A stretch of 64,000 bases of DNA from Euprymna scolopes (Eukaryota): assembly GCA_053919585.1 (NCBI GenBank), contig CM132795.1; one strand, given 5' to 3'. Below are positions 1-64,000 of the stretch, piece by piece. The position numbers and the translations under genes were made by a program. How positions within the stretch are numbered: position 1 is the stretch's first letter; the number at the start of each line of letters is the position of its first letter. The notes beneath the pieces were generated by a model. That model searched no databases. It was not told the DNA's origin and saw only the letters and a list, made by a program, of their open reading frames with translations.

Positions 1-2911
1 CTCGTTTAATCTCCGCTTATCTACTTAAAACTTTATGTTTATATTTTTATTTCTATTTCTGCTATTTTAATAATTTTCAATGTGGTATCGCTGTTAAAGT
101 TCTTCTAAATTTATTGGTTTGGTGGAATAGAATTGATCTTTTAAGCAACTCCAGTGTAGTAAAGGGCAGGGCAGTGAGTAAGAATTTCTGGCCAGCCATT
201 CTTGCAATCCCTGACGTCGAATTATTCTTCCAGAAAATTAGGACGCAAGCCATGCACAATCAACAATAGCAAAGTATGTAAGAACCATGGCTTTCATAAA
301 AAAAAACATTTTTATATTGTCCGAAACACAAACAACTGGCCAAATTTCATCTCTCCAAATAGTCAGGTACCTCCACATATTGTTATTGTTGTTCGAAAGT
401 CGAGTATATGACAATTTCGAAAGAGTTTCTAATGAAATGATATGATTGTCTTCCTGGTCGACTTAAAAATCTTGAGGGCGAATGAAGCCGCCTATATTGA
501 ATTTCCATATATAATGCTTTGCCTACAGAAATTCCTTTCTGGGCTAAGGTATACTAAGTTTGTTCCACCAGATGCCACATACAAATTATTTTGTCTAGAC
601 TATTTGTCACTATATTATGTAACTTTTTAGCCCCGTCTTACATACATTTATTCGTTATATAAAATATTACATTACAACCCAAGAGCAACAACATCACAGT
701 CGCAACAACGTATAGTGGAAATAGTTTCTATTTTTCCCTCTAAAAAAAAAACACTCATACCGCTCCCAGTAAACACCGGGGGGCATTCTGCATTTTTCCA
801 GATATAGGGTGCACCCTTATTATCTGGTTCATATACTTATATACATAATATATCCCTTCCTTTTTCCGAGTCCAAAAATTATGATTTCTCTTTTTTTACA
901 TTCCACCAAATCTCATTGGCTTAGAACTGACGATTATTTCATTCCAGAATATAAAATTTCCTAAAAAAACGAACGCTCCAGAAATTTACAAATATTAAAA
1001 TCGTTTTAGTTAAACACGCAAATTACAAACATATTAACTATTTGAAAGATGTTCATAAGCCAATACGGCTTTCATTTTTACATTTATTATACCGTACATG
1101 TTAACATTCCTTATACAGCTACGCTTGCGTGCTACATATGTTGTATTTACAAAAAACAGAACATACTGTATCTCGACACATCGTCGAATGTTGATAGTCA
1201 TTATTTCTACTTCCTTTTTTAAAAGCTAGATAAACTAGCCTGTGTAAGTTACCATTGACTACCATTCTTTCTCCTGGTTTTGAGCACTGTAAATACCCCC
1301 AACCCAAAGAAAATATAGTTAAAAAGCAATCATTACAACTTGTGTTTCAGTGAATGCCCGTGCAATCGCAAAAAGAAAAGAAAAACGATCCAACAAAAAA
1401 TAATTATAAAAACAATTAAATTACATTTTTCGTCATTTTATATTTTTAATGTAATTCCCCCCTCCACCTCAAAAAATGAATTCGTCCTATTTTGGTGTTG
1501 GCTCTGTTTATGGAATTGTAAGGTGAAAGTACATAACGGTTTCATAAAAATTAATTAAATCTATCATTATTTTATCTTACAAATATAATTCCCGCCCCTC
1601 TCCCAACAAAAAAATAAAAAAAAAATGTATTTGTTATGTTTTATCCACCTCCCGCCCTCGATCGCGTAACTTGAAAAAATGCTAGACATGGCATGTCTGG
1701 TTGAACGCTTTGTGGTCATTTTACATAAAATTTATATAGAAAAGTTATTCCCCACGCTAAAATGTTTTTTTTTTTTTAATTTATTTACACACTGATTAAA
1801 AAATTTGAAGCAGCCGATTTTGCGTTTTTTTTAAGTTGACACTCGGATTTTGTGTGATTTGTAAGCCTTTAAACAAAGGCTTTATTTATTCTTTATATAA
1901 CATCTAGATAAAACTTTCTGTTTTTCTTAAAGTGCAGCTAACATTCTTCACTTAGACGGTAAATAACAAAATAAAAACCCGATTACTAGATCAGGATCTG
2001 GATTTTGTGTGAAGTGGAAGCTTGTCTATGTGTTTTATTATATAGTTTAAAATTAAACACATTATTTAATAAAAAATATAATAGTATTTTTTTACAGCAG
2101 ATATTGTTCTCGAAAATAAACACATCAGGGTATAGTTTTACAATGATTACATGTTCTTTGTTTCATAATTTAAATTTGAAAACATTTTACAGGAGATAAA
2201 CTTTTGTTTAAATTAACTGCGTTACCAATGTAAACCGAACGAGTCCCTTTTAGTGAATTCATAGTTCGGGTATATGTGAATAGCTAAACGGCAAATCTTG
2301 CAAATACGATATCATTTTCTGATACCGTCAACTGAGCTGTTATTTGCGTTAAGGGGTCAGTTTATATGTTGACATTTTTGCAAAGTCAGTGACATTTCGA
2401 AATACATACGGTTTAAAGGCGTTACTTCGAGGGTCGTAACATCTTAAGTTCGCCGTAGTTTCTCTTTTTCTTTCGCCCTCTTTTTCTCTTAGTGTTACAT
2501 GTTCGAGCCTACCTATCGCGGTTATTTTCTTCTTTTACGTTCGCACTGGAACTGGATGCTATTTACATTTTCAAAATATGTTCTTATGGCTCCCACGGGT
2601 AATAACGTATTTTACGTTTTATTTTTATTTGTTGAACGCAAAACTAAAATAAACTACTTGCCTAATTTCCCCAATTGTGTTTTTTTTGTGTGTATTACGT
2701 CATGTGTATGGGCAAAAATGAAAGTAGATATGCGTGTTTATGCGAGCGTGTGTGTGCATGTGTGCGCGTGTGTAATACACAAGAAATACATATTGAAACA
2801 TGATTTTGTGTAATTAAAGCCCTTATAACTAATAATTCATATTTTGTTTTAATTTTTACAAAAAAAAAAAATAGGTTACAAAACAAAATAAATTGTTTTT
2901 GCCTAATTTCC

Positions 2912-2955
<44 letters not shown>

Positions 2956-3929
2956 GCATATATATATATATATATATATATTTGTAAAATGCCTGCGGAC
3001 AATATTTATATATAAAAAATGCTATTTGTCTTTCTGTTGTTTAACACTGAAAATGTTAAAAGGTGTATATTGTTTAACGTTTTAAAAGAGTATATTTATA
3101 TACTTTATAATATAAAAAAAATTATGTATATATTGTTTAAAATAGATAAGTGTTTATTATTTTAAGAAAACAGTTTATATTGTTTCTTTTTCTGCTTTGA
3201 TAAACCTGCCACTTTCTGAAATACCGTGTACATGTTTACATAGAAAATTTCATGAGATTACACTAATTTAGTTCCTTTAAAATGATAAAGGGTTCAGAGT
3301 GTATTTTGCCACCTAAAAACTAAACTAATACCCTGTCCGCCAAATTGGTATGCATTAACCAATTTACACTGGAACAACCAAATTTTGTTTTTCGTTCAGA
3401 GTATTTACGCGTGAGAATTCTGACAGCGATTATAAAAATTACATTTCGGGCAAATTTTGCTACAACCCCACCCCAACTCACAAAATAGAGTGTCTATCCT
3501 GAAAACCGTTCTTAACATAGGGAGTTTTTTTTGGAGGGGGGAAGAGTCAATTCTGAAAGCTGTACATGACATGTGCTTAAGCTAAGGTGGTTGCGCATTA
3601 AGCAACAAGAATAACAATAACGACAACAGCAGTCGCCCTTTATTTTTTAGGGGGAGTAGGCATGCTACCACCAAGTAAAGACGGTTATCGGGTCCTGCTA
3701 GTTGAATATATAAGTCCATGCATTCTAATTTCATCTAATGTTAATTAATTTCATAAATTATATTCAAAAAATTAAAGTTATGCATTTTCAAATAGAGAGT
3801 TACTTTTCAGTCAGCGTGTATATGCACACACTTTTAGAGAGGAAGACAAAAAAGTAGATAGATACATACATAGAACGAGAGTGATGGTTAAAGAAAAAGA
3901 TGCGATTCTGATTATATATATATATATAA

Positions 3930-3967
<38 letters not shown>

Positions 3968-4434
3968 GATGTGCGTGTAAATAGATAGATGGATAGATAC
4001 TTTTATACAAAATAGACCTTATGTGTGTGTGTGATTTCCTTTCTTATAGGTACTAACACGGCTAAGCCTATCTTTTGACAATGTCAAACAAAATTCATTT
4101 ATATTTCTGACAGTGTTCTTAGCTCGGTTTTTGTATATATATTCCTAGGTTAACTGTCAAAAATCCAGAAGATCCTGTCCATAAGATATGTTTTCTTCTC
4201 TAAATGATAAAAAGATACATGGGAATATATATTTCATGTAAACCCGGTCAAGGTTATACCGGTGTAACGTAAAATATTTTCTGTAAAAAATCTTTTTTTT
4301 TATACATCAGTGAAGAAAGATCGTCACATTCAAATATGTGGTAGTGTAAACAAACACAAATGGAATTTGGCGAAAGACATTATCTTTTTTTGCTGTTGTT
4401 GTTTTGCGAATTATTCCATCTGGCAAAATATTCC

Positions 4435-4488
<54 letters not shown>

Positions 4489-4813
4489 CATGTATGTATG
4501 TATATATATATGCTTCTATACCGGATTAATTCTAATATAATTCATAGGAAATCTGTATAAAGGCATAAATCAACATATCATGTTTAAGCGTATGGTACGA
4601 CTGAGNNNNNNNNNNNNNNNNNNNNNNNNNNNNNNNNNNNNNNNNNNNNNNNNNNNNNNNNNNNNNNNNNNNNNNNNNNNNNNNNNNNNNNNNNNNNNNN
4701 NNNNNNNNNNNNNNNNNNNNNNNNNNNNNNNNNNNNNNNNNNNNNNNNTATATCTATATCTATATACATATATATGTATTTATATATATACGTGTCAGTG
4801 TTTCAACTAATAT

Positions 4814-4881
<68 letters not shown>

Positions 4882-5018
4882 TGTAAGACACTTGAGAAAC
4901 GTAATATAAATATAGATAGCTATGAAGCTTGAATCAAATATATGTTTCTATTTATTCCGTAAATAGCAAGCTTATGTTGAATTAGCATCCAAAATTTAAC
5001 ATCAAATGCCATGTCACA

Positions 5019-5084
<66 letters not shown>

Positions 5085-5359
5085 AAATTCTTATTCCTGT
5101 ATGTCTGTAATTTGCTCACAATAACGTCATAGCATATGTAAAGTATGATATATTAGTAGATTGCGTCATGTATGATGTCACGTATTACATCATGTATATG
5201 GGCAAAAATGAAAGTAGATATATGTGAGTATATGTGTGCGTGTGTGGGTATGTGTGTGCGTGATACATAACAAGAAACAAGTGGGGTTTATAGATATATT
5301 TAAATTTAAATTAATTACACCTAAAATAAATGGGTGTTTGTAACAGAAATATAATAAAA

Positions 5360-8300
5360 AACACAATATGAATATATTAAAAATAACATATAACATATAT
5401 ATATATATATATATATATTACAAATACCATACCACATAAATATAATAGGATAATATATAACATAAATAAAATAACAATAAAATAAAAATATAAATATAAA
5501 AATAACATATAGCATAAATCAAATAAAAATAACACATTAAGATAAACAAAATCTAAGAAGATATAACATAAATATAATAAAATAAGATATAACATAAACA
5601 TAATAAAATAACATATAAACTAATTACAGTAGTAATAATATATAACATAAATATAATAAAAAAGATATGACATAAATATAATAAAAATAACAGATAACAT
5701 AAATATAATCTAATAAGATATAACATGAAATTAATAAAATAAGAAATAATATATATATATATAATAAAAAAGATATAACATAAATATAATAAAAATTGCA
5801 TATAACATAAATATAATTAAAATAACATATAACATAAATATAATTAAAATAACATATAACATAAATATAATAAAAATGACACATAGCATAAATATAATCT
5901 AATAAGATATAACATAAATATAATAAAATAAGATATAAAATATATATAATAAAAAAGATATAACATGAATATAATGAAACTTACATATAACATAAATATA
6001 ATTAAATCAACATAAAACTATAATATAATTAAAATAACATATACCATGAATATAATCTAACAAGATATTACATAAATTAAGATAACATATAACATAAATA
6101 TAATAAAAATAACACATAACTTAAATATAATAAAAATTACATATAACATAAATATAATTAAAATAACATAAAACATAAATATAATTAAAATAACATATAA
6201 CCTAAATATAATTAAAATTACATATAACATAAATATAATTAAAATAACACATAACATAAATATAATCTAATAAGACATAGCATAAATATAATAAAATAAC
6301 ATATAAAACAATTATAGTAGAAATAACATATAACATAAGTATATTAAAAAAACATATACCATAAATATTATGAAAATAACATATACCATAAATATAATAA
6401 AACTACCATATACCATATTATATAATAAAATAATATAGGGCACAAATATAATAAAAATACCGTAAACATAAATATAATAATAATAACATATAACAGGAAT
6501 ATAATAAAAATTTCATATAACACAAATATAATAAAAATAACATATGACATAAATATGATCAAATATAATAGAACATAAATATAATGAAAATGATATATAA
6601 CATTAATATAATAAAATAACATAAATCATAACTATAATAAAAATAAAATATAACACAAATGAAATAGAAATAACATATATCATAAATATAATAAAAATAT
6701 AGCATATATCATACGTATAATAAAATAACATATAACTTAAATATAATAAACATATCATACAACATAAATATAATAACACATGCAACATGAACATAATAAC
6801 GATAACATATACCATAAATATAATGAAAATTACATATGACAGAAATATAATAACAATAACGCATTAAATAAATATAATAAAATAACATATTACATAAATA
6901 TAATAAAAAATGCCATAAAACATAAATATAATAAAACTACTATGTGACATAATATAATAAAATACCATATAACAGGAATATAGTAAAAATAACATACAAC
7001 ATAAATATAATAAAAAGTGCATATGCCTTTAATATAATAAATAGCATATAACATAATATAATAAAATAACACATAACTTAATTGTAATAAAAATAACATA
7101 TTACATACCTATTTTAAAAAATTATATACAACATGAATATAATTCAAATACCATATAACATAACTATGATGAAATAACACATAACATAAGTATAATAAAA
7201 ATAATATATAATATAAATACAATTAAAAACATCATATAAGATAAATGCAATAAAAAATAACATATAACATAAATATAAAATAATACAATATAACCTACAT
7301 ATGATAAAAAGAGAATATGGCATAAATATAACAAAAATATCATATAACATAAATATAATAAAAATAAAATATAACACAATATAATAATACAATATAACAT
7401 AAATATAATTAAAAGTGTATATTACATAAATACAACAAAAATTAAATATAACATAAGTATGGTAAAAGTACTATATAAAATAAATATCATAAAAATAACA
7501 TATAACATAAATATAATAAAAAGAGTATATGACATAAATATAACAAAAATAGTATATTACATAAATAGAATAAAAATTGTATATTACATAAATATAAACA
7601 AAATAAAATATAACATGAGTATAATAAAAGTACTATATAAAATAAATATAATAAAAATAATATATAACATAAATATAATAAAAAGAGTACATGAAATAAA
7701 TATAACAAAAATAATATATTACATAAATATAATAAAAAAGTGAATATTACATAAATATAAACAAAATAAAATATAACATGAGTATAATAAAAGTACTAAA
7801 TAAATTAAATATCATAAAAATAACATATTACATAAATACAATAAAAAGAGTATATGACATAATTATAATAAAATAAGGTAACATAAACATAATAAAATAA
7901 CATATCATATAAATATAATAAAAATAACATGTAACATAAATATAATAAAAATAACGTACAACATAAATATAATAAAAATAAGATATAATATAAATATAAT
8001 AAAATAACATATACAATAAATATAATAAAATACCATATAACATAAATATGACAAAAATAACATAAATATAATAAAAAACCGTATAACATAAATATAATAA
8101 AAATAACATATAACATACATATAATAAAAATAGCATATGACATTAACATAATAAAATACTATATAACATAATATAATAAAAAGAACATATAATATAAAGA
8201 TAATAATACCGTATAATATAACTATAATAAAAATAACATATAACATTAATATAATAAAAAATAGCATCTAACATAAATATAATAAAAAAACATATCACAT

Positions 8301-8360
8301 TAATATAATAAAAAAACATACAACATAAATATAATAAAAATAACATAAAATAAATTAAAT
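5360..8360. repeat. ~3 kb degenerate AT-rich minisatellite with a ~27-bp unit (ATATAACATAAATATAATAAAAATAAC)
   Basis: The core ACATAAATATAATAAAA recurs about every 27 bp; the + strand is nearly G-free. Confidence 0.9.
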
Positions 8361-9018
8361 TATATGGATCTAAAACGGGAGTTGTGTACGATAACGGATG
8401 AGAGAGAGAAAGAAAACGCAGTGTTAGAGGAAGAAGCAGAAATTTTTACAGTTACAATACCAGACAGATGTATATATGGTACATTTTATCTTTCAAACCG
8501 ATCTGACCTCCTCTTTTATGCTGTTCAAGCTTTTTATGGCCTGTAGTTTTTCTGGGTTTACTTGCATTTTTTGTTGTTGTTGCTGATGTTGTTATCGTTT
8601 TAATTTTCACCCTGACTTTGATCAGTGGAACAAAAGTATTCTCCACGCGCTTCCCGGTGGAGCGATTACCGAAAATCACTGATGCAGCAATGAAAGGATG
8701 ATACAATCTTCGTCAGATGGGAAATCATTTCGAAATGTTAGACGATTGTGTTTGATTCATTTCAACGTGTTACGTTGTGTTATATTTTGTTGTTTTTGAT
8801 TACTGTCTTCTATCTGTAGATTGTTATTGTTCCGTGATTCTACTGCCTCCAGAAATGATCCCAAATATTTTTCTGAACTAAAAATGATATGAGATTAACC
8901 AAAGGAAAATATAAAAAAAACAACGATAAAAATTTAAATCGTGATATCCACAGTTGAAAACATTTGTTGAAAGCAATCATCGTAATTTTTAGTTTTATAT
9001 CCAGTTACGCTCATGAGC

Positions 9019-9109
<91 letters not shown>

Positions 9110-9372
9110 TTCTACCTTGGGTCGAGCATATTCGGAAGTGATATACATATTGCAGTTTGCGTATTAAGCGATGTTCTCTGTGTAAACAAATGGAGTTAAG
9201 GCATTTGGGCAATGTCCAAATGCTGTTAACTTACTACCCACATAGCAGCAGGCGATTAGCATGAAGTTAGGAGGGCTGACTCAACTTTGGCCGGTCGGAT
9301 TTCGATCCTGACTTGAAGTAGTAGCTTGTCAAGCCCTACTGGTAAGTTGTGATACAGCTTATCTGTATTGTA
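9110..9372 (+). mobile_element. Degenerate tRNA-headed hammerhead element
   Basis: After (TA)n: TTTCGATCC B box, then ACTTGAAGTAGTAGCTTGTCAAGCCCTA-CTGGTAA-GTTGTGATACAGC, colinear with the 52.2 kb and 34.1 kb copies but with a mutated core. Runs into an N gap. Confidence 0.6.
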
Positions 9373-9500
9373 NNNNNNNNNNNNNNNNNNNNNNNNNNNN
9401 NNNNNNNNNNNNNNNNNNNNNNNNNNNNNNNNNNNNNNNNNNNNNNNNNNNNNNNNNNNNNNNNNNNNNNNNNNNNNNNNNNNNNNNNNNNNNNNNNNNN

Positions 9501-10547
9501 AATAACTTTGTCAATTTTTACTCTACAGACTCGAAATTGGATATACAGGTTACTGAGATTTGGGAAAATCGATGTGATTAGTTTTTGGCCAGAAATTTGG
9601 CGATTAAGGGGGCACAGTTTAACGATTTGACCTTTTAGAACTCTACCAAACTCCTCCGACAATTTTGGGTCTCAAGACTTTAAATTTTAGATATTGGTTT
9701 TTTGGAAATGGATCTAACTTTATAACTTTATTTGAGACCAAACAATAAATTTTTCGGGGTCATAATAGGGTTTAAATATTAAAAAAATACCGTTTGGTTT
9801 TTGTTGCTCAGCATACACCTTCAAACACCCGGGCAACGCCGGNNNNNNNNNNNNNNNNNNNNNNNNNNNNNNNNNNNNNNNNNNNNNNNNNNNNNNNNNN
9901 NNNNNNNNNNNNNNNNNNNNNNNNNNNNNNNNNNNNNNNNNNNNNNNNNNNNNNNNNNNNNNNNNNNNNNNNNNNNNNNNNNNNNNNNNNNNNNNNNNNN
10001 NNNNNAAAATCTCTGTGTGTGTATTTCTGGATACTTTTCCCTACCAAATAGCTGCCAATTTTCGGTCTAGGTACTCGGGATTTGACAAAAGGGGTATTGA
10101 GATTTGGGAAAATGTTCGTTTCCGGCCAGATATTTGGCTGTCAAAAGTACCAAAGTTCGACGATTTGACCGTTAAAATCTCTACCAAACTCCTCCTCAAG
10201 TTAGGGACTATATACTTGAAATTTTAAAGGTAGGTTTTCTGGATCAAACTTAATAATTGTATTAAAGCCCCCAAAAATAAGTATTAACAGGGTCCAAATT
10301 TTTGTCAAAGTACAAGAAAATGTAACCTATGTTGTCTCTACTAAATTTTCCACCCAATTTCTGTTCTAAACATTTGAAATGTTACATAAAGTGTACTCAG
10401 AGGTAGGGCACTGTTCTAACAGATCAAACATACACATCCCTGTGTCTCGATACATATTCTATCATTATATGTAATCAATATTTTAAAATAGTCAACCATA
10501 CAGGGACCTATTCGTGACCAGACACACACACCCATTCAGCTTTATAT

Positions 10548-10550
<3 letters not shown>
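9501..10550 (+). mobile_element. Helitron-like repeat copies split by gaps (inverted relative at about 53300-53745)
   Basis: 9540-9700 resembles 10080-10240 (GAGATTTGGGAAAA..., CTCTACCAAACTCCTC); CCGGGCAACGCCGG hairpin at 9829-9842. Confidence 0.6.
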
Positions 10551-10610
<60 letters not shown>

Positions 10611-10757
10611 ACAGATTTGTTGTTGTTGTTTTTCAAACGATGAATACAGTTAATATTGGTTTCGCCTCGAAGCTCGTATTTATTTAGAAAGTCGCCTATA
10701 ATTTGTTTGGACGTATATATGATATTTTTTATTTATTTATTATTTTTTTAAAAAGTA

Positions 10758-10810
10758 ATCTACGAACACGCGTGTTTCGAGTTAACTAACTCTCATCACC
10801 ATAATAAGAT
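10758..10810 (-). ncRNA. Degenerate minimal hammerhead (Penelope-type)
   Basis: Minus strand TATG-gTGATGA-GAGTTA-GT-TAACTC-GAAA-CACGCGTG-TT-CGTA. All three stems pair; C3 is mutated to G. Confidence 0.6.
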
Positions 10811-10833
10811 CGAGTTGGAAAGGCAATTTTAAT

Positions 10834-11010
10834 GAAAGAAAAATAATTCAGGAATTCCCTGACGTATTTGATGCAATTGGTTGTCTACCTCGTGAATATA
10901 CTATTCATGTGCACCCCAGAGTACCGCCAGTTGTACACCATCCACAATGAATACCGATAGATCTTCAAGAGAAGTTAAAAATGGAATTAGTGGCACAAGG
11001 CATACTATCT
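10834..11010 (+). pseudogene. Ty3/Gypsy pol fragment (protease-RT linker)
   Basis: Translates IIQEFPDVFDAIGCLPREYTIHVHPRVPPVVHHPQ*IPIDLQEKLKMELVAQGIL, the typical pre-RT segment. Confidence 0.8.
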
Positions 11011-11098
11011 CCTTTTCAAAACCTATCATACTTTCAGAAATACGAGTCCATTTTCTGTAGGCTGTTTTGGAACCTAATCAACGACGGGTATTTTGCTA

Positions 11099-11148
<50 letters not shown>

Positions 11149-11263
11149 GGTTGCAATTATTTATATGTCCATATGTATATTTGTATATGTGCAATTATTT
11201 AAATATCCTTATATATGTATACATGTATATATATATATATATTGTTTTTTATGATATAATTGT

Positions 11264-11355
11264 CTACTGACACGTGTTTCTTCGTCTACGACTGATCAGA
11301 ATGGGTTAATCTAGCGCGATTCGGAATCGGGGCACACGGTAATGCTGCTCCCCAT
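11264..11355 (-). mobile_element. Third copy of the second tRNA-hammerhead family
   Basis: Minus strand CCATT CTGATCA GTCG TAGA CGAA GAAA CACGTG TC AGTAG at 11264-11304, preceded by GATTCCGAATC. Near (TA)n. Confidence 0.75.
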
Positions 11356-13399
11356 AAGGGTGTATGATTTTGTTAAAAGGAAGATTATCTTCGACTCGCA
11401 TTGTTATTTGAATCATAGTTTTAATCACTTATCATCAATTTGATAGTAACACAGTATTAAAGAACAACCGTTAATGTAATTGTACGAAAAAATACTTGAA
11501 ATCTAGGGAAATTCTCTGTAACGCACATTCTACGGAATCACTAAACTTTTATCACAAATAATTCACTGCTAACGACAAGTGTTATACCGCATAAAGCCGT
11601 AATAATAAGCGTGACTGTGAATGCAGAAATCTGATTAATATACGCGAGTAATAACCCCCTATCCATCAGATATAAATACTTACAGAATATAATATTTGCC
11701 ATAGTATGTTAGACCAATATATTTATTGGAAAAATATGCAACTTTTATCTGAACGAAAATGTAAACAATTGATATGAACATCACGTATATCTGGTAAGAG
11801 GCAGAAAACCGTTGCTCAATTAAAAGTCGTTATTATACTCAGGAACTACTTTCAAATCTAATCGTCAACACATATTGTATCGCAGATGATATAACAAGAA
11901 CTGACTTTCTTATTGAAACGCCTTTTCGAGTAGATTTTAATGCAGATTCAGATATGTTTATACAAATATAAATATCTTGGGATTTATAAGAGATGAAGAT
12001 TATACATTAAAACAATAATAATCTCACCCATAATTGGTTCAATTGGAAAATAATGCAAATACGGAAATTAAATGTATCGCTGTAATTGCACCTCTTACCG
12101 CAATTCTAAACGGGAGGGTGCTCGTTTAATCTGCTCGATTAAGTATTCATAGGTTATTTCTTTTCTCCTCTCTCAGCGTTTAAAATGAAACGAGATTTCC
12201 ATCAGTATAGTTTCGTTCCTAAAATAACCGTCTTTGGGGCACATTACTGTGAGACCTCCTTCCGGCTCACAATGGCATTGTCGTTTAAGCGTCCAATGGA
12301 AATTATTTCTTTTTTAGCCGTTTCTCTCCATGATCAAATACTGACCAATCTCAATCTATACCAATCTCAATCTATACCAATAACCACGGTGTTATCTCGC
12401 CGGCTACCTGACAACAATTAACATTTATACTCGAGTGATTTAAGGGCATTGATTTACAGTGATTATCTAAGAAAACAAAAGCATGGCAGACTGAGAGATG
12501 GCCTGGATCTTACATAGAGAGAAACCTCCATGAACGTAGTTTCCTTCCTTATTAAATATATATATGAAAAACAATACAGTGCGCACTGCCCTGGTCACTG
12601 GCATGTTCGTTGTTAAGCTCAATGTAAAGAATGTCTTCTATAACTCTGTTCTTCTCTAATCAAATAGTGACTAATCTTTATCATAACTAGGGTTGTGACA
12701 ACTGCATATTCTGTTCATTTTTTGACTGTTGAGTATATATCTGTTATTATCTTATTGTTTTTTATAGATTGATGTGGTTCTCGGTTGATTAAATGTGTCT
12801 TGCTGTATCGGGTATATACTTGAAAGTCAAAAGAATGATAAGAATATTCCATTGTCACAGACCTAGTTATAATATATACGGAATCTGGTAAAATAAAAAT
12901 ATCATATTTAAGCGTATTTTACTGAAAAATGAAAAAAATATTTTGTTGTCCCAGCATTATCTCACTCGCCATCTGACACAGAATAACACTTATACACGGG
13001 TTGTCTTTAGAATTGTATATCTAGTGATTTTCTTGTAAAAAAAATCATGTGAGACAGATGAAGAATTGGATCTTATATATAGAGATACATATTTTAAGCG
13101 TGCAGACAACAGGGCAAAATGTATTATGAACACACCTGATGCATCCTTTCTCTATGTCAACGCTATTGGTGGTGAAATCTGTACAATACACTCTTTAAAT
13201 GATACCACTAAACAAAAGTATAATAATAACGTTAGTATTTAGAAAATTCTTAACATACAAGGGGCATTCACAAAGGCAATTCATGTTATTTATTTATTTA
13301 AAATACAGAATACTTAAAACAATCGTAGTACGTCCCATTAAAACGAGCGCTTTTTTATTTTCCAGAGTTTATTTCTCTACATATTAAGCATATTCTCTG

Positions 13400-13621
13400 T
13401 GAATATTTGTCAGCGGTAAATGATACACGTGCTTGGGCATCCAGTATCAGCAAACGTTATTAAACGTGCCCAGAAATGCATAGATATCAACGGGAAACAC
13501 TTCCAGCGTCTTGAATAACACTACAGGTAATTTAAACAATGCTGCAGGTAATTTAAATAATCAGAAAATGTTCTTCCTTTCTACTATATTATTGGGCTAC
13601 TTTTAAATGGGCCACTCTGTA
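13400..13621 (+). mobile_element. Tc1/mariner-superfamily 3' end relic
   Basis: KRAQKCIDINGKHFQ C-terminus followed by a TIR-like end GGGCCACTCTG-TA. Confidence 0.45.
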
Positions 13622-14417
13622 CTTATCGAAACGTCGTAGAAAATTAACAATGAGAGTGGGTATTTTTAAACAAGATGATAATCACGGTACTTCTTTTATG
13701 CATCTGTTATATAATTTTTAATAATCCAGAACAATGTAGAAGTCTACAATAAGTCGTAAGAGTTTTCTGAATATCAATCGCACATAGGATTCAGCCTTCA
13801 GAATAAATTTTTGCATATCGCCCTTTCCGTTGCCCGGCGTGTTTTGCGATTCAAATTCCGAAAACATTTCTGAGTTCGACACAAAGATGTAAAAGTTAAT
13901 GACGCACGTGAAGAACATCAGTTTTTATATCAGCTTAAACGTTGTGAGAATAACATCAAAAAAAAAAATTCCAGAGCAACGAACACCAGAGTGGTACCAT
14001 AAAAACGATCTACCTTTTCTGTTTCGGGATTTATTTTTTTACATAGTCTATGCCATGCTAAATTCAGTTTATCAGGAATTCAGTGACGCGTCTTTGCTTC
14101 TAATGAGCGTTCATATTATGGGATGCCTTTTTAACGTCTCACGCGTTAATATCTGCAACAGCCAATAAAATATCGGATCACGAATGCGTAGGTTCAGCCA
14201 TTATAACAATGCACTTTGCAACCTCCTAATATCTTTTCGGACAGAATAAAAAATAAGGGGCATTTCGTTTGGAGCGCTCCTCGAACTTCACATTCTGCCA
14301 TTGTATCTAAATATTTAACAACGTAAAGGTGCTTTTTTTTTTACTCAGGTTCACATTTAACAAGCCAGGTCGCCACTTAAATATAAGGGGATACAATTTC
14401 CGTCCATGCATAGAAAC

Positions 14418-14691
14418 TGTTGTGGTTGCAAGGTTGAACAATAATTAGTAAGGAAATACAATGAAGACGCAAACAACAAGATAACGCAATAATAAGTGTA
14501 TTAAAGAAAAGGTATATTTACAATATGTACAAATGACGGTGTCGAGTCAGAGAGTCTTGGTGGGAGGACATTTACGCTCTTCGGCGTCACTTCTGGTGGC
14601 ATTTGAGTAAGACACACCAAGGCCAACCTAGGCTTGCCATTTATAGTGTTATGTTATTCGCATATGCAAATAAGTGGTTGCCACCACAACA
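14418..14691 (-). mobile_element. Solo LTR (274 bp)
   Basis: Termini TGTTGTGGTTGCAA ... TTGCCACCACAACA; perfect 5-bp TSD GAAAC (14413-14417 and 14692-14696); TATAAAT on the minus strand. Confidence 0.8.
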
Positions 14692-14998
14692 GAAACGATG
14701 AACATTATGTTGGTTGACGTTACATTGAAACTTCTGCATAGCATTAAAGTAAAGGGAACTTGTAGAAGGAAATGAATTCCATTTCTAGCTGTTCAACGAA
14801 ATAAATAAGAGCAGAATCCTTTTTGGCATGTAGGGGCCTCTGTAGTGAAGGGTGTTATTTTGTTACTAAGTGGATTTTCATGGATGTGTATGTTGAGGGA
14901 GCACAAGTGTAATGAGTTAATCAGAGCATACTCCATTCAAATACTTGTAAAACAGAAACAGGGATGCTGCATTGCGGTCATGGGACAAGAGTTAGAGT

Positions 14999-15211
14999 TT
15001 AGATGACAAAATGGGACCTATTAGATCGAAAGCTTTTGGAACTAATCCAAGATGGAGAGACGTGGAAGATAAACCAGCCAGGATATGGCAACAATACTCC
15101 ATGCATAGGCGAATGATCTCCTTGTTGCTGTACAAGATACTCTTGGGTGTGAGTAGTTTTCAACTCAAGGGAAAACACCTTTTTTGCAACAACCTTCGCA
15201 ATGTCCTCCAT
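14999..15211 (-). pseudogene. Possible Gypsy integrase C-terminal relic
   Basis: PKS/YLV (across a frameshift) ... FRSNRSHF resembles the PRSYxV...RRNRxHL motif. Confidence 0.4.
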
Positions 15212-16212
15212 TATCGTTCATTCATATTGCTCGTGAATGTTAAACAAAGGAGTTTAAATTAAGAATTCTTAAGTTGTGTATAGTTGGTACTCATTACCTG
15301 TGGTCGGAGTAGCAGCTGTTAATTGCTTTTGATTCGAAATTCATATAAAAAAATGGTCCACAAACTGCAGAAGTATCAAAATATGCATACAGGTTAATAG
15401 ACGTTGTTTATAATTACTTTTACTTTAAACGTTTACGGATATCGGTATGTTTTTTTTTTTACAAAATAGTTACCATTTATCAAGGCCCGGAAGCAACTCC
15501 GGGATAAGGCTTATTGTGTATACTGTACGTTAGTGTTGGAGATTTGATAAAGTGTCTTACTTAAATAGGCGCCTCAACGGAATTTTTTGTTTTTTACATT
15601 GGACTTGAAGACATCCAGGTTTTAGTCAGGTGGGAACCAAGCAACCAGAACAGATTTCCACAGGCGAGCACTTCGAAGAAAGAAGCTTTGTTCATGGAAT
15701 CTACGTTTTGATTTTAGCACAAATAAGGAGTGGGGGAAATTTTTGACAGTGATTTCAGCTAGGCGGGTGTTTATCGTGAAAGATTGGCAAGGGGACGGGG
15801 ACCAGAGATTGGAATTCAGACGATCAGCTGCCATGGTAGTAAGGATAAAACAAAGACAGGCTTGCAACGTCTCTCCTGTGGGAGGGAGGTTTCAGGGAAG
15901 AGAAAAGGGCATCCCCGACTAGGCCACGAAGCCTATTTTGTACTCTGTCAAGGCAGAATAGGTTGTTTTTAGCAGCTCCTGCCCAGATGTCGCAGCAGTG
16001 CCCAATCCTTGAACGTACCTAGCGTTTATACAGATAGAGAATTGCATCAGGGGTGAGATATCTTCTGGAGCTGTAGAAGGATCCTACCATTTTCCCAGCG
16101 TTTTTGGCAACAGATTGATGTACGTATTCCATTTCAGATCATGGGTGAAGGTCAAGCACAGAAGGTTATAAAAACATGGAGCTTTCCCTAGACGAGAGAC
16201 GCCCATTTCAAT

Positions 16213-16848
16213 TCATGCCAGATGGGGATCAGAGCGTTGATGATGTAAAAATAGGAGCTTGGTTTTAGATGCATTAAAAGTAACCAGCCACCTCCTCCCC
16301 CCACTGTACCACGCGCTCAATATCAGAGGAAAGAGAATCGGAGAGAAATTTTCATTTACGGCCTTTGATGTTGTGCCATAGATGGTCGTGTAATCAGCAT
16401 AGATGTCAAAGAATGATTTAAGTATGTGTTTTGGGAGATCATTGATGTATATCAGGAAAAGAGTTGGGTCTAGGATGGCCCCCTGAGGAACCCAATCATT
16501 AATATTGAGGGCCTCTGATTTATGCCCATCGACCACTACACTTATGAGCCTATCAGAGAGAAATGATTTTATGATCGAGACAACATTTCTAGTTATACCG
16601 TAGCTGGAAATCTTGTGAAGTAGGTCCTTATGCCATACCTTATCAAAGGTCTTTGATATGCCAAGAGCAATTGCCCTAGAGAGGAAGCCTTTGTCAAGAG
16701 ATTCGCTTATCATATGATATATAACAGTTAGCACATCTGCTGTAGATCTGGCAGAACGGAAACCATATTGCATGTGACTAAGAAGGTTATTTCTTCTGAG
16801 GTAATTGACTACTTCTCTATTTAATTTGGATTTCAGCAGCTTACTCAT
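16213..16848 (-). pseudogene. Reverse transcriptase domain of the LINE
   Basis: 211-aa ORF with RT motifs; the catalytic YADD is altered to YADY. Confidence 0.9.
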
Positions 16849-17511
16849 GACACACAGGAGACTTATTGGTCCGTACTGAGAGGGAGAGGACTTATCATCT
16901 GAATTCTTAAATACAGGGCATACTGATTAGGTTTTCCAGGGTGTTGGGAAGCACTTCTCTTTAAGGCAACGCTTAAAGTGTGTTGTAAGTATGGGGGCAA
17001 GTTCTGGGTGAAGCTTTTTCAGCACAATGATTTGAATGCCGTCAGGACCAGTTGCTTTACTGAAATCAAGGTTCTTTATAAGCTTGGCGACATCACGCAC
17101 ATATATTTGTATGTTGCAGAGCTTGTTATCCGTTATAGGAGGAAATACGGAGAGTTGATGGCCTTCTTCGCTTACGGTAGACTTAGCTATTGGAAAAAAA
17201 GTTCGGCCTTATCTGATGCTGACTAGATGACCTCAGGTCCATTGATTATGGTTGGGATAGAACGCACCCTTCTGTTCAGGATCCTGTTTGCTATCATGTT
17301 GGTAGTTATGGAAAAAGTGATTTTTGTGCGCGATGACAGCAGCACATTCTGGGGAGAACCATGTCTGGCTGTTAGGTTTTTGTTGGAATTTTTTGGATGG
17401 CATAAATCGGTCTATGCCTCCAATTAGCATTCGCTCAGGTCTTATAATATGGAGGGCACAGCCTTTTTAAACATGGAATGCAGTGGTAGATCGGATATTA
17501 GTGTTCGGAAG

Positions 17512-18327
17512 CTATCCCGGTAGAGTATCGATATACAATAAGGTGGAGAGATACATCTCCAGACTTATTGCATTTCGTTTTTTTATCTTAACTGATACAA
17601 CTGCGTGGTCGGAAGATCCCAGAGGAGACAGAAAGGAACCGGAACATAGCTCAGGGAAAGTTGTGAGAAAAAGGTCTAGAAGGCTAGCATACTGACCGGA
17701 AGTATCGGGCACTCGGGTGGATTCGTGGACAATCTAGGTGAGGTCAGAGGAAATGGCAAACGCATGACAGAACCTCCTCTCATCATCTGTCTTGTTAGAG
17801 TGGGTCAACCATTCCGCATTGTGGACATTGAAGTGTCCACAAATGTGGATGTTAGCTGAAGGGTGAGCACACAGGATATGGTCAATTTTTTCAGATATGT
17901 TATTAAGGATAGTAACTCCGCTGTTGTGGGAGCGATAGAGAGCAAATATAAATGCAGTGGTGTAAGCAAGTGCAACCCGAAAGCACATATAAGATAAATC
18001 ATGGCCTTCTCTGGAGATATCCCTACCACACGGAAAGCCGTCTTTAATGTAGGCACATATTCCATGTCCATGGCGATCTTGGGGGTCACATGTAGATGTT
18101 AAGTTAGAGTATCTATTAATTATGAATGCGTCAAGGGAAGTGGTCGGTCTAATGCCGGTTTCGTTTAGTAAGAATATGTCTGGTTTCGTCTCCTGTAATT
18201 GGGTATCAACCTCTGGAAGGTTGGAACGGAGACCCCTGATGTTGGAGAAGGAGACCTGATAGTAGGGGTCTACGTTGGAGGATGGGGTTCTAGGTTTACA
18301 CGTGTTATTTTTCTGGAGGTATTTCAT
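17512..18327 (-). pseudogene. Apurinic-like endonuclease domain of the LINE
   Basis: ORFs 17734-18426 and 17512-17712 carry APE motifs in the correct order; likely start is MKYLQK at 18327. Confidence 0.85.
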
Positions 18328-19033
18328 GTTGAAGATTGGAATTTGTGGAACAGGTCGACAGACTTTGTTAGAGCAGGACAGACGGAGAAGGTAAGAGAGA
18401 AAAATGGCAATACAGCTATATATCATTATGTATTCATTAATCTTAGTGTTATATAATTTTCTAGGGTGAATTTATAAAAAATATGATAAGTTGTTTTTAT
18501 TTTATAGAATTTGAACAACAAAAAAAGAACGAAATCTGCTGAAGAAAAAAAAATTGTGATGGGGTGCTTCTACAGAATTTGAACCGAGGTTTGATGATAT
18601 TTTGCTTATTTTTTTTTAGAGCAACGTACACATAATGTAAAACTGGTTCAAAATTTGTTTGGTTCGATTAAATTCTGTAGCAGCATCTAAAATTTATTTT
18701 TATTAATTGGAGTACTATTCCGATGTAAGCTGTGATATTTGAAACAATTCAGCGAATACTTCAACGTTACGTGCTCGAGCGAATCTTTTAAAGAATCTAC
18801 TATTTCTACGGCAATCGATACATAATTATAAACCGAACCATTATCTTTCTATTTTGGAACAAGCTCCTTCCTAGATGATCCATTAGAAGAACTGGCAAAA
18901 CCATGTAAGGATAATGACCAAGATAATGATGATATTCCGAACAATTATAAACGTTTAACATACCCAATATTAAACATAATAAAATTACTATTGAATCGCA
19001 CCTCGCATAGCACATTCTCCCATTTCATCTAAA

Positions 19034-20505
19034 TCTATATATATAAAAGCGAAAATGTGTATGTGTGTATGTTCGCTTTCTGTGAATGTCCAAGGAAGGT
19101 TTTTTTTCCGAGAAGCGATCGGTCGGTTCACTTCTTCTTAAAACTGTTTATATCACGTCTTAGTCATAATATCTACGAGTTAAAGACGAGAGTTGCCTAT
19201 TTAATTTTCCCGGGTTTGGAAAGCTAAATATGCAATATTTTTCGATCGCCGCGTGTGAATTGGACTTTTTCGTATAATAATAAAAGCGAAACGGAGCTTA
19301 AGACATCGTTCCCCCTGCGATCGCCGGGGACGTCCAAAAGCAACCAGCTTTGATCAATGTGGAGTTCCTCCTTATATCAGACAATTGCTATTGAATTTGG
19401 ACAATCCCCTTTTTAAGGGGAGCTGGTTTCCCCCAACATCTTGGGGGAAAAATAAAAAAGCTCCACTGCAGTAAATAAAATACGGCCCCTTAGTCCAAGT
19501 TGACCTCATTAAGTCATTAAGTACGGCCACCTGCCAATTCTTAATACTTAAATAAATTCAACCATGTTCACGTTACTGTTTCGAGGTGGCCAAGTGATTA
19601 ACATCGCACGCTTTAAACCCCTTCGGGGGTCCGGGCGACAGGATCAAAGTGTAGTATTTGTTCCGGCAGATGCTGCAAGCTATGACTAGCAAAGACCAGA
19701 TGTGGGGGAAAACCCACATGCCTGACCTTTAACCAGCTCCCATTTCCCACCTCTCGGGAGCTGGTCCCCTTTTCCCTTCCCCCTCCCTTTACTCCTCACA
19801 TTAAAAATTGGCCTTGTGCCTAATTTGCTCGGTGGGGGAGCAAATAAATACCATCTGTTCCGGCAGATACTGCAAGCTATGACTAGCTATGACTAGCAAA
19901 GACCAGATGTGGGGGCAACCCCACATGCCTGACCTTTAACCAGCTCCCATTTCCCACCTCTCGGGAGCTGGTCCCCTATTTCCCTTCCCCCTCCCTTCAC
20001 TCCTCACATTAAAAATTGGCCTTGTGCCTAATTTGCTCGGTGGGGGAGCAAATAAATACCATCTGTTCCGGCAGATGCTGCAAGCAAATACCAGCTATGA
20101 CTAGCAAAGACCATATGTGGGGGTAACCCCACATATCTGAACTTGGTCAAGGTAGGGATCACCCTACGACCACAGTTACTATCCAGCTCCCATTTCCCAC
20201 CTCTCGGGAGCAGGATCCCCCTTCCCCCTCCCTCTCTCTCCACATTAAAAAACGGCCTTGCGCCTAATTTGCTCAGTGGGGCAAATAAATACAACATCGC
20301 ACGCTTTTTTTCACACTTTAATTTCCAACTTCGCCATAAGGGTTCGAGTTCGATACTTAATACTTACCTAGGAAATTTTTATTATTTATCACCCCCCTCT
20401 GACACAATCACCCGCGCAACGATTTTTTATTATTCTTTTGTTTTGATTTACCCAGAACCACACACACTTCCAAACACCCGGGAAAATCCAGGTACCCCCC
20501 GCTAG
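19034..20505 (+). mobile_element. Non-autonomous Helitron with a nested insertion
   Basis: 5' end A|TCTATATATATAAAAG; 3' end CCGGGAAAATCCAGG hairpin followed by CTAG|T; no TSD. Confidence 0.8.
19615..20292. repeat. Retroposed insertion made of three structured ~200-230 bp tandem units
   Basis: Units start at 19656, 19853 and 20061; perfect 15-bp TSD AACATCGCACGCTTT (19600-19614 and 20293-20307). Confidence 0.85.
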
Positions 20506-22209
20506 TATTAAATAAATAAAGGTGCCGTAAGAACTGCATTTACTTCGAAATTCATATCCCAAAAATAACATTCAGAAAGACAAGACTAAAAAAAAAAAAT
20601 ATCGATTTCTTTTACGCTTGAAGTTTGTCTAATTTTAAAAATTACAAAAAATATAGAAATAAACAGAAAATACGTTATCAATGTAATTTCTGCTAATGTT
20701 TTTTAAGGATTTTTTTTCATAATTTTAGTGTTTTATACTATACAGTCAGTTCAATGTTGTTTATTCTAGTTCATAGTCCGTACTAATTTCGCTCTAGTTT
20801 ACTTATGAGCGGAAAGATTTATAACTGTCTAAATACTAGCACAACACTTTAATTATTTTACGGATTTATTTTTTAAACTAAGAAAACAGATATATTGATA
20901 CTCAATAACTAATTTTAATCAGTTCAGAAGGATATATTCCTAGAGCTTTCGATTGGAACAATTATTAATTGTTTTTTTTTGTAATAGAGAACACGATGTA
21001 TAAAATCCGAAAATATTTATGGTTGCATTTTCACTAAATCAACCGTAGACGGCAACGCAAATTTCGTAGTTGCTGAGGTGAAAATATATCCACCTATTAG
21101 AGTATGAGTTGTTCTAAGGGCCGAAATGATCCGGTTTATTTTGAGTTAGATTTTATACACGTATATTATATAATAGTATGAGGAAGTATAGTAATTATGA
21201 CCTATCTGTTTTACGCAATACATATATAACTAACAACGGAGATATGCTAGCGGTATAAAATATAATGAGTTTGATAAGTTTGGTTATAGATGATCTGGCC
21301 CTCCGTACATCCGAGAGACAGACTTAACGAATTATTACCTTATGAAATGCATTTAATGAAATATTAATTGCGCCCATCATTAAGAAGTTTTAAGATTAAT
21401 TATCCTGTCATATGAAGAATAAACAAAATAAGAATTATAATATGTTTGACACCATGTGTATGTATCTCGGTAACGCTGGTGTTTTAGGGAAATATTAATA
21501 CTTTGATACGTCTGTTTATAGCACTTTCGGCCGGTCGTACTTTAGAAAAATTGTGCTAAAATGAATATATCGAATGCATATGTTCTGTTAGTAAAATTTT
21601 GAGTGTAGGTTATCTCTATGAATAGAGAGTAAAAGTGTTTGCAACGATCATACGTTTTCTAAAAAGGGAATTTAGAACGAATTAAATGTAATAATTTTTA
21701 TATAAGAAAAAATGTTGCTTCCTATATAGTAATTCCCAGGATGATATAGGAAAAGTTGCCTAATTTTAAACCTCTTCTCTTTAGTAAAAACGTTTATATG
21801 TGCTGTCGTATATCAACCTTTTTTCCTCCCTGTATTTTTAAGTAGTTACTTCAGTAATATAATGTATGGTAAGTAGATCAGTCGTCATTAAAAGTACAAA
21901 TATCTATTACGCTTCCATTGCAATGGACGCTTACTAACACAACAATAATATTTAGCTAGATATCTGAATTGAATTTTGTAGAAGAAATGTGCATTGCTGA
22001 TAATGAGAAGGGAAACGTGGAAGCAAGGGAAGGTAAAAAATATATACATCCAACCATGTAGGTGAACATGACAGGTACAAATGTGTGTGAGTTCTAGAGG
22101 CAGACAGAAGCGCAGCAACATAAATGGGAATAATAGTTGGTTAGGGATACATCAGAAGAAAAATAAAATATATAACATCTAATCTATACAGTATAACTTA
22201 AACGAATAA

Positions 22210-23260
22210 ACACTTGAGCAATATCACTAATGAGAAATACCGTCTTTGATAGGGTGTGCCAAAGAGGAACTGCGCTATTTCGACTAGAAGCGCAGGAAAC
22301 TTACGACCATGTACAATGCACTACAGCCCAGCGATGATGATGAGTGAATCTACGTGAAGGGAAAAGTCGGAGAAAGGGGACTAGTTAGCATAGAAGATTG
22401 TGTGGTTAATACAAAAAAAGGAATAAGGACAATGCATTATGCAGAACACTGAGAGAATAATTGCTGCAGTAAGAGACATTAAAGGACAGAGAGTCCACTT
22501 AAAAGACGAGAAAATACAAATGGAACGAGAAAAATCAGCAGGAGCGATTCATAAACATGACAAAAGATGAGACTAACTGCTACACTTAGACATAGTTAAA
22601 ACAAATCTAAACAGAGAAACTGAATAAAAGTTTCACAAGATAGCGTGATAAAAAAAGCAGATATAAGCAAAGATATACAGGATACACAAACAGCATCTGT
22701 AGACTCAGTGGCAAAAAGACTAAACAATCAACCACATAGTAAAAGAATAGAGCAACATAGATAATAATAAAAAAGAATAAAATTAGACAGGATACTGTGG
22801 GAAAGGCAGTAAACTAGGAATTATGCAGATAATTGCATCTTAAACACTCAACCAAATGGTATAAGAGCAATCCGGCAGCAGTAATTAAAAAACGAAAATC
22901 ATAAAATCCTAGGGACAAGCAAATAAATAAGCAGACCGGAAGTAATATTATTTACTAAGAAGAAAAATAATGCCAGATCGTATACATTGCCGTTCTTACG
23001 GACCACAGAATTTCAAGGAGATACGGACTCGAAACGAATACACAAAACTATCCAGAGAGTTCAAATGGATATGGAATATGGAGAAAGTCGCGATAACATC
23101 AATAATAGTAGGGGCACTAAAAACGTATCGAAAAACATTGATAAAAGAATGCAAGAGATTGAAATCATAGGCATGGATGAGGAGATACAACGGATAACAA
23201 TAATAGAAACGGCTGAAAAATTGAGGAAAGCCAAAGAATTAAAAAAAAATACACATGAAC
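22210..23260 (+). mobile_element. Degenerate RLE-type non-LTR retrotransposon 3' part (R4/Dong-like)
   Basis: IYVKGKVGERGLVSIEDCV motif near 22350; relic CRLxGxK zinc knuckle near 22700; C-terminal YTKLSREFKWIWNMEKVAITSIIVGAL. Confidence 0.75.
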
Positions 23261-23971
23261 TGCAGGCGCTACACGGAAATATAGAAACTTTTACAGAAGT
23301 AAACCACAAATAAACGACATGTTTAATCAAGAAAAATGAAACTGCAAGATTGTAATTTACCGTCTCTCCAAAAAAGAAACCGATATCACACCGAATAATT
23401 AAGGACGGTCTAAGATGTAAACTTGGAGGAAATAGAGCACTAGTCAGACCTCTGTTGAGTTATTGCAAATGTAACTTCTCGTTGAGGAGGATTATTTCCA
23501 CAAAAAATCCAGTGAGAACCAATACGTGGAAACAGTGAAAATAAATGGTAGTCGACTGTTGCGATAACGCAAATTAGAGTACAAATTCTATCGAAAGACG
23601 TGAAGAGTAATAATACATTTCGCTAGACGTGTTATCACTTAGACTCCAGGGACAACACAGGTTGTTCTCGAAAGGAAATATTTGATGATAGACTGTGNNN
23701 NNNNNNNNNNNNNNNNNNNNNNNNNNNNNNNNNNNNNNNNNNNNNNNNNNNNNNNNNNNNNNNNNNNNNNNNNNNNNNNNNNNNNNNNNNNNNNNNNNNN
23801 NNNNNNNNNNNNNNNNNNNNNNNNNNNNNNNNNNNNNNNNNNNNNNNNNNNNNNNNNNNNNNNNNNNNNCGTATAAAACATATGGTTTTGACTAATACAT
23901 TTTTAAACAGGGAGAGCTACACGTTTATTTCACCTTTTGTTTTACCTAGTATTATAAAGTTCATGAACATA

Positions 23972-24599
23972 CTAGCTGGATGCCCGGCATTGCGCGGTCG
24001 TATAATACGCTAAAACATATTTTAATTTATGCAGAATGCGTGTGAATGTATTATCGAATCAATCCTCTTTTAAATAGTATATATATATATTACGAGGAAG
24101 AATTTTTCCGGTGGACTAATTCGCAAAAAAAAAAAAAAAAAAAAAAATGGATAAATAAATAAATAAATAAAATAAATAAAAATTAAAATAGTAGTGATGA
24201 TGTTGATCAAATTCCGCCTGTTTTTCTTTGCAATATTACGTCAACTAATATTTGGGCGTGTCAATCTTTAAATTTAGACTTCTCCACTTTTAGAGAAAAA
24301 ATATAAACTAATGCGCGGAATATTTTACGTTACACCGACTAAGTTTACACTGGTGTAACGTGAAATATTTCTCTGTAAAAATATGATTTAATCTACAAAA
24401 ATGGAAGGACCATTTTTTTAAATCGGATTTTGTCGATTTTCGATTATTATCAGATTAATTTCCATACAAAACATAGCTAAGCACACTGCCAGCAATATAC
24501 ATTACCTTTGTGTGACATTTGCAAAAGATAATCTCAGCGGTTTCGAAACCTATAAGGAATGGACTCACATACAAACTCACTTTAATATTTAAGTAGAGA
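23972..24599 (-). mobile_element. Complete non-autonomous Helitron (628 bp)
   Basis: Minus strand begins A|TCTCTACTTAAATATTAAAG and ends CCGCGCAATGCCGG hairpin...CTAG|T. Internal palindrome at about 24319-24369. Related 3' ends at about 36815-36850, 44930-44980 and 51845-51895. Confidence 0.8.
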
Positions 24600-24907
24600 T
24601 AAAAAAATCTTTTATTTATTTATGGAACTTACCTATTGAAAGATGTCATTAATATCAAAGTTGTATATGATAATCTCACATCAAATGCCTATATGAAACA
24701 TTGATAAGAAATACACGCAAATCTTACGAATATGTATGTCAGCTAAAACATCATATCATATATTGCCATTAAGATATTAACACTTACGGTATATTAGTTG
24801 AGAATTATCTTTGTTTTCGGTTCGACGGTTGTAGCCAGAATCTTTTTTCTATATCATTCTCTCTCTCTCTGCCTTTCTCTCTCTCTCCATCTCTCTCTCT
24901 CTCTCTT

Positions 24908-24938
<31 letters not shown>

Positions 24939-25153
24939 TTGCTTATTTGAAAGTAGGTCATCAATCGCTGTCAACATGAAAGCCGCATATTCGTACAAAC
25001 AATGTGATTATAACTGTTGATAATTTAGGAAAATTAAAAATAGCAAATAGTTGATAGGTTGGATGCATAGTGTTTAGAGTATTTGCTCGTAAGATAATTG
25101 GGAAGCTTGCACGGAATAATAGATTTCCAGAGATAATGGTGCATTATCATATG

Positions 25154-25220
<67 letters not shown>

Positions 25221-25376
25221 CTGTGTCTGTGTGAAGGTCGTTGTTTGACAATCAGCAAGAATGCATACTCTTTACAATTATATGAAGATACCCAAATAGG
25301 TAAATAAAGACATTCATATATGCATACGTATTTAAATATAAAACGCGTTATGTTTTTCAAATGAAATAAGAATGTA

Positions 25377-25431
<55 letters not shown>

Positions 25432-26059
25432 GTATATATATATATATATTGGTCTCTACTATTATATTAAAGCCACTTTGTTTTTGTGTGAAAGTTTCTT
25501 CCTTATATGTTCCGAAACGAATGAGCCTCTCTTTTGAAAATTGCACTTAAAGGTAATTCAAATTCCGGAGTTTTCTTGTACAGAAATTCGTACGCTAATT
25601 ACCGAAAAGCGAAATAAAAAAAAAGATTTCCTTAGTTAAGTGTTTTCCCATTTCAGATAAAAATGAATCGTACAGGAGATATTTAATTAATTAACCCACC
25701 AGGCTAATTATTCATCGTAATATATAATATTCAATAGCGGATTGATTCTATAACGCAATCTGCATAAATTTAAAATATCATGTTTAAGCGTATTCTTGAT
25801 GTTGATAATTTTTCCTTTAAATCAGTCAATTTATACAATTCTTGACAGTATGTGTTTCGTAGTTCAAAATCAATCACTTAATTATTATTTAAATTAATGG
25901 ATCTAGTATTCCCTGAACTTATTAGAAGAAATAGCAACAATCAATCCGTCAAATTGAATTAAAATGTGATTTGATATGCTAAAAATCCGAAAATTGGAAG
26001 ATTAGCTGCTGTTACATTTATATTTTTCCATTACTCCATATTGAATTTTACCAAAGTCA

Positions 26060-26700
26060 TTAAACAACTATTCGTACTTACAATTTTGATTAATTCATGA
26101 AATTTCTACGTAAATGTTCTATTACATAATTAGTAAATTTATTAATTGTAAGTTATGTATCCATACCATAAAATAATATCAGCATATAAAATATTATATA
26201 TATATGTTTGTATATACGAAACTAAACAAAGCTATAAAAACAACAATTCATACTAACAATTTTAATTTATTCATGAATCTTCTACCAAATCAGCAAATTA
26301 TAAAATATTATATATGTCTGCTTACGATACTAAACTAAGCTACAAGATAAACAAAACCCAACTATTTGTACTAACAATTTTAATTAATTTATGAATCTTC
26401 TACCAAAATGTTCTATTAAATAATTAGTAAACTTATTAAATTTATTCATACATACTTATGAAAATAAAATCAGCAAGTTATAAAATATTATATATGTTTT
26501 ATATACGAATCTAAACTAAGCTACAAAAGAAAGAAAAAGCAACTGTTCGTACTTACGATTTTAATAAAGTCATACATATTCTACTAACAAGTTCTATTTA
26601 ATAGTTACTAAATTTATTAATTCTAAGTTATGTATAAATATTATGGAAATAATATCAGCAAATTATAAAATATTATATATGTTTGTATATATGAAACTGA
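26060..26700. repeat. Degenerate AT-rich tandem repeat
   Basis: ATCAGCA..TATAAAATATTATATATG recurs at about 26178, 26289, 26469 and 26654. Confidence 0.7.
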
Positions 26701-27017
26701 ACTAATTCAGTTATCGTAATAAACAATTTATCCGAATTGAAGACGAAACATTAATCAAACCTATTAGCTATTACAATCAAACATATCAATACTTATAATT
26801 ATAATTTTTAATATCATACAATTTAAGAACTATACTCACGTTTATAATAATCTGAAAATTATTTTATATCGTGATTGCCCATAATGAAATTAACTTAATA
26901 AATGCGGCAGAGTTAATGCCTTGGAACAAATCTTCTGAAATAAACGCTGCTTATATTTATTAATTTTTCACAACGCATGGACATCCATATTAAACTAATA
27001 ATAAATTTTACATTTTA

Positions 27018-30000
27018 ATATAGTTTTAATGTCTTTCATTCAATATTATTTTTTAAAAATTAGATCGACTTATATTTTAAATTAATTCACTATTTTCCCG
27101 ATACAAAACGTTAGTATGACAGATGATTTCAATCGATAATCATAAGTTATTAAGTTATACTTCATATCCGCTAATGTTGAATTGTAAATTAATTAGTTAC
27201 TTCCATTTACTTTATTGGTTTATATATTAATTCAGATTATTGTCAATATCAGCACCATCAGTTATACCTTGTATATCAAAAAGAATTTCCACATTATCCC
27301 AAAATGAGGATATTTTCATAACAAAAAAGTATATTGCAACGAAGCATTAGCCAGATCTGGATATAAACGCGAAATAAAATATATTAACAATTTAAATAAA
27401 ATAGTAGTAAAAATATTAATGGAAATAAAAATAATGTTATAGACAATATCAGTAAGTCCCAAATTAGCAACACTAATACCAATGAAAAGAAAAATAGACG
27501 TGGAAGTTGTGTTTGTTCAGTCCTCCTGACAGTGCAGCCATAAAAAATAATTTACCAAAATGAATTTTTCAAATTATCGATAAAATTTTCCTACTGAAAA
27601 TAGTGTAAGTAAAATTATAAACTGGAAGATTGTCAAATTACCTTTTTCAACGTAAAATGATTTAGTTAAAATGAATATATAAGGAGTATATGGTCTAAAA
27701 ATGCAAACATAAAGAAAGAAACAAATTGGGGATTATTAAATAATCAAAATATTGAAGTGAATTGACTTTGCAATTGAAGGGATATTTACGAATATACATT
27801 AGAAGGTAAATATCTCATTTCTAGTGTAGTATATAAATATAACAGATAATACCAGAATTAGAACATATATTGAGGCCACGGGTGTAGCTTTAACAAAGAT
27901 TTGATAATCATATAGCACCCTTCAAAATACGAGAGGTGTGCAATAAGTAATGCCTCTTACCCACTTCCAGTTGTCGGATCTAGCTGAAATTTTCCCTGTG
28001 CAATGACTACTATCTCTGAGGGTTATGTGGCAAATTACAGCTCTGAACTCATTGTGGTTTCTGTTTTATAGGTGTTTGAACTGAGTCAGGTGTGAAATGG
28101 AGCAAGTTGAATGTCGAGCAGTGATCCGGTTTTTGTATTTGAAGAGACGCACACCACAGGAGACTTTTGATTAAATAAAAGAAACTCATGCTGATAATGC
28201 CCCATCATATGACCTTGTAAAACGCTTGCATCGTGACTTCAAACATGGCCGGAAGTTTGTGGAAAAAGCTCCCAGACCTGATCGTCTCCCCCTTCTGCCA
28301 TTGATGAGGCATCTGTCCGTCAAGTTGAGGGTACCGTTTTGGAAGATCGGCGCATTACTATTCGCCAAATAGCACAAGATATCAAGATTAGTACGGGTTC
28401 TGTGGAAACTATCATTCAGGACCATTTGTATATGCGTAAGGTGTCTGCTAGATGGATTCCCAGTTTGCTCACACCATTCCAGAAGCGAGAACGCGTCGAT
28501 TGCCGGGGATGACTTATGAGATGTTCCAAGAAGATGAGTCAACGTTTTTCAAAAGACTGATTACACAGGAGTACACCTGGATCCATCACTATACTCCAGA
28601 GATCAAACCCAGTAAATGCAGTGGAAACAGTTGGACTCACCACCTCCAAAGAAGGCAAGGGTGTAGTCCTCCGCTGGTAAGGTCATGCTCATAGTCTTCT
28701 GGGACCAGGACAGAGTAGTGATGACAGATTTCCTAGCAAAGGGTACCACAATTACAGAAAATTAAGGGAAGCTATCAAAATCAAGAGGCGGGGCAAGATC
28801 AGCAAAGGTACCCTCCTCGAGCAGGATAACGCTCCGCTCTACAACTCGCATGTCGACAGTTCAAAAGCACGAGCGTGTGTTTATGAAATCCTCTCCTATC
28901 TTCCCTACTTTCCTGACCTTACATCCTCTGACTTTCACCTCTTCCCAGCCATGAAGTTGTTTTTGAAAGGAAAGCGTTTCCCAGATGATGAAGCCTTGAT
29001 TTCTGACGTCACGTCGTGGTTGGCGGACTAACATGGGATGTTCTAAAAATAACGGTCTCCAGAGCTGCATCAAACGATGGGAGAAATGCATAACTCTGGG
29101 TGGGTCCTATGTAGAGAAAGACTAATAACTGTGCCAAGTTTCGTTGATCTACTTCTATAGGAAGTGGGTCAATGGCATTACTTATTGGACACCCCTCGTA
29201 CTGCATGCCAACAATAAGAAGAACACAACATTAGGAAATTGGATTAGGGGATTAAGGAAAAACAAAATACGACTTGGAATGGTCGATATTGGGTAGTGCC
29301 AGTAAATAGTCACCAAACTAGTCAGGTCGCCGTGACCTATGCAATCTCGAATCGTAAAATATAATAATATCTAAAGAATACATTCTTAATAGGAGTGGAG
29401 CAAATATTTAATATTACATTAGTATAGAGAATAGAAATGGATCATGATATTATTTATTATATATTATTATTATTATTAGATATTATTCATAAATGGATCA
29501 TAATATTAATTGTAATGATTATAGATGGTAAAGTTGAGTTTGTTAAGTAAGGTAATTTATGTATTAGGAAAATAAATAAATAAATAAATAAATAAAAATT
29601 AAAAAATAAATTAAAAGAATAAATCCATAAATAAATAAATGGTAATAATTATAATATTAAAAATGTATTTATAGAAGTCGGACTCCAAATATCGATCTAA
29701 AAATAGAATATATATGATGCAACACGTTATTAAAAATTGATTGATAAGTGATTCCAAGTGTATAAGTCAAATGATTAATTGTTAGAATGAATGTAAAAAT
29801 CAATGTTATTGTGATAAAATATGTCTATTGTAAATGTACCAAGAAAAAAAACTATATATATATTTTTAATATATATACTCATTAAATTAACGTTTATAAC
29901 TTTATTTCTGAAATACTAGTTGCATTTAATTAAAAAATTAAATAAATAAATAAAAATAATGAATAAATAAATAAAATAGGATTTAATTAAAGTACATAAG

Positions 30001-30588
30001 AGAGGTGGTTTAAAGTATAAGGAAAATATGGGTTGGATATAGTCTATAATTTTTAGGTGTAAACAATATTTATAAATCTTATTAACTAGAATGAAAATTA
30101 GAATAAGTTTCAACTTTAACATACATTTATTTAAGTATAATGAAAATAACATGTTTTCAGATGGGGAAACTCTGAAACATACTTATTAGAGAATTAGGAT
30201 ATATACAATGATAAGAAAAATTAATCTTAAATAAGGAAAAAGTTCGTAAAATGTTTATTAAAAATAGATTGTCGTATGTAAAATTGAGTTCAGTTTGTGA
30301 AATGTAAAAACTAAAAAACATTACTTTCAATATAAATAATTGATGGTGCTGATATTGATAAGAATATGAATAAATGTATAAATAAATAAATAACCATTAA
30401 ATGTAAATAACTAATTAATTTACAATTCAACATTAGTGGATATGAAGTATAACTTAATAACTTATGATCATCGATTGAAATAATGTGTAATACTTACGTT
30501 GTGTATTGTAAAATTAGTTAATTAATTTAAAATATAAGTCGATTTAATTTTATGAAAATAATATTGAATAAAAGACATTAAAACTATA
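27018..30588. repeat. ~250-bp inverted repeat pair (27018-27265 / 30337-30588) enclosing ~3 kb that includes the mariner
   Basis: For example CATAAGTTATTAAGTTATACTTCATATCC versus GGATATGAAGTATAACTTAATAACTTATG. Confidence 0.85.
27930..29198 (+). mobile_element. Complete mariner transposon (irritans-like), transposase inactivated
   Basis: TA-flanked TIRs CGAGAGGTGTGCAATAAGTAATGCC / GGCATTACTTATTGGACACCCCTCG; length 1269 bp. Transposase runs from ATG 28097 (MEQVECRAVIRFL) to TAA 29125 with WIPSLLT (WVP motif) and YFPDLTSSDFHLF (YSPDLAPSD motif); several stops and frameshifts. Confidence 0.95.
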
Positions 30589-33500
30589 CAGGGTTCACAT
30601 CATAAAACAAGCTAAATTGAATGAGATCAACGCAAACATTAAAAGATATGTCAACATACTAAGTGAAATGATTAGAAACGCTTTCGATTCAATCACAGCT
30701 GTTCATTGAACACAATGGCCAATAATTTGGACACTTTTCATAATTAGCTGGTTACTTTATTTGTTTACAACTTTTTAAGTATAAAAGTTATCTTTCTTAT
30801 AATACATCTTGGTTTTATAGTCATTTAAAAAGTGTATACATGTTTTAAAAATCTAGCAAAAATTATAAAATAGTCATATCTTCCTGAAATTTCGATATTT
30901 ATCCATTATTAAATAAACTTACATACTAAAAGTAGATGTTGTTAAATATAGTCGGGGAAATATATTTTTAGGTGTTCTAGTCCCCCATATTTCATGGTCC
31001 GAAAACTAAACAAAATCAATGTTGGTCGATAGAAATTTCGACACTTTTTAAAGCCGAAAAGANNNNNNNNNNNNNNNNNNNNNNNNNNNNNNNNNNNNNN
31101 NNNNNNNNNNNNNNNNNNNNNNNNNNNNNNNNNNNNNNNNNNNNNNNNNNNNNNNNNNNNNNNNNNNNNNNNNNNNNNNNNNNNNNNNNNNNNNNNNNNN
31201 NNGTACCTTTAAGTTGTAAATAAAATTGGAGATTAAATCAATATAATCGTGTTTAGAAAACAATCACTTCTTCGTCATAATTCTTTTTTGAAAATATAAT
31301 TACTTGAATTACAATAACAACAACAAACAGAAGTTTAAAAGATAATTATTTTTAAAAAGCTTTGAATGATATTAAATTCAAATATTACGCGATATGAAGT
31401 TTAAATACTTTTTTAATAGAAGGTTTCCAATTATAAAAATATATACTCATATAAAAGAATATAAAGCTATTGACGCAATAAAATTGTAAATACAAAATCG
31501 GCCTAAAAAATTCGTTTTGATTTTATCATTTAAATTGATAGTGGTTGGTACTGATGTTTTCCGCTTTGTTTCAAAAATATATGGTGGTCTATAAGCGACA
31601 TTATTTTAAGATAAATAAGTGTCAAGGAGACGTGAAAATAAATTTTATTTTCTAAGCCTTGTCTGTGTAGTTAATAACAATCTATTAGTTTTACAAAAGA
31701 TAAGTCTAATATTTTTTTTATTCATATTGAGAAAAACGTTTTTTTCCATTTACAATTATAACAGGAATGCACATCCATCAAAATTGACACCAACACACGA
31801 AATGACGACGTCACTATTATTGTGTAAAATGTTGACGTTTTACTCATCGCCCTTGACGTACCTATACATCCTTAATAAAACCCCAGAATATAAACACTAT
31901 AAATTGTGTTTTGATTACATATAACTGTGCAATAGTAAAATATAGCTATTTGTATTAACATAGATGCAAAGAAACCGTAACGATGTTTAATACATATGCC
32001 AGTAAATGACTAAGAAGACTATTACGATGTGAAAGTTTTAGTTGCTTCAAATATACCTGCGTTGTATAGTCGATGGGGTCGGCCCCAAAACAGTCATATT
32101 TTTTATAGTGGGAGATATATATGTATAAAACAGTCATATTTCATTGTGGACTTATTTCAAAACAGTTATATATATATATATATATATATAGTTTTGTGGG
32201 AGATATTTTTCTTATAACACCTGTTACAAACGTATAAATTGTACGTATGTGTTAGTTAGCAAGGGGGGCATGATGTCACCGTATAAACTGAGTTATATTG
32301 TATCAGAGAGTTATTAAACGGGTATATATTACAATTCATATTCAAATAATGTATAATTTTTCTATAAGAAAAAGAATATATGCTTCATACCTTTATTACT
32401 CCAAGAGTTCTTCAATCTTCACTGCTCAGCTCCGTAATGCAACATGAAATGACCAATCATAACCAATTGAGACCTCTATCCTCGCTTTCTCGTGTGAAAC
32501 CACAGAACAACACTTTATATTTTTAAAATGTATATTTATTTTAGTTGCGTCAAATTGTCTTCACGAGGGTCTGCATTTTTTCTCTACATGCTTGTTCTTT
32601 ACAGCCTCACTTCCTGGCTTTTGGTACGTCTGTTCACTTGCATGACTAAATTTTACTCTCGCCTGACTAAACTTCTCGACTTCCTGACCTCAGTTCCGTT
32701 ACGTCATCATTCAAGAAACACACGTCTCACTAACGTGTGACCTTTCCACGTCTGCTTACTGAAGGTCATTTTGTTTATTTTACGCAGCTAATTTATGTAA
32801 ACATCTTCAGCTCTAATCCTTGCTACACTTCATTCTATAAACAATAAATAACTCCAAATATAAACTATTTACACCATATCATTGAACAGAGGGATGAAAA
32901 GATAGATCGATAGATAAATCGATATTAACAATATTAATTAACAATACTTTGACGATATAATCATGTTAAAGTAATCAATTTTTTAATAGGACATTTATAG
33001 TTTTAAAAATTGCACTGACTCCAGGTCTGTGAGTTTTACAGTAAGCGAAGCGCAAGAATACTAAAAATGTAAACAAATCTAGTGAGGCCACTCTGCAAAC
33101 GTGCATTTTAATAAAGTGACATGTATGCTGGAAAGTCTTATTAAATTATAGCATGAAAAATTAGACTAATAGATATAAGTGCAGGAACTTGAAATCAAAT
33201 GATCAAAAATAACTGTGAATCTTAAAGCTTAGCTTCAGTGCAATGCCTTAGAATGTAATATTTTCGGAAAACTATAAACATTAACCGAAGGCATAAGGTA
33301 TTAGTTTATAATATAGGAATAATGATGCATATATTGTAAATTTATTAATTCAATAATAATCGAAAAAATTAACCAATAGAAAATAACACACTTAATTATA
33401 ATAACATTTGCTACGTAATAAATAACGTACACCCTTATAGCCGGATCAAGAAAAAAGTACATTCCATAAACGAGAACAATTATTTGTGTTATTACTGCAT

Positions 33501-33881
33501 TGTAGAGCAACTGTGTTTATTCAAAATATGCAGATAATGTTTAATTGCAATACTATACTGTTGATGAGAAATGAATACCTTAATTAAATTTGCTCAACAT
33601 TTTATTTAATTGGTTAATAACGGTATGGCATTGGTAAGGTCTTTTACTTTGAATCCTATATGATGGCACGTAAACATATACATATTTTTAAATCACGATT
33701 CTGTAATAATATATACGAAATTCATTTAAATCAAAATATATTAAAGCGTTTTTTTTCTACCCCTGAGCAAGTCGTCACCTTCATCGCTAGTAGTTAATCT
33801 ATGATTAATTATATAGTAATACATGCAGAAATCAAAATATAATGTTAAGCGTACTGTACGAACAGACAAAGCCTCTAATTA

Positions 33882-33947
<66 letters not shown>

Positions 33948-34072
33948 TACTTAATTTAGCTGAAATAATGCGAAGCTCGCGATTTGTTTACAAACAAACG
34001 TTTGAGCCCTCTACGAGTAGCGGACGGATGTTTATTTAAATAATCGTTCGGACAGGTTAATTTCGGCCACCG

Positions 34073-34143
34073 ATTCCGTAGTCAAGGGGTAGGACTGCCG
34101 ACTGTCATCACGACAGTTCTAGGTTCGATCCTCGGCTTGGGAG
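34073..34143 (+). promoter_or_regulatory. tRNA-like (Asp-GTC-like) internal Pol III promoter head; second copy at about 34394-34464
   Basis: A-box-like GTAGTCAAGGGGT, anticodon-loop-like CTGTCA, B-box GGTTCGATCC, ends GGGAG. Acceptor stem is poor, so it is not a functional tRNA. Confidence 0.75.
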
Positions 34144-34148
34144 AGGTG

Positions 34149-34209
34149 TTAGTCTAGCGGCACTGATGAGTTGTGAAACAACGAAACAGGTCTGTATGTC
34201 GATGACTAA
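34149..34209 (+). ncRNA. Type I hammerhead ribozyme, intact (copy 1)
   Basis: TTAGTC-TAG-CGGCA | CTGATGA (34163-34169) | GTTG-TGAAA-CAAC stem II | GAAA-CAG-GT-CTG-TA (stem III, GUA cleavage triplet, cut after 34196) | TGTCG-AT-GACTAA closes stem I. Confidence 0.92.
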
Positions 34210-34469
34210 AATATATTTTATAAAGCTCCCCTCTTTGGTAGAGCACTCTCGTAAATTATCTTACTCGCTACTTAATTTAGCTGAAATAATGCGAAGCTCG
34301 CGATTTGTTTACAAACAAACGTTTGAGCCCTCTACGAGTAGCGGACGGATTTTTATTTAAATAATCGTTCGGACAGGTTAATTTCGGCCACCGATTCCGT
34401 AGTCAAGGGGTAGGACTGCCGACTGTCATCACGACGGTTCTAGGTTCGATCCTCGGCTTGGGAGAGGTG

Positions 34470-34530
34470 TTAGTCTAGCGGCACTGATGAGTTGTGAAAC
34501 AACGAAACAGGTCTGTATGTCGATGACTAA
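34470..34530 (+). ncRNA. Type I hammerhead ribozyme, intact (copy 2)
   Basis: Identical to 34149-34209; CTGATGA at 34484-34490, predicted cut after 34517. Confidence 0.92.
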
Positions 34531-34532
34531 AA

Positions 34533-34594
<62 letters not shown>

Positions 34595-34702
34595 GAACAG
34601 TTAAAACAAAATTGTATTTAAGACGATATATTTATATGTATGTATATATCGTTATATATATATATCTTTATACAAACACACACATACGCATATATATATA
34701 TT

Positions 34703-34734
<32 letters not shown>

Positions 34735-34959
34735 CAAACAGAACAAANNNNNNNNNNNNNNNNNNNNNNNNNNNNNNNNNNNNNNNNNNNNNNNNNNNNN
34801 NNNNNNNNNNNNNNNNNNNNNNNNNNNNNNNNNNNNNNNNNNNNNNNNNNNNNNNNNNNNNNNNNNNNNNNNNNNNNNNNNNNNNNNNNNNNNNNNNNNN
34901 NNNNNNNNNNNNNNNNNNNNNNNNNNNNNNNNNNNNNNTGGTCACGAATAGGCGCCTAT

Positions 34960-35620
34960 AAGGTTGACTATTATAGAAAACTGATCACATGTAATGATAG
35001 AAGATGTATCGAGACACAGGAATGGAATATTTGATCTGGTAGAACGGTGGTTTATTGAAATTGTGGGGTCTTCGATCGCGCCTGGTCCACAAAGTATGGA
35101 AATGAAACATTTAAAAAAAACATTTACAAGGGTTTTTGATATAGATGCACATAATACTACTTCGATAAGTATGTTTTAACTTAAATAGGGATGGCATAAT
35201 ACAATTGTGGGGTGTGCGTACGCGCCTGACCTCCTTAGAGTGGAAAAAGGCGCACGTTTTAATACAGACTTTTCATATCTTTCTGCGTAAGTGTACTTTG
35301 ATGATTATGTTTCAGTTTGAAGAAATATGGTTTAATAAAATAATGGGGTGTTCGTTCGAACCTGACCTCCATAGAATGGAAATATGTCAAGGTTTTTTAA
35401 TATAGATCCACAGAATATTGTGATAAGTGTTTTAGTGTGAATAGGTATGGTCTAATAAATTATGGGGTTTATCTATTTTATTTTTACTTTCATCATATTT
35501 TGCTTTGGTTTTAATACCCCCAAATTCGAAGTTATCTCTTTACAACCCTTCCTTTTCATAACCTATCGTACTTTCATAAATCAGAGTCCATTTTCAGTAG
35601 GCCGTTTTTGAACCAAGGCA
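34960..35620 (+). repeat. ~650-bp interspersed repeat with internal ~130-bp subrepeats; second copy at 45633-46315, partial inverted copy at 10410-10500
   Basis: Colinear similarity from GGTTGACTATT through TAAATCAGAGTCCATTTTC...TTTTTGAACC. Confidence 0.8.
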
Positions 35621-37905
35621 NNNNNNNNNNNNNNNNNNNNNNNNNNNNNNNNNNNNNNNNNNNNNNNNNNNNNNNNNNNNNNNNNNNNNNNNNNNNNNNN
35701 NNNNNNNNNNNNNNNNNNNNNNNNNNNNNNNNNNNNNNNNNNNNNNNNNNNNNNNNNNNNNNNNNNNNNNNNNNNNNNNNNNNNNNNNNNNNNNNNNNNN
35801 NNNNNNNNNNNNNNNNNNNNNNNNNNNNNNNNNNNNNNNNNNNNNNNNNNNNNNNNNNNNNNNNNNNNTCTGTAAGACGAAAAGGGAAGCAAAGTACATC
35901 GGGAATAGCCCATTTAGAATCATCCAGGCGGAAAGCTGCCATTTAAAGGAAAAAACGTTTCGTTGAGGCGAACATAAATCTTTAAACGGTATTTTGTTTT
36001 TAACTTTTTACACCTTCCGCCATTTTGAAACCCCACTGAGATGACAATGCCCATCGGGAAAATTTCTAGTTTTTATTACATCGTTCCCGCTTAGAATAAA
36101 GAGGGCAACAGGTGTGACCATTATTTGAAACTTCTTTCTTTTTTTCCCCCATTTGTGTTTTACTGTTCCTGACAAGAAAATTATTAGTTAGATCGGCTGT
36201 ATATTTCATAGAAATAAACTCTAGATCTTTTTATGCTGTCTTGTCGGTTAAGAGATGATAATCGCTAATGCGCATGTCACCAGTGCAAAGAACTCCCTTT
36301 TGCTCCCAACATCCTTTCTCCCCCTCCCCGGACTCTATTGTTCTCTCTCTTGTTTTTTTTCTGGCGATCAACCTCTATCTCCCTCACCCTCCTTTTCTTT
36401 TTAATTCATCTAGTAATCCGCACGCAGATATACCCAAACGCTTTCATCCGAAAATTTAACCACAACACATGTCTCAAAACGGGCACGTCAAAACCCAGAT
36501 ATCTGTCGGAGTTCAGGAATAACTTATGCTTGACTGCAAATAATAAACCTGATCTAATCGGAAAATCTATAAATGAAATAAAGAACATCATAGTTATATA
36601 ACATGGTTAACCGCAGAAACATTAAAGAACGCTAAATATACAACAATAATTGTTATCAAAAGCAATGCACTTTTTCTACTAACGCATATATTTAAAAACA
36701 TTAAAGTTTTTTTTTTTTTAAATCGATTTTCATATAAAACGTTCTCCTTCATTACAAACATATTCTCGAGTGGTATCCTGGCCAGGATAATTGGTGATTA
36801 ATCGGAATATCACATTTAAGCGTATTTTACGACCGGGCAATGTCGGACGGCCTGATATATGTGTATATATCTACATAATAATATATTTGTGAACATTGCT
36901 TGCTTGCAGCTTCTCTTTGACGATCTTAAAAAAGTGATGACAACAAAATGTNNNNNNNNNNNNNNNNNNNNNNNNNNNNNNNNNNNNNNNNNNNNNNNNN
37001 NNNNNNNNNNNNNNNNNNNNNNNNNNNNNNNNNNNNNNNNNNNNNNNNNNNNNNNNNNNNNNNNNNNNNNNNNNNNNNNNNNNNNNNNNNNNNNNNNNNN
37101 NNNNNNNNNNNNNNNNNNNNNNNNNNNNNNNNNNNNNNNNNNNNNNNNNNNNNNTAAAAAATGAACCTATAGGAACTACGTTAGGTATACCTATTTTTAA
37201 TGCAATTGTTCGACATTCACATGGCTAATTTCATGTTTTTTTTTCTCATTTTCACACTAATATAAATTGTTTGATTATGATTTATCATATAATAAATAAA
37301 TAAATAAATCGATCAAGTAGTTTTATTTTTATGAAGATCATTTTTAAGCAAATTCAACTTTTTCCAATGTCTCTCCCTTCCCATGTCTTTCTAAAATAAA
37401 TAAAAGTTTAAACTATTGGAAGTTATCTCCCTTGTCCTACAAAATGGCATTAAAAGAGCGATCATCATTTAGCCATAAATATAAACTGAAATAGAAAGTT
37501 AAGCATGTGCTTGAATGCACTATATATGTCGTTTCATGTCTGTAGACAAAAAACAGAGTCGGGAATTTTGTAGGATATGTTTTAAAACAAATAGGTAAAT
37601 AAATATATATATAGCAAAAGGTTTGTGTTTATTATTACGTTTTCCGCAAATAGTACGCAACTATAAATCATGTAGAATGCCTGCACGAATATAATTACAC
37701 GTATTAGTTAACTAAATATGATCATCCCATGAGAAAAATGACAAGGAAACTAATAGGGAATCAATTCAAATGAATGTTTAAAGACCAGTACATTAGCTTG
37801 ATTCTGACAGATGAATGCAATTTCGCGACCGGTATATAACAAAGCTTTTTTTTTATTGAATGGAAAATAGACTTCCTAATATGAATACAAAAAAAAATTA
37901 TGGGA

Positions 37906-37974
<69 letters not shown>

Positions 37975-38259
37975 GAGAGAGAGGGTGAGTGAGATCAATG
38001 CAATATCAATATAAATATAAAAAATTGCATTTACCAGTTTAAATAAACAAGCATGAAACGATGAAATAGATATGGACACTCTTTGGACAATGCCATTTCA
38101 AAGCCTAATTCCTCTAGTCAAAAACGGAGAAAAAAGCTAGGGTGCAGATATATGTAGACATTTTCGATGCGTAACACAGCTTGCATCAGATTAGAAATGA
38201 AAAAATAGAAAATGAAAATAAATAAAAAATAAAATCTACGTTAAATAATAGAGGTTATT

Positions 38260-39000
38260 TATAGGGTTGCCCAATGAATCGGGACGATGTTGTAAATTTA
38301 TTAGTTATTGAAAATTACATTTTAATAATTTATTATACATAAATTGACTCTACATCTAATTTTTATTTTTTAAATGAAGAAGCCATACTAGTTTTTTAAT
38401 TACTACTTGCAAATGGGCACCATTAGTTGCATGGCATGCTTGGACTCGGATGCAAAATTTCTCAATAACATCTTGCATCATATTTACCGGTGTTGTCTCA
38501 ATCTCGTTTGCAATTCGGGCTTTGACATTCTTTCTACGTGGGTCGAATTCGGAACTGTTCTAGGTGGGTCACTTTCGAACACTTTCTTTTAAAGATAATT
38601 ACATAAAAATAGTCACAAACACTCACATCGGATGAACATGGGAGGTCAAGAGATATATATTTCCATTGCGAGAAATGACACAACCAGGAAAGTAAGCATT
38701 AAGGGTGTCGATGGAAATTTTTGCCCTGTGACTCGTATCTCCATTTTTTTTTTAAATGTTTGCTCACTCGCTACAAAACTGGCAAGTTGAGGAGTGAAAA
38801 GTCATTTATCATTTAAACCCAGCGCTGCATTAACAGCCTCAGTTATAAAAAAATGAGCCGATAATGCCTCTTGCAGACGTAGCGCATCGTAGCGTTTCTT
38901 TCTGCGCATGTAGAGCATTCTCATGAATTAAACAAGGGTTGTCACCCGCACAATACTTGATACTCACCCGTTAATTGTTACAGGATAACTGACGTCTGGC
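38260..39000 (-). mobile_element. Degenerate Tc1/mariner-superfamily transposase 3' part with terminus
   Basis: Minus strand SSDVSVCDYF..YLKxKVFESDPPRT (SPDL-like motif) and ACHATNGAHL; TA-AGGGTTGCCC terminus near 38260. Confidence 0.6.
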
Positions 39001-39589
39001 GGTAAAAATAAGTAAAGAAGGTAAAGAAAATTTGATGATAGTATTGGAGACTTCATTTAGAGCCATCATTACTTTGTAAAAGCACTGCAACTCTCGGTCG
39101 GTGCAATTGGCTGCGACTTGCAGGACAAATTGTAGACCTCATGCATTTATACCAAATGTTTGCCCCTAAGTAACCAACTTACACAGAGAAAGCATCTCCC
39201 CAAATAATTTAAACATCTCTCACTATACAAATCTCAAAATATCTACGTCCAGGCACAGTATATACAGTGTGAAGTGTCCCTGCCTTGTGCCCTATTTAAT
39301 CATTGACTCGTGTGGGCAATCATATCATATCATGTGTGTAAATGTTATAATGCCATATATATACATATATATATATACATATATATATAGCTCTACCTAC
39401 GTATTGAGCACTTTTGAAGTAAATACTTAAGGTTTACGCATAAATTTATACTTTTGTATATTAATTTTATGCGAGTAAATGAAGTATATATATATATATA
39501 TATATATATTACATTTTAATACATTATATACATTTTAATACACACAAAATGATTTTAATAAACACATACACAATTATTTCCACAACAAG

Positions 39590-40350
39590 ACACGTCGCAG
39601 CTCACAAGAACCATGCCAGCACAAACCGAAGATCTAAGACACGATTTTCGCCCTCATATTTTAGCTCGTCAGTTAGACACATCCGAACTCGGGATTTGAA
39701 AGCCGAACCTTTTGCATGCGAGGCGAGCTCTCTACAAACTGGTCAAACACGCCATACACGCAATAAAGCATATTAGCTGACACAGATCAAGATAACCGCT
39801 GCGAACACCCACAGTGGATTGACCCTATCTCGTACTGAAGAAGCTCCATGGTCATCGGGATAAGCTATAATCTAAGTCGACGTCTCACAATTAGGAATTG
39901 TATACTCGTAATGACGATGCCATCATGACACGCTACCCTAGCGTTCAATCATCACTAGAATCGTCTGAATATAAAAGAATATATATTTCAACAGGTAGAT
40001 AACGTCGTAGCTCACAATAGTCATAAAATGAGTTTCGCTCATTTGGACTCAGTTAAACTAATCTTAACTCGTGATCTGAAACACGGGTCTCTTGCAAACG
40101 AGGCGAGCACTCTAACAACTGAGCAAAATATCCCCTATGCGATTTCGCAGCGGTTTGCTTGATCTGTGTCAATTAATTAGCTTTACTCTGTATGTGTCGT
40201 GTTTTTTAAGTTGGTACAGCGCTAGGCTTGCATGCAAAAAGCTCAGGGTTAAAACTCCAACTTCGGATTTGTCTACCGGATTAGCCAAAATGTGGGCTAA
40301 ACTTGAGCCTTTCATTTCTGGTCCGTTGGCTGTCATGTGATGTGCGACGC
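39590..40350. mobile_element. Three tRNA(Ala-like)-derived SINE copies: 39590-39755 (-), 40000-40130 (-), 40205-40350 (+)
   Basis: CAGTT.GTAGAG.GCTCGCCTCG head, degenerate B box and a shared GTGAGCT.CGACGT tail. Confidence 0.65.
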
Positions 40351-40394
40351 TTTCTGGCTGTGGAAATAACTATATACTTGCTCACATTCTGAAG

Positions 40395-40452
<58 letters not shown>

Positions 40453-40454
<2 letters not shown>

Positions 40455-41310
40455 GTATGCTGGATGCCCGGCGTTGCCCGCGTTTTTGGAGGTGTGTATT
40501 GAGCAAAAAAAAAAGTAGTAGTAGGCAGGCAGGATCGAACCCGCATCGCGAAGAAGGAAAAAAAACGTTAAAAAAAACGGGAGGTAGTTGCTATTGCGTC
40601 CATCGCCAAACCAGAAGTGACGAAGATTTCAATTTAGGCTAGTCAATCGGAGAAAAGGATGACTTTCGCAAATATCGGCGAAAAAAGCGACCCCTTCCTG
40701 TAAAAAAGTGCCGCGTTGAGAGTGAAGGAATTAAGATTTCTGCCAATTTGTCGATATTTATCGTCCGAATGGTCGTCCAAGACGATACCGATCTCGTAGA
40801 AAATCCGTCACATTTCTCGAAAGTTTTAGACAGATATGCATACATACATACATACATACATACATACATACATACACACCTACATTTTAAGGCGAGATGT
40901 ATATTATACACAAGGCTGGGTGTCTGCCGTTGCCCGGGTGTTTGGAGATGTGTGTTGAGCCAAAAATGTGGTAGTCGGCTGGCATGCTCGAACCCGTACC
41001 TCGAAGGAGGCAAAGAACTTATTTCTTTGCTGTTGCGCCCATCGCCAAACCGGAAGGTACGTAGGTTCAAATTAAGTTTAGACAATCGAAAAGAGAGGGA
41101 TTACTTTCGAAAATATCGGCGAAAAAAGCGGGTCTTCCTTGTAGAAAAGTGTCAAGTTAAGGGTGAAGGGCTTAATGTTTTGGACCAATTTTTCGATATT
41201 TGTCGTCCGAAGGGTTGCGCTTGAAAATGATACCTATCTTGTAAAATCAGTCGCACCTATCTACGTTTTTAGAAGACATACATACATACATGCACACATG
41301 CATACATGCA
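40453..41310 (-). mobile_element. Two tandem ~450-bp non-autonomous Helitrons
   Basis: Each has a CCGGCGTTGCCCG hairpin end, a shared body and a (CATA)n tract near the 5' end. Further copies at 42380-42693, 52906-53300, 54461-54808 and 57100-57540. Confidence 0.75.
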
Positions 41311-41539
41311 TACATGATGCTTACTACTTCTTGACAGAATTTGCCATCTCTCCCTTAAGGGTTATAGCGTCAGTGTGAACGTGATAACTCTTCAATCCAG
41401 CCTTACTGTTGCTTGAATTGCACAAATTTGGTATAAAAACTTTCCTTCTTGTAAAGGTGATCGCATGATAATATTGTGGATCCTCGAAGCCATGTTAGGG
41501 CACTTTTAGGTTTGCAGATGAGACCACACATATGACAAC

Positions 41540-42372
41540 ATAGCGTTGCGAGGTGCGCTGTAGATGCCTCCTCGTAAGACTGTCATTCCTGTTTTTAATT
41601 GTGTGATTTCATATGATTAACAAAACCATCTGTTTACAGAAATTATCTGCCACATACAGTGCACTTCAGTTCCTGATGCAATTTCTCTGACATTATATTA
41701 TCGCCCTGCTTTCTTAAAACGTGTTTTATGACAGCAAGCTTAACACACTACTCTTAAAATATCTGACAACTTTCTCTGATGGTTTTCCTCCACAGTGATC
41801 GATCTTTCGCTTGGGCTTCCAAGTTATGTATATCCATCTCCAATATTTAAAGTTGTTTTTCCAAGAATCCTCATAGCTGTTTCCTGGTTTATGTTGCGGT
41901 CTTTTATATCTATCTATCTCGCCATAAAACAATTCTTTAGGAAGACTTTTGTCCTCCATCCTAACCAAGTGTCCAGTCTAGCGCATCTGATTTTGAATGA
42001 TTTTCATTTCGATACTTTCACTATTTGATCGCTCAAGAACCACAGTGTAAGGCGTTAAAATCCTCCAGTTAATATTAAGTATTCTCCGAATACAGCTTTG
42101 GTAAAACCTTTCTAATAACTTGAGACGCCCTCTATATGTTTTCTAGGTCTTTGATTTATATAGCAATGTAGTGATAACGCATGCGTCGTAAACCCTTAGC
42201 TTTGTTTTTGATGAGATTCTCCAATCAGACTATACACATTTCTCCAATTTGCCAAAAGCAGAACTGGTTTTGGCTATTCTCTGATTTATCTCTGCATCAA
42301 GGATACATTTCTTACACAACGTACTACCCAGATAAACAAAATTGTTCTTGACCTTTAACTTCTTACCATTAA
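41540..42372 (-). mobile_element. RTE-clade LINE 3' fragment
   Basis: FVYLGSTL...DAEINQRIAKTSSAFGKL...TKLRVY..., GHLVRMEDKSLPKELFYGE. Confidence 0.85.
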
Positions 42373-42696
42373 TCTATTGCGTCTTTGCTGTTGCGTAAAT
42401 CGCAAAACCGGAAGTGATGACTGTTTAAATTTAAGCTTGTCAGTCTAAAAGAGGAGATGATATTCGAACATATCAGCAAAAAAGGCGACCCCTCCCTGAA
42501 GAAAAGTGCCCAGTTGAGGGTGGAGGAATTAGTGTTTTTAGCCTATTTCTCGGTATTTCGTGACTGTCTGGTCGAGCTTCAAAACCTTTCCAATTTCGTG
42601 AAAATCCATCGTTCCTGTCGAAAGTGTTTGTCAGACATACAAACATACATACGTACTTACATTTAAACAGACATGTGAGATTTATATTATAGAAGG

Positions 42697-44300
42697 CTCG
42701 CCGGGATACCCAGCGTTGCCCGGAGTGGTGGGGTATTGGAGGAGGTAAATCAAAACAAAATGGAAAAGAAAGAATAAGCGAACGTAATAAATCTGCATAA
42801 ATATTAAAACTCTTTTTTAATCAGAGGAATTGTTTAAAGAAAAACAGCGAGCTAATAAAGAATAAGCAAATAAATATAAAGAAATGGTACAAATGGCTCT
42901 TTAAAAAATAAACATAAAACACAGGGAACATGAATAACAAATTTATAAAAAAAACAACGTAAAAATTGCATAAATAACGTCTGTTTCAATAGTAAAACTT
43001 TAAAAATCGAAAAAACATATATGATATCTAGGCTCGAAAAGGCAATTTTAAGAGAAACGCCGCTGCCAATATAACAACTGGTGGAAAGTTAGGTGTATTT
43101 TTTATATTTTAAATAATTCAAGATAGAATGCTTTGTGCGCATGCGTGTTTTGTTAAACTGTCATGACGAACGATCTTTTGCTAACCCTCCAGAAAAGTAG
43201 AAAAGTCTTCAGTTGAGGATGAAATGATAAATGTTTTTAGCCAAGTTTTAGATATTTGTTGTTCGAAGGATTGAGCATCAAAACGATACCGACGTAATGA
43301 ACATCCGTCGATTCTCTGGAAAATTTTAGGCAGACATACACACATACATACATTTAAACTGATCTTTTCCCTTTATACTATAGACTAGCGGGGGTACCCG
43401 GAGTTGCCCGGGTGTTTGAATGTGTGTGTGCTGTTAAATAAAAACAAACTGGGGGGTAGGATCGAACCCGAAGTCCTGAGGCGAAGTTTGAAAATAAAAT
43501 GTGAAAAAAACATGAACCGTTCGGCCAGCTAGAATGAGTTACTGAAAGATGATTAAATTCATTTAAGTAAGAACAAAATTGACAGGTTCCCGCACGGAAG
43601 TCGTAGGGGGTTTCGACAACGACGACGACGACGACGTAAGAAATAGCTATTCAGCAAAAGAGGTCAATGACCAGGTGTGTTTGTTATAAGCGAAGTAAAA
43701 AAAAAAAGGAAACATAAAAACGAACGTTAAAACTTAAGCGGGGGGCATTCAAAACATCGAAAAAAAAACACAAAACACTAACGTAAGGCAAACGAACGAT
43801 GTTAAATGTATAAATCGAAAAACCAAAAAAGAAAACAGAAATAGCCAGTTTCGATATTAAAATTTAAAAAATCGATGGGTACCCGGGTGATTTTGGGTGT
43901 CGCTAAGAATAAGCGAAGTAAAAAAAAGAAACAGAAAAACGAACGTTACGTGGACAATGGCTTAAATAATACTGGTGAAATATTTAAATTTAAAAAATCG
44001 AAAACAAAAAGACATCTCACACCACGATTCGAACCCAAAACGTTTAGATAATGAACCAACGCGCTAACCAACGGCGTTAACGCGACGTACATGAAATTTA
44101 GTCAGTTCTTCAAATATTTAAAGTAACTCAGATCATGACGTCATCTGACGCATGCGTAGAACTGGTCCTCATAACAAGGGGACGTCTTTGTTTACCCACC
44201 CTGACGGAAATTGTCATATACCGACCAATTTGTATCATTTCAGGTCCTAATGAACATCTGCAATTTGAATGCACTATACAAAAGCATGGTTGTCATTACT
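42697..44300 (-). mobile_element. Head-to-tail Helitron cluster
   Basis: Hairpin ends at about 42705-42723 and 43397-43411; minus-strand junction CTAG|TCTATAGTATAAAG at 43385/43384. The right boundary is approximate. Confidence 0.7.
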
Positions 44301-44339
44301 GGTGTATTTCGAAAATGCAATCTGCAAGTGAGTAAACTT

Positions 44340-44880
44340 TAGAAAAACGATATTCTGTTTTCAACTGCCAGAAAAATGGATGGAATGCGTCAGACTGCTT
44401 TTGGACTATCTTGCATTAATCGAGTATCGCTTTTTCCGCGTCGTAAGAGATTCATGGAAAGCAGGAAATCTGTGAGGGATGATCAGAGGTGTTAGAGGTG
44501 TAAGGATATAAGAAAACCAGAGCTGATTGGCCGAATAAAGAATGTAATAAATATGCAGGTCATGTGTTTATAGAGACCATAAGTGTTCTGTTCGGTGGCT
44601 GTGTGGGAACTATACACACAATTATTCGCGAAGAACAAGTGATGAGGAAGATTTGCGCACAGTTTCTCTGTACGATGCTTAGAGAAGAACATAAAGTATT
44701 TGACCAAAATTTGATCAAGACAGTCCCTCAACTTCCCTATAATACTAGTCGTGTTCACTGTGATTTTTGTTTATAATTTAAGCTCAAGTAAAATCTTAGG
44801 GTCTGTCGTTATGAAACACTTGAGAAGAAGAAAAAGACTGGCGAAGGTGTAAACATTCATCAGTGCCTAAAAGAAATTCG
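44340..44880 (+). mobile_element. Internally deleted mariner relic
   Basis: RFMESRKSVRDD, VGTIHTIIREEQVMRKICAQF, VPQLPYNTSRVHCDFCL. Confidence 0.7.
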
Positions 44881-46332
44881 GGGATGAGAATTATTCGGGT
44901 AACGACATTAGTGACTACCTGGACGTCAGGTATTGCTCGGCATTGCCCGGTCGCAAATTACGCTTAAATATGATATTTTAATCCATGAAATTTCGTGTTT
45001 ATTATTACATTATATTGGATCTTATATATCGTAGTAGTTCAAAAGGATAAAAGAAAAGAACAACTTATGCGCCACCACCGAGAATCAAAAACAAAACGTT
45101 TAACTAACATGTGAATTTTGCATGAGCTATGAAGACAGGTTAGCTGTGAGACTAAAAATACAAACATAATTAAATAGCTATAAGATTACCCATTGACATT
45201 CGTAATGCCGTCATTCCACCTTCACCTGCCATTTGGCATGTAATGGTCGAATTGTTTTTAATTTCAACACTTTCGAACTGATTTTTCCCGGATAAAACAC
45301 AAATGTAAAGTTTCTGCATGGGGTCCAATACACTATATATAAAGTTTCCTGCTTGTAGACCAAAATCTGATAGAAAGTTTGGTATGCATAATATATAATT
45401 CAATATGGTATTGTTATAGATCGGGTAAGAGTCTACAACAATTTAAACTACCCGCACCAAAATATATAGAAANNNNNNNNNNNNNNNNNNNNNNNNNNNN
45501 NNNNNNNNNNNNNNNNNNNNNNNNNNNNNNNNNNNNNNNNNNNNNNNNNNNNNNNNNNNNNNNNNNNNNNNNNNNNNNNNNNNNNNNNNNNNNNNNNNNN
45601 NNNNNNNNNNNNNNNNNNNNNNNNNNNCTATATGGTTGACTATTTAAAAAAAACTGATTGCATATAATGATAGAACATATACCGAGACACAGGAATGAGT
45701 ATGTTTGATCCTGCAGAACGGTGGTTCCATAAATTGTGGGGTCTGCGGTCGCGCCTGGTCCACAGTGTATGAGAAATAAAAAAAATTAAAAATTAAAAAA
45801 AAACGTTTACAAGTGTTTTTGATATTGATGTACATAAGAATACTTTTATAAGTATGTGTAACTTTAATAGGGATGGTATAATACAATTGTGGTGTCTGTG
45901 TTCGCGCCTGACCTCCATAGAATGGACATCAACACAAACTTTGATAAAGATTTTTCATATCTCTGCGTAAGTATACTTTTGATAATTATGTTTCAGTTTG
46001 AAGAAATATGGTATGATAAAATTATGGGGTGTTCGTTCGCGCCTGATATCAATTGAATGGATGTATGTCTGAAGTTTAACAAGTTTTTTTTTTTTTAATA
46101 TAGATCCACATAATATTGTGACAAGTGTTTTAGTGTGAACAGGTATGGTATAATAAATTATGGGGTTTATCTATTTTATTTTTACTTCCATCATATTTCG
46201 CTTTGGTTTGATGCCCCAAATTCGAAGCTATCTCTTAACAACGCTTCCTTTTCATAAGCTATCATACTTTAATAAATCAGAGTCCATTTTCTGTAGGCTG
46301 TTTTTGAACCCAGTCAACGACGGATACTTTTG

Positions 46333-46399
<67 letters not shown>

Positions 46400-46677
46400 T
46401 ATGTGCGCACTTACATAATAGATTCACTGATTGATATAATAATTAAGTAATTGGTTTCGCACTACGAACAGATACTGTCAAGAATTGAAAATGTCAACTG
46501 ATTTAAAGGAATGAATTATAGAATGGTCAGCATCAAGCACTTTTGAATATAGTTGTTTGTCATTTATTCACTATATTGCTCTGTAATCCCATTGAATTTC
46601 TTAAATAAGATTGGTGTATATTATAAGAAAATATATTGGCACAGAAAAACGAAATATATCTATTAAAATACAATTAT

Positions 46678-47076
46678 CCACTGACACGTGTTTTGTCGTC
46701 TACGACTCATCAGACTGGCAAGATTCGAAATCGGGACCGCATGGTAAGAAGCCTAAACCCTTACCCCTCGCCAATCCCGCTTAACTTTCGGACATATCGC
46801 GATTTACGTATATGTTATTTGTTTTTGTTTTTGCGATACATCTTGAATTAATTCAATTATTTACGAAAGTGCATTTTTACCTAAATGCGAGTTGGGAATA
46901 ATTTTTCATATTACCAAACTACTACCCCCACATGATGAGTGGTATATATATTATTTTAAAATATAATTTTCCACTGACACGTGTTTCGTCGTCTACGTCT
47001 TATCAGAATGGCTGAATCTAGCGAGATTCGAAATCGACCCCCCATGTTAAGAAGCCTAAACCCTTACCTCTTGTCC
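46678..47076 (-). mobile_element. Second tRNA-headed hammerhead family, two tandem copies (period 293 bp)
   Basis: Hammerheads at 46678-46718 and 46971-47011; consensus CCATT CTGATGA GTCG-TAGA-CGAC GAAA CACGTG TC AGTGG. Upstream on the minus strand: TGGCGAGGGGTAA (A box) and GATTTCGAATC (B box). Confidence 0.8.
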
Positions 47077-47914
47077 NNNNNNNNNNNNNNNNNNNNNNNN
47101 NNNNNNNNNNNNNNNNNNNNNNNNNNNNNNNNNNNNNNNNNNNNNNNNNNNNNNNNNNNNNNNNNNNNNNNNNNNNNNNNNNNNNNNNNNNNNNNNNNNN
47201 NNNNNNNNNNNNNNNNNNNNNNNNNNNNNNNNNNNNNNNNNNNNNNNNNNNNNNNNNNNNNNNNNNNNGGAAATGTAAAAGAGGAGTTTTTTTCCCCCAG
47301 TGGGTTATACATGGACCTCTATTTCAGTAGTAAAAAGAACCGGTGCTTATTTAGGCTTCCACATTCCAATTATCTCTTTAATATCACTAGGTGGTTGTAA
47401 AGAGATACGACAATAACAGTGCATTGTAACGAAAACCTTTTACATTATCCATCACAGAATTTCCAGAAAATAGAGAATTGTGTAATGAATGACGTGTTCG
47501 CATGATGTGTCATGGAACTGGAATGTGGTAGGATATGCATGAATTCGCAACTAGTAGCGATCCACATAATTTTTCCCAACGAGAAAAGTAAACCATGCAA
47601 ATGACAAATTTAAATGCTTATATCTACACAATAATGCGTGGTATAAGTCTTCTACTCTACAATCAAATCTAATGCAATTATGTTGTCTTAATTATATTTA
47701 TAAATGCGCATATGAACTTGCATCACGTCAATTATATTAGGAGTAAAAACATAATAAAATAATGTAAAATGTCTTCACACCTCTATTCTCAGATATTATA
47801 TATTTTGAACCAAGCGTTTTACTGGTTAAGGTGTTTTACTAAACTATTACAGCATTTCACAAACATGTATATCTTTCTTATTTTTAATTGATCTTCCAAT
47901 CTGGATAACCTAAA

Positions 47915-48195
47915 ACTCTATCCAGTGGTGAGGCCCCAGCTTGCGTGCTTTGGGGAGCGTGGAACCACCCTTTACTTGGCATTCCTCCCCAGTTCACTTT
48001 TCCCTGGAGTGGTAGTACCTGTCAGGCTCCCAACTATGGGTTAAATAGAATCCGACTTGAAAAGAAAATATATTCTATTAAAAATTCTTTCTTCAAAATC
48101 TCTGGATTCGGCATTAAATAACCTGAAAATGGTTGATATGCCGTAAAACAAAAACAACCGAACAACCAAACAACCAATCAACGTATCCAACCAAA
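47915..48195 (+). mobile_element. SINE-like repeat fragment with a (CAAC/CAAA)n tail
   Basis: GC-richer body ending GGCATTAAATAACCTG...GGTTGATATGCCGTAAAAC, then a simple-repeat tail. Confidence 0.55.
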
Positions 48196-48377
48196 CATTT
48201 ATGCAGATATATTTAACTTTCAACAATTATCTACTCACACGTTATCGGTTTTTTTTATTAATAAAGATAATTTCGATCTTAGTTCCGTAAGTATTTCATA
48301 TTTAATTCCGTATATTGAATTTATCATTATACTTTTAATAGCTTGACTAACATATTCAGCACTGTTGAGGTAATTAT

Positions 48378-48472
48378 TGACTATCACAATCACAAGTAAT
48401 ACCTCTAATATTATATTCATGCAAGCTGAGTTGGAATACAAAACTATATATGTATAAAGAAATATATATATA

Positions 48473-48528
<56 letters not shown>

Positions 48529-48723
48529 CAAGGAAGTCACTCGGGCATAACGGTTATTGTGTGTACAGTAATCGATAGGATTACATCGTAGTAATCGCTA
48601 GTAATTGAGATCTGATAAAGTGTCTTACTTAAGGGGGCTGTTCAGCAAGAACTTGTTTTTGTTGGACTTGAAGCCATCTAAGTTGTAGTCAGGTGGGAAA
48701 CAGGCACACGGACACACACACGG

Positions 48724-48757
<34 letters not shown>

Positions 48758-49343
48758 GTGTGTGCATTTAGGCAGTATGTTTTTATTCAAACATGCACCG
48801 TAAAATTGCTAACTTTTTGCTGCTATGTCTTTAGTTCCGCCCACGCATACGGTCGTCCGGCTAATTCGTCTAAAAAGTTGCATCATGGTTCAAATATTCG
48901 TCTAACACTAAATTTTGCTTTATATCTTATGTTAAATTATGTTCCATCGCCGGCAAATTTGCTTTGTACCTCGGCATATTTCGGACTGTTTACGAACAAA
49001 TTCGTCGTTATCCATAACTTCCATTTCTATATACGAATATTTCAAGGACCTTATGTGCTTAATGGACACTTTTCGCTCACAGCTATAGCTGCGTCCTTGT
49101 CTCCTAATAAGGTTCAGTTTTAGCATCATGTATCTTACTTGACCGCCAAACTGTTTGCTTGCCATAAGTCTTAAAATTAAAACCTATTTAAAGATTAATA
49201 TTTCTGCGTTCACTAATAGATGCCATTCCAGTAACAAAATATTGAGGAGTTTATGTACCTGACACTGTTTATAAATGAATAGAAATAATCCTATCGATTA
49301 CTATACACACAATAACCGTTATGCCCGAGTGACTTCCTTGTTA

Positions 49344-49396
<53 letters not shown>

Positions 49397-49479
49397 TCTT
49401 TATACATATATAGTTTTGTATTACAACTCAGCTTGCATGAATATAATATTAGAGGTATTACTTGTGATTGTGATAGTCA
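48378..49479. repeat. Near-perfect ~200-bp inverted duplication (48378-48583 / 49286-49479)
   Basis: The arms are reverse complements across unique DNA, a (TA)n tract and a LINE tail. Confidence 0.9.
48530..48710 (-). mobile_element. 3' end fragment of the CR1/Zenon-like LINE family (another at about 52655-52850)
   Basis: GAGATCTGATAAAGTGTCTTACTTAA...TTGGACTTGAAG...TAGTCAGGTGGGAA matches 15540-15640. Confidence 0.7.
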
Positions 49480-52122
49480 TAACCTGCGCTAGAAATTGGA
49501 CGTGTTTTTATTTATGTTTAAACTTTAGTAATCCGTAAAATAAAAAATAAAAAATATGGAAATCTGTAGATGCCCAGCTGACATTTATACAGCATAAGTA
49601 TAATTTCACAAAAGATGTACGTTCAAGTCAAATGATTGATTCTAAAATCCTATTTAAAGCCGAATAAGCTATTTGCTATGTTAAATGAACATGTACCTAT
49701 TCCCTGCAATATTATATAACTGATTCGTTATACTATAACTTGATTTTTAAAATTAAATTTAATATTTACTGTTAACTTCCGTTCCTACAAAAAGCCCTTG
49801 ACCAACAGCATAACAGAAATAAAAATTAAAGCAGAAAATAATAGGTATTTCTGCCTTTCTCTGCGATTATAATACTTTCTGTTGTAACAATTTTCTTTTT
49901 TTCTTTATTTTAAAACTTTTTGTCGGTAAATATCTGGTTTTACGACGTCAAATTATCTTACGTGCCTTAGTAATTAAATTTGAACTCTGACACATACGTT
50001 TTATATGAAAGTATCGCAAAGAAATTATAGAAAATAAATTTAACTCTAGTTCTTTCTTATTGAAATTAAAAGCATTTATTAGTGGTACTTTCTTTATATC
50101 TTTTTATAAGTCTATAAGATCGTCATGTAATTAACAACACTCTACCTTGTCGAACATGGATGTTCTTCCTCTACATCGAAATGACTGCTACACTCCAGTC
50201 GCTGCTACATGGAGCTTTTAAAAATCTCTGCTTTTCTTTATGCTGCAATGTTCGAAGCTCGCCCCACGTACACCTCGTCCAACAATTTTTTTTGTTGTTT
50301 AAATTTCGAATTGCATTTTGTTATGAGTCATGACTTTTTTTTCGCACTGATACGTACTTCCAAATCCTGTGGTCGCTGATGTGTTTTCTTTTTTCCACCG
50401 CTGCTAGATATGCGTAAGCAGCTTTGTTGCACAAGAGTTACGAGTTCATTGGAGCAAATTCGTTGCTAGTATTTGTAAAACAGGTACCGAGTTGCAAAAT
50501 TGTAGCGAGGGGACATGGGTTCGACTTGTCCAATAGTGAAACTCATTTTTATTTAAGTGTGGACCAGCATGGATTTAGCAAATATTTTCCACGCTTTTCT
50601 ATATAAATAAAATAATTTGTATTATCTTCAGAGATATGCACATTAAACGCCATCCTGACAGATGCTACTTATCCAATAAAACAGTGCCTATATGGGCCAA
50701 CATTACAAAATCCATGCAATTAAATTATATCTAGGTATTAATTTTACAATGACCCTCGTTTTCTGTCTCCCCTTCTAGAAACTTAATTGCATGTGCTTGG
50801 TTTGTAAGCAACCATGAGAACAGTAAACAGCGAATACCTATATAGATTTGCGTGGAGCCTAATTACCACCAGACTTGACCATTTCATTTCTAATGTGTGT
50901 GTGCGTATGTATATGTGTGTGTGAGTGTTAATTTTATTGGTTTGAAAAAAATCTACACTTGCAATATGATTAACACCTAGCCATATATCCATCACGTACG
51001 CGTATATGTATAAATTATAGAAATGATTTCGTGATTAAACCCTATCCTAGAAAAACGCCTTGAATTAATTCCGGTCGTTGCACATCAGCCATTAATTTCT
51101 CATTTCCTTATGACTAAACGGTAAATATAATTGTAGGATATCTTTTATTGAGTCATTAAATCTAGGCCATGTGTTAAATTGAATGCAATTAGCCTCGAAT
51201 AACATCTATGTTACTCGAACAGAAATGAGATAAAGGTGTATGTATTTCGTCTAAGACTACTGTGATACAATGTATTCTTTGTGTAAAAACCCTTGAATAT
51301 AATTCGATAGAATATTACAAGTGTGGTACGTATTAATTTCTCTGTTCATTAAACGCAAAAAAAAAAACGCCAGGAGTAGAAAATGCGCTGAAAACGTACA
51401 CCACTCCTAACCATCATCCTTTCAAAATTAACCACGAATAAAGAACCTACAATATTCTTATTTACTTGTAAGATAAACGGGTTTTATTTATTTTTTTACG
51501 TGTTATTTTTGTTATTGTAATTTTTCGTTTTATTATTATCATTTGAAGGAGTAATAGTAGTTTCGGGAAAATAGGGAAAAATTCTGATCCCTTGAGTATA
51601 CAATGAGCCGTTGTAACGGGATTTGCTTACAGCTTTCAAAATGGGGGTTTAAATAAGATACGCATACTTGAATGCTTGAGGACTTAATGGTTTTTATTCA
51701 AATACATTTTCCATTTTGTTCCATTTGTATGGGGTTTCATTTCTAAATATTTAGAAAAGAAATTCGAAAGGTATGCGGTAACACCTTCTATGAACAAACA
51801 AATAAATAAATAAAACTATGTACGCATCAATAAATATATAAGAAGGTACTCCGGCATTGCCCGGTCCTAAAATACGCCTAAAGATGATATTTTCATTAAT
51901 GCAAATTTCTTATTGAGTGTTATATTATATTGGACCCAATATATTATAATGATTTAAATCGTTTTTTAAAAAATGGCACCTGCGACACCACAAAAATGTT
52001 TAGCTTACAAGTTAATATTTCCTTTTGACATAAATGACCGAACAATTACTTTTTTTTTAAATTTTAACCCACATTATGTATTTAGTAAATTTATAAATGC
52101 ACACACACATACACACACGTGA

Positions 52123-52172
<50 letters not shown>

Positions 52173-52174
<2 letters not shown>

Positions 52175-52360
52175 ACATACAGTACTGTTTCGCTGCTCAT
52201 CAGTGCGGCCTGACGGACAACTACCTCAAGTTAGCATTGAAACCCGAACGTTTGTACGGCAGTTAAGGCTTCTAACCACAACGCCATTGGCGGCTGCTCC
52301 GTGAGTCATGAGTTTAACGATGTTTTGACATCGTCCGAACAACCTCTGCTCAATTTTTTA

Positions 52361-52363
<3 letters not shown>
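52173..52363 (-). mobile_element. tRNA-headed hammerhead element (diverged relative of the 33947 family) between two (TA)n tracts
   Basis: Minus strand reads TGGCGTTGTGGTT (A box) ... GGGTTTCAATGC (degenerate B box) ... GTCAGG-CCGCA CTGATGA GCAGC GAAA CAGTACTG TA TGTGG. Hammerhead at 52173-52208 has a very short stem II. Confidence 0.8.
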
Positions 52364-52435
<72 letters not shown>

Positions 52436-52593
52436 GGCTTCAATATGATATCGAGTTTGTGAATTTTCGTCCTATCTGTCGATAGTTTTTAGCGGACACA
52501 CAAACACACATACAAACATACGAACACACATTTTCTCTTTTATATTTATAGATAACTACATATTTACTTAAATTCTGACGGTATACATATATA

Positions 52594-52652
<59 letters not shown>

Positions 52653-52851
52653 TACAAAGGAGCCGCTTGAGGATAAGGATTAATGATTGTACAGTAGCCA
52701 ATGTGAAAATGCTATAGTAATCGTAAGTAATGGACATTTAATAAATTGGATTGGATGAATTTTTACGCTGGACTCGGAGACGACCATATTGTAATCAGTT
52801 AGAAAGCAGAAAAACAGAACAGAGTCTCACAGGCGTACAGTTCTAAGAAAG

Positions 52852-52908
<57 letters not shown>

Positions 52909-53752
52909 CATGTGTGCCGGGCGTTGCCCGGGTGCTTGGAGGTGTGTGTTCAGCAAAAAAAAAATGTGGTAGTAGGAAGGTAGGCTCGAACCCGTACAGC
53001 GAAGGATTAAAAGAACGTGACGTCTTTGCTGTTACGACAACCGCACAAACCGGAATTTACGTGGTTTTAAATTAAGTCTAGACAATCGAAAAGAGGGGAT
53101 GACTTTTGAAAATATCGACGAAACAAGGCACCCCGCCCTGTAGAAAATGCCCAGTTTAGGCTGAGATATTAATGATTTTTTAGCAATTTTTGGGGGGTAT
53201 TTGTCGTCTGAAAGGTTGAGTTTTTGCTGATTTGTTAAAAGCCATTACCTTTGTCAAAGGTTTTACGTGGACATGCAAACATACATACATTTATATATTG
53301 GTACCTCAAATTTTCGACCCAAACCGATTAAATAGCTAGCCCTTGCACTGCATACCCTTTATGTAAAATTTAAAATGTTTAGACCAGAAATTTGCTGAGT
53401 AATTTGGTAGCGACCGAAGAGGTCAATTTTTATTTTACTTTAAACCTTATTGTTCCCTCTTAACATTTATTCTTTTCGGTTCATTCATAACTTATTAAGT
53501 AAGATCCATATGTAAGGAACCTATATCTAAATTTTCAATTGTTTAACCCCAATATTGGCGGCGAAGCTTGGTAGAGTTCTCAAAGGTGAAATCTTTGAAT
53601 TTGACCCCTAAAAACCGGCTAAAACTCAGTTCCAAAGCTTTTCTTAATCACAATACACTGTATATCAAATTTTGAGTATGTAGACTAAAAATTGTGTAGG
53701 GAAATATACACAGACTAACACAGAGAAGGACACTTTCAATTATATATATATA

Positions 53753-53811
<59 letters not shown>

Positions 53812-55129
53812 GGGGGTCAGTGTGAGAGAGAGAAAGAGTCTGGTTATTTGTGTGTGAGTGTGTACTGTGCACTTGTGTCTTGGTTGATATAAAAACTATA
53901 AGATGCATTTTTATCAAATAATAGCTTAATGTAAATTTATAAATTTTAGACACTTTTACAAAGCAATGAACCATCCTGAAGAAAACCTTCTTGGATTAGT
54001 TCCGTTTTGTCGCTTATTTTGGACTAAACGGTAGAAATAATTGTTGAATATCTCTTATTGAGTGATTACAGTGACTAGGCCATGTGTTAAATCGTAAGCA
54101 ATTAGCTTCAAATAACAACTATGTGACTCAATGAAAATGCGGGGGAAAAAGTTCCTTTTTCTCGTCTATGATGAACTCTGATGCATTGTCATGTTTGCCG
54201 AAACTCATTAATGTAATTGGAACAAATATTAAAAGTGAGACAGGTATTAAGTTTTCCGTCTATTAAGGAGCGAAAGAGCAGCAGGTGTTAAGAACGAGAT
54301 GAAAACATAAACCACTCCTTAAGAATATCCCTCTTAGATTATCTAGGAATGAAGACCTTATAATAGTGTTAGTTACATGTAAGATATTGTCATCTATTCA
54401 TATGTTTCGTTTCTTCTTTTTGTTGTTGTTATTGTAAAGCTTACTTTATTTATAATAGTACTAGACTGGATGACCGGCATTGCCCGGGGGTTTGTTCATG
54501 TGTCTTGAGCAAATAAAAGTGTGGTAGTAGGCAGGCAGGCTCGAACCCGTACCGTGGAGGAGGAAAAGAATGTGAAAAACGTGACGTCTTTGCTGTTGCG
54601 CCCATCGCAAAACCGAAAATGACGAATGTCTTAATTAAAGCTAGTCAATCGGAAAGAGGCGAAAAATATCGAAAATATAGGCGAAAAAAAGCGACCCCTT
54701 CCTGTAGAAAAGTGTGAAGTTGAGAATGAAGAATTAATGTTGTTAGCTAATTATTCAATAATTGTCGCCCGAAGTGCCGAACTTCAAAACAGTACCGATC
54801 TCTAATAGATTAATTGCCTACGATAGTCAGGACCCACGGCGTTCACATGGAGTAAGTTTCACTTGTCTTTACTTAGCCTATACACAACTTACTTTTGGGT
54901 TTATAAAATTATGTTTTATATAATGTCTTGACAAAACGCGTAAAATAGACACACAGGCGAGTGTAGGGCAGTAACCCAAGTATATCTCAGGCTTTTAACA
55001 GGGTATGCCACAATGGTCTTTCGAGGAAAATTAGATCATATGGTGTCACTAGATGAATAGATAACATAATTTAATTCTTCTTAAATAAGAAAAGAGTCCA
55101 AGTTACCCTTCACGGTCGTAAATCTTAAC

Positions 55130-55995
55130 AATGTGATAGAACTGCGGGTGTACCTCAGGGGTTGATCCTTGGAAATTTGAAATTCCTAATATACATAAAT
55201 GACCTCACTGTAAAATTGTCTCTGAGACAGGTACATTTGCTGATGACAGCACGGTCTATAAAAGGCACAAGAGGAGAACGAATGACACATATCTAAGAAA
55301 TGACCGAAATATAAGAGGAAGACTTCTGGACTGTGGTGGAATGTGGACATAAATTGATTATCGCATTCAATACTGCCAATACTAATCTTGTTTCCTTCAA
55401 TAATTACAAGAGACCTTCTCAACCACCAATATTTAAAACTAAAAATAGGTTACCTGGAAGTATTCTGTCAAACTCCTCGGCTTCACACCGAACATGATTT
55501 GGAACAGATATATTGAGAGCATTGAAAAAGCTGCTGCGAAGAAGGTAGGATCTCTCTAGCAATCTAAAAAAGGACTTACGTATCTTGTACCTCTATAAAG
55601 CCACGATTCACCCAAATATGGAGCATTGTTGTCGCCTATGGGCTGTAACATCTGATACTGGTCTCTTACACCTGGACAGTGTTCAAAAGAGAGTCGCCAA
55701 CCTGATTGGTCCTGAACTGTCATCTTAGCTTGAACTACTGTCAGGGGAAATGCTGCACCCCTCTACCTGTTTTACAAGTACTCTAATAGTGGATGTTCGG
55801 TCGAACTACAAACCTCGACGTATATACCCCCAAAAAACTCGACAGGCAGCAAAATCCCACCCTCACACAGAAGAGATCCCTAGATGTAAGAAAGCCTTAT
55901 ACTCTAACAGTTTCTTTCTCAGAATCTAGCGATTCTGGGAGTCTCTTCCGTTTTCTGCTTCTCCAACTGTACTGAGATGCAGAATTTCAACTGCA
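55130..55995 (+). mobile_element. 5'-truncated CR1/Zenon-like LINE fragment
   Basis: GVPQGLILG, YINDL, FADDST, LYKATIHPNMEHCCRLW, LDSVQKR motifs; frameshifted. Confidence 0.8.
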
Positions 55996-56527
55996 ATTTA
56001 TGTCCTTAATAATAGCCCCCTACACCAAACCGACATGTTCTACAAAAAGACAAGCATTATAGTTCAGTTTTGCTTCATTTAGAATGCGCTTCCATTTTAT
56101 AAAAGAGTCGGCAACTGGTTTTATCCAGCGGGTATTTTTGACTTTGCGATTATAAAACTTCTCAAATGCAGCGGTTTCGGAATGTACCTTGAATGTACTC
56201 AGCTACACATGCCAAAAAACGTGAACAGATAGAAAGAAAAGTGCCTTTTTATATGTAAGTTGAGACTGTAATAATTAGTAGTAGTAATATTCGTTTTGGC
56301 TAGGATTTAAATTCAAGTCCCTTAATTATAACATGGATCGTTGTAACGGGATTCCTTTACAACCTACAAAAAGGCTTTTGACAAGACACGTGTAATTAAA
56401 TACTGAATTAATAAAAGAGTTCAATTAAATTTGTTTTTTTCTATTTAATTGTAAATAGGGTCTATATAAATTCTTTTAGAAAGGAATTGAAGATGCAATG
56501 CATTAACACTCACACACACATATGTGT

Positions 56528-56572
<45 letters not shown>

Positions 56573-59376
56573 GGCGTGTTTACTAAAACTCTCTTTTTGT
56601 GTTCCACCATCCTTTATCATGTTATTTATATTACATACTTACATTTGTTAATTTTTTATCACAGTAGAAGGAACCCACTTTTTGTAGCAACTTTGGCAGC
56701 TATTCAGATACAAGGATATCTAGATTCAATTCGACTGATATTCACTGTCCATTAAAACATTCGTTAAGAAGAATAACTTTAAGGTAAAAAGTTGCATAAT
56801 TAGGTTTAACTTATAGTCCTCATGTACCTTACGTATAGGTACCTAATGACACCAAACAATGCATACCTCTGGGTTAGATCTAGCTTTCCCCCTTTTTTTA
56901 CAGTAGATTATAACAGTTTTTCTCTTTAATTTGAAAGTATTTTAAACGTGTTTTGCTCTTGAAGTATGTCGATAAGTTTTTTGAATCCTCCGAGCATCCT
57001 ACTAACTCATGTGACATAGTTTTTAACTTTTCAGTCATCTGTGGTATTTAGGAACCATCAGCTTCTAACCGGTGAAATTGTCCACGTATTTTATTGTTAA
57101 CGAGCCTGGGTTCCCGGTGTTGCCCGCGTGTTTGGAGGTGTGTGTTAAGCCAAAAAATAAAACAAAATCAGTGGTAGAAGGCAGGCAGGTTCAAACCCGT
57201 GCCGCGAAGGCGGAAAAGAAAGTGAAAGAAAATCTGATGTCTTAGCCGATGTCCACATGGCGAGACCGGAAGTTAAAAACATTGAAACTAACCGAGGTAA
57301 ATCCAACGGTGACGATGACTTGCTGAAATGTCGGCGACAAAATCGGCCGAGTTTAGAGTGAAGAAATTTTGGACCAATTGTTCGATATTTGTCGTCCGAA
57401 AGGTCGGCTTCAAAACATTTTCAATATCGTGAAAATCCCTCGCCTCTGTCGAAAGTTATTGCGAGACATACACACATATATACATACATACATACATACA
57501 TACATTAAACCAGACAGGTGATATTTATGTCATGGATAAGACACATCAGAACCATTGGGTATAATATGTAGTATGGTTCACTTTTAGAGTATATTTGGTA
57601 TTTTGACGAGTAAACATTAATTTAGAGAATAGAAAAAAAAAAAACAACAACAGCAAAAAAAAAAAAAAAAAACAGAACAAAATGATCGATATTCAACTTA
57701 CATCCCACGCCTTCAAACTTTTTCAATAATTCCTGCGTACATCCTTTTTTTTAGACACAATGCCATATAGTAGCCTGTAACGTTCCAAGATGAAATACGC
57801 CTTGTGCGGGGTGAAAAACACTATATCGATTGGAACGTCTGATCTTTATATTAAACGAGAAGTCTAAGAGCGAGGTGGATTTAGGAAACAAATGGATTTT
57901 GAATTATTTGCTTTCTACGAAATATCCTATTAACTAAAGAGTTTCGGGAAAACATAATCAAATGTATCTTAATTGAATTGTTTTCATTGGATCTATTCAA
58001 GCTGTATAATTTAAGGATACTTCTAATGTGCACGCACTCGCTCGAATTACGCAGGAATTATTGACATAATTGCATACAGCCGTAATAGCACTTGAATGAT
58101 CATCCGCTGAGATGGAGATAAAACGCGAATGAAATGTCGTATTTACAACGCTTGCATGGAATTAAAATGCCAGAGAAATAAAATAAAACGAAAACAATCA
58201 CGTTTCATGAGAGAATGAATATTCCAATCTCATCCGGCAGATCTCGTTCCTGGAATAAGAAATAAATATTCTCAGATTTGAATATTATCATCCATCCGAG
58301 CAATATGTTTGTAGAATAAAAAAGACAGAAAAAATAAAATTTGCAGAAGACAATGAGCAATAAAATATTTTCACTATATGAAAGGACTACTACTACTACT
58401 ACTACTAATAATAATAATAATGATAATAATAGTAGTAGTTATAATAATNNNNNNNNNNNNNNNNNNNNNNNNNNNNNNNNNNNNNNNNNNNNNNNNNNNN
58501 NNNNNNNNNNNNNNNNNNNNNNNNNNNNNNNNNNNNNNNNNNNNNNNNNNNNNNNNNNNNNNNNNNNNNNNNNNNNNNNNNNNNNNNNNNNNNNNNNNNN
58601 NNNNNNNNNNNNNNNNNNNNNNNNNNNNNNNNNNNNNNNNNNNNNNNNNNNNNNNNNNNNNNNNNNNNNNNNNNNNNAATAAAGGTAGACGCGGTGCCTA
58701 TCTGCCTGAAGCCGAAATTAAACTATGCTCGCTATATCTGAAGCCTGAACTGTACAGATACTACGTTTTAATCTTTAATCTAGTTTACTTTAATGTTTCC
58801 GTACCACTATATTTCCTCATATTGTAATAGTGCACACTTGACTGTCCTTGACGACCGTAACGTCAAATTGTGAGAAATAAAAGCAAAGAAAGACAAAATT
58901 TTAAAAGACAAGGAACAATAAAATATTTTCGCTCTGCACGAAAAGCGGCTAGTACTACTGCTACTACTATTACTATTCTCAATAATAATAAGTTTTTTGA
59001 CCTTGCACTCGACCCCCCATTACCACATCACTGCCCCCCAACAAATGAGTGAGACCGAATTGCCAAATAATCATGGAGGAAAAAAAGGCTAAGGAGTGAC
59101 CACTGACAATACCTCCACTGTATAAATGCGAAGAGAACTGGGACATGGGGAGGCTTATTGCCACTCAAATTCCAGTAAAGATCAATGGCTGCTGCCAACA
59201 AGATATCAATGGTATGCAGCTGTAGAGATAATTCCAATTTATTTTCAAATGTTATCGAAAGAGGTGTAGAATACTAGACAATCTGGGTAGTATTGTTGTC
59301 CTTGAACTTCCAGGAAACGCCGCAGGTTGTATTCAATGAGATATTTGATGGCCTGAGTAGAAGCTCCTTGTGAGCC

Positions 59377-59437
<61 letters not shown>

Positions 59438-62400
59438 TATAACTTAGTCAGACGTAATGTCTCTTTGTCTGAAACCGAATTTTAACTGTACTCACTGTAT
59501 GTGAAGCCGGAACTGTATAGATAATATATTTTAATCTTCAATCCATTCACACGTACTACTTCTTTTTATAAATGGCGAACACTTGAATGTCCATGAATAA
59601 TATTACGTAACAACTTTGAATCAATGATGAATTTTAATGCCACTCTTAGCACATGCTTATGTACGTGGGGTGTTGCTATTCCGCCATGTTACCCGCTAGT
59701 ATAAAAAGGAATTCACACTTTTTTAATGCAAACCGATTGGTTGAAAACATATAGTTGCACAAAGAAATAAGTAAATTGTGTTTATATCAATGCTATTCAT
59801 ATTGAAACTATCGAAAGATCAGCGTCCGTTCTTTTTGGGTTTTGTGTGTGTGTGTTTGTTTTTTGTTTTGTTTTGTAGAAGAATTCAGAGTAAAGATGGT
59901 CTTGACAAGCAAATGAGTCAAGCTTAGGTTAAGGCGTTCTTGTGTATTACAGTTCAAGCATTATCAACTGTTGGATCGACACACGTTCTTAAGTCATTTT
60001 TATTTTATTTCTATGATGTATACAGGCTATCATATTATTTTCTCCTCGTTTTACGGAGAAATGTTATGTGTATAAAGGTGTTTATGTGTGAGGAAAGGTG
60101 CAGGTTCAAGCACTATTGCGAACTACGAATTCTTTCCTCAACTGAGAAATATCTTTCAGAATGAGAGCTATTACAGCCTTGGTCCGGGTTTAAATGCACA
60201 ACAGTTACTTTAACCCAGCACACGGACTTGGGGTTAATGGGTGCACCCGGCTTAGAGAAGTGTAAGGGGCTGCGTGTAAATGACTTCTCGGCTTGTTCTT
60301 AATAAGACTGATCGCCTTAATCTAGTCAAATTTAATCATTTATCGAATTATCCCTAGTCTCCAATCAAAATAGTAAGAAGCGAAGCGTGCAAACAGGAGG
60401 CAAAACAATTCAATTTGAAATAAAGAGAGTGTCGGAGGCAGAAATATATATGCATTTTTATATGGGTTTTATTTATCTTTTTATGTATATAAACAAACAA
60501 ACAAAAAATAATCCAGGATTGAAAGTGGGGAAAAAAGAGTTTATTGCTGACGGAGGAGATAGAGCAGTCGCCATAAATTCCAGAAGCAATTTAATTGTAC
60601 ATCTGCAATTTAAACTCCGGTCGAGTATCTGCCAGTTTACAAAGAACACAGAAGTATTTTTGGTGGGAAATAGATGAGGAGAAATTCACAAACCTGTTTA
60701 TCATGCGAGGCCAAATTGAGGATCCCTATTGTTTCCATTTAGGGGTAATATGTTACCACATATAACATTTCGTTTTTCATTATCCTCTCCGTTTTTTTTT
60801 TCTTTTTGGAGCCTAGTAAAAACAAACAAAAAATTGAGAAACATTCGTTGCTCTTCAGCCGAACTCACATTGAAGCGTCTCATGTTGTTATTGTTGTTTT
60901 TGTTTTAAGTATCATTCTCTATGTAAAAAACCATCGCCTTCTCTTGCCGAATCCCGAACCCAGATTTTCATCTTTCTTTCTGTTTCCCTCCTCCTTCGTC
61001 TCCGCGGCTGCTCATGTTCACTCCGACATGGGCATGACCGCAAATTAAACTGATGGAAGACTAAAAAGAGGTCCGTTGTAAATTCAGTAGATATTCTTGA
61101 ATTCTTTGGCGTGAACCTAAAGAAGGACTGGGGTTTTATCGACCGAAACGTTGCGAAAATAGCGTCAAGGAAATGAACAGCAGTCCGATAACATAACAAA
61201 CAAAAAATGCAAATGCTTATTCTGCGTCTAATTATTCGGAAACATATATTGTTTATTATGCCCTTTACAATATTCTCTTCAAGGCTCCACTGCTTTCTAT
61301 TTGTTTTCTTTCTGTTTTTTTTTCTTATTATTTTTCTTATCTCTATTCTTCCCAACCTTTGTCTCTCTGCCACTCTTTAGCTTTACCTCTCTTTTTTTTT
61401 ACTCTTTTCAACTATGCTTATGGTACACAAGTATGTAGATATAAATCTTTCTTGAATGTGCGTATAGGCGCACCACAACTTTTATCAGCGTCGCCATTGC
61501 TTCCAACAGTAGCTGCAATATCTAACTGCCATTCGAAATTTTCTCAGCTAACAGAAAAACGAGCGTTGTTTTTTATTAATAGTTTTTACAGCTCCTTGTT
61601 TCCGCGACTGTGCAGAAATTTAAATTTAATGTAAAAAAAAAAATCTTGCTGGACATCTGCTCAGTAAAAATCATATCTATAACTATGGCCCCTAGTCACG
61701 ATTGCCCTTTAATTCTCATACTAATATATTCAAGCGCTATATTAATCTTAATATTTACATAATATATTCTTTAAAAATGAGAATGATAGTGAGAGTGTTT
61801 CCAATTAATATGCGTATACCTATATACGAGATAGAACCCCNNNNNNNNNNNNNNNNNNNNNNNNNNNNNNNNNNNNNNNNNNNNNNNNNNNNNNNNNNNN
61901 NNNNNNNNNNNNNNNNNNNNNNNNNNNNNNNNNNNNNNNNNNNNNNNNNNNNNNNNNNNNNNNNNNNNNNNNNNNNNNNNNNNNNNNNNNNNNNNNNNNN
62001 NNNNNNNNNNNNNNNNNNNNNNNNNNNNNNNNNNNNNNNNGTTCAGAGCACCAAAAGAAATAAAACATCAAATAAATCATCGCGACGTCAATACCAACAT
62101 CACAGAGCTAGACCCACTTGCTGGAAGCAGACGTCAATGCGCCATATGGTGCCTCGAAACTGGGGCGCCTAACATCTTCAAGGATAATCATAGACGCGAT
62201 ATTTAAAAGTGTGGAGAGGTAAACAAAAAAAAAAAAGCAAACACATAAAACCTGACCAGAGTGGGGATTCTGGTGCTCTAAATCAATGTGTGACTCGCAC
62301 AAACATTTCATTTCCGACCATGGTTAAGGCAAATTCATGTACAAACCTAAATCAACACATAACAGAAATAATATGTTTGGCCAGTTTTCGTACTAATATT

Positions 62401-63961
62401 TATGTTTGTATAAAATAAAGTTTGAAAGGCTGAACTTAAAGAAATGAATGGATAAAAACAAGGAATATGTCTTAAATTAAAGAATTAAACAAAGTGTATC
62501 GTAACAATCAGAAAACAGAGTAGAAGGTAATATCGGAAGAGTGGCGTCCTATTATGTAACCGATACAGCGGAGTCTGTATGACTTGCTATATGCTTTGGG
62601 ATCCTGTTTGCGTATCAAAGTTGTAATATTACATTATTTTAGTAAAATATATATAGTACACCTCTTAGGAATGGTATCTTCACCAACGTCACGTTTATTT
62701 TCAGTCTTTTAAAATAATAGGGGCGCAAACAATTAGAAATTCCTCGAGATTATTTATTCTACTCGATGTTATAAAGATTCGATAAGTGTGAAATTGCCGT
62801 ATCACTGTGTAAAACTGGTCTATTGTCTTTTCCTATATAACTGTCCTTCATATTATTGGAATTGAAATATTTGTTTTAAACGACGTTGTCAAATATAACT
62901 AATTTAAAATTTAAAAAAAAAAATTAATGTGGGATATTCATTGAATGGAAACAGTGCGTGTAAGCGCGTGAAAAGTATAAGGAAGAAGAAGGATGGCATG
63001 GATGCGGAGTAATTAGCAGTGTCAGTATCAAACAAATGCGAATACGCAAATTAGGAAGTGTGCACGAGAGTAGGAAGGGAAAAAGGATTAAAAAAATGTA
63101 AGACGTGCTCGCGGGGAAAATAAAGTCGACGTCAAGGAGAACGGACGTGTAAAGACACACGCGCAAATGGCCGGTGTATAGCCGGCGTTAGGTCAGAGAA
63201 AAGGAGGGCGACGTAAAAGAAAATTTGACGTGTGAATCACAGACTAGAATTGGGCGGATAAGCCTGACGTACGGTTGGAAGCAGCAGAAACGTGGCCAAG
63301 CTTAAATGAAAATGTGACAGCGAAAAACATTCTCATTAGTAGTGCGCAAAATAACGGTAAATTGAAATAGGAAAACAAAACTTGCCTGAATTTTAATTAA
63401 TTAATTAAAGTATTTATCCTTACGTTACATTAGAACGTTACATTATATGTATTTTGTATGCAAAAACCTTGTTTTTTATCAAAAAAGTCACAAGGAAGAA
63501 AAAATATGAAAGAATAAATAAACCTTATCAAGCAACAATGAAGTTAACAAAGAGGGGCGAAAAATAAAGAAACGCAATCGCAAATAAAAACTTAAAAACA
63601 AACCCGGCCGAGAGTGGATAACTTAAAAAAAAAAATGATATTTCGCGATTCGGTGAGTACATTTGTTCACATTTTTCTTTTTGTCTGTTCACTTTCGCAT
63701 TTTATTCGGCCCTGCCAATCATATTTCAAAGAGGAATGTTTAGTCAAGGCATATCCGACTCAACGCCTCTTTAGAGCCATGAGAGTCGATTAGTATTTTA
63801 TGAAATCCGCAAAAGTTGAACACAATCAGCTCACACCGAAACAGAAATTAATATTTTTTGGGCAACGATTTTTCAAGCCTTTTACTGCCTGTAAAACGCA
63901 TTTTGAGCCTTTACTTTTAAATAAAACCAGCAAAATAAAAATCTAAATAATTAAAAAGGTT

Positions 63962-64000
<39 letters not shown>

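What the first reader, a model, noticed from the sequence alone, without database searches (positions are those of the whole stretch)
33947..34543. Young tRNA-promoter plus hammerhead ribozyme tandem element (Pol III retrozyme-like SINE)
Seen in sequence: a 321-bp unit present about 1.86 times with 2 differences, embedded in (TA)n. Each unit has tRNA-like A/B boxes followed within ~10 nt by a complete type I hammerhead: intact CUGAUGA/GAAA/GUA core, bulged stem I that could contact loop II, and near-palindromic stem III ACAGGUCUGU. Established: tandem hammerhead repeats define non-LTR retrozymes and Penelope pseudo-LTRs; palindromic stem III favours dimeric cleavage; Schistosoma Sm-alpha is a precedent for Pol III plus hammerhead repeats. 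Inference: a read-through transcript would self-cleave after 34196 and 34517, releasing an exact 321-nt monomer that could circularise and be copied by a Penelope-like RT, giving the greater-than-unit-length permuted insert seen here.
Basis: partly seen in the sequence, partly recalled or inferred. Interest (0 to 1): 0.92.

Follow-up and report, generated by a model that had tools for sequence, protein, structure and literature searches.

The report
Hammerhead-ribozyme tandem retroelement in (TA)n
This is a very young copy of a 321-bp non-coding mobile repeat that carries an intact-looking hammerhead ribozyme and a tRNA-like promoter module; about 3,000 insertions sit in (TA)n microsatellites of a 5.9-Gb mollusc genome. 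It is a new member of the known "retrozyme" / Penelope-dependent class, not a new kind of element.

Summary
Window 33947-34543 is a 321-bp unit present 1.86 times, with 2 differences, flanked on both sides by (TA)n. Each unit has a complete type I hammerhead (HHR) core with helices I-III. An A-box/B-box pair at tRNA spacing lies just upstream.

No Rfam hammerhead or tRNA model reaches its gathering score, so both calls rest on motifs and architecture.

The unit is a high-copy family. I counted about 6,000 unit-to-unit junctions and about 3,000 identical 3' ends abutting (TA)n. Arrays run from under 1 unit to more than 10 units, with one fixed 3' end (unit position 276) and 5' ends spread around the unit. 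That is the signature of target-primed reverse transcription from a longer-than-unit (multimeric or circular) RNA.

The same genome holds thousands of Penelope-like elements (PLEs) with intact RT+GIY-YIG frames, and those I read also end in (TA)n. None of the eight PLE loci I read shares sequence with this unit.

Best reading: a non-LTR retrozyme-type, PLE-dependent non-autonomous element.

Not shown:
- self-cleavage
- a circular RNA
- Pol III transcription

The only T4 run lies 20 nt after the cleavage site, which conflicts with Pol III read-through. This scan has noted the same system repeatedly elsewhere in this genome.

The parts
33883..33946 (.). (TA)32, 5' half of the microsatellite target
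   Evidence: TRF, period 2, 100% matches. Most of the other 5' flanks read are also TA-rich.
33947..34267 (+). Unit 1, complete 321 bp in this register (the 5' end of the insert is at an arbitrary point of the unit)
   Evidence: TRF. 100% match to itself and 92-100% to more than 100 scored places in the genome.
34268..34543 (+). Unit 2, positions 1-276 only. It ends at the family's fixed 3' terminus ...AAAATATATTTTATA
   Evidence: The same end at unit 276 occurs in at least 17 other arrays. 2,962 genome matches to this end followed by (TA)n.
34544..34592 (.). (TA)n, 3' half of the microsatellite target
   Evidence: Read directly. TRF finds a period-2 tract from 34532.
34072..34146 (+). tRNA-like module of unit 1: A-box-like motif 34079-34089, B box 34122-34132
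   Evidence: A/B pair at 43-bp spacing, 4 in the window against 0.13 in shuffles. Relaxed ARAGORN cloverleaf at 34075-34143. No Rfam tRNA hit. Weak similarity to local tRNAs, z 1.9.
34393..34467 (+). tRNA-like module of unit 2: A-box-like motif 34400-34410, B box 34443-34453
34149..34209 (+). Type I hammerhead motif of unit 1. Core CUGAUGA 34163-34169, GAAA 34183-34186, predicted cut after A34196
   Evidence: Read directly. Core pattern 2 found against 0.02 expected. Hammerhead_HH9 alignment over the whole motif at 17.5 bits, E 0.057, below the gathering score of 52. Least variable part of the unit across 134 units.
34470..34530 (+). Type I hammerhead motif of unit 2, predicted cut after A34517
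   Evidence: Identical to the first copy.
34216..34219 (+). The only T4 run of the majority unit (unit 270-273), 20 nt after the predicted cut and 3 nt before the fixed 3' end. A possible Pol III terminator. Repeated at 34537-34540.
34350..34354 (+). T5 run private to unit 2 (unit 83-87), created by the G-to-T change at 34351
   Evidence: G is the family majority at unit position 84.

Best explanation
The insert is one of about 3,000 insertions of a non-coding, non-autonomous retroelement of the metazoan 'non-LTR retrozyme' type. That type is a short tandem repeat in which every unit carries a type I hammerhead.

Inferred mechanism:
1. An RNA longer than one unit serves as template. It is either a multimeric read-through transcript of an existing array or a circular monomer made by two hammerhead cuts and ligation.
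2. A Penelope-like RT/GIY-YIG endonuclease supplied in trans nicks a (TA)n microsatellite.
3. The nick primes on the element's only AU-rich stretch (unit 262-276) and copies towards the RNA's 5' side, over one or more unit lengths, until it stops at a variable point.

This would give arrays with one fixed 3' end, scattered 5' ends and variable unit number. Here the result is 1.86 units.

The hammerhead has an intact core but a 3-bp helix III on a near-palindromic sequence. It probably cleaves only when two copies pair, that is in multimeric RNA.

The tRNA-like A/B-box module may be an internal Pol III promoter, but this is the weakest link.

Shown here: anatomy, copy number, insertion architecture, (TA)n association, and co-residence with many intact PLEs that end in (TA)n.

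Inferred only: reverse transcription by a PLE, cleavage, circularisation and promoter use.
For: - Tandem repeat and (TA)n flanks.
- Family size: 5,994 internal junctions and 2,962 3' ends followed by (TA)n, at up to 2 mismatches; reversed-pattern controls gave 0 for the internal-junction pattern and 4 for the 3'-end pattern.
- At least 17 independent arrays end at unit 276, with 5' ends at 14 different points and 1.9 to more than 10 units.
- 5' junctions are spread over three tested 15-nt windows.
- Subfamily variants are uniform within arrays: 1.3% divergence within arrays against 3.7% between. This fits each array being copied from one template type.
- Hammerhead core and helices are present.
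- The hammerhead is the least polymorphic region: 1 of 66 sites, against 26 of 255 sites over the rest of the unit; binomial p about 0.016 from the counts.
- Helices I and II show both-side changes against two other hammerhead families in the window.
- The monomer hammerhead fold is 5 kcal/mol worse than an alternative fold, while two helix III copies make a duplex of -11.4 kcal/mol.
- PLEs: 14,709 GIY-YIG candidates, many with open frames of 804-808 aa. Six of the 8 loci read end in (TA)n. RT plus a GIY-YIG motif were read in one.
- Literature: metazoan retrozymes (PMC7229834), PLE hammerheads acting as dimers (PMC4209133), (TA)n preference of PLEs (PMC8557442), retrozymes as PLE derivatives (10.64898/2026.07.22.740005).
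Against: - No Rfam hammerhead model reaches its gathering score.
- No read-level RNA data exist. Contig depth in RNA libraries could be passive transcription of about 9,000 copies, or DNA carry-over.
- The eight PLE loci read share no sequence with the unit, and their hammerhead-like motif is different. The partner is therefore circumstantial.
- (TA)n could in principle be added by the RT rather than be the target.
- Long arrays show higher-order repeats, so part of the copy number comes from DNA-level amplification.
Confidence: 0.75

Rival explanations
1. A classical tRNA-derived SINE. Pol III starts about 10-20 nt upstream of the A box and stops at the T4 run, giving a linear RNA of about 155 nt (tRNA-like module plus hammerhead). 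This RNA is the mobile form. The hammerhead serves only as the 3' tail recognised by the RT, and there is no circular stage.
For: An A/B-box pair at tRNA spacing. The only T4 run lies right after the ribozyme and 3 nt before the fixed 3' end. A small cluster of 5' junctions at unit 113-119. Sm-alpha of Schistosoma is a precedent (PMC2770079).
Against: Such short copies are a minority: about 20 loci at 112-126, against about 120 and about 65 in two other windows. K-mer counts upstream of the putative start are about 80-90% of those at the tail. Most insertions therefore contain sequence that this RNA would lack, and multi-unit arrays are common. The A-box-like motif carries three of the seven polymorphic sites of the module.
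Confidence: 0.12
2. The hammerhead is a non-cleaving relic or a purely structural RT-recognition element. Arrays arise from read-through multimeric transcripts and RT template use, with no ribozyme step and no circle.
For: The monomer hammerhead fold is not the minimum-energy fold, and helix III has 3 bp. PLE minimal hammerheads cleave poorly in vitro (PMC4209133). Insert ends do not coincide with the cleavage site. Naiad PLEs proliferate without hammerheads (PMC8557442).
Against: All core positions are intact in a family with thousands of copies. The hammerhead is the least variable region, and its only common variant lies in loop II. Related metazoan retrozymes do cleave and form circles (PMC7229834).
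Confidence: 0.3
3. An ordinary satellite or minisatellite that spreads at the DNA level (unequal crossover, extrachromosomal circles, recombination into microsatellites), without reverse transcription.
For: Long arrays with higher-order periodicity on C5 and C16. Tandem structure.
Against: About 3,000 dispersed arrays on all large contigs share one precise 3' end while their 5' ends vary. This polarity is typical of target-primed reverse transcription. Co-resident PLEs show the same (TA)n association.
Confidence: 0.05

Closest known systems
Metazoan non-LTR retrozymes (Cervera and de la Pena 2020, PMC7229834; Li, Clavereau and Pollet 2026 preprint, 10.64898/2026.07.22.740005)
   Same: Short (170-400 bp), low-GC tandem units, each with a type I hammerhead; no ORF, LTR, PBS or PPT; monomers, dimers and multimers dispersed in the genome; proposed mobilisation by Penelope-like elements; molluscs (Mytilus) already included.
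   Different: This unit also has a tRNA-type A/B-box module next to the ribozyme, which neither paper mentions in my term searches. Here there is a sharply defined 3' end 26 nt past the cut site and a systematic (TA)n context. RNA circles are not shown here.
Sm-alpha / Sj-alpha SINE-like elements of Schistosoma (summarised in PMC2770079)
   Same: A tRNA-derived module plus a hammerhead ribozyme in a high-copy (more than 10,000) non-autonomous repeat.
   Different: A different phylum, and no sequence comparison was made here. This family inserts as head-to-tail multimers in (TA)n, and its tRNA similarity is too degenerate for tRNA detectors, whereas Sm-alpha copies are called tRNA-Gln by tRNAscan-SE.
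Pseudo-LTR minimal hammerheads of Penelope-like elements (Cervera and de la Pena 2014, PMC4209133; Craig et al. 2021, PMC8557442)
   Same: Hammerhead near the 3' end; very short or palindromic helix III that suggests action as a dimer; partial-tandem insertions; preference for (TA)n.
   Different: There is no RT/EN ORF between the repeats. No sequence is shared with the PLE copies read in this genome. Helix II and loop II here are canonical rather than minimal.
Newt/salamander satellite 2 and cave-cricket pDo500 hammerhead satellites (my recollection, not checked here)
   Same: Tandem units of about 330 bp with type I hammerheads that need two copies to cleave.
   Different: As I recall, those are described mainly as long satellites. 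Here most loci are short, polar, (TA)n-embedded arrays.

Membership tests
Hammerhead ribozyme, type I | Conserved core: C3 U4 G5 A6 N7 G8 A9, G12 A13 A14, the A15.1-U16.1 pair, H17 at the cut | tested here: met
   CUGAUGA, GAAA, A...U closing helix III and GUA, read in both units. The core pattern occurs 2 times against 0.02 expected.
Hammerhead ribozyme, type I | Three helices around the core, with helix I open (both RNA ends in helix I) and helices II and III capped | tested here: met
   Helix I has 5 + 6 bp with an internal loop, helix II 4 bp plus a 5-nt loop, helix III 3 bp plus a 4-nt loop. The full-length alignment to the type I model HH9 follows this layout. Both-side changes keep pairs in helices I and II across three families in the window.
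Hammerhead ribozyme, type I | Score at or above the Rfam gathering threshold of a hammerhead model | tested here: not met
   Best scores are 18.6 bits (Hammerhead_3, gathering score 48.5) and 17.5 bits (HH9, gathering score 52). There are no gathering-level hits in the window.
Hammerhead ribozyme, type I | Self-cleavage at H17 | not testable with these tools
   Only assembled contigs of RNA libraries were available, with no read ends.
Metazoan non-LTR retrozyme | Tandem repeats of a short non-coding unit, with a type I hammerhead in every unit | tested here: met
   134 units from 23 loci keep the motif nearly unchanged.
Metazoan non-LTR retrozyme | Dispersed multi-copy family without an ORF, LTR, PBS or PPT | tested here: met
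   About 3,000 3' ends spread across the genome's contigs. No ORF of 130 aa or more lies within 33947-34543; one nominal 140-aa TTG frame (34612-35034) begins 69 bp downstream and mostly spans an assembly gap (34748-34938), so it was not treated as a gene. Flanks are (TA)n, not LTRs.
Metazoan non-LTR retrozyme | Expression as unit-length circular RNA | not testable with these tools
   Contigs in polyA/oligo-dT libraries cover the unit and the unit-to-unit junction. They cannot separate circles, multimers, intronic read-through or DNA carry-over.
Metazoan non-LTR retrozyme | Sequence relationship to the pseudo-LTR or 3' end of a co-resident PLE | tested here: inconclusive
   No similarity to 8 PLE loci out of 14,709 candidates. 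The shared (TA)n context supports a functional link only.
tRNA-derived SINE (Pol III type 2 promoter) | A and B boxes at tRNA-like spacing | tested here: met
   A box matches 9 of 11 positions, B box 10 of 11, 43 bp apart; 4 such pairs in the window against 0.13 in shuffles.
tRNA-derived SINE (Pol III type 2 promoter) | Recognisable tRNA homology or cloverleaf | tested here: inconclusive
   No Rfam tRNA hit at E up to 10. ARAGORN succeeds only at the 80% threshold. Alignment to local Thr/Lys tRNAs gives z 1.9, p about 0.05.
tRNA-derived SINE (Pol III type 2 promoter) | Element 5' end at the Pol III start, just upstream of the A box | tested here: not met
   The window copy starts 132 bp upstream of the A box. 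Genome-wide 5' junctions at unit 112-126 number about 20 loci, fewer than in the two other windows tested.
tRNA-derived SINE (Pol III type 2 promoter) | Transcription by Pol III | not testable with these tools
   No suitable data. A single T4 at unit 270-273 is compatible with it.

The most novel reading that the evidence does not exclude
Each unit is a self-contained Pol III gene: a tRNA-type promoter, then a hammerhead, then a T4 terminator. Occasional read-through products are cut by paired hammerheads, circularised and copied by a (TA)n-specific Penelope RT. That would be a true SINE-retrozyme hybrid, currently active in a mollusc germ line, and one of several parallel families built on the same plan.
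Probability: 0.2. Interest if true: 0.6.

Novelty: new member of a known kind. Interest (0 to 1): 0.4.

Why it matters
The copy is nearly identical to its family majority, and the family has thousands of polar insertions. The element was therefore probably mobile very recently.

This genome could be a good place to test three open points of retrozyme/PLE biology:
- what the template is (circle or multimer)
- how the 3' end is chosen
- what the hammerhead is for

The fixed 3' end lies 26 nt past the cut site and inside the unit's only AU-rich stretch. This is a concrete, testable clue that priming depends on pairing with the (TA)n target, not on the ribozyme-made end.

The tRNA-like module next to the ribozyme echoes the Schistosoma Sm-alpha design in a distant phylum. 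That hints the combination is recurrent.

For annotation, these arrays should be masked as retroelements, not read as tRNA or ribozyme genes.

Tried and rejected
1. RNA evidence. All 24 runs found are kept as assembled contigs. Laying four of them showed high word depth over the unit and contigs crossing both the cut site and the unit junction, but no read ends and no circle test. This is not evidence for or against cleavage.

2. An apparent rule that exactly one unit per array, usually the last full one, carries A at unit 169. Rejected as selection bias. The loci were chosen by similarity to window unit 1, which has A at this CpG site, and each locus is centred on its best-matching unit.

3. 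An apparent 5'-end hot spot at unit 288-294 (5 of 14 arrays), with a supporting step in k-mer counts. Not upheld. Direct junction counts give about 65 loci there against about 120 at 26-40. The junction k-mers are undercounted because the AT stretch carries indels.

4. Similarity of unit 277-310 to the 5' half of tRNA-Thr. The scores are within the range of shuffles, so no claim is made.

5. A hammerhead or any shared sequence between the unit and eight PLE loci. None was found. Their 3' UTRs carry a different, minimal hammerhead-like motif, read by eye only.

6. A larger unbiased sample of arrays.

7. MAFFT alignment of four hammerheads from three families misaligned the shortest one. Pair comparisons were therefore made by reading the sequences.

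8. The circular monomer fold is only mildly more stable than shuffles (z -1.7).

Full report
**What is there**

Window 33947-34543 is a 321-bp unit repeated 1.86 times, with 99% matches and no indels. It sits between (TA)32 on the left and an AT-dinucleotide tract on the right.

The two units differ at two sites:
- 34030 G vs 34351 T. The T is private to this copy and creates a T5 run.
- 34115 A vs 34436 G. This is a CpG site where G is the family majority.

Each unit therefore differs from the family majority at one site, so the copy is very young.

**The hammerhead**

Read on the + strand, each unit has:
- helix I, UUAGUC-UAG-CGGCA pairing with UGUCG-AU-GACUAA
- the core CUGAUGA
- helix II, GUUG-UGAAA-CAAC
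- GAAA
- helix III, ACA-GGUC-UGU
- GUA, which predicts cleavage after 34196 and 34517

The core pattern occurs twice in the 64-kb window, both times here, against 0.02 expected.

Rfam aligns the complete type I layout (Hammerhead_HH9, 17.5 bits, E 0.057 on 191 nt). However, no hammerhead model comes near its gathering score, and nothing in the whole window passes any gathering score. The identification therefore rests on motif and architecture.

Three further points support it:
- Across 134 units from 23 loci, the hammerhead is the least variable part of the unit. One of 66 sites is polymorphic above 5%, against 26 of 255 sites over the rest of the unit (binomial p about 0.016).
- The single common variant lies in loop II.
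- Two other hammerhead families on the minus strand of the window (46678-47076 and 52173-52363) keep helices I and II through changes on both sides, for example A-U to U-A, G-C to C-G and U-A to C-G.

The monomer hammerhead fold (-9.8 kcal/mol) is 5 kcal/mol worse than an alternative fold. Two copies of the near-palindromic helix III sequence form a duplex of -11.4 kcal/mol. This matches the dimer-dependent hammerheads of amphibian retrozymes and PLEs (PMC7229834, PMC4209133). Cleavage itself is untested.

**The tRNA-like module**

An A-box-like motif (34079) and a B box (34122) lie 43 bp apart. Such pairs occur 4 times in the window against 0.13 in shuffles.

The other tests are weak:
- ARAGORN finds a degenerate cloverleaf only at the 80% threshold.
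- The Rfam tRNA model gives nothing.
- Similarity to local tRNA-Thr/Lys genes is marginal.

A Pol III-type promoter remnant is therefore credible, but its use is unproven.

**The family**

The genome is 5.9 Gb in 925 contigs. RNA runs labelled as mollusc hold the sequence.

Pattern counts at up to 2 mismatches:

| Pattern | Matches |
|---|---|
| Unit-to-unit junction | 5,994 |
| Family 3' end followed by (TA)n | 2,962 |
| Unit 293-321 | 7,259 |
| Unit 40-68 | 8,290 |

Reversed-pattern controls gave 0 for the unit-to-unit junction pattern and 4 for the 3'-end pattern.

Thirty fetched loci show arrays of 1.9 to more than 10 units. At least 17 independent arrays end at unit position 276 (...AAAATATATTTTATA). 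Their 5' ends fall at 14 different positions, and nearly all flanks are TA-rich on both sides.

Direct counts of 5' junctions with a perfect TATATATA flank:

| Unit positions | Approximate loci |
|---|---|
| 279-293 | 65 |
| 112-126 | 20 |
| 26-40 | 120 |

The 5' ends are thus spread around the unit, with no single dominant start.

Subfamily variants are uniform within an array: 1.3% divergence within arrays against 3.7% between. Some long arrays show higher-order periodicity, so DNA-level amplification adds to the copy number.

**Mechanism**

A fixed 3' end, scattered 5' ends, variable unit number and a microsatellite target are the marks of target-primed reverse transcription from a template longer than one unit.

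The 3' end lies 26 nt past the predicted ribozyme cut, and none of the 14 resolved array 5' ends lies at the cut. A self-cleaved linear monomer was therefore not the template. A multimeric transcript or a religated circle fits.

The 3' end falls in the unit's only AU-rich stretch. This suggests priming by pairing with the nicked (TA)n target. That step is an inference.

**The likely partner**

A GIY-YIG search finds 14,709 candidates, many inside open frames of 804-808 aa. One frame read through shows RT motifs followed by a GIY-YIG core with the two cysteines typical of canonical PLEs.

In six of the eight loci read, the element's 3' UTR ends directly in (TA)n. Two alternative ends about 38 nt apart recall the PLE 'tail' (PMC8557442). 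These loci share no sequence with the 321-bp unit. The link therefore rests on the shared target and co-abundance only.

- The unit's only T4 run (unit 270-273) lies between the ribozyme and the 3' end. Pol III would be expected to stop there, giving an RNA of about 155 nt and not the read-through multimer that two cuts require.
- Insertions starting at the expected Pol III start are the rarest class tested.
- The A-box-like motif is the most variable part of the module.

The Pol III idea is therefore kept as a minority reading.

**RNA data**

Only assembled contigs were available. They show the unit, including the cut site and the unit junction, at high word depth in polyA and oligo-dT libraries, while the unique flank (33800-33880) has depth 0. 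With about 9,000 genomic copies, this could be passive transcription or DNA carry-over.

**Standing**

The element matches the published class of metazoan non-LTR retrozymes, now argued to be PLE derivatives (PMC7229834; 10.64898/2026.07.22.740005). It shares the tRNA-plus-hammerhead design of Schistosoma Sm-alpha (PMC2770079). It is a new member of a known kind.

Earlier notes of this scan describe the same system at many other places in this genome. I used two of them to find the other hammerhead families in this window.

Noticed in passing
window 46678-47076 (minus strand): A second hammerhead family in a 293-bp tandem next to an assembly gap. One copy has G12 changed to A. The other has G8 changed to A and a broken helix II pair. 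Both therefore look inactive. A T-loop-like TTCGAATC lies a few nt upstream of helix I.
   Followed up: partly
window 52173-52363 (minus strand): A third hammerhead family, inserted in (TA)n on both sides. It has a perfect 10-nt palindromic helix III (ACAGUACUGU), helix II reduced to GC/GC, and the element ends 5 nt after the predicted cut.
   Followed up: partly
L062, L064, L066, L067, L068 (G000 C33, C27, C30, C40, C19): An abundant Penelope-like family with RT plus GIY-YIG (open frames up to 808 aa elsewhere in the genome). It has a 3' UTR of about 500 nt with a minimal hammerhead-like motif, and 3' ends in (TA)n at two alternative points about 38 nt apart.
   Followed up: partly
G000:C11:1.68-2.16 Mb (L031-L060): A very large tandem tRNA gene cluster. 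All but one of the 62 scored tRNA hits lie there. ARAGORN tRNAs in 30 short loci, almost all Thr (TGT, AGT, CGT) and Lys (TTT).
   Followed up: no
G000:C5:30.687-30.696 Mb and C16:34.279-34.284 Mb (L002, L003, L010-L012): Long arrays of the same 321-bp unit with higher-order periodicity (6 units on C5; copies 17 units apart on C16). This indicates satellite-like DNA amplification on top of retroposition.
   Followed up: partly
window 16213-18426 (minus strand): A LINE remnant: an ORF with RVT_1 (E 1.2e-19) and, upstream, a weak AP-endonuclease match.
   Followed up: no
window 43468-43527 and 44035-44066 (minus strand): Two further A-box/B-box pairs at tRNA-like spacing. They are probably other tRNA-derived repeats.
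   Followed up: no
genome-wide 5' junctions: Many 5'-truncated copies begin TATATATA|AGCTCGCG (unit 28-29). This echoes the internal junction TATA|AAGCTCC (unit 277-283). It could be microhomology or a proliferating truncated source, and remains unexplained.
   Followed up: no
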